Below are positions 1 through 64,000 of a stretch of 64,000 bases of DNA, one piece after another. The DNA is from Psilocybe cubensis. Its lineage: Eukaryota. Position 1 is the first letter of the stretch. Every line of letters begins with the position of its first letter. The notes under the pieces are model-generated. The model made no database searches and was not told where the DNA came from. It worked only from the letters and a program-made list of their open reading frames with translations. Where the stretch lies: NCBI GenBank assembly GCA_017499595.2, contig CM039006.1, forward strand, positions 1,178,001-1,242,000, in the 5' to 3' direction. The position numbers and the translations under genes are program-made.

Positions 1-3000
1 TTTAAAGCTAATTAATGGGCGCGTTCGCGTTCTCTGCTCTTCGTAAGACTGGAAGTTAATGACGATGGTTAGTTGAGTCTACGATTAATCGGACAGGGGG
101 AACAAGACGGACCTGTGTCGCAGGGAGCTGCGTCAAGGCATTGTCTAGCAAAGAATCTTATCAGAGCATACCTGACTAGCACTCCACCTCATCCACACAC
201 CCAAACAAATGAGGTTCGAGTGGGAGGCATTAAAGGCTCAACCATGCGTTGATTCCATCAAGACCGCACGCATGCGTGGATGGGAGCACCAAGATAGCAT
301 TACAGATTGGGCGTTTCCTTTGTTCTATCAGCGTTAGGAAAAAACGGTCTTTGTGTGTGCGAGATGAAAAAGAACGTCGGCGGTCGCAAAGGTTAATCCT
401 TTGTAGGCAGGAAGACGGGTCTGGTGATTCATTTGTACCTGTACAGGCGCCCGGATTGACTCGGAGGAAGCGGAAATGAAAGCCATTTCGCCCACCAGGA
501 ATCTGAGGATGATCCTTGAGGGATTTTCAAGTTGAACACCTGGGACGTCCACGCTGCAGTCGAGGTCTCATCAAGGTACATGATGTGTAGTAGGTGGAAC
601 CGATAATCAATTTTTCGATTATCCATGATGTGGACAAGGTCCGGCAAGTTCCTGCTAATTTTTTTTTAGTTTGCAGCGGAGCTGAGATTTCATTTATGTT
701 TACAGAGCGCTGATCCGAGCGCTTCAAAGCTTTCACTTAGTTCGTATATCGTTAACCGCATCCATATCCATGTCCTCTGGCGTCAAGCTAGAGAAGGCTA
801 GAGTAATACGTTCAGATAATAATACGCACTCAAACTTGGAGTGAAATGACACGTGTTCCTTGCCAAATCTAGGCCCTTTGCACTGGGTCTCTGTCGGCAT
901 TTTCTGCCTTGTTCTGCTCCGACCTCTCTTTTCAGGATTATCTGGGCACGCTAGTCATTCGCGGGAGTGTCGATCATGATCGGTACCCCTCTAGCGTCAC
1001 GGAAATGGCTGTCCAAGAGCCAATGGTATTCACTCCATTGAAATCCTCCTCATATTCGCGGAAGGCTTGAGGGATGACATTGAGATGAGATAGCTGCTCT
1101 CTGACTCATGAGCAGCGGGCGTCCCGCGCTAGAAGCTGTTAATTGAGGTACACATTCACATTTCCGACCTCTGCTGCCAGTGCACAATCTAATCCTGTTT
1201 GTGCATACTTGGCTGTTCAATTGAAGATGAGAATCTTGGAATAATCGTTTTTGAGTTCAAGATGGCGTTTTATCTCCTTGCTGCGCTGCGCTGGACCATT
1301 CCGATGGACTTGTGTTCTCCGTCCTTTATTTTCCTTGTTTTTCGTTAGATTTTTACATCTCCTAGTGACATCACAAGTCCATCGTGGACCTGTAGAGCTG
1401 CAGCCTGCGTACATGCTCAGCCAACACCAATCTCCGACATGCCCATGGAGTTCATATAGGTGGGTTAACACTGACTTGAAAGGTTTCCGAGTCGGATGCC
1501 ACATCTCCTGTCACAATGTTCACATTCAAGTTCGGTGCCTCGTCGTATATACTTACACTTACCCCCAACTCTTCAAGTTACGTATGCTATTTACCTTCGG
1601 CGTACGTACACGTCTAGCTATTATTTCTCCTATACCTCATCTCGCAACTGCGCATCGCCGAAACGACTCCGGCTTTTTGAAGTTTGCACAATGCAAATGA
1701 GCCATCCGACCAACAAATACTCAGGAACTGCGATGTCCACCTCCGGAGTCACACGCCAACTCGGTGGCAGATTAGGGTGGAATATAAGTAGGTATTATGG
1801 ATATAGGATTGGATAGTTTTGGGATAGGATTGGGATGGGATGGGATAAATATACTCACGGTCTCGGTCCTTGAGGGACAGGATCGGACGTGCGCTCGACA
1901 GCAAGCTCGCTGGAACGTGAAAAATAGCAACAGTTACAGTAAAGCACCGCGCACATCTTGTACAGCCTGAGGCGCATGGGGAACGATTGCGAATTCACGG
2001 TGTAGATTCAAGTTTAGATAGAGCCGTAGTAGTCGCACCGCCGACCGGCACACTGGCAATCTCTGCGCGCGCCAGCCGCGAGCGCGAAGTCTAGCTTAAG
2101 CTAGACTACGCTACGCTGATGGTGGTGGTGGTGCCAATGATGATATATATCAGGTTCTGAAGAACGTTCTTTGATTGTCTTTTTTTCTTTTTTTTGTAGA
2201 CCCGGGTCAAGGGATGGGGGATGGGGGATGGAAAAGGCGTTCTCGCGTTCTGGTGTTCTGGTGTTCTGGCGTTCTATGTTCGCAAGCTCCCAGGCTCTCA
2301 TGATCGTCTTCCCAGTGGCTCCAGGGCGTGCGTATGCGTGCGTCGCATCCTGCACTAGCAGTCTAGCACTAGTACCCCAAGCGCGTCTTCGCGCTTCGAG
2401 CTTCGTACTTTGATCCTCCTCAGCGTCCCGCGGATTCTTCCTTTTTTTTGTCCTTTCCTTTTCGTCTGCCGCGTCAGGCATTAAGGGATCCGCGATTTAT
2501 TGTAGTACACCATCCATCCATTGCCACGTGCGACTCCAGAGTATACTTCGGGATCGGCTTGGACGGTTCTCGGTCGCACGGGATGAGAAGAGATCAGATG
2601 GGGCACTGCGCTATGCTAGCCTTGAAAATTTGTAGCTTGAAGCCTTGATTATTGATTAATTGAAGTCCGGAACTGCGCGCGAGACATGAGCGTGATGCGG
2701 GGATTGGAAGTCCACCGTGAGCCGTGAGGGAGTATGCCAATTGTCCACCTAGTGCTTAAGTTACTTACAGAAAAATCAAAAGATGCATGGATGTATGATG
2801 TGATGTGTCTGTGTGGTCGCTGTCTGAATGCCTGATCATAAAAGTATATCATTAGCTATTGCCAGTGAAAGATGATGCGCCAAGTTCAGTGGACTCTGTA
2901 CTAAGTGCGATCTTTCAAAATTGCAAGTACCGGGACACAGTAGCTGTAGATGTAGTAGCTGTACCGTTATGGACCCGGAGACGAAGTCTCGCACGCCTAC

Positions 3001-3407
3001 GTGTACAATTACATGTCCAAGTAACAAGTTAACTTCTAACCGTGAGGTAACGTACACGGTTTAATTAAATACTACAGGGCATCGCACTAGACTAAGCGCA
3101 ACATAGAAATTGCCCAAAAAGGCGACTCCGAGTCCAAGTCCGAGCTAGTAGTAGGCTGAAAAGAAGCTTGTCCTTCTTCCTGCCAGTAGACTGATGGACG
3201 AGATTCAGAAAGCGTGGATATTCCCACCACTGGCATTCATTCCGGCGTGTCTGTGTGTGGTGAATGTTCTTCGTTTTACGGTTTTCTGTTTTGATTTTTG
3301 GATACTGATTCTGTTAGTCAATTTTTGCTGTATATAGTGATAGATTTATGATTTTGAGTTGATTTGAATGGTTGGATGTGAGTTAGTAAGGGAACTGAGC
3401 AGCTCGG

Positions 3408-6200
3408 ATGATGATGATGACGAGGATGATGTTGCCGATGTTGATGGTGGTGGTAATGTTGATGATGGGGGTAATGACGATGAAATAACTCAATAACGAC
3501 AGTGATAATGATAATGATAATGCTAGACCACTGGAATTTTATTTGTGGAGTGGTAGTGACTTGGGATTAACAAAAGTAAAAGTAAAAGTAAAAGGTGAAA
3601 AATAACACTTTGTGTCCGAATCCGACTCGGAGTCCATGACAAATGGAATGCGGGGTGCGGGGCCCGATTGTCATTGCGATAGTCGATGACTGTCACTCGC
3701 AAGAGGATAGACAGGACATGGACATAGCTGCTAACAGCTATAATATACAGCCCAAAACTTGGAATGACAATGGACATACTGTGTGGTATTAATACCGCAT
3801 ATGTAATTGTAAGTTTTTAACTCGAACACATGATGCCACTGATGTGATGCTGGAGAGTTGAGACGGGTGCGGTCACCGGTGTATAGTCGGAGGATGTATG
3901 TTAATGTCCAAATTTTCGTGCTTCAACTGGGCTGGGCTGGGATGGGATGGGGTGAGGGGTTTTGGTATTCTCTTTTCCTTTTTTTGCTCTCCTTTTTTCT
4001 GTTTTCTGTTTTCTGTTTCCCTTTTTTCTATTTTCTATTTTCTATTTTCTATTTTCTGTTTCCCTTTTTTCCCTTTTCTATTTTCCGTGTTCTTTTTTGT
4101 TTTCTATTTTCTATTTCCCCCTTTCCCTTTTCCCTTACCCTTTTCTGCTCTCTCCTTCCTCCTTTCCGTCGCGGTTTTCCGATTTCCGATTTCTTCGATG
4201 CTTTCTTGACACTTGCCTTCAGATTTGCTTTTAGCCTTATCAGTATCAGTATCGGGCTCAGGCTCACGCTGAACTTGATCACAATACATCACGATATACT
4301 TGTGCTTGTACTTTGTACTAGTACTACTTGTTACACTTGTTACCATTAGGCTAAGGCTCTGAATCCAAAGGACCAATGGACCAATAATCAATATCGGATA
4401 TCGGATATCCTCCCTCAGGCTCAATCCACCTCCATAATTATAAGCGCGATTCTAATTGGCCCGTGGGTACTACTAGCACTAGCACTAGGAGAACGATAAC
4501 AGCCGACTTTGGAATAAGTCAACTACACCAGCGCAAGCGCACGGGATTGAAGGGACTATATATATATATATATATGCGTGTGTGTATGTGAGCGCCGTGT
4601 GAGCGTGGCGGTGGCGGCGGCGCTACGAGCTACGAGCTACAACTGCAGCAGTGGGCGGCTGCGCGTCTACGTCGTTGGTGTCCATGTCTATATCGATGTC
4701 TACGTACAGTGTAACAGAAGTACTTAAATTGTGGTACCACCCACCACCCATAATGAGACTTTCCTACCTCGGAATCGTCTTCGGAATCGACGCGGCTTCG
4801 TTGAAAGAAAGAGGGTAACTATAAGTTACTATATGGCTGGTTATGGGCGCTAGATGCCAAGTCCAAGTTCATTTAAGCGTCCAAGTCCAAATTGCGCGTC
4901 GCGTCGCGTCGGATTTTTGTGTGCGTTTTGCGTACGTGCGGTCGCGTAATGGCGCTAGCATTTTTTTTTGGATTGGATGGTTAGACGATTATACGGTTAA
5001 AATTTTGATTGGACGGTTTGCGCGTTTCGTGTTGTGTTTCGGTTCCGGGGTGAGATGTGGGTCCTTTTTTTGCTTGCTATTAGTATTAGTCAAAGACTAA
5101 ACGGATGTGATGTGGATGTGATGTGGAGGCAGAGGCGGGCGTGGAGGTGGGGTCCAGACTTACGTAGACTGCGCGTCTTACAGTGTACTGACGGTACCGA
5201 CGGGATACGGGATGCAGGATGCGGGTGTTACGGCCAGAGCCAGAGCCAGAGCCAGGGCCATGAGGATGGGAGACTCGAGGTTGAACTTGGGCTTAGCGTT
5301 CGCGTTATGAACCGTGAACCGTTAGCTGTTAACTGTTAACCGTTAGCTGTTAAACGTTAAACGTTAGGCATTAACACGATCGATCGACGCGTTCGATGCG
5401 TTCGATGCGCATGTATGTACTAATACTACTTAAGTAAGTAGGGTTAACACGATCGACGCGTTGACGCGTCTTGCGCTATGTAGAATCTGGAGTCTGGAGT
5501 CTGAGACGCGTATTGCAATAAACTTTCCGAGCCACGGAATGGTCAGGGATGGGACGGGCCGAGGGACGGGGACGGGGGTGTATTTCATTCTATTTCATCC
5601 CATTGGCATCCTGGAGGCACCATCCTGGGAGCTAAGGAATCTGCTTCGAGTTCGAATTCGAGTTCGAGTTTGAATTGTTGTATGTTGTATGTTATAGGTA
5701 CCGTCGTTACTGTTGCGTGTAAATGTAAATGTAGTCAAGTGGTTATCTGGCTAGGTAGTACAGGGGCTCTAGCTGGCCTTAGCTGGCCTTAGCTGGCCTT
5801 AGCTGGCTCCAGTCTCAAGTCGCGAGTAGCGGAAGGTGCGACTGGCGCGTCGGTGCAAGTCGCGCACCGACCATTTCATTTCATTTTTCATTTTGTTTTA
5901 ATTTGACGTGCGGAGGTGAAGTTGAATTGGAATTTGGAATTTGGAATTTGGAATGCGCGTCGCGTCGCGTCGATCGTGTCGATCGCGTTGTGACGTGGGG
6001 TGTCGATCGCGTCGTTGGGTGTCGTGACGTGGGGTGTCGTGTCGTGGGGTGTCGTGTCGTGACGTGGGGGGCGCGTTGAGGGGCCATTGGCTGTCATTGG
6101 CCAAGCGGAGGGCTAGGCTAGGGAGGGATTAAAGGGTTAACGTTTAACGCTTAAGTTCATCATGGTTCATGGTTCATGGTTCATGGTTCATGGATTCACG
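3408..6200. repeat. Cluster of simple/short tandem repeats in a long non-coding tract
   Basis: (GAT/GATAAT)n at ~3408-3521; (TTTTCTA)n at ~4022-4115; (TA)n at 4557-4575; (AGCTGGCCTT)x3.7 at 5771-5807; (GGAATTT)n at ~5929-5954; (CATGGTT)x4 at 6161-6188. ORFs here are translations of the repeats. Confidence 0.85.
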
Positions 6201-7576
6201 GACCACAGTTGATCACAGTTGATCATTGGTTGATCCTGGGTGGGTGATCGTTTGATCGTTGAGCGTGCCTCTGCGGCGTGCCTGTGTAACTGTAACTTGT
6301 AGGAAAGGGTATTTGGAAATTGTGATGAAAAAGTCAAAAGTCAAATGAAGGATTGGTATTGGTTTTTGAGTTTCGTCGCTCGTGGTATAATGTAATGGAA
6401 GGGCTTGGAGGCTGCTACTATGACTATGATTATGACTTGACTGTGTGCCTTGGTCGTGGTCGCTGGTAACAGACGAAGTAAAATGCACAACGCAACGCGA
6501 TGGGATAGGGTGCAGTTACCCGACCGTGAAAGAAAAGCTGCGTATGACTGGAATGTGAACGTTAAACCCGGACCTGCCAGAGCGAGACTCGGAAGAGGGT
6601 GAAGATTTTTCGGAGACGGATTCGGTTTTGTGTTAATTAAATTTGTGATATGACATCGTCATAGGCTACCGGGCCTTGTGTCGGGCATAGGTTTACAGTT
6701 AATGCTATTGCTTAAGTGTAACATAAGTGTAAATTAAGTAACATAATCCTGAGGATGCGAGGTGATGGCGTATGCGTATGCGCGGTGCGCTATGGTGTAT
6801 ATATCTTAAATCCACTTTTCATGTGTTCGAAAGTTGCTTCTTTGAATTAGAAGTAGAATTAGAATTTGTGAACAGGTACCGAGCAGGTCGAATCGTCGAC
6901 GAGTTGAAAGACAAGGTAAAGGCACATTGACAGCGCACCGCCTCGCGCATCTTTTTTTTTTTTTTTCGAGGGAAGAAGCGTACTTACGCTATGTGCAGAT
7001 GGAGGCGTATATGCGCTGTGGAGATGTCACTGGGATAGATTGATAATGATATTTTTGGAAGAGGGGAGGGGTTGTGCGAGCGCCGAAGGGAGCGTGGATT
7101 CGTTGGATTCCTACGGAGGTTAAAAGAGTACGTAAGGGTGGCGGGGTTCGGAGGTGGACTGGGGATGAAGGAAGGGAATGATTTTATCTGCGGGGTATGT
7201 ATATAGACAATTGTGGATGGTAGCTATAGACTGGAAGGATGGATGGCAGATGAATGGGAAGCCGAGGGAGGTGGACACAATGAGATTGGATTCTGTGCAA
7301 ACAGAGACAAACAAACAAGTGAGATGGATCTTGGGAGACAGGGACGTCAGACCTTGGGATTCTGCACTCGCTGTGCTTTTTTATATCCTTCCTACAACTC
7401 CAGACTGCCCGCCCCTCGCTTCTCCTTTTTTTTTTCTTCTGCTGTGTCGCGTCGACCGTGTCCGCCTCTTTTCTTCCGTGAGTTGTCTGTGCCCCATCCT
7501 GACTGTCTAAGTGCTTGAATGACCCCCGTCTGCAGTCTGTCATTCATCCATTCATATTTTTCCATTCTACTCTTCT

Positions 7577-10500
7577 ATGGATTCCCCCAACCCCTCCCCG
7601 CCCCATCCATCCAAACACCCAACAAAGCCCAAGTCCCCCTCCATCCTCTCCATCGACCTAGGCGACGACTACGACGACGGATACGCCAGCCCCGGAAAGG
7701 ACGTCCGCATCCAGCGCTGGCTCGAGCAACAGTGCCGCTTCGTCCTCGGCGTCGACATCGCCCCAGATCCCACCAGCGAAGAGGACCACTCCGACTCGAG
7801 CGACGACTCGAGCAGCACCGACGAGCGCCCTCGTATATCCAACGCGCGCGCCCCGCCCACACCGCCCTCGCCACCCTCATCCGACCGCGCAGACTCGCCC
7901 CTCCTAGGCTACCCCAGCCCCAGCCACCCGGACCTCTCCTCCCCTTCCCCCTCCCGCTCGCACTCCCCTTCCCCCTCGCCCCCCGCGTCCCACGCCCGCA
8001 CAGACTCGGACCCCATCTCCATCCCGTCCCACTCACACGACCTCCCATCCGGCGACATCCCGGACCCTTTGCGCTTCCCCGCCCCCAACTACGTCCGCGA
8101 GCTGCCCCTCGGTGACCCCTTTGCCTTTTCCCATCCCGGTCCAGACCCCAAGAAAACCAAGAACAAACGCAGGAAGGAAAAGAAGAAATCGAAGGAGAGC
8201 GTGGGCCTGCCCCAGTCAGCTGCAACTGAACCCATGGAAAAAGTTTGTCCTTTTTTGATTCTTATTCTATCCGTTTTGTTTTGGTTGCCGGTGGTTGAAT
8301 TCGGTTTTTAAATATTTTACTTACTTACTCTTTTTCTATTTCTTTCTTTTCTTGCGTGTTTTAGCCTTTACCGCCTCCACCGCCCGTCTCGCGCCCAGGC
8401 GCAGAGCCAGTTCTGCTGCCACTGCGCATCACTCCCTCATCATCACACCTTCTAAACCAACCCACAACACAACCACCATCCACAACAACAACAACAACGA
8501 TATCACCATCAGCGCCCACCCCCCTGATATACGCCCACGCTCCAGCGCGCTCCTCCTCCCTCGCACACATCCGCGCCCACGCTCAGGCGCAGGCGCTGAC
8601 GCCCACAGCCAGCTCGAGCTCTATCACCTCAACGCCCGAAACGAGCTTCACACTCCCATCCGCCATATCCACGTCCACGTCCATGTCCACCTCCGCCACG
8701 TCCGCGTCCCCCGTGCACTCGCCGCGCATCTCGCGTTCTGTGTCGTTTACAAACGCGAACGCGACTACTCCTGTGTCCGCGCCCGCGCCCGCCAAGAGCG
8801 TGAATCCAAAGCGGCATTCGCCGACACTCTCAACAGCATCCACGTCCTCCGCCTCGTCCTTCACCCACTCACACGGACACTCATACGGGCTGGGACACGG
8901 ACACGGGCACGGACAGGCGCAGCACGTATCAATGCCGGCGCACTCGTATTCCCATTCATCGTTATCCTCGCTCGCGCTCTCGCGCGCTACTTCGTTTTCA
9001 CCGCAACAGCAGTACCAGCAGCAGACGCATTCGGCTTCAGCTGCGTCGGCGTCTGCATCCAGCGCGGTTTCCCAACAGCAACAGCAGCAACAGCAACAGC
9101 AGAGGAGACATTCAACACAGGCTTCTATATCCAGCACGACGAGTACCAGCGCGGGTGCGGGTGTGAGTGCGGGTGTGGGTGTGGGTGGGCGCAAGTCGTA
9201 TTTGCCTCTTGGACCCGGACCTGCGCCTTCCCCTGTGCCGGGTTCTCTCCAACAACAACAACAACAACAGCAGCAGCAGCAGCAGGTCCAGCCGTACCCT
9301 TACCATCACGGACATGGGCATGGACGGACACCGTCGATGAAGTCCATGTCCATGTCGGGCTCGTCGTCGTCTGTGCTTTCTTTGGCTTCTGTGTCTTTGG
9401 CTGGTTCGGGGTTGGGATTGGGATTGGGGTTGGGGGTAGTGTCGAGGTATGTTGTTTCTTTGTTGCGTTTTTTGTTGAGTTTTTTGGTTTTGGGTTTGGT
9501 TTTTTGTGGTTTTGCCCTGTTTTTCCTTTCTTCCTTTCTCACTCTATTTTTTTTTTTTTTTTTTTGCACTGTTCTGTTCATTTTTTTGATTTATTGTTGG
9601 ATGGATGGATGGATGGATCCACCGTGACCATCCACCCCTGCGTCATTGGGATCTTCTTCACTGAGATCTTCGTCTTCTGTTCGCTTCGCTTACTGCGACG
9701 CGACTCGTCAAATTTTTTTTTTTTTTTTTTTGATTTGGTTGGACTTTTTTTTACTCGTATCTCGGGACGGAGGGTTTTTATCAAGTTCTTCCTGATCATC
9801 TTCTTTGGTTTTCGGTTTTGGTTTTCGGTTTTCGGTTTTCGGTTTTGGTCGTGTCCCTGCATTGGACTTGGACTTGGACTTGGGACTTGGACTTCCACCC
9901 GCGTTTAGCGTTTCGCTTCTACATCCCTGCATCTGCTTCTGCCTTTTGCATCCGCGTTTTTACTTTTTTCCCTTTTTCCCTTTTTCCCTTGTTGCTTCTG
10001 GTTCTGTTCTGGTTCTGGTGCGGATCATCCGTCCGTCATTCACTTCCATCCATCCATCATTATCATCCACTTGTTTCTTGTTTAGAAGTTGAACCTGACG
10101 CTAACGCTTAACAACTCTTTTTTTTCCCGTCGCTTCTTTTTTTTGCGACATAGCTCCAATGTGAATGTTCCCACCCCACACGCGAGCGGGACGTCGACTT
10201 CGAATGGGAATGTTACTCCGAGTCCGAGTTTGAGTAGGAGTCCGAGTTTCAGCGCTAGTGCGAACGGGGGTGGGAGTGCGAACGGGAGTTATAGTCGCAG
10301 TCCTACGCCCTCTGGATCCGGTTCCTCCGTTGCAGCAGTAGCAACAGCAGCAGCAGCAAGCGGCTCGCTTTCGAGACGGTCGTCGGTGTCGCAGCTCGTA
10401 GGCGTTGGGGCTGTACAGGCGTCGCATTCCATGTCGATTTCGCATTCGATCTCGCACCCTCACGCGTCGATGTCGCACCCGCATACGTCGATCTCGCACG

Positions 10501-13500
10501 CGCACTCGCTATCCCGCCGCCCAAGTCTACTGCGTCAGCCCTCCCTACCGCTCCTTGGTGAAGTCGGCGAGCCGCCGTCGCCGCTTCCTGAGGGTGTGGT
10601 TCCTGCTGCTTCTGCTTCCGCTGTTTCGTCGACTTCGTATGTCGCTGCTGCTGCTGCTGTGGGCGACGGTAAGGCCGAGGGCGTGGAGAGTACCCGGAAA
10701 GTGGAGGATGTGAATCAAGGGTTGGACTTGGAGATGGGCTTGGGCTTGGGTGGTCCGATTGACACGCTTGAGATTGCGCATAGTCCATTGTCGGCGGACG
10801 CTGCGGTGCCAGCTCCAGTTTCAGCTCCGGTACCTATTGCGCCCCAGCAACAACAGCAACAGAACCCGGCGTCACCTGTAATGGCGCTGTATCACCTTCC
10901 AACCGCGATGCAGCAGCTCAGGCGAAGCCAGTCGTTCCAGGTGCTCGAAGCTGCTTCTGCCGCTGCCGCTGCGTCTTCACCATCTACTACATCCGCCTCT
11001 GCCTCTGCTTCTTCCCCCGGATCTGCGTCCGCCTCCGCCTCAGCGTCTTCACCGTCCACTGCGGATCCACTGGTCGTCACCTCGCCCTTACCCCCAAACG
11101 CACCACCTACGCGCCGCCTCTCGCGCGCGTCGCGCGCTGGATCGATGTTGCTTGCGCTCACGCCCATTGTGACGACTACGACTACTACTACTGTTTCGAG
11201 TGTTTCTGCGGGTGAGGGGGGTGGGGAGTTGGCGGGTGGTGGGTCGGGTGTGGCGGGTATGTCGAGTAGTGTTGTGGCGGGTGGTGTTGTGGCAGGAGGA
11301 GTAGGAGTAGGAAGCACAGGAGCAGCGGGAGCAGGACACGCGCAGAAGCACTCTGTGTCGTCGTCTGTCTCGTCAGGTGCAGGTTCTGTGTCAGCTTCAG
11401 CTTCCGTTTCGGTGTCGAGAGATAGGAGCCGTGCGCGCTCGCGTGCTGGATCGATGAGTCTTGCTGCGAGCTTGGCGCAGAGCTCGTTGAGCTTGCACGA
11501 TCGTGCTATGAGCACCGGCGATGGTGGTTCTGGTGTAAGCGCAGGTGCAAGTGTGAGTGGAGCAGAGGGAGAGGGTGAAGGAAATGGAGAGGAAGAGGGG
11601 TACGGCGAAGATTGTGCGCGGAATGCGGTGTACATTGATTCGGAGGAGGTTAGAGAGAAGTTGGATGCGCTGTTGGCGAGGGTTATTGAGGAGGTTTCTG
11701 GTGTTGCTTCGGGTGCGGGTGTTGGTGTGGGTGAGAAAGAGAAAGAGAGAGAAAGAGAGAGGGAAAAGGAGAGGGAGAGGGAGAAGGAAGCTGAGCTCGT
11801 CGGCGCGTTGTTCCTCAATGGCTCAGGCGACGCCGAAACCAGCGCCGACGTCGACATGGATATGGATATGGACGAGGATCGGTATCGCGAGTCGATGCAT
11901 CTGCACGATGATGGAAGGGACATGACGTACATGTTCCCGTCCCCGCCTCAGAGCGCCAACACGAGCGAGTTCCGTCTTGCGTCTCTTGTGCGCGCCCAGC
12001 AGCAGCAACACCAGCAGCAGGGTGTCATGACCAGTGTGCCCATTGCGCCGGGTGAATATGCTGCTTCGGCGGCACCGGCGGGGATATATATGACACCCTC
12101 TGGATCTGCGTCGCAGGTGTACATTGGCCCAGGCGGTGCCGGTGCCGCGCCGCTGGCGTACACATCCTCTTACACGCACTCACACTCGCGCGACACGTCC
12201 CGCTCGTCGTCGTCGCACCAGCGGCGGTCCACGCACTCGCATTCGATGTCGGTCAGCAGGAGTGTAGTGCATTCGCGCGCGGGGTCACGGGATGTCGCGG
12301 GTACCGGGCCAGCGGTGACGATGATACCGGTGCCGATACCTGTTCTGTCGGATGTGGAAGGGACGAGCAGGAGGCCTGTAAGGCCGCCGCCTGCGCCGCC
12401 GCTTGATCTCAATCTCGGACTTGGATTGGGGATGGGGATGGAGATGGAGGGTATCGATGTGATGCCGGAGGAGGAGGAGGTGGTGGTGCTTGGAGGCGAG
12501 GAGGAGGATGCGCTGTTCCTGCGCGAGAGTTTGGCGGGGAGGATTAGTGTGGAGAGTCAGGAGATTGGAATGGATGAGGATATGCAGCGGGAGCGGGAGC
12601 GCGGGTATGGAGGGCGGATAGACGGTGGTGGTGTGGATGGGTACGGGTATGGGTATGGGTATACAGGGTTTGCTGGGGAGGAGGGAGAGGAGGAGGAGGA
12701 AGGTGATGAGCAGGCGGAGGAGAGGATGGCGTTTTTGAGGGGGTTGGGGCTTGAGGATCGCATGATAGAGTTCCCGGCTGTGGAGGCGTTGGCGGCGGCG
12801 AGCACGGGCGTGGTCGATGAGCTGGATGCAAGGCCGGAGCTGTCGCGCTCGATGTCGCGATGGAGTTTGACGTCGTCGACGATGGGCGATGATAACAACA
12901 ACAACAGCAACAGCAATCCACCCAAGGAGAAGCGCAAGAGCCTCGTTCCGTCTGCCAATGGCGACGCCGCTGGCGAGAAGAAGCGCGGACGCCTTGCCTC
13001 GCTCATATCGCGGTTCTCGGGCGTCGTTGCCCCGTCCAACACGCCGACGACGGAGGATATGCCCCCGCCTGTACCTGCGCTTCCGCTCTCGCCGCAGTCG
13101 GTCACCCACCCTTACCTGCAGTCGCAAATGTACGTCGCCGAGTCGCCTACCTCGCCTTCGCCGCCACTGCCTCCATTACCGTTCGAGGCTACCGCCAAAG
13201 CGCTGCCGCCGCTGGATATGAAGCTGACGCAGGTTGTGCCAGGAACGTGGGAAGCGCCGCAAAGGGTACCGCCGTCGAAGAGCGCGCCGAGCTCGCCTGT
13301 TAATTTGAGGCCGAGGGCGATGACGACTGGCACGGCTACCGCTAGCAACAACACATACACGCCCCGCGTCGTCATCCCTGCGCTCGCTCCTCCAAAGCCT
13401 GGATTCATCGATACTGAAAGCCCGATTGAGTCGTCGCCTGACACTGACAGCCCCGTGCAGCCTGCCGTGCCAAAAGTCATCATCCCTGTGCTCATGCCCA

Positions 13501-15443
13501 AGGGTATGCTGGATGACAGCCCTGTCGAGTCATCTCCTGTCGGCGGTGCCGCCCAGCAACCACAGTACGGGACGATGCGCGGGCGGTCGAGTTCGGCTGC
13601 GGATCTGCTTGGGTTCCAGGGTGCGAGTATGGCGCCTGGCAAGCGGCCGAGTGCGATGAACCGCCGCGTGCCTCCGCCGTTGCTCAAGTCGGCGTCGGCG
13701 TCCGTGTTGAGGTCGGTGCAGTCTGCTGGGCCGGCGAGGAGCTTTGGGAATAGGATTGTCTCCCCTGGACATTTGCAGACTCATCCGCCGTATGATGGCC
13801 TGAAGCGCTCGGATTATGCACATGGACAGGCGCTTAGGTATGCGCAGTTCTCGGGTGGTGGATCTGGGAGTGAGATTGGGTCTGTGCCGTTGACGCCCAT
13901 TTCGCTGTCGTCGACGGATGAGGGTGTAGGTGGAGAAGAAGAAGAGGAGGAGGAGGAAGATTACGGAGTGGTGCTCAAGCGAGAAAGGACACATGAGGAT
14001 AAATGGCAGCGTGTCATTGGCACCCAGGCGTCTGTCGCTTCGTTACCCCACGCACAGGCACAGGCTCAGGCTCAGTTCCAGCAACATCAGCAGCAGCAGC
14101 AGCAGCATCAACAGGCTGTTCAGAACGTGCTGATGGCTCTCGCACCCAGCACCTCGCCCACTGTGCAGCGGCACCGGCTCAAGAGCATGCCATCGCTCGT
14201 CAAAGTCTCGTCGTCCTCCTCGGCAAAGTCTCTGCATGGTGGGATTGATCTCGCCTCGCCCACGTTGCCGCCTGTGCCCTCGTCCCCCCCGCACGCGGCG
14301 AAGAAGGGCTTCCGTGGGTTCGTCCAGCGCATGGGGCTCGGCAGCAGCAGCAGCAGCAGCCATTCGGCCTCACACACCCATCTCCCGGCCATGAACAGTG
14401 CGTCGTCGTCGTCCTCGGCAGGCCTGAACGTGGCCATCCCGCACGCGGCGTCGCGCTCGCGTATCCTGCTTACAAGCTCGCCGTCGCCGACTCACTCCCC
14501 TACGCACTCTACGAGCGGGTCGCTGGACGAGTTTATCGCGATCGCACAGCCGCCTACGACGGCGTCGAGCCCGTTGGCAGTGTCGATGCAGATGCACTCG
14601 CCCTCGTCCGTGTCGCTGCTTCAGCAGCAGCAACCGCCGTATTCCGCGCATTCGTCGGTGTCGCATACGCCTCTGACGCCCTCGACCCCGCAGACGCCCT
14701 ATACGCCGTTGACGCCCCAGTCGCAGATGCAGATGCAGAGCGCTGGAGGTAGCAGTGGAGGACTGTTGTCGTCCCTTAACCTGGCCAAGAACAAGGGTCC
14801 CAAGAGGAAGCTGGTCATCAGCGGTGTGGCCATGGGCGACTCGAAGGCACTCGAAGCTGTACAGAGCTGGTGCGAGGTATGTGTTCTTTGTTGGTGTATC
14901 TAATGCTTCCGAGTGCTGACTTTGGTGTTTTTTTCTTTCTTCCTTGCAGTCCTTTGGCGAAGTGAGCAAGATAACCAGAGCGCCTAATGGCAGCTTGTAT
15001 GTCGACTTCAAAAAGGCCAGCGTCGCAGAGACGGTACGTTTATTTTGTCCATTTTTTTTTGTTTGCGTGTTATTTTCGTGTGGTAGTGGGAAGGATCTGA
15101 AGGGAAAAATGATGGACTACGAGGCCCAAGGGTTATATGCCTGGACTCATGCAGTCAATTGGGTTCTTCGGTCCTTGCTGCTGTTGTCTCCTTGACGTTT
15201 AGGCGGGGTGGATCTATCAATAGCCATTGTTCTGTCAACGGGGGGTCTCAGTACCTCTGATCGTCTTCTTGCTATTATTCTCCTTGGCCACACCTCAATC
15301 TATCTATCAATTATACTCATCTCCATTCGGGTTGCTGATTGACGACTTATCCCGTGTAGGTGTGCCGGATTCAAGCGCAGGTGAACATCAAGGGCGCAGG
15401 CAGCGTGTCCATTGGCTGGTGCACAAAAAAGCCTACGTTGTAA
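7577..15443 (+). CDS. Very large (~2212 aa) Ser/Pro/Gln/His/Ala-rich disordered protein with a C-terminal RRM-like domain
   Basis: In-frame exons with GT-AG boundaries: 7577-8242, 8365-9446, 10154-14876, 14950-15033, 15360-15443 (6639 nt). C-terminus: KRKLVISGVAMGDSKALEAVQSWCE|SFGEVSKITRAPNGSLYVDFKKASVAET|VCRIQAQVNIKGAGSVSIGWCTKKPTL*. The start codon is not certain. Confidence 0.75.
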
Positions 15444-17382
15444 CGCATCCCGCCTCGTTCGACTAGAAACGCAGTCTAACCTTTCATGGCCCACTCGTCG
15501 ACTCGACTCAAAGCGGCGCAATACTAGCAACCGTCATCATTCATTCTTTCAAATAGTTCGCCCGCCCCCATCAGTGGATCATTTGCATCTCAATTATCAA
15601 CAACACAAAACAGTGCATTCCCCGTCTACATGCACACAGCCCAAAAGCATTTTTTTATCTCCTTTTCTTCACACATAATATTTATGCGCTTTCCTCTGTC
15701 TTGCACCCAAGTTTTCTTTCCACATAGACTTACCAACCCAAAATTCGAAAAGCAAGCAACAAAACAATCTAGACAAACCATCCATCATCAGATATTATTA
15801 TCTCTCATTGCATCCCATTCGCATCCATCGAGTCTCTCCGTTACTTTTTAATTCTGTTTTGACCCTATCGCTTCTTCGTCGATTCGCTTTTTTTTTTGTG
15901 TTCCTATAGTCTTATTCCTTTCGTCTTTCCTTTTCGCGTGTTTTTCTGTTGGGGCCTCTTGTCTCTCGCATTATCCTTTCTTCCTCTGTTTCATTTCGTA
16001 TTTGATATATCTTTTTGTGTTATATCGCTTTTCGCTTTCTTTCTTTTTTTTTTCATTCCATGCTAGCCAGCCTTTGGACGTCCATCCATTCATCCACACG
16101 CGCATCACCCTAGCACGCATCATTTTTCCGTATCATCATCACACCCACCACCACCGCACTAATTATCCATCGGTTTCGTCGAACCCGTCGATCCATCTCA
16201 CCGAGCACAGCCTATATCAGCTCCAATCAATTCCAAAGCACACTCATGCACACTCATTCATTCATAATCAGTCAACGAACCAACTTGTCTACTATGCGTC
16301 GTCAATCCGCACCACTATCATTTTCATAATATTTCATCTATCTACCTACCTGCATCACCACAGCATATTTTTTTTCCACATTCATTACTATCAATTTTTT
16401 TCGGTCAACTCTGGAATGGTCAGATTGGATCCGCCACGTTCATTTCGTCTCATTGTCGACCATCGACAGCTAATACTCTCCTTTTTTTTTGGCACGGCTC
16501 TGCTCGGTCGGGTCAGGTGTATCCATACACAACAAACACCCATAGTATCCAATAGGAAACCCTTACTATCCATCCATCCATCCATCGCGCTCGCGCCCAT
16601 AATTTGTGTCAGCCGATGATGCTTGTACAACACACACACACATACACAACCTCTACATACACCTACCCCCTACCCTACCCTACCTACTCTACACCATATT
16701 CGGCGGTGCAATAAAGCACTTGTTTTTGTAGAATCATCGACGTTCGACGTTACCTAACACCCCCTTGTGCTAATCCCCTCTACACTTACACTTCCTTTTA
16801 GGACCTTTTTGATGGTCCTTTTTTGTCAACATCGAATCGACAATCAATGCGTGTATCCATGGATTTCTTCTCGGCCTGCGTTTTCTTTTTTTTTTTTTTT
16901 GTTTTCTCCGTTCCTTTCCTTTCCTTTCTTTTTCCTTTCCTTTCCTTTTAATCCGTGTTTCCTTTTTGTGTGTTTACGAGGCCGTGTTTGTTGTATACAA
17001 AATATTTGTGTATATTAAACCCTACACCACGGTGCCACTCCCCTCGAAAGAAAATCTGTCTTAATTTTGTAGTACATACATACCTTTTTTGCCATTTTTT
17101 GTTGGCATTTTGTCTGTTTCTTTTTTTCTTTTCTTTTTGGCCTTGCCTTCTTTTTTTTTCTGTTTTTTTTTTTAATTTTGTATCGTTGTAGTTGAAATAT
17201 AAAATGAAGATGAATCTTGTGCTCGTTTATGGTGTGGATATGTGAATATGGCGTGTACTTAGGCTGAGGCTTTGAGGAGGCTTAGCACTTCAAATTCATT
17301 CACAATTTTATGTGACGACCGTATGTAATGTTCAGAAATAAATTCTCAAGTTCGTACATATTGACCGAGTTCATACATTACT

Positions 17383-18111
17383 TTACGAGGAGAAAGCACC
17401 GGAAGGGCAGAATCTAGATGCGTCATATTGTAAGTATATACACGGCGACAAATAGATTGACTCAAAATTGTACTCACGTTACAGTATAAGAGACTCCGGA
17501 AACCGGGCAGGAGTGGCCTGGGGGTGTAGTGTTAACGATGCCTGTTGGAGGCTGGGGCAATGCGTCGGTGCAGTCTGCATCATCGCAGCGAGCTACATCG
17601 CAGAATCCGTTGTTCTATATTATACACATAGTCTTAGCTATTTGCTTTAACCGCTCTGAGAATGTGGATTTAAGAACGTACACTAGGCGCGCTGGGGGTG
17701 ATGCTGATTCCAGCAGTGACACTGCGTTGTGGGAATGGCAACTTGGCAATATAGTAAGTGCTAGGCTAGACGATGCAATTCTAGGTTAGTTGCCGCCATT
17801 CATAATATGGAACCAGCCATTCAACGCCAAACACTCACGAATTGGAACCCGGCCTCGAGGCCGGAAATGTCGCTCTGGCCTGGAGTGGTAACGACGAAGG
17901 GGCCCGCGTTGTTTGTTGGTAGTGTCTTGGTCACGCTCTCTCCAGCAGCCAGTGTCCCGTCGCTTTGTCCACCGGTGCGGAGGGCCACTGTGCCCGGGCA
18001 ATTGTTCACAATCGTGTACTGTGCATCGGGAATGGTGGTCTGTGAGACCGCCGATCCTGCAAAAGCCAAAAGAAACAGAGCAAACTTCTTGGGAGAGAGA
18101 CTGGAAGACAT
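17383..18111 (-). CDS. Small secreted thaumatin-like protein (4 exons)
   Basis: Signal peptide (FALFLLAFAGSAVSQ), N-terminal YTIVNNCP, Cys-rich middle (FCDVARCDDADCTDA) and spliced C-terminus SYTVT|FCPSGAFSS*, matching the thaumatin NNC...YxVTFCP bracket. Confidence 0.7.
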
Positions 18112-19252
18112 GATGAGCTTTTGGGGTTTTTGACTCTTTGAATGAGGCTCACTGTAACCTTTTTATATAGTACAGTATAAAGTTTTATTCGTCATGGAGA
18201 TGGCTAACAAAATGTTCAGCGAGTGGAGCGGAATAGACTTCAACACGGTAAATGCAGACCGCCCGTTGGTCGGGTAAATAGTTGAGTCTTGCAGCGCTTG
18301 ATGCGACGAGGGTTGGCCATGTTCTGATTTTCAGTCCGCTGTATGTACGTATTCCCAGACTAGTAGTAGTACATAATCAGTCTATACACGCTAGTGACTC
18401 AGGCGGATTAGATCTTTCGCTAAGTGTTTTGTTGATTTTGATCTCGAAGTTTCAAACCCATGTGGCTTCAGGGATAATGACCTCATAAAACTATTCGAGT
18501 CATGGACCGTTTATTTTAAACCTTCAAACGGGACCCAAAAAATTCTTGAAAAACAAGATCCCAAAGCGAGTGAAGTCGGAGATTTCCAAATATGAAACCG
18601 TGGTGGCTGTGAGAAATGTATGTCAGTGTAGGTCCCATGCGGGATCTATTAGATGGCAGTGTAGCTCCTGCCAGTGTGGAGCTTAACTGAAATCATACTA
18701 TCTATTGTACCGCTTCTAATGTAGATGGACATGTAGCCCTCGGTCGGCAGAACTACCCCGCGCTTCCTAAATTCTGATGATGCGGACGCATCGCGGCGGT
18801 CTTCCGCAATACCTGATACATCGGAAATTCAGTTAATGATACGGCATTTAAATTGCATAATCGTTATGTTTATACCGAATCATGCATTGACCTAGGCGTG
18901 TTAGCCAAAAGGTGAGCAATAAACTTGTTTATAGACCATATCATTCCTTTGTGCTTCCAAAGGTTGTACTTTGAACTTTGTCTCCCCAAAATGGTATCCA
19001 TTTTACCATGTTTGGTATAAAGAAATCAGATGCACATTATGCGCACTGCCATTCAAACTCCTTTGATCTGGAAAATATTTGTCCTGAAACAGCAAACATG
19101 GATAGTGACAACGATTAATAAAATACACTATACACGTAGATATTGCTTCAGAACACATAAAAAATCAATTATGTAGAGCAATGTTCAATAAATGTCCATA
19201 TACATAGTCCAAGGAGGCAATTTGCAGCAAAATACCTCGTAACGTTGATACT

Positions 19253-20548
19253 TCAAGCTTCGGTGGTCCAAACTTGGTTCTGGTTACCATTGGAACATTG
19301 CCAAGTTTGTACCTGATTGGAGTTTGTCAAATCGCCATTCGTGAGATCGAGGCATTGACCTGAGGGCGCAATATGAGGCCTACGGAAGCATTGAATAGCT
19401 ACAAAATGCATACCGGATCCAATGAGGGTAAGGGCTCCACTTGGTAGTTTATTCCACTGTTGCGCAACAAGATCATCGTAGCAGGTCCATATCTTCATGC
19501 CTGTTCCGCTAGATGGATCTGATAAAGGGTATGGGTCAGCATGGGTCAGGGACGTTGTTTACGGCACGAAAGCGCACTGCTTGAGGTTGCATCCAAACAG
19601 AAGTTTGTCCCTGCAAGCTTGACCTTCGTGGGGCCATCACCAAGAGTCCATTTCTGGGCGCCTGTTCCGTTGCAATCATATCTGTATATAGACAAGTAAG
19701 CTAAGCGAACTTGAGTCTGGAACTTGAAATAACGAACATTTGCACAGGTGTTCCGTTAGCCTGTACGTTGCCACGAACATCTAAGCACTTTGATTTATTG
19801 GCAGCCGGATGAATCGCGACAGTAGGTGGGGCAGGGATGGGAAGTCGCCCAGAAGGGCAAAAACTAAATGTTTCTGGTCAGAAATCGTCTTGGTCGAGAA
19901 GCAAAAACGTATGCACGTCACAGAGAACGAGAGATTAGGCTTTACGCAAGAGTGGAGAGGCCTCAATGCTGGAGTTGTTGTCTGGTCCGAGAGGTTTGAC
20001 TGTGTTGTTGAGAAAGCATCCGTGCAATTGAAATTCTCGCAACGAATATCGTCACAAAATCCGTTTTCCTTCGACGACCATTTAAAAAGTTAAAATATGT
20101 AGAAAGGACATTCAAACTTACTGAGCTGTAATTAGGTCCGACAAAAACACCAACGTTGAATTGTTCGGGATTTTTGACAACGTAGTAGAGTCCTGCCTAT
20201 GAGCATTAAATCGATATGAGTAATTGGAGAGTCAAAGTTTGAACTTCTGCTACTCACGTTGGGGTCACTGTTCCCAAAGAACCGCACAGTAGTACCAAGA
20301 ATATCAGTTCCATTCTGCGTAGTGGCGGCAATACCGCCGACGTTAGGCCCTAGATCTCTGACGATCTTAGCGCCAACGTGCAGAGTGCTGTCATAATTGG
20401 CGTTAATGTAAAGACGCAGTGGAACAGGACAGTTGTTGCCAATTTGGTAGGAGCGACTTGGGGTAGTTTGAGCTGTCGTTTTCCCGGCAAAAGCCAGGAA
20501 GATCAGCATGCCAAAGACTGAGCTCTTTACAGAAAGGTAACAAGGCAT
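19253..20548 (-). CDS. Secreted thaumatin-like domain + ricin B-type lectin (CBM13) fusion protein
   Basis: Signal peptide, YQIGNNCP ... FCPSG, Pro-rich linker, then KCLDVRGNVQANGTPVQI, MKIWTCYDDLVAQQW and QCLDLTNGDLTNSNQVQTWQCSNGNQNQVW (three QxW repeats). Multiple GT-AG introns. Confidence 0.8.
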
Positions 20549-21538
20549 TGAAAATAATTGGGGTAGGATAGATATTGCCATATTTTTGAAGACTTTATAT
20601 GATTGACAGAGGATCCGAAGCCTGTGTGACATGAACTGTAAACCGATGACACTAATTGACATAGATCGTTCGAGAGGGCTCCACGGTCAATTGATATCCG
20701 AATATAATCGGAGGTACTGCAAAACATCGCTGCTTTCACTGTCCTCTGAAGCAGTATGTATCGGATCTTTCTTCAAGGTATCTCATTATCTAGTTTGATG
20801 AAAGTATGGATGTCCGCTATATAATCGCCAAACCGAATTACAATGAATGGTAACAGACCTTTGGCTACCACATGACCATCAGGCGGGGCTCTAGCCTCCA
20901 GGCTGGATGAACCGTTTGCTTGTAGTCATCACTCCGATTTCAATCGCCAAAAACCTCTCTACGTATCATCTATGCCTTCTGAAGCGGGGATTCTTCACCG
21001 AACAAATACCAAATGAATAGGGTTGGCCACGCCGGAAATTTGAAATGAAACATCCTGCACATCGTGTGGTGAATGAAGTCCGCTCGCGTACCTTTCTATC
21101 TATGTGAGCTTCTACTCAGCCTCTCACAAAACCTCGTCCCTTTGGTTTGTCCTTCTAGAATCAAGTTGCCAATGAGCAATGGTATGTGGTACGGCGTCGA
21201 AACTGTACATCGTACATTCTGCTGTGCAGTCTGGAAGATGTGTGAGGTTGGAGCTAAGAGAGTACCACTCTCTGGCCTCAAGCGGTAAACTTGCGCCAAA
21301 GAGTAAACGTAAACATGTAATGGAAGTGAATGGAAAGCTGGTCGGCCTTTGGCCCTTTGCCACACTTGGTGATGTTTGTCGGCAATTTGCGATCAGTATC
21401 ACGTGATACCGGTTCCGCCTGGTAGTTTTGTCGTCCCTCGTCATTCCATCATCTCCCGGCATACCCAGTACTTACAAGTATTTGCAGCTAGACTGCCAAT
21501 CAAGCACTTCAGGAATCCACATACCATATCATGGTTCC

Positions 21539-22191
21539 ATGCTTCTCGCCTGCAGAACACGATATCTCACTATCAACATTTGTTCGCGTTCGATAACAAC
21601 ACCCAGTAATTACAATCATGGTGCAATATCAGACGGGACGAAAGCAGCCACTCATCGCAGAAAACCTGCTCGAGGAGGCCAGAATCTATCAGACAGGTAT
21701 ATACGCCTAGAGAAGTCTCTTAGAGGAAAAGATACCATTTCACGGGAAATTGATGGTCTTGTTCATCCGGACCCTGAATCCCCGAGGTCGAGACGGAGTC
21801 AAGATCCAGTACGCCTGTTCCATGGATATGTGGTTCCAGAAGAGCCGAAGCCTCCAGCAGATGATGGTATGTTCTGTTCTATATGTTACGAGGGAAGTAA
21901 ATTGAGTATATCTCTTGTATAGAATGTTGCATGTCTGGCTGTGCCGTCTGCGTTTACGACCTGTACGAAGAATCCCTTGAAGCATATCACGGAGCCATAG
22001 CGCAACTTCGGGACAATCTTACCGCAAAAAATATCCCCGAAAGCGACTGGCCTTTACATATACGCAACAAAAAGCTTGATATCCGTGTAGAGAAGAGAAA
22101 GGACACCATTCTGAGCGCATTCGAGGAAATGGAGCGTAACCTTCAGCTGAAAAAACAGCAGGCAGATCCAGGAGCTGTTTTACCGAGTTAG
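21539..22191 (+). CDS. Oxidoreductase-like N-terminal domain protein (OXLD1/UPF0651-like, probably mitochondrial)
   Basis: Spliced motif VPEEPKPPADD|ECCMSGCAVCVYDLYEE across intron 21867-21922; Arg-rich presequence-like N-terminus. Confidence 0.8.
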
Positions 22192-22754
22192 TATACTGAT
22201 ATTATACATATGCATTACATCTAATAGGTTATCATATCCCATGCAAACTATAGACGACTCCAACATCGGTGCAGGCAAGCGGAACCAAACTGTGGTGAAT
22301 ATGAAAAGCGCACCTCGGGACTCGATCTTCAGTGAAATATACCACGGTGCTAGATGGCTGCTGTTTAGCGGTCGCTGAAAACAAGTGATCTTTTCTCGTC
22401 GTTTTGGTCAATTCTTGCTCAGCGCAAGTATGCTTCGTTCAGTCGCATACTGTGGTAGAAGCCATCATGACCAATGACAGGTTTCGAAAAGTGACTCAAA
22501 TGGTCAGTAATATTCGAAATACGAGTACGACCACCGAAGACGGCATCTACCGTCAAGCTTGATACACTTTTCAAATTTCAGTCCTTATCAGAAGGTTCGT
22601 GCCAGTGCATATGAAAGTAAATTGGACCTAAAATTGAGTCCAATCGAATTGTAGAACCTCAAGAACGGGGCAAGGGTATTAATATGACTGAACACTGTAT
22701 TAGACTTTTTGACTCAGAAATGAAGGGAGTCCTCGAAGCAGCGTAGGAAGAGCG

Positions 22755-24938
22755 TTACTCTACCCCCGTACGGATGAGAACCTCCGCTCTCTTGTCGCGA
22801 GGCTCGAAAATACACTTGAATGGCTTTGGTTGGCTTTTCGGACAGTAAGCACAACATAAAAGAATTGGGATTCTCAACTTACAAAGTAACAGAAGGGTGA
22901 TACTCGGCTGTGGGTTGGATTTCGCACCCAGTGTGATCCTTGCTTGGACGAATGTTGAAGGTCGATAGAATAGATGCAGCCACGATCCATTGCAGGCCGT
23001 GAGCGATGTCAATCCCAGGGCAGATTCTAGATCAACGATTGTCAGAACTTTGCAGACTAAGTATAAAGGTACAATTACCGTCTCCCAAATCCGAAAGCGA
23101 TTGTTGATGGATCACGTACTGATAAATCGGGATAGCCATTCTTGAGGAAACGGTCAGGATTAAATACATCGGGTTTGGCGTACACCTGTTCGTCGTGGAG
23201 CATTGCCCTATTGACAACAACAAATATCCTCAAATTCTACAATGACAATGGAGTGACATGTTTCACTTACCAAGCGTTGGCGATGACAACAGAGCATTTA
23301 GGTATATGAAACCCCTTATATTCATCATCTTTTTCTATAAAATGTGGGATACCTAATCCATCCAAAATCGACCAATACTTCGTTAGCGACATAATCATTC
23401 GGAACGGGTGGATTAAAAACACCTAGGGGTCCACTGGGACGCCATCTGATGGATGACACATTCAGCTCTGAGAAGGTTGAAGAGTGGTCTGAGAGAACAG
23501 ACCATACCTGTGAACCTCTTTCAAGACTGCATCAAGATACGGCAAATGCGGTTGATCGCTGAAATCCGGGAACCGAGCTCTGCCCACAATCCGGTCGAGT
23601 TCTTCTTGGGCCTTCGTCTGTACTTCAGGAAAGCAGAGCATCGCCAGAACGAAAGTATGTAATGAAGAATTTACGGTACTTGAGCCACCTACATATTGTC
23701 GGAGTAAGTAGCCAATCCACTGATCGACGTGGGTAGTAAAATGTACCAATAAAAATTATCGATGCAACATCTTTTATGATTGTATGATGGCGTGTATTAT
23801 CATCTGAAGAAGTAATGTTCTCCAGCGCTTTAGAGACAAACGAAGGTTGCGCCATTCCGTCTACCTATCATTAAAAGTCAGGATTTTCAGACTTCTAAAG
23901 ATCACTGGCTCACTCACCATTGATTTCTGAGTGTTCCAGAAAGGGTCATCTCGGAATCTCGACGCGAGTTCTTTCCACTGTAACGCAGTCCTCTTGAAAA
24001 TCACCGAGGGTATTATGTAGGGCAAAATTGGGTTCAATGAGGGCATCACATCGGCAACCATAGTAGAAATTAGCGCAGCATCTGACAGACACTCCGCCAC
24101 CTCTTCGGCGATTTTGATGAACTGGTTTCCAACAGACTCCGTTTCACCACCATACGCTATAGAATGAAGTGTACTCCCCACACAACTATGCCAAATTCAG
24201 CGTGATGAATCCAAACCAGTTCATTGACAAGACTGACTGTCTGATATGATCCATAAACCCCTCTGGATGTGCGAGGAGATTTTCAAGGAGTCGACGACTG
24301 TACTTAAGCTCATGGTCTTTGTGCAAATAATCGTTGCTTGGATGAAAATGACGCAGGAAAAGGCGACGGCGTTCTTTCCAAGCTGGTCCATACGGCATGA
24401 ATGGCATCAGCCAAGAAAACCCCATGCTTCCGTCGGGCATAAACGACGCTCATCAGCCTGGAACGATAGTCAATAGGGTGCAGGCAAAACTTACACATCA
24501 TTCAATATCGTAAATTTGGGACTGGTGTATTGATGACATCAAGGATCAGCGTTGGTATTTTTCAAGTCACATCGCACATACCGATCAGAGTAGATAGCAG
24601 AACGCCTTTCCAAAAGATCGCGAACAGCTTCCAGTGAGTTTAGGACGATTATCGAGTGTCCAGCGACGCTCAAATGAAGAATGTCAGAATCTGTTATTTA
24701 TTAGGCCCCGCCTCCAAAAAAATTTGTCCAACAAACTATATTTTTTCCCCCATGTCTGAAACGTTTCCCATTGGAATTTCAAGGGACAGTCAAGCAAGTT
24801 TCCCAGAAGTGGGAGCTTTGGAGGACCAGGAGGCAGAGGTAGACGGGATTTTGACCTTTGTTTGAAGACAAAAAATCCCAAGATGGCTAAGGGGATGATT
24901 GCCGCCACAATAAGTTGCGGCTCCAACTTGACGCCCAT
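22755..24938 (-). CDS. Cytochrome P450 (CYP64-clan/OrdA-like, multi-exon)
   Basis: N-terminal TM helix, PPGPPKLPLLGNL, SAIYSDR, I-helix IG|GSST, EVQTKAQEELDRIVG, KEVHR (ExxR), PDRF, heme motif FGFGR|RICPG. Confidence 0.92.
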
Positions 24939-25658
24939 ATGTATAGACAAGAGTGCGTAAGTGCCTCGGTATATCTTGCTACGCTGGCAAACAAAAGCCT
25001 TTATACATCGTTAGTGCCTCGTTTGTCCGAAGAAAGCGCCGCACGTGTGTGTGTCTGTGTGTGTGTTGCGATTCAAGAGAAGCGACTTAGATGAGATCAG
25101 CATCGAAATGCAAAGCTGCGACTCACGAGGAAGGTAATATGACAGACGACTTCGCTAGGAAAGGAACTCCAGGCGAGTCCATTGATCCTGAAAAGGTTAT
25201 CCGCCGTGATTTTAAACCGTATGGACCTATTTAGAGAAGCGGGGATAGACAGCAGACGTGAGGTAGAACAGCGGCGTGGAAAGTTCCCATTGCGAAGCCA
25301 TGATTCATCCGTGGATGTCGCCTGTCGTCGCTCATTCCCTGGCTTGATACAGGTAAAATTGACTCAGTAACATGTGTTTTGCATTTGATTCTAACTTTTA
25401 AACTTGTTTGGGAGTTGTGGGCTCATTGGCGTTGGTGAGCTTATATAGAAATGTAGCCTAAATTACACCGTGGAATTTAGGATTGGTGATGTGTCCCTCT
25501 CTGTTAGTCGTTGGCCGCCTAGTTAAATGACGAAAATATTTGAAAAAAAAACCATGTTTTGGAGAAAAGAAAAAGCCATACATTGCAGCATTCAGAGTTA
25601 TACGAATTAAGCTACAAACCGATTACTTCATGTTCATCGACGACGATGAGTAGATATT

Positions 25659-27151
25659 TTAAGATTTTACAAGGGGACGAATGGGCTGTGCCATGGGTCG
25701 CATGTCTATATGCGCAGACGCTGATACAAGATGAACGGGCTGAGTACCATTCCCCTGTCGTAATGTTTGGACGGCTGTAGGAAGAAATAATAACAAACAC
25801 ACTCACAATAAACGTAGAAGGGAACCCGGGATCAAATTCGACCACACTCTCCAAGAATTGGATTTGTTTATCACTTAATGTGATGTTCAATGCCTCAATG
25901 TTGCTCAGCAGGTGCTCGACTTTGCGCCCACCGACAATAGGGAACACGTATGTGGTCTTTTGCATCAGATACGCAATCGCGACTAGAAGAATATAAAATC
26001 AGCCTTGCATGATGACGCACTGAAGTTAGCGCACTGAAGTTAGATACTTACCAGCAGTAATGCTTTTTGTCCCCACCTCTGAAGCAACCTGCTCCAAGGC
26101 CTTGCAAACCTTCTTCTCCTTGTCGGTTCGTTCCCAGTGGGGATCGAAAGTGGTTCGTCCCTTCTCCCCGGTTTTTCGGCGTCTCTCTTCTTCAGCGTCC
26201 GTTCTAATCTTGCCGGCGGCCAGAACATTCCAAGGGGCCAATGCCATGCCTAAAAAGAAATAAAAAGTAGTGATTAAGCAACAATAAAATTGTACCAAAG
26301 GGTGATGCTACCTTCAGCTCGAGCCATCGGAATAATTTCTCGTTCAAAGGAACGTTCCATGACGTTCCAAGCTCCTTGGTAAATAACAAAGGGAGTCAAT
26401 GCATGGTCACGAGCGTATTGATTTGCTTTGGAAACGACCCAAGCCGGTGTGTCAGATACCCCCTTTGGCGCAATAGTCAGATGGAGGAGGACATAACATA
26501 ATAAAGGTGAATTACCAGGTAAAGGACTTTGCCTTGCACTACAAGATTATGCAAGCTCTTCATGACTTCCTCAATACTCGTATCCCAGTCCCACCAGTGA
26601 AGATACAAAAGATCAATGTAGTTGGTGCGCAACTTCTTGAGCGACGCATTGACAGAAATACGCAATGACTTGGAATTGTTCCCGACATATAGAACCTGCT
26701 GAGGGACTGAGTCGTTGTGCATCTTGAAGTCAGTGGTGTACTGGGAATGTGATCAATTATGTGTGCGTAATAGCAAGCCAACGGAGATCGCACTTTTGTT
26801 GCGATAAAAAGTTGGTCTCTGATGCGACGCTTTTCTGCCCATTCACCGATGAACATTTCGGAGGTCTCATCCTGACTGTCAACGAGTCAAATCCATGATA
26901 TTGCAGAACAAGCATTGAACTCACTAATTGTTCGCAGTGTCAATGAAATTGCCTCCATTGTCATAGAAGGCATCGAGAAGTTTAAAACTGCTTTCTTTAT
27001 CCATTGTTCCCATACCGAACTTATCCCACTTATCACCGATGCTCATTGCTCCCAGAGCAATAGGAGAGACATGCACGCCTGCGTTCGGAGACAAAAGTCG
27101 GTATCGGCCAAGGTTGGTCTTTGGAGGGGGTGGCGGTTGCATGAATGACAT
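25659..27151 (-). CDS. Aldo/keto reductase, aryl-alcohol dehydrogenase type
   Basis: [77 protein letters not shown]; last exon GNGTQ...PIRPLVKS*. Confidence 0.92.
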
Positions 27152-27790
27152 CTTTGCAGTAGCTTGGTAATTAAACAATATAATGGCAAATATTTTCTTA
27201 GTGAGGGAGGAAACAGGAGAGTTGCGAGGTTAGAAATGTACCAGTCTTGTATTTAGCGAAAGAACTCAAACAGACTCACCAAAATTCAGACCAAGATTTC
27301 AATGCTTCGTCATGCAGTGATGATAAACTGTTTCAGGTGGAGAGAGATCCATGAAGCGGGACTTTGGTTCAACATCTGAGGCTGGAGTGTGTTTCATGCG
27401 GGGAGACGACTTTTGCACGATTTGGCCAGTGCTACTTGATCCATCAAGTTGGCTATGCTACAGTGATATTGACAATCAACGATCGCACAATGGAAAAGCT
27501 CAGACTGACCTTTAGATAAATTGAGAATCTTTCACGAAGTTTCAAACTGAAAGTTCTGTTATTAAGTTCCAGACAGGAGACAACTTTGGAGGGCTTGATG
27601 AGTATGTAATGGGTCGCGGCCTGTGTCATGAGGTTAGGGTTTCAGACCTTGACACGTCTGAAGGCTTCAAAAATCATTTTAGCTTTGCGTCTCTCGTGTT
27701 ATAACCGCTCAACAACATCATTCTTTACTGCAGTCAAATAGACATCGGCCGGCCGTGGGGACATAATATCACAAAAAAATGAAATTAAGT

Positions 27791-27882
27791 CTCTCTGTCT
27801 GGGAGTCGAACCCAGCTTTCGCGCGATCAATTCACATGATATGAATGACAGGCGCGTGTACTAACCGATATACTAACAGAGA
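27791..27882 (-). tRNA. tRNA-Asp(GTC) with a 20-nt intron (27826-27845)
   Basis: Reverse complement TCTCTGTTAGTATATCGGTTAGTACACGCGCCT-GTC-A[intron]CGCGCGAAAGCTGGGTTCGACTCCCAGACAGAGAG folds as a cloverleaf; oligo-T terminator downstream. Confidence 0.93.
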
Positions 27883-28120
27883 CTTATTGTAAGGTTAACA
27901 TTTATAATTCTGGTTCTAATAAACGGTTAGCACAACCAAAGCGATACCAGAGAAGCGTCAGCCAAAAAAACAGATCTCTAACCATCTCACGTATAATTTA
28001 CTATAAAGGAGCATTATATACAACGTATCCAAAAGAACCAATACAAAAGAAATATTTACAGAGATGTACTTTTGAAGTGACCATCAGGTCTCCTCACAGA
28101 TCTGCAACATGCTTACAGAT

Positions 28121-30299
28121 TCATTTACCTCTCGTTATGTTGTCTACCATCTTCCAACCCGAAACGAGAGTTTGGCGGAGGCTCCCCATTCCTGGTTGAG
28201 CACTTGAGCCATTACCTGACGGCAAAGTGTACGGTTCTGAGATTTTCACCAATTCTGCGGCAGTTCGGCGATCTGAGGGTGCAAAAGGTTGATTCCTGCA
28301 TCAAGGTATCAAAACATTGAGCAGTATACAATTTGAGCAACACTGTTACATACAAATTCGTGAAAATGAAGTCATTCAGGTCGGGATTAGCGTGCTTTGG
28401 TATCGAGTCAGCTTTTATGCTAACAGAAGATTGCATGAAACTTACTGCTGTGATTTCGTGCAACTCCCGCTGGAGGCATAAGCAGAAATAATCGAGATCT
28501 GCCGAGATTTGTATAGATGTAAGATAGATAATGAGTGAGCGTACATACCGAGGTCATTTAGGTCATAATTGAAAGGGTTTTCACTATCGAAGATAAAGTT
28601 TAAAATGATTGAAAACAGTACTGGCCACATAACAAAAAAGGCGTACATTTCCTGCCCGATCTCCAGGAATCCGAGAAGGAGGAAAGACGCAAATGCAGTT
28701 GCCGGAATCGTTATAACTCCGTAAGAAGTGTAAATTTGGAACTGAATTTAAATGAGCAAACGAGGCAGGACAGCGTGGAAAGACTCACAGGGAGTAGAAT
28801 CAGATATAACCTGTGGGTCAAAATTGTCCATCAGCTTCATAAGGTTATGATCACCGACTCAAAAGACAGACCAGAGCGACATCCTCAAATGGGCTTGATA
28901 GGCAAACGGAAGGGGGGTGTTGCATATTCTTTCCAAATTTGACACAGTATCTTGAAGGAGGAAGAGGTTGTTGGTGATGCCCGAAGCTATCGACGGCTGA
29001 ACCAGATTATTTTTCATGAGCCCTGAAGATGTATCATGAACTTAGTGGACAATCATCGAGAACCATAATCAAGACGTACAACACGAATAACTTGGCATAA
29101 CAGTTTAATTAAGACCAAAAGGCGAATAAATATCAAACGACTCACTTCGACAGAACAAGAGAAATTTCCAAGGGTATGTGACTTTCAACAATCTCAGAAT
29201 ACGCTTTTCTTCTATTCGACCGTAGTCGACCCTTTGGTTTGCGAATCAGCATGCCCCATGTCCAAGGAAAAATTCGGAGTATGGGTATGTAATCAAAAAT
29301 CGTGTAATGGGGAGGGTTTCTAGCAGGTCGCAGTGGATGCTCGCTATCAATTTGGGGCAGCAGTGCCTCAGGATCAAATGTATCGGTACGTTGTGGGCGA
29401 GAAAATGTGCTACTAGTTTTCTCTTTGTCGTTAGACATAGGCTCGGCGGTGGTCTTTGTTTTGGCTGTTTCGAAGCCTTCAGGGAGGTGCCATAATGGAA
29501 GCATAGATGACTCGTCAAATGACATTTTGTCTGATTCGCCAACGTATCGAGGAAGAAACGAGATCAGAGGGTAGAGATCTTCGTAATAAACGCCTTGCTC
29601 GCCCCGAAGCAGGTGCTAGAACAGAAAGCAGAGGTCAGAAAAAATCCGAGTTTCTTCGATTTTCCATACTTTCACAGAGACCGAAAAGGCCTGGACCTTT
29701 AGGCAAAGATTTCAGTAATATGTATTAGGAAGAATATCCGTCAAAATCTTACCAAATTTATCATTGTTTTCTTTTCGATAACACATTCAACGGGTGTGCT
29801 ATCTTTTCGTTGATCGGGCACATGTATCCAGATCTTATGAGAAATGGCTAAGCCAAGTATTACTATGATAGATTGATTATACACACCATCTGCGCAAGAT
29901 TCTTCGAGGCCACCATTATAGTCGTCCACATCTTTCGCCCTTCTTGGTACCTAATGGAATACAGCTAAGGCGTCAATTAGCCTGGATTGCAATACATAGA
30001 AATACACGCCTTTCATATGCAGATGATGTCCTGAAAGAGATTACTAGACCAAGGACGAGACCAAGCACAGTTAATAATTGATTCGATACCCCAAGGTCAG
30101 CGCTGGTATGCTCCGACACAAGAACAACCACTGTACGTGACTTGAATAATTCTCCTGTGTTTGTAAATTGACGCGCTAGGTACTTACTCGTTGCCACAAG
30201 AGTGAAGAAAATGACTTCAGGCCAAATGTCGTCTACAACAGTTGCCCCGAACTTCTTCGCCGTCCACGTTCCTCGAAAAAGTGGATTGTTGGCTACCAT
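28121..30299 (-). CDS. Bestrophin/UPF0187 family anion channel
   Basis: LGLVISFRTSSAYER, TPLPFAYQAHL and FLEIGQEI|ENPFNYDLNDL motifs; many short introns. Confidence 0.88.
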
Positions 30300-30944
30300 T
30301 GTGGCCAATGCTCAAGGTCGAAGGAATTCGAAATGTGATACGCAGTACTCCAGAGCACAAACGTGGGGCCGACAGCAGGAGGCGGCGGGAATGAGGAGTC
30401 ACCTCTCACGAAGCAACGATTCTTTTGTAGGAATCTACCATGATTCCTCCTCATGGCGGAAACGTGATGCGAGGTAATTAAAAAAAGACATCACGAAGTC
30501 GCCATAGAAGTTTCTAAGTCGGCGATGTCAGCTCGCTCAGTGCCCAACACTGTCGCTAAGTTATTCTTCGTATGTTGAATAAATACATTAAGGAAAGTAC
30601 AGAGCTGCACACCTAGGCTACAGTCTTCATCCTTAAGACCGATGTAATGCGTCAAATCCAATGCCACCTGGTGCTAAATTCGGCACACCATGAGTATATT
30701 TATCTCAATATAATGACAATTGAAGATATTTTGGCCTGTCGGAGAGAAAATTGAAACTCTTGATACGTCAGAAGAAGTCGCCATCTTTAGATTAAAAAGG
30801 GAGGAAAGGATGAGAATCCTATAGCAAGAGTAGCAATGGGTAAGATTCAGCACAGGCGAGTCCAAATCGTGCACAGCAAATCACACACTAACAGTGATCC
30901 AGTGATCACATGTCCTGCCTATCAAAGGTTGCAGTTTCTTCATC

Positions 30945-31491
30945 ATGATCACCTTGACTGTTGAGCCGTACCAACCTCTTTCATCCAGTTTCAAGCATCA
31001 AGTTTCAAATTTCCTCAAAGTCCGAAGCTTGTATGATGATATTATATTCAATTCACCAAAAATGAGCAATTACATTTCTCGCTCTGCCCAAGGATAGCCG
31101 TTTCCAAGACCCTGCCTCCAGATGTCTGGCACAAATTGTCGACTCGCGCAAGTTTCCAACCCTCACGGATGAAACAGAAAGTACAGAGGAATGATTGGTT
31201 GCAGTGTTGTAGAGTTATGTTATCCGAATCGAGGAAAATAACCCCCGAGGCTCGGTTTGCGTTTTCCTCGGGAGAAATCTCAAAGAACACAAAGATTTTT
31301 GGAGCCAGTGAGATTGACTATTGGGTCGACCATCCAGTCACTGAGAAGGTATGTGAGTTTTTTAGGTCAGTCCTTTTTTCTACAATTAATGTTTTCTTGG
31401 TCAGGATCTGCAACTTCGAGCGAAAAGAAATGTTCGCCGTTTCGGTGTCTGTTCCATGGACTCTTGGCGTATGAGGACGGTGTCTTTTTGA
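30945..31491 (+). CDS. Hypothetical ~142-aa 3-exon protein or relic with a weak F-box-like start
   Basis: Exons 30945-31030, 31093-31348 and 31405-31491 join in frame at GTATGA/AG and GTATGT/CAG sites. KVRSLIAVSKTLPPDVW loosely resembles agaric F-box starts. Confidence 0.3.
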
Positions 31492-31658
31492 TCATGCTTT
31501 GGAAAGTTCATTGTTTTTGATGGCCACTGAAAACTCCAAATGACCGGGCAACATGGACAAAACCACTAGCATTCGCCATGTGGAACAATCTGGAACCCTA
31601 GCAGTACATGGATGTCATAAAATAGCTCTTTTACCCTATTATTCATCCCCCACCAAAA

Positions 31659-32988
31659 ATGCTTCATCACCAACGCCTACGCTCTGCGATCTCCTTCGCG
31701 TTGCTTTCAACATCTCAAGTTTCTGCTATTGCTTATCCCACTTCATCCGCCATACCGTTCTCCCCTGGATTCAATGTCACTGCGGTGTTGGAATATGCAA
31801 TCTCTCTGCCGTCACACTCTTGGGAATATGGGACTGCCACCCAAGCTCTCCTCGAACTCTTCGACGCGCCCCACTCCGTCTTCGGTGCAAACCCCTTCCC
31901 AGTCCCGAAGCTAGATCCTAAAAATACTCCCGCTCTGGCGTACGCCAAGGAAAAGATTGTTATTGGTCCTCCTCCGAACGGTCTAAGCGATGGAGACGGT
32001 GCTGTGGGTGATCCAGCTAGTTTAGGTGTCAGCGCTGTACTCCTTGGGAAGACAGATCCATCCTACGCAACTGCAGCAAAGTTACAAGCCGAATACGTTA
32101 TCTATGACGCACCAAGATGGCACAACGGAGCGATTTCGCATCGTGCTGACCACCCCGAAATTTGGTGAGTATAGATTGGTTTAGTAGACAAACGTCAGGA
32201 CTGAACATGTGTTAAGGGCCGATTTTGTCTACATGGCGCCTCCTTTCCTTGCGTACTATGGGGTTGCAACAAATAACGTAACGATACTCCAAGAGGCCGT
32301 TACCCAATGCCTACTCTATGCTGAAGGTCTTCGAGCAAACACGACTACAGATCCGGCCACTCCTCCAGCCTCTCATCCAGTTTCTGCTCAAGGCCTTTGG
32401 ACGCATATTCTTGGGTATTGGTGGGCCGATGCTGGATTGTGGTCCTCTGGAAATGCTTGGGCAGCCGCCGGCATCATGCGTGTTCTTGCCACCGTCATTA
32501 AGGCCCCTCCATCACTCTTCGCGGGCAAAAACGGACTCCCAGATGCATCCTGGAGACAACGGGCCATAAGCTCATTGGTAGCCGAAATTCGCACCATCTT
32601 GGACGGCGCCATGAGAATGGAGAACGAGAACAGCCTTCTACGGAACTATCTCGACGATCCAACTTGGTTTGGGGAGGTGTCAGGAAGCTCCCTGCTGGCG
32701 AGCGTTGCGTATCGTCTTACCACTTTTTCCAAGTCTTACGGATCTGCTGCACTGCCCAATTCTGTCTCTACTCGTTATATTGACTGGGCAGAGAAAATTC
32801 GAGTAACTTTGGGAAGTAACGGACACATTACGAGCGCTGGTATTGCGACTCCAGCTGTCAACCCTCTTGACTGGAACGACCGGAACCACTTCACTACTGG
32901 AAGCCCAGAAGGCAACAATTTCGTTATTTTGTTGTACACGGCGTGGAGAGATTGTGTTAAAGCTGGGATTAAAGGTTGCAAAGTCTAA
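31659..32988 (+). CDS. Secreted six-hairpin glycosidase, GH105/GH88-like (copy 1)
   Basis: Signal peptide; SHSWEYGT, GDPASLG, GAISHR, IW|ADFVYMAPPFLA, WSSGNAWAAAG, SPEGNNF; one intron at ~32165-32217. Confidence 0.85.
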
Positions 32989-34547
32989 TAGGATTCGAAG
33001 TTTATCAGTTCATAAAATACATAAATCATTGTTACTCTGTATATAAAATACTTGTTACGCAAAGCATCGTGATTTTTATACCTTGGTGTTTTGTGCACCT
33101 AAATGAATATAATAATTTCCAAAGAGTGGTGTTAAGATTGTATCGTCATCGCCAGGAATTTTGTTGTGAGCGTGGTTCGAACTTCGAACGACATCAGGAC
33201 GGGCTGATTTTCCCGTTTTGATGTGACACGCTCCTTGAACTCTTTAAACAACTCACTTCTTCACTCTTGTCCTCTCACTTGTGCTGGTTATTCCCTAGCT
33301 CATGGTCACAAATACCGTTCACTCGCCGCATTACATTACTCCCAGGGACATGCCTCCGAAATTCTGGCCAGGACGTCAATCAGCGAAGTAGCCTTGTGAC
33401 GCTTCAATCCACACGCCCCAATCCACATCCTTGTTAAATTGGGTATCTTCGATGGCGACTTCATTCATCGCGAAGCCTCGGACGATCAACTTAAATTATG
33501 GTCCAGCGAACGCTTCTTTACGCTTCAAAGCTCAAAGTTGTTCTCAATTTTAGAACTTTAGCGGCCAGTGGCAGCGCTTGCGGCCCGCTCATGTCACTCT
33601 TTTCTTGTGCCTTCTGGTTCAATCACATCTGCTTTCGCGATGTACTTACAATACGTGGTGCTACCGCTCAGAGTAGCAGGGTGGTCTGGTGGCTTTCAGT
33701 TTTTCATACAAGTTTGGCTGCAGAGTCTCATATGCTTTCATAAGCTTCACGATTAATGCCATCCAGTATCTACATTCCTACTATGACCCCAAGTTGGATG
33801 GCGCCACATGGTCACCAGTTTAACGTTGCAACTATTTCAGTTCTGGGGTGAATGTTGTGAGTCAATATATACTCACATTGGCACACTTTTAATTTAATTA
33901 CCAGGAATTCTAAGCTTCTCGCTTCTTGTTGATTGCTCTGTCATTTATGAACAATGTGGATATGTTCAAAATCATACATTGGAGGGCATTTAAAACACTG
34001 GGAAATTTTGCCTTACGTATGTCAGATGCGTCTATTTGGTCGTATTCTGTTTTCAGGCATGGCACACCTGAGATGGGAAATACAGCTCCACCGTGACGCT
34101 TAATGTTCATGCTACTACTGGGAAACGTCTGGGTGACGTTTCTGCATGATAAGTATAAACCTTTGTCTTCAGCGTCCTCTTTTCCCGTCTTTGATAGGAC
34201 GACCGGAATTCAAGTCAGAAAGACGAGCCACGGGTACAACGGATGGCGTCGGCTGTGACAGGCTTTGCCAAATGCTCGCTGGACTCGGCCGACTCAAGTT
34301 TCAGGAATGACCTTTGCTAGCAAATCAATCTCCTGACTTGACATTGAGCTATTAATTATTTTTATAGAAGCGGTGGGTCACCAGAACGTCCCTAACTTTC
34401 TTCGGGTGTTTGGGCCACATAGATTCACCCATCTTATTCTCCGAAGGCCATATGCAACCACTTGACAGGAACACCTTAAATTAGCACGCTGTTATATTTT
34501 CCCTGTTCGTTTACCGCCCCTCGTTTTTGTTCATCCCGGCAGACAAA

Positions 34548-35908
34548 ATGTTAAACCAACGCGTTTGGACTCATGTCATCGCCCACACGCTCTTTTTACT
34601 ACCTCAAGTCTCTGCTATCCACTCGCCATTCGCCAACGCCATTCCATTTTCTCCAGGATTCAATGTCAGCGCAGTCTTAGAACGCGCCGTGTCTCTACCA
34701 TCTCATTCATGGGAGTTTGGAACGGCTTCTGAGGCCTTACTCGAGCTTTTCGACGCGCCATACTCCGTATTCGGGGCAAATCCCTTCCCAGTCCCGCTCC
34801 TTAACCCGGAATCCACGCGTTCTTTGGTATATGCAAAGGAAAAAATTGTTATTGGAATCCCTCCTAATGGGTTGAGCGACGGTGATGGTGCGGTAGGCGA
34901 CCCCGCCAGCTTGGGAGTGAGCGCTGTGTTGCTGGGCCAAACCGACGTCACATATACAGCAGCTGCTAAGGCGGAGATAGATTACCTCCTCTCTGGCGCA
35001 CCGAGGTGGCCTAATGGTGCCATATCCCATCGTGCTGATCATCCAGAGCTTTGGTGAGCATTTCATCGTTGGATTTTTTAAGCTTGAAAACGCTGAATCA
35101 CTTCAAATTTCCTGTCAACAGGGCAGATTTTATTTATATGGCACCTCCTTTCATGGCTTACTACGGAGTTGCGACAAATAACGCCAGTATACTCCGTGAA
35201 GCTGTCGAACAATGTTTGCTCTACCCACAGGTGCTTCGTGCAAACACAACTACAGATGTCGCTACACCTCCGTCATCGCATCCTGCATCTGCATCTGGCT
35301 TATGGACTCACATATTTGGTCCATTTTCCGACCCAGGGATCTGGTCTACTGGGAATGGTTGGGCTGCAGCAGGTATGATGCGAGTCTTAGCTGCCCTTGT
35401 TAAAGCCCCTCCATCCCTTTTCTTCGTCCCTTATTCTGCTAGCTCCAGCAATCTTCCAGACGCAGCTTGGAGGAGGCAAGCAATTTCATCTCTTGTTACC
35501 GAAATCCGTAAGATTCTCGATGGTGCGATGCGGATGCAGATGGACCAAGGATTACTGCTAAACTACCTCGACGATCCCACCTGGTTTGGTGAAATCTCCG
35601 GTAGCACCCTGCTCGCCAGCGTTGCATACCGTCTCAGTACCCACTCTGCTCTTCTGGGAGCCTCCGCTCTCTCACCGTCAGTTTCAAGTCGATATATTCA
35701 GTGGGCAGAAAATATTCGGCTGACGTTGGGTAACAACGCTCACATTACAAGTAATGGAACGGCGACCCCTGCCATCAACCCCTTGGATTGGAACGATCGC
35801 ACCCCTTTCACTTCCGGAAGTCCCGAAGGAAACAACTTTGTCATCCTATTGTATTCGGCGTGGAGGGATTGCGTCAAAGCTGGAATTAGGGGATGCAGCG
35901 TATATTAA
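34548..35908 (+). CDS. Secreted six-hairpin glycosidase, GH105/GH88-like (copy 2)
   Basis: Close paralogue of 31659-32988 with the same intron position (LW|ADFIYMAPPF) and WSTGNGWAAAG. Confidence 0.85.
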
Positions 35909-36863
35909 TAATTGATTTAAAAAAGAGCCAACGGGCGCTTCCTTGCCAATTCTACAATTATATCCTATCGCTGAGCTCCCTTTGAATTATCTTTTAACAT
36001 ATTACGACAACATTGTTTGTAAATACTGTTACTCTTATTTATTTCTGAAATTGTCGCTTTTACCCTCATCTTCGTCACTTATTAGTTTGTAATACTTGCA
36101 AGGCTCTTGCAGCTATCTGCTTCTCGTAAAATTAGATTTAAAGAACAAAATGAAGATAAGGCGACTTTTTCTACGCTCAGTTATTGTTGGTCGTAAAATG
36201 AATTACAAAGAGTGGGAAGTACTTACAATTGAATCTTAGTAAGAACCTGAATGGCGATAAATGAAGCGCTCGGCCAAAATCGTTGACGTTCCTGTCGGAT
36301 CCAAACGCTCAAGTTTCAACAAAGATATTTATATCCTTGTGTTGAGCGCACTGAGATGCTGAAATGTCTCCTGCTGATTGCTGCGCGTCTTGCAGATGCA
36401 ATATTGCTATGGAACCGAATAGACTGGAGTCGCTGAAAGCGAATAGTGATGGTTGACATGTTTTCTCCAAAATGCAACTGCTCCCTGCGGCTTTTTAAGA
36501 TCTAGACTATGAAGCACGACATCATGTAACCAACCGCATTATATTTGAAGACACATGATCTCCTAGTACATTCAAGTAGCGCTAAACTAGTAATTCAATA
36601 GATGAAAGGGTGAACAAATAGTTATGTATGATAAAAATAGTTGAAGAATACTGGCAAATAATACAATTAAACGGCGGCGGCCTCTTCTTCGGATATGCGG
36701 TACACGCCTAGATTGGCGGGCTTCAGCTTTGTTTTGTCCTTTGAAGAGAACGTGGTTATATATGTGAAACCAAAATAGAGTGATAAAATTTACCATATAG
36801 AGACTTGCGTCACCACTAATTCGCTGACGAGGGTGTACCATCTCAAATGGCTAGTAGTGGAAT

Positions 36864-38346
36864 TTAGGGGGAATGCGTTGTTACTGAGGGGATATTTACA
36901 GCAATTTTGATAGTTTCACACACCTGGTCATGGGAGAAAACGGTGTTGCTATCTTGACCGGTCGTCTTTGCCCTTGCGAACAGGTCGTTCTGAAGAATCT
37001 CTTGTCGCATTTCATTCCTAGCGTTGAGCCTATTTAACGATTTAGTTGGTAAAGAAGTCCTTTCCAAGATGCCTGGACGTACGCGGATAAAAGGCTGTTC
37101 GAGTAAACTAAGTGGTCATCAGTTTACATTGGATGGCACTAGAGCAGATGAGAATAATCGAAGCTTACGTTTTGCAACAAATGTATAGACAGCCAGCCAG
37201 ACGGCTAAGCAATAGTGATTAGCAGGATATCACTTCAAAATAGAATCCTTCTTCTCACTGTTATTAGGCATGGCTTGAAGCTAGAGTAGAGAAACATCAT
37301 TGATTGAACTATCAGAATTGATGAGGTATTGTCCAACTTACACATATTACAAGTGCAACAGATGCCACACTGAGAGGGTGATGTTAACACCAAATCGATA
37401 ACATCGTTCATAAATATGCAAATCTTGCCTTGTAAGGAGACCGGATCCTAAGCATATATCTCAATATAATTTGATTAGATACGCGGGGATGTGACTTACG
37501 AATCGTATAAGCAACTAGACGATTAATCAATCCGGATATCCTGTAGCAATTATTTCGGGTCAATACTTTCCAGAGACAATTAATGAGATTAACGTACCGC
37601 TCCATGGCTTTCCCCCTCTTCCTCGACAAATAGTACATCATAGAGCCAGCAATTATGATGTCGACTGCGGCGCCCACGACAAAGGTCGTTGTGATGAGCC
37701 AGCCATATGTGTCTCGATATTCCTCGAAGCTTCTTGCTGTAACGCCGGTAACTGTGAGGTAAATGGTTGCAATAAAGCGAACAGTAGAGACTCCTGTGCA
37801 GGCAGCGCCGATGTACTTGTAAGATCCAGGAAAGAGCTTCGATAAACGGATAGCGAAGAAAGCCTAGATTAAAATTGAGGGCTTGTTGAATGCAAGAGTG
37901 TATGTGAAACATTACCTGTGCAAGAAGAGTAACCGCCCCGCCGAAAACAACTACAGCCCCTATAGCTTCAAATTTGACGAGTTTCTCTGGTTCTCCGTAC
38001 AATGTTATCGTAGAATGATAAACTTCATAACTGATGCCCAGTGTATGAGCAGCTTCCAAAAACCTTCACGAGATGCTGTTAGTCTAACGAAGTAGAAGTT
38101 GCCGTAAGTTTGTACCAGATAGAAGCAACCTATTCCAATGACAGAATTTGGTTAAATCCAATATAACGACACAGTAAAGTAACACACCAATGCCTTATTA
38201 ACCCATCCATCTTCTTTATACATAGCATAATAGTTATATGTTTGAACAGACACCACGCCGAAAAGAAAGACACCAATTAGCGAGCCAATCTGTAAGACGC
38301 CAATGGTGGGGTTGAGGTCGACATGGATGTAAGTGAACGAGGACAT
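36864..38346 (-). CDS. Multi-pass fungal membrane protein (DUF6534-like)
   Basis: LNPTIGVLQIGSLIGVFLFGVVSVQTYNYY, AAVDIIIAGSMMYYL, INRLVAYTI and LYSNSL...LNARNEMR are typical of this agaric 7-TM family; many small exons. Confidence 0.8.
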
Positions 38347-40700
38347 CTTCGATGGGCTCAGCCACAGATCGAAAAGGGGGATGAGGTTCTCGAATGAGGC
38401 AGCTCCTGAAAACAGTGATGATTTGCTTTATAAAAAGGAGACAACCAACAGGATATAAACCAATGCCATAACGTGCGGAGATTTGAATATTCTCGCAAGT
38501 GAAAATATTGTCATCTCCGGCGATATGTGCAGGTAGACTGGAGTAACGAAATCATAAATGAGCGGGCAATGAACCTAAAAAGAGAAGATAGTACACATCA
38601 ACATCCTTCATCACCGACAGAGTGGCCGTACGACATACGTCAGACACCAGCAGACACCTTCCGCTCGCTCAACCTCACCGACAATGAGACATCAATGTTC
38701 GCGCTCTCGCCAGATATCTTCGATGGCCTTATAGATCCTTGAAATTTCGACCAGAGTTAGCCTGTAAAATGGCAACTGGAATATTCATAGTTCACCTATG
38801 GTTCTAACCCATGCGCATTTATCGCGGGTTTCGATAGACGTTGCAATAGGAATTGATTTGGTTGACACACGCTTGCGCCACCAGTGGCCTCAAAGCGGGA
38901 GGTTTTTTTATAGTATACGCCGTACCAGAGTTATTACCGGAACGCATGAGAGGCCATAGAACGGGATGAAACCAGGATATGAGACTGAAAGACATAAAGG
39001 ATCCAACGGTTCATGGGGAGGTTTAAGATGTGAAGAAGAGACACGATGGAAGAGGACGAAAGAGACTTGCAGGCACCTCCGTCAGTTGAGCAGGCAAGAA
39101 ATGACCGTGACCGTACAAGAAAAGCCTCACGTGCGGAGTCTTGGACGTGCCTAGATTTCGTGGTCGTAATGTTCCTGATATGGAAGTTGAGCGGCTAAAT
39201 AATGCCGGGTTATTAATATCCTCAGTGCTCAAGTGGTGTGGACGATGATAGATTTAAAGGCAGCTTTCATCCGTATTGCTATGTGTCCACGCGGTATTTC
39301 AGGCACAGCCGTGTTCCATCCACCCAACTTATTGAATCAGCGTTGACTAGATGCTCGCCGACTTTGGGCCAACTTAGTAATGGCAGAAACATGACCTCAA
39401 GACTAGTACTACCAAACTAACTTTCGAACATCGTATATGGTTTGAACGGTTACAAGAGATAACGACATTACTTGCAGCAATACTTCATCAACATTGGCTG
39501 TAGGAACGTCTGCGATCATAGTGTGGCATTTGATATATTTCACCCATAGTAACGTACCCTGCTATTGCAGGTCTATCTAAGATTTGAAATAGCTCATGTC
39601 ATAATGACACTCTCACTTCATAAACATTGTAAGAGAGAGAATATAATACAGCAACTAAGACCATACAGGCATTAGTCTGTCTGGATAGATACTATCCATT
39701 GAGACGGGGTTATCTCAAGGCAGACTGAACTGGTATTCACGTTCACCAGTTACATGGCACCCTCATACCGACAAATCAATCAACGCAAAGGAAGAAACGC
39801 CTCTTCATGTAAGTAGACAGTGTATGGCATAGTCTGAGTATGCAAGTGTCATGTACAGCTTAATCAAAACCATAATATCGTTATCGTGCTGGGCTTTGGT
39901 AGCTGTGTACAGCTGATGTGTTGCAACTCCAAACAGGAAATTTCTGGCTGGATGATTCGGATATAATTTCTGGATGAAATAAATGGTTTCCTCTGCCACA
40001 TATGACTCAGAAATCTAACTACAAAGATAGACCTTTTTTCACGCTAGGGTTTAACTCAGCCTGTGGAGTAAGAACTGGCTGCTGGCCAGTCGATGATTTA
40101 TATTCATGCACTACGCTAGCCGTAAATAGTGATTGGGCTTTCGGTAATAATAGTACAAGATACTGTGTAGTGGTTCTATCCACTGGAGTTTATATGATAA
40201 AAAAACCGAGCCGTCAGATTGAGTCCATTCCCTTGATTACATGATTTGTTGGGTAAAAGATTGAATCGGGTCACCGAGACCTTTAGCGCCGACCGCAGAA
40301 GCGGGGCGTTAACGCCATATGGAAAATATGAAAGATGATAAATGAAGAGGATCATACCACTCAGCGGAGAGTGCTCTACGACTGGAAACAGTAGCAGAAA
40401 GTCGTGAAGGTTACAAACCATGGATCTGACGTGCTTGAGAATATGTCACTGAAGTATGAAACAGGGATTGTACAATGAGAATCTGTATATGGGCTATATA
40501 AATAGTTTATGAGTAAAAGAGGGTGGAAAGCTACATAAGAATTAAGTGTGGCAAGATGTTAAGGATAGAACAGAGCGTAATCTCCAGGTACGCAAACGTA
40601 TGCAAAGGAAAAATGAAACTAGGTGTAGAGCTTGTGATAATGGTAATGCTGAGTTAAAAGAGAGTGCAGGTTACCTTGTCAAATTTATTTTGAGCCAAGG

Positions 40701-41865
40701 TTAAACAGGTGAAACCCTGGACCTAAATGCTTCCCCGGAAGGTGCGGTGTCGCTGAAGTCATATACGTCAGATTTCGTGCCAAAATAATGAAAAAAATAG
40801 AGGATCGACACTTACTCGGCGCTGGTATTACCCAAAAGCACCTCCAACTGTCTTCTTTTATCGAGTAGTATATTTTGTAACTCGTCTCCAACCTCATGGC
40901 CGTGGTCCAATTCGAAGGCTTGACATTCTCTAATAAAGTGGTCAAGTTCTTTAACTTTGGCTTTTGAATTTTCTGGTTCATTTGAACCTCGCGATCGAGC
41001 CAGGTACGACGCCACAATCGTAGAAAGTCCGCCTTTATAAATAATGTAGATCAATGTTTTCTGTGGCTTTTTCCAAATAGAGGGGTAGAAGTTACCTAAT
41101 ATAGTGGTTTGTATGGCAGCCTGTTGTAGTAGATTTAGCTGAGTGCATACAAGACCGGAAAATAATGGAGACTCACAGATCTTCCGGAAGTAGCCACAGC
41201 TGATAACCCAGTTGTCAACGACCCCAGCAAAACCTGCAGACCTATAGCAATGTTTAAAGCGTATCCGGTTCGTCTCGCTTTTCGCGCATATTTATCTCTT
41301 TCTTCTTGTGCAATCCTTAGGGTAGGCCCCAATCTAGCACTTATATTCGCTTGTCGGTGCTAATGAGAAGCTTGGATTACTTCTTTCAGTGAATAAATAT
41401 AAAGTAAACACTCACTTTGCTTTCTACCGATGGAACGATATAATCTACCATGGAGCGTGGGTTGTAAGAGAAGACTCCAGTATCGCCAGTTCGTTGCCGT
41501 CCTGTCCGAGGACGAGCCTCAGACGGATAACGTGCGGGAGAGATGGTTTGAGGAAGAATAGGTCCAAAACTGGAGTTTCGTAATAGCACTGGCACGGCGG
41601 GGAGATTCTCGTCATCTTCAAACTTCTCCATGCTCGAGTTTTGGTGTCTTTCAGGCAAAGGCGGCAAGCTGTCGTGGTTGGAAGATGGTATACGCGAGCT
41701 ATATCGTCGAGGACTGCCTTCTCTTGAGCGACTGAACACATCGCCTTCACGCGATTGAGTGCGACCAGGCTCTGTCCGAGGCAGGGCGTCGTTTAGCGCT
41801 GCACTGGAAGGCGCGTTTTCGACTGCGTGAACGGTGCTGGTAGCAGGGGCGCGTTCCGAGGACAT
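40701..41865 (-). CDS. SLATT-like (SMODS/SLOG-associating 2TM effector, fungal type) protein, copy 1
   Basis: Disordered N-terminal exon, then GYALNIAIGLQVLLGSLTTGLSA, 25-nt microexon AAIQTTILG (41096-41120), GLSTIVASYLARSRGSNEPE; ends SRVSPV*. Gene structure is seen in the sequence; the domain name is from recall of the family. Confidence 0.72.
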
Positions 41866-42889
41866 GACTTTGAGGAATTACAACAGGATGATTGACTCTC
41901 GTAGTGGCAGTGTACCAACAGTGTACAGGAGACGCAACCACGACCATAACACATCGGCATTTTTTGAGCGAAATTCCATGGAAAACATTAGGGAGAGTCA
42001 AAAATAGCCTGAAAATGACTATGGCAATTTTTTGTGTCTTGGCGAAGTCAAATGTATCGGGGTTTAAATTGAGTGTCAAACTGATTCAAAACCATCATTC
42101 TGTTGGAAACATAAATAGAGGAAATGTAACGTAGGAATCAGGTTTTTATCAGTACGTTGCTCAGAATTGTGAATGGTGGCATTAATACCCAATGACTTTG
42201 CGAAGGGTGAAGGTGTGGGCGATATATTTGAACTCCGCGTAACTCTTGTAACGAAAATAGGCCGCGTTTTGTCGTGGCCATGGCTCCATGTGCAACTAGG
42301 TTGTTGCCAAGAGAAGTATTTGTCGAATAGGGGAAAAAACCAACAGGTGCCCGCGATGATTGAAGCTTGATTTCGAGAGTGTACTAATGAAAACGAGGGC
42401 CAGGCGAGATGAATGGGCCAGAGTTTACTAAGAATGCAATGCATGAGAGTCAACAGCTGAAAGTAGCACTTGATATTATAATCACAACTTGACCACTTTG
42501 GCATCCGGGGGTACATATTATTGGTTGAGAATCAAAGTTCCTCGTGCAAATGGCAAATTAGTTGTAAGGGGAGGTATTTGACGAAATATAAACAACAAAT
42601 TCAGGATGAAATACGGCCAATTGGCCATGCATTGTTCGCATTGCTCTCCAACAATACAAAATAACCAGTGCGTAATAACCACGCGTACAAGATACGACTC
42701 GAACAACATGACGGTCAAAACCAAGTCAAAACTAAAGTGAAGTGGGTTCAAAGGAATGTTAATGCTAACATGTTTGGTTGGATGGCAATGAAAACTCGAA
42801 AATCGGGTGACGGTCATTAACAGAGAAATACAGTAAAAAAACAGAAAAGAAGCTTAGGGGTTTGCACAAGAAACATGGCTAATGTCGCT

Positions 42890-44081
42890 TTAAACAGGCG
42901 GCACTTTAGACGATCTGTTCGAATCGTTATTAGGTATCACCTCCGTTCTATCAAAAGGTTTGGTTAGAACCAAAAAAACATACGTCATTTGTTACGGAAC
43001 AATATTCAACTCACCCGCTGCTTGTATTTCCCAAAAGCACCTCCAACTGTTTCCTCTTTTCGATTAATATATGATCCAAATCGTTACCGACAACATGGCC
43101 GTGGTCCATTTCAAAAGCCCTGCACTCGCGAATAAAGTGTTCGAGGTCTTTGACTTTAGCATTGGATTGTTCCGGTTCGTTTGTTCCCCTCGACCGCGCC
43201 AGATAGGATGCAACCACAGTTGAAAGACCGCCTTTGGAGAGGTGGTGTGGTAAGTAACTATTGGGTAAAATTTAATATTAAAAGGGAATTTACCGAGAAT
43301 TGTTGTCTGTATTGCTGCCTATAGAAAAAATGAATTTCAGATCAAGGCAATAACAACAAGACCAAATGAAAAAGTACTTACAGATCTTCCAGATGTCGCA
43401 GCCGCAGAAAGACCAGTAGTCAGAGACCCTAGAAGAACCTGTAAACCAATCGCCGCATTCAGAGCATAACCAGTCCATTTTGCTTTGAGGGCAAATTTAT
43501 CCCGCTCTTGCATGGCAATTTCGATAGTCGGCGCCAAACGGTGCGCAATATTAGCTGGCTGTTCAAATCCCAGACAAAGTGATATTTGAGCTCGGATACC
43601 GGTGTTCGGGAAATGCTACACGTACTTTTTGTTCTGTCATATAGTCCATCATGCTGCGCGGAGGGTGATAGGAAACACGACCTGTTTCTCCAGTTCGTTG
43701 TCGTGCCAAACGAGGGCGCATCTCGGCGCTAGGATATCGAACAGGAGGTGGGATCATTGGTCCCTGGGTTGAGTGACGCGTCACGACAGGAACTCCATGC
43801 AGATGCGTGTCTTCGTCGTCATACCTCTCCAGGTTGGGGATGCGTGGCGTCTCAGGTGGCAGAGTAATGTGGTTCTGGTCACTACTGGCACCCGAATGAT
43901 TGCGTGAGGCGTACTGGCGTGGGCTACCATTTCTTGACCCAGCAAATGGGTCACTGGCGGGGTCTCGATTTTGCTGTTGAACGGGGTCTAACAAAGATTG
44001 TGGAATTTCAGCCGTTTCCGGTAAGGGGACGTTCTCGATGACTGGTGTGATAGCAGGAACAGGCACCCGCTCAGAGGCCAT
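42890..44081 (-). CDS. SLATT-like 2TM protein, copy 2
   Basis: Paralogue: GYALNAAIGLQVLLGSLTTGLSA, microexon AAIQTTILG (43294-43318), VASYLARSRGTNEPE; ends SKVPPV*. Confidence 0.72.
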
Positions 44082-46623
44082 CCTTCACAACAAATGCCTT
44101 GGGGTACTGTAGGGCAGATAGTCAAGGGTCAGTGTTCGAAGCAAGGAAGTAAACTTGGTCACAACGAATAGTCTGTATTTGAACAAAGGTGTATGTCTCC
44201 GAAGTGACGGCGTACACATTCGATTCATCATTCTATTCCACCGGAATGGATTGTTCTCCGTTTGTATTTCTATATCGCAGTTGCAGATGTTAGGTAAGGC
44301 CTCCTCTAAGACGCGAAAATAAACATGAAGCTTCCTGAGAACCTGTAATCTGGTTCCCACATTATCAAAGTCACCGGGAATAACAACGTTAATTTCAGGC
44401 ACATTGCCTTTTTTGCGAGTCGCCGTTTTGATGGACCGGGTATGTTCACAGGAAGCAACAGATGCCAGCAGTCATCTGCTAAACTCAGAACACTGTAAAA
44501 CAATTCAGATTAATAGCCAACGGTTGGGTTAAATCAGAGCAAAAAAAAAGGCAATACCTTGGATACATGACCCTGTAACCGATCGAGAACTATGGTGTGG
44601 ATCATCGCAAAGCGAAGTACTAATCCGCACACAGTTAAACCGCTACGTTACCTTACTAGAGTCTGACGCGGTGCCTGCAATGCCAGAAGCTTCCCTTCCT
44701 TTACCAAACGCTTTAGTTAAACGAGATATCTAATGGCACGCGGAGCCCGAAAAGTCTGTGCTCACCGCGCATATATGTATAAAGAGAGAATTCAATTTGA
44801 ACTTTGAAATCACCTTTTCATGCTTGCCAGAGGTGTTTTGCTTCTTAAACTAAAGCGAATAGTCGTCAAGACATGAAATAAAACCAAATACAAAAAATAG
44901 CTCACCAAATCCACAAAATGCTGACAGGCCAATTTTCGGGATACTCTGCACTGACACGTAACACATGAGAGTGGAGATCTACGAATGAGCTAGACTTCGG
45001 CAAGGGCTATTTAAGTTTGGGAGTCGCACGTATGTTGTAGAAAGTTCAATATGATTAAATCACGGTGACAAAACGTGATATCAGAAAACTGTGATGCTAT
45101 GTTGGGACGCTCCCAATGGCCATGAAGTACTTATGTAGAATAGACCGAGAACAGGGAAGTGCAATATCATCCCTTCACCCTTGCCATCTTTAGTCGACAG
45201 GTTGATAGGTTTCCGGTGGCAACTCCAAATTTCTGAAGAAAATAACATCAACATAACAAGGCAGGGAAAAGGGGTTATAGAAAGGTAGAAAACATAATCA
45301 AATTCGTACAGGAGTTCGGATTGAACCGATGTGGGCGTGAGTTGGAATATGGGATATGATACTCACCTCCGAGGATAGCCACGCTTCCTTTGCTCTCCAC
45401 CTCCGCCTTTCTGGTTTCCCCTTGGTTCCCAAGAATAAAACGAGTAAATACTCGAAAAAATCCAACTGAAGTAAGCAAAATGATGTAAAGCCAAGCGGAT
45501 CAACTGATAAGTATACCAGGTATCGAAAACACAAATCGGAACCGCACTTGGGCGAATTAAACGGGATCCGAAAAGGATTAACAACTTTTGGCCATGTCCT
45601 GATATTCGAGGGAAAAAAGAGTACAGGGTATAGAAAAGTGGGAGAAAGGGACAGCTTCCAAATGAGATGATCATTGACTAGACATGCAATGCGTCACCAA
45701 GATTAAGTGTATAGTACGAAAGATAGACCGCGCACCTTGTCATGTTCGTGTCGAACGTCGCCGTTTCCTCTAAAGCCTTACGTTTGGATAGGTTTGTGTG
45801 GTGTTGAGTATAGTGTGATGCCTATAACCGATCCAACGACAACATCAATGAGAGGCACACGTCCGGATTTTTCATTGAAGACCAGTCTCTGAGCATTATC
45901 GTTACGGTCAAAGACAGTGACGAAAATAACAGAAGCATGCGGCACTTGGATGTGATATCCTTTGAAACAAACATGCACAAATAACATCAGTGTATATTTA
46001 AGTCAATCACCGTGCTCTTCTTTTCTTTACGACGCTTTGCCCCCCTTCCAGACGCCAACTTGAGCGAGGTCGGGTCTTCCTTTTTTACGACGTCGGAGAG
46101 CATCTTCGTGGACTTCGCTTTCGCTAGCAACACTAGCCTTGATTCTCAAGGCGATGATGGATTTCTAGATAGTAGTGCAAGTCACAATCTTTTCACATAT
46201 CTATATTTCGTCCCCCAATACAATTTATTCAGCAAATCGTGCGGCTGCCTGCCTACCACTCTTCAATAGCTTTCTTGGATAATAGCTTTTCACTGAGTGC
46301 TACATGAGTGTTTAGTAATAGTGACGCTTGAACGCAAAACACATTTTTCGATCCCACTATCATTTTATATATCTTCGAACTCCCGAAGCCAATTTACATC
46401 GCATTTCACATGTAAAATCAGATCGAAGTTAACAGAGACATAGTATACAGCTGAGCGTGGTGGGAAGTTTTTGGATAAACTTTGCCAAGGGACTGTCGTC
46501 TGAAGCTTAGCGCTTCATAAAAATGCTTTACCATTTTGAAGGCTTCGGTGTCAAGGCTTATGAACCAATGATATGTGATACATGTGTGCCAGAAAGTGAT
46601 GATATTGAAAAAGAGGTGCAAGT

Positions 46624-47297
46624 TTAGGCCTTTGTAGCGGTGGCGGCCTTGGCATCCTCAGCAGCAGCAACAGCAGGGTTGACCTTCTTGCCATCCTTCC
46701 AGCGGACACGGGGGGGAGGGGCACGGTTGCGACGTCCCTCGCGCGAGCGCACACGGACGACTAAGGAACGTGTTAATTTTAAAAGCTCCAAGGTACATAT
46801 ACGGAAGGAGTTGGACTAACCATGCGAGTGGATAGCGCATGAGACGCAGTATGCGATTTTGATGTACAATTTGGGGATGGCGTATTCTACACCAATTATT
46901 GTCAGATAAATGGAATAGAAACACAATGATAACGACTCACCAGTGTAGACGCTGGCCTCGCTGATATCTCGAACAGCGGCGCTCTCAACCATGTTCCTCA
47001 CAGTGAACCTCTTGATGGCCTTATCCTTTGCGACACAGCGCGAGCAGTTGGAGCATCGCATGAAGGTGACATGGCCACGTCCCTTCTTGTTGCGGCCGCC
47101 ATTTCTTCTTTTCTTGGTCTAAAGAAGGTGCATAAGCGTTCATTCCAGGAACCCGACCAAGGCCCAAACGACATCCAATATTCGAATCATGCATCCATCG
47201 CGAATCCACCTCAAAATTGTTCCAGAGCAGCACAAGAAACACGAATATGATGCAGCGAATGGGTCCAGCGTGAATCGGCGTTGAAAAAACTCACCAT
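46624..47297 (-). CDS. rps26: 40S ribosomal protein S26 (eS26)
   Basis: ATG|intron|[85 protein letters not shown]. Confidence 0.97.
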
Positions 47298-47718
47298 TTT
47301 GAGCGTCGGTGTCGAGTGGCGATGTGTTGGACGACGTCTACGATCCCTGGATGGGCTTGATGATTCGGAAGCAAATATTCCCACAATCCGGCCGGCATCT
47401 CCGGCACACTTGTTTCTGCCCGCCCAACGGGCCGTGGCCATGGCTTCTATTTTTAAATTGGTCGTCACCATCGTCCTTTTGTTCTTTGTTGAACAATGGC
47501 ACCAACCTTTTGTTCATTCTCGGCCACACATGGCTGCCCTGAATATCTTTTGTTCATCGCCGTATAAAGCTAGCATGCTATTATTCTTGCTTCCTTACGC
47601 CAAGTTTTTTTTTCTTTCCTCCCCCTTCACTTAGCTTGTCGAGCCAGGCGCTCACTCTTCACAGCATTTCTTTCGAATAGTAGACTATATTCTTGACACT
47701 TCACGCCTGCTCATAACC

Positions 47719-48813
47719 ATGCACTTCTCTCTTTACGTTGCTCTTGCTATCTTCTCGTCGACCTTTGTGCAGGCTGCTCCCACTGCAGCCCTCGACGCTG
47801 CCACCCTCCTTAAAAACGGACAGGATGCCCAGAAACTGAATGCTCAATTCAAAAATGCCACTGCTCCAACCAGCTGTGACGGTGCGTCTAACATTTTGGC
47901 GCATTTCTCTGGTATCTAACGTATTATTTCATGCAGGAGACCAAACCACATGCATCGGCAATGCAATTGCCAAATGCACCAATGGAAAGTTTGACACTTC
48001 CGGTGGGACTTGCTCAAAGTCTGAAAGCTGCTTCGCCATTCCTAGCATTAAAACAAACGGGACTGTAGGCTCAACTCATTCTGAGATATTCCCAATCTTA
48101 TTGATCTGTAAACTTTTCAGGCTCTGATCTGCACCAGCGAAAAGAGTGCTCAATCTCTAATTAATGCTTCCGGTGCCACTGGAGACGTTACAGGAGCTGG
48201 CTCAACTGGGACGCCATCATCCACTTCTTCAACATCTGCACCCTCCCCGACAGCCACATCAACTGGTGACGGAGATGACTGCGACCCCGAGGGTGGTGAT
48301 GATAACGAGGGCGGTGATGACGACGACTGTGATTCAGACGGCGGTGACACCACCCAAGGAGGCAGCGAAGATGACGGAGATTGTGATGAGACCTCTTCCG
48401 CCCCAATCCCTGCTTCCAGCACTTCTGCCTCTATCCCTGCATCGAGCGCTCCTGTCGAGCGCGTTACCGTCACCGTTACCGTATCCGCAACACCCCTCCC
48501 TCCGACTACGCAGACTATCTCCCCAAGCCAAGCCTCTGAAATTATTTCCAGTGCTACCGCTACCGCGAGCCCTTCGTCTGCGCCGTCGACCTCGTCTTTC
48601 TCTGTTGGCACAACCATCCTTTTGACCATTGGAGGAACCCAGACGCCCACTACATCCATTGCTACTTCGGCGCCGGCTTCGTCTGCCTCTGGCCTTGTAA
48701 TCGACCTCGGTGGAATCGGCGGAAGCTCTTCCACTGCCGCACCTGCAATTACCTCTCCACCTGCCAGTGGAAGCTCAGACGGAGGTTATGGTGGAGGTTA
48801 CGGAGGCTACTAG
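47719..48813 (+). CDS. Secreted Cys-containing (CBM19-like) protein with acidic linker and Ser/Thr-rich tail
   Basis: Signal peptide; LLKNGQDAQKLNAQF...C..GDQTTCIGNAIAKCTNGKF...CFAIP; D/G-rich segment; S/T/P-rich tail ending GGYGGGYGGY*; 2 introns. Confidence 0.7.
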
Positions 48814-49435
48814 TCAATGTTTCATTCACGTCATCATTAACGACATCAAGATCTGCTGGACATTTATTTCATCTGTAACGACCTCACATCTGCATTGAAT
48901 TGGACTCCTTGTATTTTAGCATGCCCTATGTAGCTGTAGAATGTAATACCAGCTTTTATATTCAATTTTGCGCTCTTTTTTACTACTTTTGGACTGCGAA
49001 GCTTTGTCATTGGTAACCCTTAGATTGCAGAACTCACCTTTTCTCCAGTGCATTGCGATTTGAATGTCGTCGCGATTATTTGAGTCGACCAATCGTCCGG
49101 CAATGTCGTGACTCGCAGTCGTTCATACTTTTGAATCATGCATCATATCAACGGACCTAGAATACATTCGTCAAAATAAACCAATATTCAAATGAAGCCG
49201 GTGGGGATCTAGTAAATCTTTTCCGAGTCGAAAAGTCGATCAGCTACCGTACGTATAACACAGCAGTCCTTCATTCTATAACTTGTTAGTTAAAATGCTT
49301 CTTAAAGGCCTCGCTCTTGGATGAGTTTCAATCACTTCCAACCCTTCTCCTGATTGGTTATGGATGCATGTCTGTGAACGAGGTTACAAACATTAAATGG
49401 TGTATATTCCTCAACTTGAATCTACTCACCAGTTT

Positions 49436-50427
49436 TCATAGTTGGTCCAATACTCCGTGCTTCAGCATACTCAACAAAACCTCCAAGTCAAAAACATGCT
49501 TTTCTTCTTTTCCTTCGACCGTCACGGGGCCCCAGCCTTTCTTATCAAATAGAATAGCTGAAGCCTCCCACGTCCTATTGCCATCTTTGAACAAGAATTT
49601 TTGGCCAATAATGCTCGTTGGGTCCTCTTTGTAAGAAGAAATTTTGTTGGACAGGTCTTTATTAGAATCAATGATTGAAACTGAATGCGGGGCTCGATTC
49701 GTAGATCTAAAATCAAGGGATGGAAGAGGACCAGCTGGAAAAGAAATTATTGGCTCGAAACGCGGTGTTTGCGATACCGACGAGGAACTAGGAGGACTAT
49801 CTTTGTTTCAGCACCATTTACCAGAGTGCCTTTAAGTGAATACGTACTCAGATGGAGAAAATCCACCGACATCATCGGTATCGCTCTCGGCAGCTTGGGC
49901 GCCTATTTGTCTCCCCGATGACCATCCTGAGTTCGGTAGGGCATCTTCTGCGGAACCCCATCCAGAGCGTTGACCATATTTAGTAATGGAAGTTCTTTCT
50001 GCATGAATCTGACCAACACTTGCGACACTACCCGAGGTTGGCCAGCCCATTGACCGTGCAACTTTCAATTTGTCCTTGAGTAATAGGTCGTCGAACCCAG
50101 CTAACTGATCCGACCCAAACACATGTTTGTTCATCGTCTTTCTGTTTGACGAAGAAACACACTCCCAGTGCCTCTGGCTACTGTTTCGATACCAAATGAG
50201 ATCTCCGTTCCGAATATCATTTTTGCCTTATTCAAGAACATCAACCTTGATTCCAGTGGCCCATGGCTTACGCCTTCATAATGCTAAGTGCTCACATTTT
50301 TTACCTGTTTATTAGTGTCAGCAATCATACATAATAAATGCATTTGCCGCAAAGAAATGCCATGGCACCCACGGTTACACGTCGCCTCCGAGTTTGCGTA
50401 ACCCACGCGAAATATTGCATCAGACAT
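49436..50427 (-). CDS. PARP-type zinc finger domain protein
   Basis: Spliced MSDAIFRVGYANSEATCN|RKK|CKNDIRNGDLIWY...HWECV...GFDDLLLKDKLKV gives the C..C/H..C zf-PARP pattern. It needs a 9-nt microexon at 50296-50304. Confidence 0.7.
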
Positions 50428-51361
50428 TGGATAGAATTTCAACTTGAAGAGTGGTGAATAGACTAGTCTGAGGTATGGTGCGTATATATACTTGCTATAA
50501 CTTGATGAACACTGGGCGTATGACTGCGATGATGGTCGATTCTACGACAAGCTTGTAAAGGCCCGGAAGCATGTCTCTACGACTCGCCTCTTCCATGAGG
50601 ACAATATTGGGTTCTCTCGGCACAGTGGCGAGCCGCTTAGTCAGAGTTAGGTGCTAAGTCGTCGACAGCCGACCGAACTTCGATACACTTGCAAGAGAAG
50701 TTCAACAACCTTCACTGACAGTGATAAACCATATCGAAGAGAGTAAGGAAACCAGAGATATTTATGATGGTTTCCAGAGAAAGACGCAAAATTTTTTTTT
50801 TATTTTTATGGTGCGGAAGCGTAAAGTAGCAGAAGGCTTGTCATACATTGCAAGACTTATGAAAGATCAGCGTCTATCTCGATGATATATTCTTCGACCT
50901 TCTGCTAAGTGAGCTCAAGATCTACTCTACCGGTAATTACTAGATGCTAGATGCGTCGACGATGCACAACCAAAAATAGAACCAAGTAGGACAATGTGCT
51001 ATTTTTGGATTTCTTTTGTGAGCATACAGAGTTTGATTTGTCATGGTAACCTGGATTCTCCCTTAATACATCAGGCCAAAAGGTACAACTTATTCTCCTG
51101 CAATTCTCTATCATATTTAACTACTTTTCCACCTCGAAACTCGCTGATGTGTGAAGTGATGACATTCGTTTTGAGCTAAGTATCAAAATGAGGAATCTGG
51201 TAATTGTCATCGATACGTCAAACAAAAACAGAGAAGGAAATGACAGAAATACGCCTTAGCTTGTGCATCCCAAAAATTTACACGTCACATACTTGTATAC
51301 TTACAGCCATTACTTAAACATGTACAGGGTCGAGCAATACTTTGCACCTATCCTTTGAATC

Positions 51362-52076
51362 GAGTCATAGTTCGATTTGTACTATTCGATCGATGGCATC
51401 AGTCACGTGAAGTGATCTTGTCCCAAATTGAGGAAGATAAGATGCTGATCCTGTCTTTTATCTCCGGTCCTCACCGGCGATGTACATGCATATTTTCTAA
51501 TGGTTATGGGTCTCCGCAATATTTCAAGGCAGTCCATGATGTATCCCCTTGACAAAGTGTTAGTATATAGAAATACAACCTATTGTAACTCTCGAACTTG
51601 CTCTAATCTTCGTGTAAGAGCTGGATAGGCAAATTACACCACAAACTATCAAACAGATTTTGAAGAAAGAATGAATTCAATTCATTGATTGACATCACGC
51701 CCCAGCACTTCCGAATGTTAAAGAAACAGATTTCTTCGTCTAAGATCGATTTTCTTAATATGTAGCTTTTTACTAATTAAAAAGTGATGCCAGCAGCCAA
51801 AGCGTTAGTCAGTAAGAGTACTACTACATTCGTAAGTATAATCATCCTGTACGGACTTTAAATTGGACTTTGGCACTGCCTGGCAAGTAAGTCTATGCCT
51901 GTCTTGCAGGCTTACAACAGTGTGTTACACATTGGTTAAAAATTGGTTAAAAATTCTATGTGTTAAAGCCCCGGCGAGATAACGGAGACTGGCCACCAAG
52001 TCCTCCATTTGGGCGTGGGAATTATCCAAACGCGGATATGTGCCTGAATCGAATAGTACAAATCGAACGTTTCCTC
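51362..52076 (+). mobile_element. Non-autonomous Mutator-like MITE, copy A (715 bp)
   Basis: Both termini start GAG and share a perfect 21-bp inverted core GTTCGATTTGTACTATTCGAT (51370-51390 vs 52048-52068), with further degenerate TIR (CCCAAATTGAGGA/CCCAAATGGAGGA). 9-bp TSD CTTTGAATC at 51353-51361. No coding capacity. Confidence 0.8.
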
Positions 52077-52092
52077 GTCCGAAGATTCAAAG

Positions 52093-52807
52093 GAGGAAAC
52101 GTTCGATTTGTACTATTCGATTCAGGCACATATCCGCGTTTGGATAATTCCCACGCCCAAATGGAGGACTTGGTGGCCAGTCTCCGTTATCTCGCCGGGG
52201 CTTTAACACATAGAATTTTTAACCAATTTTTAACCAATGTGTAACACACTGTTGTAAGCCTGCAAGACAGGCATAGACTTACTTGCCAGGCAGTGCCAAA
52301 GTCCAATTTAAAGTCCGTACAGGATGATTATACTTACGAATGTAGTAGTACTCTTACTGACTAACGCTTTGGCTGCTGGCATCACTTTTTAATTAGTAAA
52401 AAGCTACATATTAAGAAAATCGATCTTAGACGAAGAAATCTGTTTCTTTAACATTCGGAAGTGCTGGGGCGTGATGTCAATCAATGAATTGAATTCATTC
52501 TTTCTTCAAAATCTGTTTGATAGTTTGTGGTGTAATTTGCCTATCCAGCTCTTACACGAAGATTAGAGCAAGTTCGAGAGTTACAATAGGTTGTATTTCT
52601 ATATACTAACACTTTGTCAAGGGGATACATCATGGACTGCCTTGAAATATTGCGGAGACCCATAACCATTAGAAAATATGCATGTACATCGCCGGTGAGG
52701 ACCGGAGATAAAAGACAGGATCAGCATCTTATCTTCCTCAATTTGGGACAAGATCACTTCACGTGACTGATGCCATCGATCGAATAGTACAAATCGAACT
52801 ATGACTC
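52093..52807 (-). mobile_element. Non-autonomous Mutator-like MITE, copy B (inverted, apparently identical to copy A)
   Basis: Reverse complement of 51362-52076 with no net indel (coordinates sum to 104169 at both ends and at a spot-checked internal point). 9-bp TSD TCTTCGGAC at 52808-52816. Confidence 0.8.
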
Positions 52808-53113
52808 TCTTCGGACCGAGTCATTATCTGCCAAACAAGAAAGGAATAGTCCAGGCGACTCGCTTCCGAAAGACAAAAAGACGAGTCAGCTCAATGGTGC
52901 GCGCCCATGTATAAATACTTAGGAAAACTTCAGGAAAAGACATCTCTGTAAACAATACTTTGAGCCTTGAGGTTCGAGTTAAACATAGATCGTCTCGCAT
53001 ACATCAAGATTTGTTTCAAGTTTTCGTTCGGCATTCTCGACGTTCAAAGATCAAGTTACTTCATCATTTACAAGACCTGAAAACGATTTATTATTACAGA
53101 ATAAGCAAAGACC

Positions 53114-53408
53114 ATGTCGTCCAAGACTCAAAACTCAGCAACTGACATTGAAAATGCACTGACCTTCCTCAATGTCGCGAAGGCAGAACTGCAAGACCAG
53201 CCAGAAATCTACGATAAATTTATAAAGCTAATGAAGACGTTTCACCAGAATCAGTGAGTGACTCGCAATAGCAGGCCCTCTGGCCGTTGCCTGCAACTAA
53301 AAAAATGTACCCAGGATTAGCGCGGAGGAAGTCACTCAGAGTGTCAGGGACCTATTTACAGGGTACCCATCCCTCATCGAGGGATTCGGGCAATTCTTGC
53401 CAAACTAA
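53114..53408 (+). CDS. Single PAH-domain microprotein (77 aa), Sin3 PAH1-like
   Basis: Exons 53114-53253 and 53315-53408: MSSKTQNSATDIENALTFLNVAKAELQDQPEIYDKFIKLMKTFHQNQ|ISAEEVTQSVRDLFTGYPSLIEGFGQFLPN*. TATAAATA at ~52910. Missed by the ORF track. Confidence 0.82.
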
Positions 53409-54273
53409 CCTAGCAGTTGCGAACGTAAACAGAATGTTCAATGCCAAAAAAAGTTTGACCAACATGGTCGTCCTGTGACAAGCTAATTGTGCTGTACTGA
53501 CATGTGATAATTCTGTCCGGTTAGAGCAGATACTGGACAATAAACCTGCAGTCTCACTTTATTTAAAATTTGAGAGCTGTCTCTTTCAGCGAGACAGCTC
53601 GCAGTTCCTTGAATGGTCAGAATATACGGTTAGAAACGAGTCCCTGTTTGAGCCGGAATTAGGTGGGAATATCAGTCCCCAACTTGAAGGAGTCAGCCGT
53701 GTAGCCGGGCTCTGGGAATCCCAATGAATACTCCCCATCTCAGGAAGACTCGGACATTTGGAGTGGGTGTAGTCGGTGGGAATACGCGCTGAACGGCCGG
53801 TTGTTTTAGGGTGTTTTCAGCTACTGGAAGCTTCGCGGTAACTCGCTGGCACGTATTCCACTTGGAGCATTGTCGAGGTAAACATGGAGCTTGCTCGCTA
53901 GTGGCAGCAGAGTACGGTACAAAGAACCAAAGTAACACTCTCGGGAGCCTATTCGTCATAATAGTGTCTCTGTCGAGTGAAATTCAACTAGTAATGCAAG
54001 ATGGAAAAAATGTTATCAAGTACAGATGAAAGTAAGTAGTAGCATTAACGTTGAGACTTGTGAACGTAAGCGATGAAATAGTAGAACAAAGAGAAGGAAA
54101 GTGGACTCTCCGAAGTAGAAAACAAGTGTTACATTAGGAATTACGAATAACAGCGAAGAACCAAGGAGACTGATGAAAGGTAAAAAACAAAAAGGGACAA
54201 ATTTTCACACTGGGTACCGAAGAACGAGAGGTGAATGTGCCGCTGATGATAGTGGGCATTAGGAACACGTCAG

Positions 54274-54958
54274 CTACGCCAACATGGGGTCTCCATCGCT
54301 CCCTATGATGTAGAGAAGACTATCAAGAAGGTCTGCTTGATTGGTTAACAAGGAAGTGAGCTTCCTCGTCGTGGTTTCCTAAAGTGTAAGATGGGTAGAT
54401 GGATGTTAGCCGAACACAAAACTAGAGAGGAACAACACCCAGACCTGGTCTACTTCACGATGATAGTGGGCAGACAGAATGGAGAACATATCGTCGTAAA
54501 CATTCTGCCCACAACGGCTCAGGACTTTCTCTGTGAGTCTGATGGTGCGGTACATGGTATCGAGCTTCTGTATTGTTGACGCTCTTGCATCGTTTCGTGT
54601 GGAAGTGCTGGCATCCATAGTGACACCTTCTGGAAGGAAGACATTGAATCGTTGGATAAGATCGCTATGTCCTTTTAGCATCTCGCGGATTCGTTTCAAA
54701 AGTATGTCGGTTGAAAATCTGGGGGTGTAGATTAGTAATGAATTCTGTCCAGGACGATGAGGATTGGACGTCGTAGGCGCACTCATTTTGATTCCACTGC
54801 CTCAGAGTCGACAGAAACTCATCATAGATCGCAGGCTGGTCGCTGAAGGCTCGTTTAACAGCGTCGAGATACGCGTTATAGTCGTCGCGGGCGACTGAAC
54901 TGTGGTTCAAGCCACCGACGGTAGCTTTCGGTTTCCGACCATGGGGTTCCATGGGCAT
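54274..54958 (-). CDS. Two-PAH-domain small protein (184 aa), Sin3 PAH1+PAH2-like
   Basis: Exons 54958-54783, 54718-54445, 54378-54274: YNAYLDAVKRAFSDQPAIYDEFLSTLRQWNQNE|FSTDILLKRIREMLKGHSDLIQRFNVFLPEG...RCGQNVYDDMFSILSAHYHREVDQ|ETTTRKLTSLLTNQADLL. Confidence 0.82.
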
Positions 54959-56169
54959 AGCTTGTGGAGTATACTAAGGAAAGGGGAGGAATTTTAGCTT
55001 GCAGAGGCGAATATGCCTACCAGGCCTATATGCTGTTCCGGTAATTGTAGTTCTAAGAGGGTCGCGCGAGAGGGGCGTCAATCGATTAACTTTATCTAGT
55101 CGGGCCGTAGACGATACGTGGGCAACTAAAAATAGACGGATTCGGTGCGCATGCCGATGTCCTACCGCATATTTCCGTGCTGCTTCTTCGGTTATTTATC
55201 CGATAAATAAGCACTGCACACCCGGTAGAGAGTATGAAGCCTACTGGATGAAAGTCAAGGGGTCCAACCAAGGTCGCTGGAGCTAGTGTTCTGCAGACCG
55301 AATCGTAGTGGGGTCTTGCTGAGTGAGATATTTTTATTTTTATGCAGTGGCAATCAGGCTGATAAAAGTGGATTGGTAACTCCGAGACAGAGGCTTAGTG
55401 CCATTTACAATTCAAGTTCATCATGTATCACATACATTTTATAAACACGTTCAGATTCAATCTAACTCCAGATAGTTTATACACTTTGCAGTGCTTGTGT
55501 ACTAGTTTGCATTGCAATCACCCCACTCTATTTTAATCTGTTGGGAGATTCAGGCTGCCGAGGTTGGAACTTGGTGGGGAGTTATAACTTGTATAAACCA
55601 TGTTCAAGTTTCGCTATATAATCAAGCGCCCATGACAGGAATGGTTACTAAGGAAGAATATTTGCATATATTCGTATTGGCGAACAGAAATCCAACCATC
55701 TTGCATCCCTCTGCATTTCTGCGATGCACGGACACTCACGGCATGAATTAAGCCCTTTAAGAATAGGGCATTTGTAACCTGACTTTAGAGCACTCGAAAT
55801 AAGCTTAGAAAGTGGATTGTGCACCCTTCCATAAGGAGTGATTGTATGTTTGCTGAGTGCAGGGTGTGATCTGTGCGATTTTTACTTATACTGCCTTGGG
55901 CCTGAAACATCAATACGGAGCAAACGAAAGGTAGACCTGGCATTTGAGCGAGCGGAATGATTTACTTAACTTATGGAAGTGGCTACTGGATGCTGTACTT
56001 TCCTGCAGAATACTGCCTAGAGTCGCTAATGGCGGCAGAGTAAGGGAGAACGCGTAGCCCCTATGAAGGGGTAGGCGGGCCGAGACATACACGTGATGAA
56101 TGATCGGTGCACAGACCTGGCCTGTGTTTTCATCAGAGGACCGTCACACCTGGCAGGACTACGCCGACA

Positions 56170-59100
56170 ATGGATCCAGACAGCAGCATGCCCATCGATT
56201 CTCCCGTCCCTGCTGTGCCTGTAACCCTGCCACCTCTCTCCGAGCTTGCTCCAGAGCCTGTAGAGCGGATAGTAACGCCCTTGGACCCGAAACCTGCGCA
56301 GTCTCTCGACACTCACCTCCCTCCAGTAGCAACCACTTCGCAGCGATCTCGCAGGGGTTCCCCGATGGACCCTCAGAGTTATTCCAACATTGACCGTCCC
56401 CTCAATGTCACCGACGCCCTGTCCTATTTGGATGCCGTCAAAATTCAGTTTCAGGACCAACCAGACGTCTATAACCACTTCCTTGACATCATGAAGGAAT
56501 TCAAAAACGAACAGTCCGTCTTCTTTTGTCACGCTTGACGCCGTGCTTTATTCTGACCTCGTTGCAGAATTGATACCCCGGGCGTAATAAAGCGTGTATC
56601 TCATCTTTTCAATGGCCACCCTATGCTTATCCAGGGCTTCAATACTTTCTTACCTGTTGGCTACCGCATCGAATGTTCAAAAGACCCATATGATCCTGGC
56701 TACATCACTGTTACAACGCCGAGCGGAACGACAATCCAAACCACGGGTAGCGGCTCAGGGAGACTATCGTGGTCAACCGCTCCTGCTGCACCAGTTCCTC
56801 GTCATGAGCTCGCTCCTGGTTTCAGTAGGCTTCCAGTTGTCAGCTCTTTCGTCCGCATCTAACCGTAGCGCGATTTCAGATACGCCTGGTGAACATAATG
56901 CTCCTATGCCCGTGGCGTCACCGGATCCGAGAACGTATGGAATGGATGGACAGGCCATCGAACCAGCGGTGCAGTACGTCCAGAAGATCAAACAGCGGTG
57001 TGACCCGGAGACCTATCGCCAATTCCTGGACATCCTTTCGCGGTATCACCACAAACCAGACACCATTGATGAGGTTCGTCGTCATTCCCATTTGTCCCGG
57101 ATGTTCGCATAATCACCATGCTACCTATCTTTGTACCCTTACAATCGGCACCTTTAGGAGGAAGTCTCCAAGCAGATTGCACGTCTATTCAAGGATGCCC
57201 CCGACCTCCGGGCAGATTTCCGTGTCTTTATGCCTGATCGAAGCCAACAGCTCATGGAAGACACAGCCACGACCTCTCTCTCACATGCACGTGACAGGGA
57301 GAAAACCCGCCGGACAGGGAAACTCGACTCTGTTGTGGGTTCAATGAGCAATCACCACAGTACCAGCAACGCACCTGTTGCCCTCCCTCAGAAACGGAAA
57401 CGAAAGCCGGCAGAGAAGGAGCGTGAAAGGGAGAAGGAGCCTACGCCCGTCAAGACTGTGGCACCCCCAGCCAAGGTACTGTCTTTCCTACCCTTTGTTC
57501 ACAGCCAACAGGACCGAGTCTTATCATGATTTTTGGTGATCAGAAAGCAAAACATGGCTCTTCAACGCAAGATGTTTTGCCTACGTCCTACCCCACTCCA
57601 AAACCCATCGCATCTGCACCTTCCTCTCCTCGTCGCTCATCCCACCAAGTGTTGCCTCCCCAAGAGGTTGCCCCACGAGCGCCTCCGGTCCACGACAAAA
57701 CCTTATTCTTTGATCGTGTCAAACGTGCCTTGGATAACCGAGACCTTTACAACGAATTCCTCAAATTGGCCAACTTGTTCGCTCATGACTATATCGATAC
57801 TGCCCGCCTTGTGAAAGAAAGCAGGAACTTCCTGGGAAATACCGAGCTGTACACACAGTTTAGGGAAATACTTGGATGGGACGATAAGAAAGAGCGAGAA
57901 CATTTTTTGTCCGAGCAGCATACCCAAAGTAATTGGGCTAAACCTGCTATCGCTGGGCTCCCGGAGAGGCCAGGTAGAATTGACTTAGGCGAGAAGTATG
58001 GGAGCTACAGGAGGGTGTCTGCCACGGTACGGTACACTCCCTTTCATTGATTTTTGATGTGCTTATATCTTCTCTTCCTTTTTCCTTTTCCAGGATGCGA
58101 ACGTGCCCTGTTCTGGACGAGATGACATGTGTCGCTCTGTCCTCAACGACGAGTGGGTGTCGCATCCAACTTGGACCAGTGAAGACTCCGGATTCATTTC
58201 ACAGCGAAAGAACATCTACGAAGAGGCGCTTCACCGAAGCGAAGAGGAGCGACACGAATACGACTTCCACATCGAAGCCATCGTCCGCACCATTGCGATG
58301 CTCGAACCTATCAACAACAAAATTGCCCAGATGAACCCAGATGACCGGGCGTCGTTCAAGCTAAAACCCAACCTCAATGGCACATGGAAGGCCATTCACC
58401 AGCGTGTGATAAAGAAGATCTATGGGCGTGAGGCGGGGCTTGATGTCATCGCGGCGATGCAGGAGACGCCTGCGGCTGCTATTCCAGTCGTGCTGCAGCG
58501 GCTGAAGCAAAAGGAAGAAGAGTGGAAGCGCGCGCAGCGGGAGTGGAACAAGGTCTGGCGTGATGTTGATGCGCGCAATTACGCCAAGAGTCTGGATTGC
58601 CAGGCGGTTATGTGGAAGGTGTCCGACAAGAAAGCCATCACCGTCAAGGCGTTTGTGAATCAGGTCGAGACTGCGCGGGAGGAGCAGCACGCTAAGCGTG
58701 CTGCGCTCATTGACCCACTATTTGCTCGCACTCGTCCGCGCTATCAACTTTCCTTTGAGATTGATGTGGATGAGGGAATTTTACAGGATGTCGTCAAGCT
58801 CACTTTTTCGTACCTTGACCGAACACAGGGCCAACTGTCGGCGGTTGAGCGGAAGCGAATCGAGAACTTTATGCGGGTGTTTGTCCCCCTGTTTTTCGTG
58901 ATTGGTTCTGTGGAGTTCAATGCAGGCCTGGTTCACCAGGAGACGGTTGTGGAGAGCGACGTAGAGGTGGGCAACAACGGGGTGCCCAGCGACGGTGAGG
59001 ACGTGGGTGAAGGCCCGTCGTCAACACCTCCGCCCCAGGCCCCCGTTGCGAAGGGACGAAACGGACGCAAGCACACTGCAAATGTGTCGTCTGGGGGCGA

Positions 59101-60608
59101 TCTGCGCAAGAAATTGCTCAAGAGCGAACAGGCGAAGATGACTAACCGCAAGACGCGGGGCGGCCCGTCTCCAGCCGTATCCCGGTTCGCTTCTCCCGCC
59201 GTCTTAGACGATGAGCGTGGGGTGGGCGGCGAGGCGATGTTCGTATTCCCTCCTGGTGCGGGCAAGCGGTCCTCCAAGTTTAATAACGTGTTCTTCACCA
59301 ATACCTCATTCTATGCCTTGATGAGGTTAATCGAGGTAAGTCCTATTCCGTGATTTCTTTGCTTGGCTACTTGCTCACATAGTTTTTTTTATAAGCTTTT
59401 ATATGCGCGATTGAAGGTGTTCAAGGGCATTGCCGCTGAGCTTGCTTCAAAGGACGAGTCATCGTCGAAGGGAAAGGCTAATGCGAACAATGCAGCAACA
59501 AAGGATAACAAGCACCACTACGAAATCTTGCTTGGACAGTGTGAGGCCTTATTCACAAACGAGCTTGAGCAACACGTGTTTGAGGATCAGACAAGGGCTG
59601 TCTTTGGATACAAGGTGATTTCCAATTATCATTTTTTTCTCCAGAACTTGGACGATTGACATTTTCTGTCTGACCAGGAGGCTTATAAGATCTTCACCGT
59701 CGATAAGGTCGTCAGTGCAATTATCAAGCAGGTAAATGAATGCTTTGAATATGTTATGAACGTAACCTGATATACATTACCAGGTCCAATCGATCATCTC
59801 GGACCCCAAGAGCCAAGAATTGCTTGAGCTTCTCAAGCGTGAGAGGTCGTTGAACTCACCCACAACTCAAGACAGAATCAACTACCGTCATCAAGCGGAA
59901 AATATTTTAGGACCCGATGAAAATGTTTTCCGCATCGACTGGGTATGCTTTTTATTAATAAACCTCGGATTACGGCGTCTAACACATTTTATCTGCTTTT
60001 CAAGCTATCTGAAAGCAAAACGATGACGATACAGCTTATTGGGAAGGATGACTCCATGTTTGACGATTCCGAGGCGCTGACAGGGAGGTGGCAGTCCTAT
60101 GTTGATGCTTTCGTCTCGGTACGATTTTTCCCGTGGCGCAAAATAGTTTCATCAGCGCTGATACCTTTGAATCTTAGGGAGATACGACTGAAGGGGTTCT
60201 ACAAAGTCGCGTCAAGAAACCGTACCTGCGAAGGTAATTACAATTCCCTAACAACAATTTACTTGGACCACGACTGACACAAAATGTTTGTACAGGAATC
60301 TCCCTTCTGCCGTGAAAGAGACCGTACCCGATGTTTCTTCACAAGACGGTTTAGAGATAAAAGTCTGCTTACGGACTTACAGATTGTTCTATGGCTCCCA
60401 TACAGAGGATATCATGTGGAAGTATCGGAGTAAGGATGAGGTAGAGAGGAATTCCGTGCAGTTGGCAGCTAGGAACGCCTTACGGAGGAAGTGGTTAGCC
60501 AATCTCAATTCCTCGAAAACAGATAGCGCAATTGTGGCTCCTGGTTCGAGCCCGAGTGAAGACGTTGCACTGCCGGTGGCAACGACTGAGACGACGACGA
60601 CGTCATAA
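56170..60608 (+). CDS. sin3: Sin3-family transcriptional corepressor (PAH1-3, HDAC-interacting domain, Sin3 C-terminal region)
   Basis: [124 protein letters not shown]. Confidence 0.95.
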
Positions 60609-61484
60609 CACAGCGTGTCTTGGATTAGTCGGCTCTGGCTTGACACAAAGATCTCTATTTATTTCTTTTTTTTCTTTCCTTCTCTCTATTTCTTTTTGCA
60701 TACGACTGCGTCCTGATCTTTATTTCCTTTGCTTTCGATCATTCATTCTCATCCTATTTGTTGTACCATGTATTTTATGTATCTTCTTAATTCCAATAAT
60801 GTCGAGTGGCTCCAAAGCTATATATTTGAAGTCTCGCGGCAGTCAGTGCATTTGTGCCGCAAATATCGAGTTCTGGTTTCAATCTACCACAGCTAATTCT
60901 TTCTTATTTCACTCCATATTCGTTCTGACAGCGGTAAGACGAATTGACGAAAATAAGATCGACAAACTTTCCAACTTTAATTTGCTCATATAGTGGGTGT
61001 GTCACATTGATTGATTGGTCGGACTTGCAGATGCATTGATTCCATTTAAACTGACGGCTCATTGGTATCGTCCTGGGTCCATGTTTAATGGGATCGGCTA
61101 TCCAGCCGGGTGAAAAATTCTGAGTTTGTCGGCTACACAAATGACACCTGGAGAGACGCCCATCACTCGCGATTGAGACAAGAGTAAGAACAATTCGTTC
61201 GGACAATCTTATCATGAACACAACTGAATACCTAGTGGCCAAAAATGAGAGTTGGAGAACTGGGGACGAGTAGATTTGGCGCTAACTTTGAGACCAAATC
61301 CAATTTATTTCAGGCATCATGTGCTGGGAAGTCGCATCGAGAGCAAAATCCGGTCAATCGAAACGACGGGTTGGGACTAGTTAGATTTTCTCACTGTGGT
61401 GCTCTCCAGTCGGATAAATAGGCAGGGAATTCGTCTAAGCCATACCATCCAACACCACCTAAATTGTCATCTCTCACACTCAAC

Positions 61485-63351
<1,867 letters not shown>

Positions 63352-63898
63352 ATAGTTAACGCTCCTGTACCATACGTATTCAATTGAAGCAAGCCGAACT
63401 GTAAGCTTGTTTTGCGGAAGTAGAATTAATGGCAACAAACTGTAGCAATGAAGTAGAACTGTCCCTGTATCATGAAGTTAAATAAAAACTCAGACAACGA
63501 ATTAATATATTGATTCTTAGTGTATATCGGACTGCATCGGTTTCGGCCAATTGTGGGGCCGTTCCCGAACTAGTCCTTTAAGCGCCCACATATGTAGCAA
63601 TCAGCACCCGATATGAGTACACCAGTATATATGAGTAGAACCATAGCATTATCGGACTCAGTTCTGGCAGTATTCCAAAGTCATTTAGTTTTGTATAGGA
63701 ACTGAAAATCTCCTTTTGAGGAAACCGAGCTTGAAGAGGCACGTTAGACATATGCGACGGGTCACGAGCGTTAGATTGTCAAACTATTTACACAGAAGTA
63801 AAATAAAGCTCCCAAAGGGAAAAAAATGGTACGCTCAATCAATGAGTGTACTACACCCTATGTACTGCCAATACTACAACAATCTGTTGGCAAAAGAA

Positions 63899-63981
63899 TG
63901 GACTCATCGGGAATTGAACCCGACACCTTTCGCAATCCATAAATGCAAAGCGAACGTGATAACCAACTACACCATAAGCCC
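63899..63981 (-). tRNA. tRNA-Ala(TGC) with a 9-nt intron
   Basis: Reverse complement GGGCTTATGGTGTAGTTGGTTATCACGTTCGCTT-TGC-A[TTTATGGAT]TGCGAAAGGTGTCGGGTTCAATTCCCGATGAGTCCA; G3:U70 alanine determinant present. Confidence 0.93.
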
Positions 63982-64000
63982 AGTGAAAAGGTTTTCACGT

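Follow-up and report, generated by a model that had tools for sequence, protein, structure and literature searches.

Two small PAH-only genes beside SIN3 in Psilocybe cubensis, probably old partial copies of SIN3 with a putative role as client competitors or adaptors

The window analyzed here, a 64,000-nt stretch of Psilocybe cubensis contig CM039006.1 to which all positions refer, contains a SIN3 gene and, less than 3 kb from it, two small genes encoding paired amphipathic helix (PAH) domains. The SIN3 coding sequence (56170-60608, + strand), taken from spliced contigs, has 11 introns and encodes 1250 aa, with PAH1 at ~56404-56655, PAH2 at ~56957-57238, PAH3 within the exon 57544-58026 and the HDAC-interaction domain (HID; PF08295, Sin3_corepress, 127.2 bits) within the exon 58094-59335, all on the + strand. 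All 11 introns are skipped in the RNA contigs of X1 and X2, which are two runs of one study, and kept in those of X3 and X4. SIN3 is a scaffold that uses its PAH domains to deliver Rpd3-type deacetylases to genes; these domains bind the SID helices of repressors, and Rpd3/HDAC is recruited through the HID. In tblastn searches within the 64-kb window, PAH sequences were found only in the two small genes and the three SIN3 domains, and Pfam searches of ten long frames flanking the locus returned aldehyde dehydrogenase only.

The larger small gene, gene 2 (54274-54958, - strand), has three exons, two introns and a spliced translation of 184 aa (21.0 kDa). Exon 1 (54783-54958, ATG at 54958) encodes an N-terminal tail and helices 1-2 of PAH1, exon 2 (54445-54718) encodes PAH1 helices 3-4, a short linker and helices 1-2 of a PAH2-like domain, and exon 3 (54274-54378, stop included) encodes helices 3-4 of this diverged domain. 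Intron 1 (54719-54782; 64 nt, GTGCGC..CCCAG, phase 2) and intron 2 (54379-54444; 66 nt, GTCTGG..TTTAG, phase 0) are both removed exactly in the X1 and X2 contigs (joints 54718/54783 and 54377/54444, the latter with the cut at +1), whereas the contigs of X3 and X4 retain them. The spliced contig (53917-55050, - strand; record 1 of X1 and record 4 of X2) carries a 5'UTR of 92 nt without ATG and a 3'UTR of ~360 nt. Its ends and those of the divergent SIN3 contig delimit a spacer of 1,073 bp (55051-56123), which may act as a promoter region shared by both genes.

The smaller one, gene 1 (53114-53408, + strand), has a spliced translation of 77 aa (8.7 kDa). Exon 1 (53114-53253; codons 1-46 plus 2 nt) encodes PAH helices 1-2 and is identical to the corresponding public protein, the predicted intron (53254-53314; 61 nt, GTGAGT..CAG, phase 2) follows, and exon 2 (53315-53408, stop included) encodes helices 3-4. 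An in-frame stop lies four codons upstream of the ATG, and TATAAATA (52910-52917, + strand), 197 nt 5' of the ATG, is a possible TATA box judged from its letters. The X1 and X2 contigs do not cover 52951-53901 and are uninformative on gene 1 expression.

Both gene structures proposed in the original prediction, two intact spliced frames of 77 and 184 aa, were reproduced at their coordinates, and the splice junctions that it placed in gene 2 are those used in the RNA. The translations are identical, letter for letter, to the public P. cubensis proteins P0169 ("pst1", gene 1) and P0151 ("Sin3-like 2", gene 2); in a further entry, P0001 (also "Sin3-like 2"), the gene 2 protein is two residues shorter. 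The NCBI model begins at the second ATG (54952).

The claim that the two proteins consist of PAH domains only holds fully for gene 1 and for the N-terminal half of gene 2. At the Pfam gathering threshold of 21.3 bits, the PAH family (PF02671) was detected in P0169 over all 45 profile positions (56.2 bits) and in P0151 at aa 44-87 (42.0 bits); single exons gave 30.4 bits (gene 1 exon 2), 24.4 bits (gene 2 exon 2) and 15.4 bits (gene 1 exon 1, profile positions 1-15). Against PAH1, PAH2 and PAH3 profiles built for this analysis from 35 SIN3 proteins, gene 1 scored 77.9, 57.2 and 38.7 bits and the N-terminal half of gene 2 scored 72.9, 45.2 and 39.2 bits, and gene 1 matched SIN3 PAH1 with an E value of 2.9e-18. 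The AF2 model of gene 1 (mean pLDDT 82) has four helices (8-25, 30-44, 50-60 and 65-72) in the four-helix bundle fold of PAH, and matches yeast SIN3 PAH2-UME6 (6xaw; TM 0.83/0.92, rmsd 1.1 A) as well as mSin3B PAH1-REST (2czy). Four helices were also predicted for the N-terminal domain of gene 2 in a single-sequence AF2 model, whose top Foldseek matches were Sin3 PAH domains with a probability of 0.97-0.99 but an E value of 0.075, no match reaching E <= 0.001. The HID that defines a Sin3 co-repressor proper was found by Pfam in neither P0169 nor P0151, as had been predicted, so that the public names "pst1" and "Sin3-like 2" overstate what these proteins are.

The second PAH domain claimed for gene 2 is a different matter, since Pfam detected no PAH match in its C-terminal half and thus a single PAH in the whole protein. 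This half nevertheless scored 15.9 bits with the PAH2 profile, compared with 5.6 and 9.2 bits for PAH1 and PAH3, a value reached by 0 of 500 shuffled sequences (maximum 6.8). Apart from itself, its closest matches in a set of 169 proteins were the PAH2 domains of Crucibulum and P. cubensis SIN3, it shares the RC motif and the short loop of basidiomycete PAH2, and the RC...Y...ILS echo of SIN3 PAH2 noted earlier is real. In a tree it falls within the basidiomycete SIN3 PAH2 clade (98/98*), on a branch of 6.6. The single-sequence AF2 model, on the other hand, shows two long helices in place of a four-helix bundle. When P0001 residues 90-182 were modelled as a pair, the score was 0.77 versus 0.04 for the best of three controls, with at least 95% of contacts shared between the runs and a partner pLDDT of 82 or more. 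The mark used for such models was reached by 21/30 microbial proteins solved as one-chain pairs and 0/23 single chains, and by 17/29 pairs and 0/30 single chains in eukaryotes, although by only 1/7 eukaryotic proteins without an older solved relative. Pairing of the C-terminal half of gene 2 with itself as a homodimer is supported by the model. Apo mSin3A PAH2 self-associates in solution. In the literature on PAH2 homodimers, the case found has TGIF1, not PAH2, as the homodimer.

The clearest traces of descent from SIN3 are the introns. The phase-2 introns, whose first bases are 53254 in gene 1, 54782 in gene 2 and 56514 in SIN3 as originally reported, interrupt codons 47, 59 and 115, which occupy one column of an ungapped PAH1 alignment, and the phase-0 intron follows codon 150 in gene 2 and codon 265 in SIN3, at one profile position. 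Thus three of the three introns of the small genes share codon and phase with SIN3 introns 1 (gene 1 intron, gene 2 intron 1) and 3 (gene 2 intron 2). Together with the PAH1-then-PAH2 order kept in gene 2, the short distance to SIN3 and the position of the gene 2 C-domain in the PAH2 clade, this supports an origin by DNA-level duplication of part of SIN3, namely its 5' region, and genes 1 and 2 are very probably real PAH-only genes derived from SIN3.

Taken as a whole, the locus is best explained (probability roughly 0.6) by intact, old partial copies of SIN3 that are under purifying selection and likely act as competitors for, or adaptors of, SIN3 clients. Old duplications of the SIN3 5' end would have given rise to both genes, gene 2 as an inverted duplicate in which PAH1 and PAH2 persisted while the linker and, with it, SIN3 intron 2 were lost, and gene 1 as a copy that kept PAH1 alone, and purifying selection would have held both. 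Their PAH1 four-helix modules may dock the amphipathic SID helices of DNA-binding regulators and, because neither protein has an HID, such binding could not bring in Rpd3; competition with SIN3 would then relieve repression, or clients would be re-routed. With its second domain far drifted from PAH2 and predicted to pair with itself, gene 2 could form a two-headed PAH1 adaptor. The competitor or adaptor mode of action, taken by itself, is put forward tentatively, at somewhat less than even odds.

A rather unlikely alternative is that both proteins, although derived from SIN3, are not decoys and have acquired new functions as small alpha-alpha-hub proteins whose clefts bind changed partners in processes unrelated to SIN3 clients. 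Such a change would be consistent with a PAH1 identity to SIN3 of only 41-42%, with the helix 2-helix 3 loop, conserved in 35 SIN3 PAH1 domains but replaced in both genes, with changes in 17/47 (gene 1) and 11/47 (gene 2) of the columns conserved in these domains (30/47 and 36/47 being kept at class level), and with the remodelled, presumably self-associating C-terminal half of gene 2. However, helices 1-2, where the PAH1 cleft is located (PMC13068551), largely retain their hydrophobic pattern, and no positive evidence points to another partner.

It is very unlikely that the genes are transcribed relics, namely functionless SIN3 fragments on their way to decay. The sub-threshold PAH2 of gene 2 would fit this, as would the outcome of the searches for relatives. 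Word-based searches of 5.8 billion proteins with gene 2 exon 2, P0001 and gene 1 exon 1 recovered only the P. cubensis protein itself, and phmmer against 1.84 billion representatives listed, as its best non-self matches, sequences of 26-42% identity that were not fungal orthologues. The named ones among twenty further matches of this search came from plants, early-diverging fungi, a cryptophyte, an amoeba and a fluke, together with Crucibulum SIN3 and the Mycena gene model. Metagenome scans gave 70 pattern matches for P0001 and 593 for P0169, none of which was confirmed. No orthologue of either gene was thus found in the protein or metagenome searches, which is unexpected for copies of this age, except if annotation is missing elsewhere, the genes evolve fast or their occurrence is limited to a narrow lineage. 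Against decay, synonymous sites of the three PAH1 pairs (66 codons) are saturated (pS 0.83-0.94) and pN is about half as high (0.36-0.45), so that the copies are old and constrained rather than recent or decaying. In spite of this divergence, neither frame is disrupted, the six splice sites are all in place and the PAH signature is retained, which bears out the earlier description of strongly diverged genes without stops or frameshifts; furthermore, gene 2 is correctly spliced and its exonic strain differences are synonymous in two of two cases, a very small sample.

The PAH1 tree, which is unresolved, provides less support for a local origin, as neither gene joins agaric SIN3 PAH1 in it. Holding gene 2 PAH1 with agaric SIN3 PAH1 costs 10.5 lnL (AU p 0.039, a marginal rejection), holding both genes there gives p 0.0497, and the placement of gene 1 alone is not rejected (p 0.34). 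The original view of a local SIN3 duplication is hence backed by introns, domain order, proximity and the C-domain clade, but not by this tree. An older, independent PAH-only family that lies next to SIN3 by coincidence is highly improbable, because the grouping of gene 2 PAH1 with small Arabidopsis PAH proteins (85/71), which would favor it along with the small plant PAH proteins among the nearest Atlas clusters, involves branches of 1.2-6.6 changes per column on which attraction is likely, and the shared introns and the features of the gene 2 C-domain point to the adjoining SIN3. These Atlas clusters, of ~103 aa (411 members) and ~160 aa (59 members), consist mostly of Streptophyta proteins; a 126-aa cluster from Ascomycota, 20% of whose members have PAH (score 0.88), was also seen and is a lead only.

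PAH-only proteins as such are already known, and both genes were already public gene models, so the arrangement is less novel than first supposed. In mouse, SIN3B(293), the SIN3B short form, contains only PAH1 and PAH2; lacking the HID, it does not bind histone deacetylases (PMC5902990, PMC4914931). Its domain content matches that proposed for gene 2. However, SIN3B(293) arises by alternative splicing of Sin3b, whereas gene 2 is a separate, inverted gene on the opposite strand from SIN3 with its own spliced transcript, is only 41% identical to SIN3 PAH1 and has a barely recognizable PAH2. Small proteins made up solely of one to three PAH domains are frequent in plants and are encoded there, as in P. 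cubensis, by separate genes. Examples are models of 160-209 aa from Trifolium and Linum and the Arabidopsis cluster of P0022 (234-245 aa), named "Paired amphipathic helix (PAH2) superfamily protein". These are 33-42% identical to gene 2 and belong to plant lineages, and presumably stem from independent duplications; no functional study of them was found in a literature search in which the brackets in the name may have hidden matches. The agaric model KAJ7654719 of Mycena rosella ("paired amphipathic helix", P0122, 215 aa) likewise has only SIN3-derived PAH1-type domains, but in two tandem copies. These share 54% identity with P. cubensis SIN3 but only 34-38% with genes 1 and 2, which suggests a more recent, separate event, or else truncation of the gene model. 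Literature searches found no paper linking paired amphipathic helix to Psilocybe and nothing on partial duplication of Sin3 PAH in fungi, and a broad search on Sin3 in mushrooms gave nothing relevant.

MicroProteins are defined as small (<20 kDa) single-domain relatives of larger multidomain proteins that keep only the protein-protein interaction domain (PMC5381583, PMC7534434, PMC9638782). By this definition gene 1, with its single PAH, fits in size and domain content, whereas gene 2, with two PAH-like domains, is borderline and strictly outside; the dominant-negative action that also defines microProteins, by which targets end up in non-productive complexes, is for both only putative. The main text of the miPFinder paper does not mention PAH. 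To our knowledge, what docks on a PAH domain is a peptide of another protein, and no pairing with the parent protein takes place; interference would thus occur by competition for clients rather than by heterodimers with SIN3. A more specific and bolder proposal, which we regard as unlikely in its entirety, is that the gene 2 protein is homodimeric and two-headed, with PAH1 domains as the heads and no HDAC recruitment, its PAH2 having turned into a self-pairing module, and that gene 2, transcribed divergently from the 1.07-kb region that SIN3 also uses, serves as a built-in, lineage-restricted antagonist or cross-linker of SIN3 clients and as the separate-gene counterpart of the mouse SIN3B short isoform, with gene 1 as a monovalent competitor.

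As it stands, the locus holds a well-supported, auto-annotated and misleadingly named pair of gene models whose function is putative. With free-standing PAH modules encoded beside SIN3, the fungus could titrate or redirect deacetylase recruitment by simple means; the mouse SIN3B short isoform follows the same logic, which would here be fixed in separate genes. Should psilocybin mushrooms or other agarics turn out to conserve orthologues, these would provide a tractable handle on the chromatin control of development or secondary metabolism.

Two small, intact, spliced open reading frames adjoin SIN3 in this part of the Psilocybe cubensis genome, and this observation proved correct. Their spliced translations are identical to public P. 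cubensis proteins. Gene 1 runs on the forward strand from an ATG at 53114 to the end of its stop codon at 53408, encodes 77 aa, is preceded by an in-frame stop four codons 5' of the ATG, and has one intron (53254-53314, +; 61 nt, GTGAGT..CAG). Gene 2 lies on the reverse strand (ATG at 54958, end of the stop codon at 54274; 184 aa) and has introns at 54782-54719 and 54444-54379 (-). The SIN3 coding sequence (56170-60608, +; 11 introns, 1250 aa) starts 1.2 kb from gene 2 and specifies three paired-amphipathic-helix domains (PAH1-3) plus an HDAC-interaction domain (HID; PF08295, 127 bits). Both small genes are already in the public annotation: gene 1 as P0169 (77 aa, 'Paired amphipathic helix protein pst1'), and gene 2 as P0001 (182 aa, 'Paired amphipathic helix protein Sin3-like 2'), a model beginning at the second ATG, and as P0151 (184 aa, UniRef 'uncharacterized protein'). 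The NCBI accessions of the two small-gene proteins are consecutive, in agreement with their adjacency, and the public names overstate both proteins. Directly 3' of SIN3, an aldehyde dehydrogenase exon was found (61422-61940, +; Pfam Aldedh, 74.1 bits). Elsewhere in the window, 10086-14903 (+) contains 1,605 codons without a stop at a G+C content of 0.59-0.62 (about 0.44 around it); this frame, which is rich in Ser, Ala, Gly and Pro and matches no Pfam family, probably encodes a large disordered protein from one exon. A T-rich tandem repeat with periods of 7, 14 and 43 nt occupies 3995-4116.

The proposed PAH-only content of the two proteins was borne out for gene 1 and for the N-terminal half of gene 2. 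Gene 1 is a complete PAH domain (Pfam 56.2 bits, gathering score 21.3) that strongly matches solved PAH1 and PAH2 domains of SIN3, and its AF2 model is a four-helix structure (pLDDT 82) that superposes on yeast SIN3 PAH2-UME6 (TM 0.83/0.92, rmsd 1.1 A) and also on mSin3B PAH1-REST. In gene 2, the Pfam PAH profile matched once (aa 44-87, 42.0 bits) and Pfam gave nothing beyond this domain, so the claimed second PAH lacks a Pfam match; no HID was detected by Pfam in either protein. Domain-specific profiles were built from 35 SIN3 proteins out of 67 full-length matches of a phmmer search, namely those showing the PAH1-PAH2-PAH3 order (33 others without it were left out), and the best profile was PAH1 for both gene 1 (77.9 bits) and the N-terminal half of gene 2 (72.9 bits). 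The C-terminal half of gene 2 (aa 97-184) scored 15.9 bits with PAH2 versus 5.6 with PAH1 and 9.2 with PAH3, and none of 500 shuffles exceeded 6.8 with the PAH2 profile; judged by this score, the second domain appears to be a real, very diverged PAH2 relative. In the single-sequence AF2 model of gene 2, this half consists of two long helices (96-142 and 148-175) with no four-helix bundle, and for that gene 2 model PAH domains were matched by Foldseek only at E 0.075.

There is good support for a derivation of the small genes from SIN3. Gene 1 is 42% identical to SIN3 PAH1 over 66 aa and gene 2 is 41% identical to it over 71 aa, with 35% identity between the two small genes. As claimed, the phase-2 PAH1 intron is shared, since the codons that it splits (47, 59 and 115 in gene 1, gene 2 and SIN3, respectively) fall in one column of an ungapped alignment, and the phase-0 PAH2 intron, after codon 150 of gene 2 and codon 265 of SIN3, occupies the same profile position. 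Thus, all three small-gene introns correspond to SIN3 introns 1 and 3, which indicates duplication of genomic DNA and counters an origin as retrocopies; SIN3 intron 2 sits in the PAH1-PAH2 linker, which is far shorter in gene 2. One of the two copies is inverted relative to SIN3.

Partial duplication of SIN3 is also supported by the placement of the gene 2 C-terminal domain, which lies inside the basidiomycete SIN3 PAH2 clade (98/98* support), though its branch is long at 6.6 changes per column. When 169 proteins were compared, the non-self sequences closest to this domain were PAH2 of Crucibulum SIN3 and of P. cubensis SIN3, and it has agaric-type PAH2 features (RC motif, shorter helix 1-2 loop, ILS..H), the RC...Y...ILS echo of SIN3 PAH2 that was originally noted being real. 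The phylogeny was less favorable to the PAH1 domains, both of which fell within the PAH1 clade at no resolved position and not with agaric SIN3 PAH1, the one of gene 2 joining small Arabidopsis proteins (85/71). In AU tests, placement with agaric PAH1 gave p 0.34 for gene 1, 0.039 for gene 2 and 0.0497 for both. Because the tree has only 84 columns and long branches (six Nannochloropsis domains were left out), it is read as unresolved and, as far as these sequences go, mildly adverse to such a grouping.

Synonymous sites are saturated in all three PAH1 pairs among gene 1, gene 2 and SIN3 (pS 0.83-0.94 over 66 codons; pN 0.36-0.45); the duplications are therefore old. The genes are strongly diverged and free of stops or frameshifts, as originally noted, and the persistence of open frames, all six splice sites and a significant PAH signature over so long a time argues for purifying selection, although each path runs partly along the constrained SIN3 lineage and the comparison is not a clean branch test. 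Gene 1 has kept 30 and gene 2 36 of the 47 conserved SIN3 PAH1 columns, the main loss being in the helix 2-3 loop.

Contigs of four P. cubensis sequencing runs were placed on the window, two of them (X1 and X2) from one study whose RNA label is only guessed. Their contigs omit all 11 SIN3 introns and both gene 2 introns at GT..AG ends and are therefore spliced RNA, confirming, within that study, the predicted gene 2 junctions; the gene 2 contig (53917-55050) has a 92-nt leader without ATG. In contigs of X3 and X4, which are DNA runs, the introns are retained. Other-strain contigs contain both genes, and the sole exonic differences (54830 and 54872) are synonymous. The X3 and X4 strains also lack 43 bp (55502-55544) in the gene 2-SIN3 spacer and have a 6-bp insertion after 53916, at the distal end of the gene 2 transcript. 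Their contigs carry other sequence 5' of 52808, which suggests a structural strain difference about 300 bp 5' of the gene 1 ATG; this break is 100 bp upstream of a possible TATA box, TATAAATA (52910..52917, +), itself 197 nt 5' of that ATG.

Protein and metagenome searches found no orthologues of either gene: word-based protein searches returned self only, and metagenome scans with both small proteins gave no confirmed match. Exhaustive phmmer against 50%-identity representatives yielded 1852 matches at E <= 0.001, the best non-self ones being 26-42% identical among the matches listed. Named short matches were small PAH-only proteins from plants and one cryptophyte, and the neighbors in the Atlas were large clusters of plant proteins about 100-160 aa long. 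P0122, a 215-aa gene model of the agaric Mycena rosella, has two PAH1 copies in tandem, with 54% identity to P. cubensis SIN3, and is either a truncated model or a separate, younger duplication of part of SIN3. The 190-aa metagenome protein P0072 and its three cluster mates are PAH1+PAH2-only proteins laid out as gene 2, to which P0072 is 33% identical over 150 aa. No literature on such genes in fungi was found among the main texts searched. The suggestion that the arrangement is undescribed holds to that extent, but the gene models are public and PAH-only proteins are already known, as a kind in plants and as an isoform in mouse.

Modelling of gene 2 residues 90-182 as a pair of identical chains gave a score of 0.77 versus 0.04 for the best of three controls, by a measure whose mark was reached by 21/30 solved one-chain pairs and 0/23 single chains (in eukaryotes, 17/29 versus 0/30, but just 1/7 where no older relative had been solved). 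Agreement between runs was at least 95% of contacts, with partner pLDDT of at least 82, and the interface is symmetric (residues 102-119, 134-142, 148-152 and 172-175). This model supports the view that the one-time PAH2 of gene 2 may now be a self-pairing module. Amphipathic SID helices are bound by PAH domains in a hydrophobic cleft situated, for PAH1, mainly between helices 1 and 2 (PMC13068551), and mouse SIN3B(293), with only PAH1 and PAH2 and without the HID, does not bind deacetylases (PMC5902990; PMC4914931). Both P. cubensis proteins might dock SID-bearing regulators without bringing Rpd3, and would thereby compete with SIN3 or re-route SIN3 clients.
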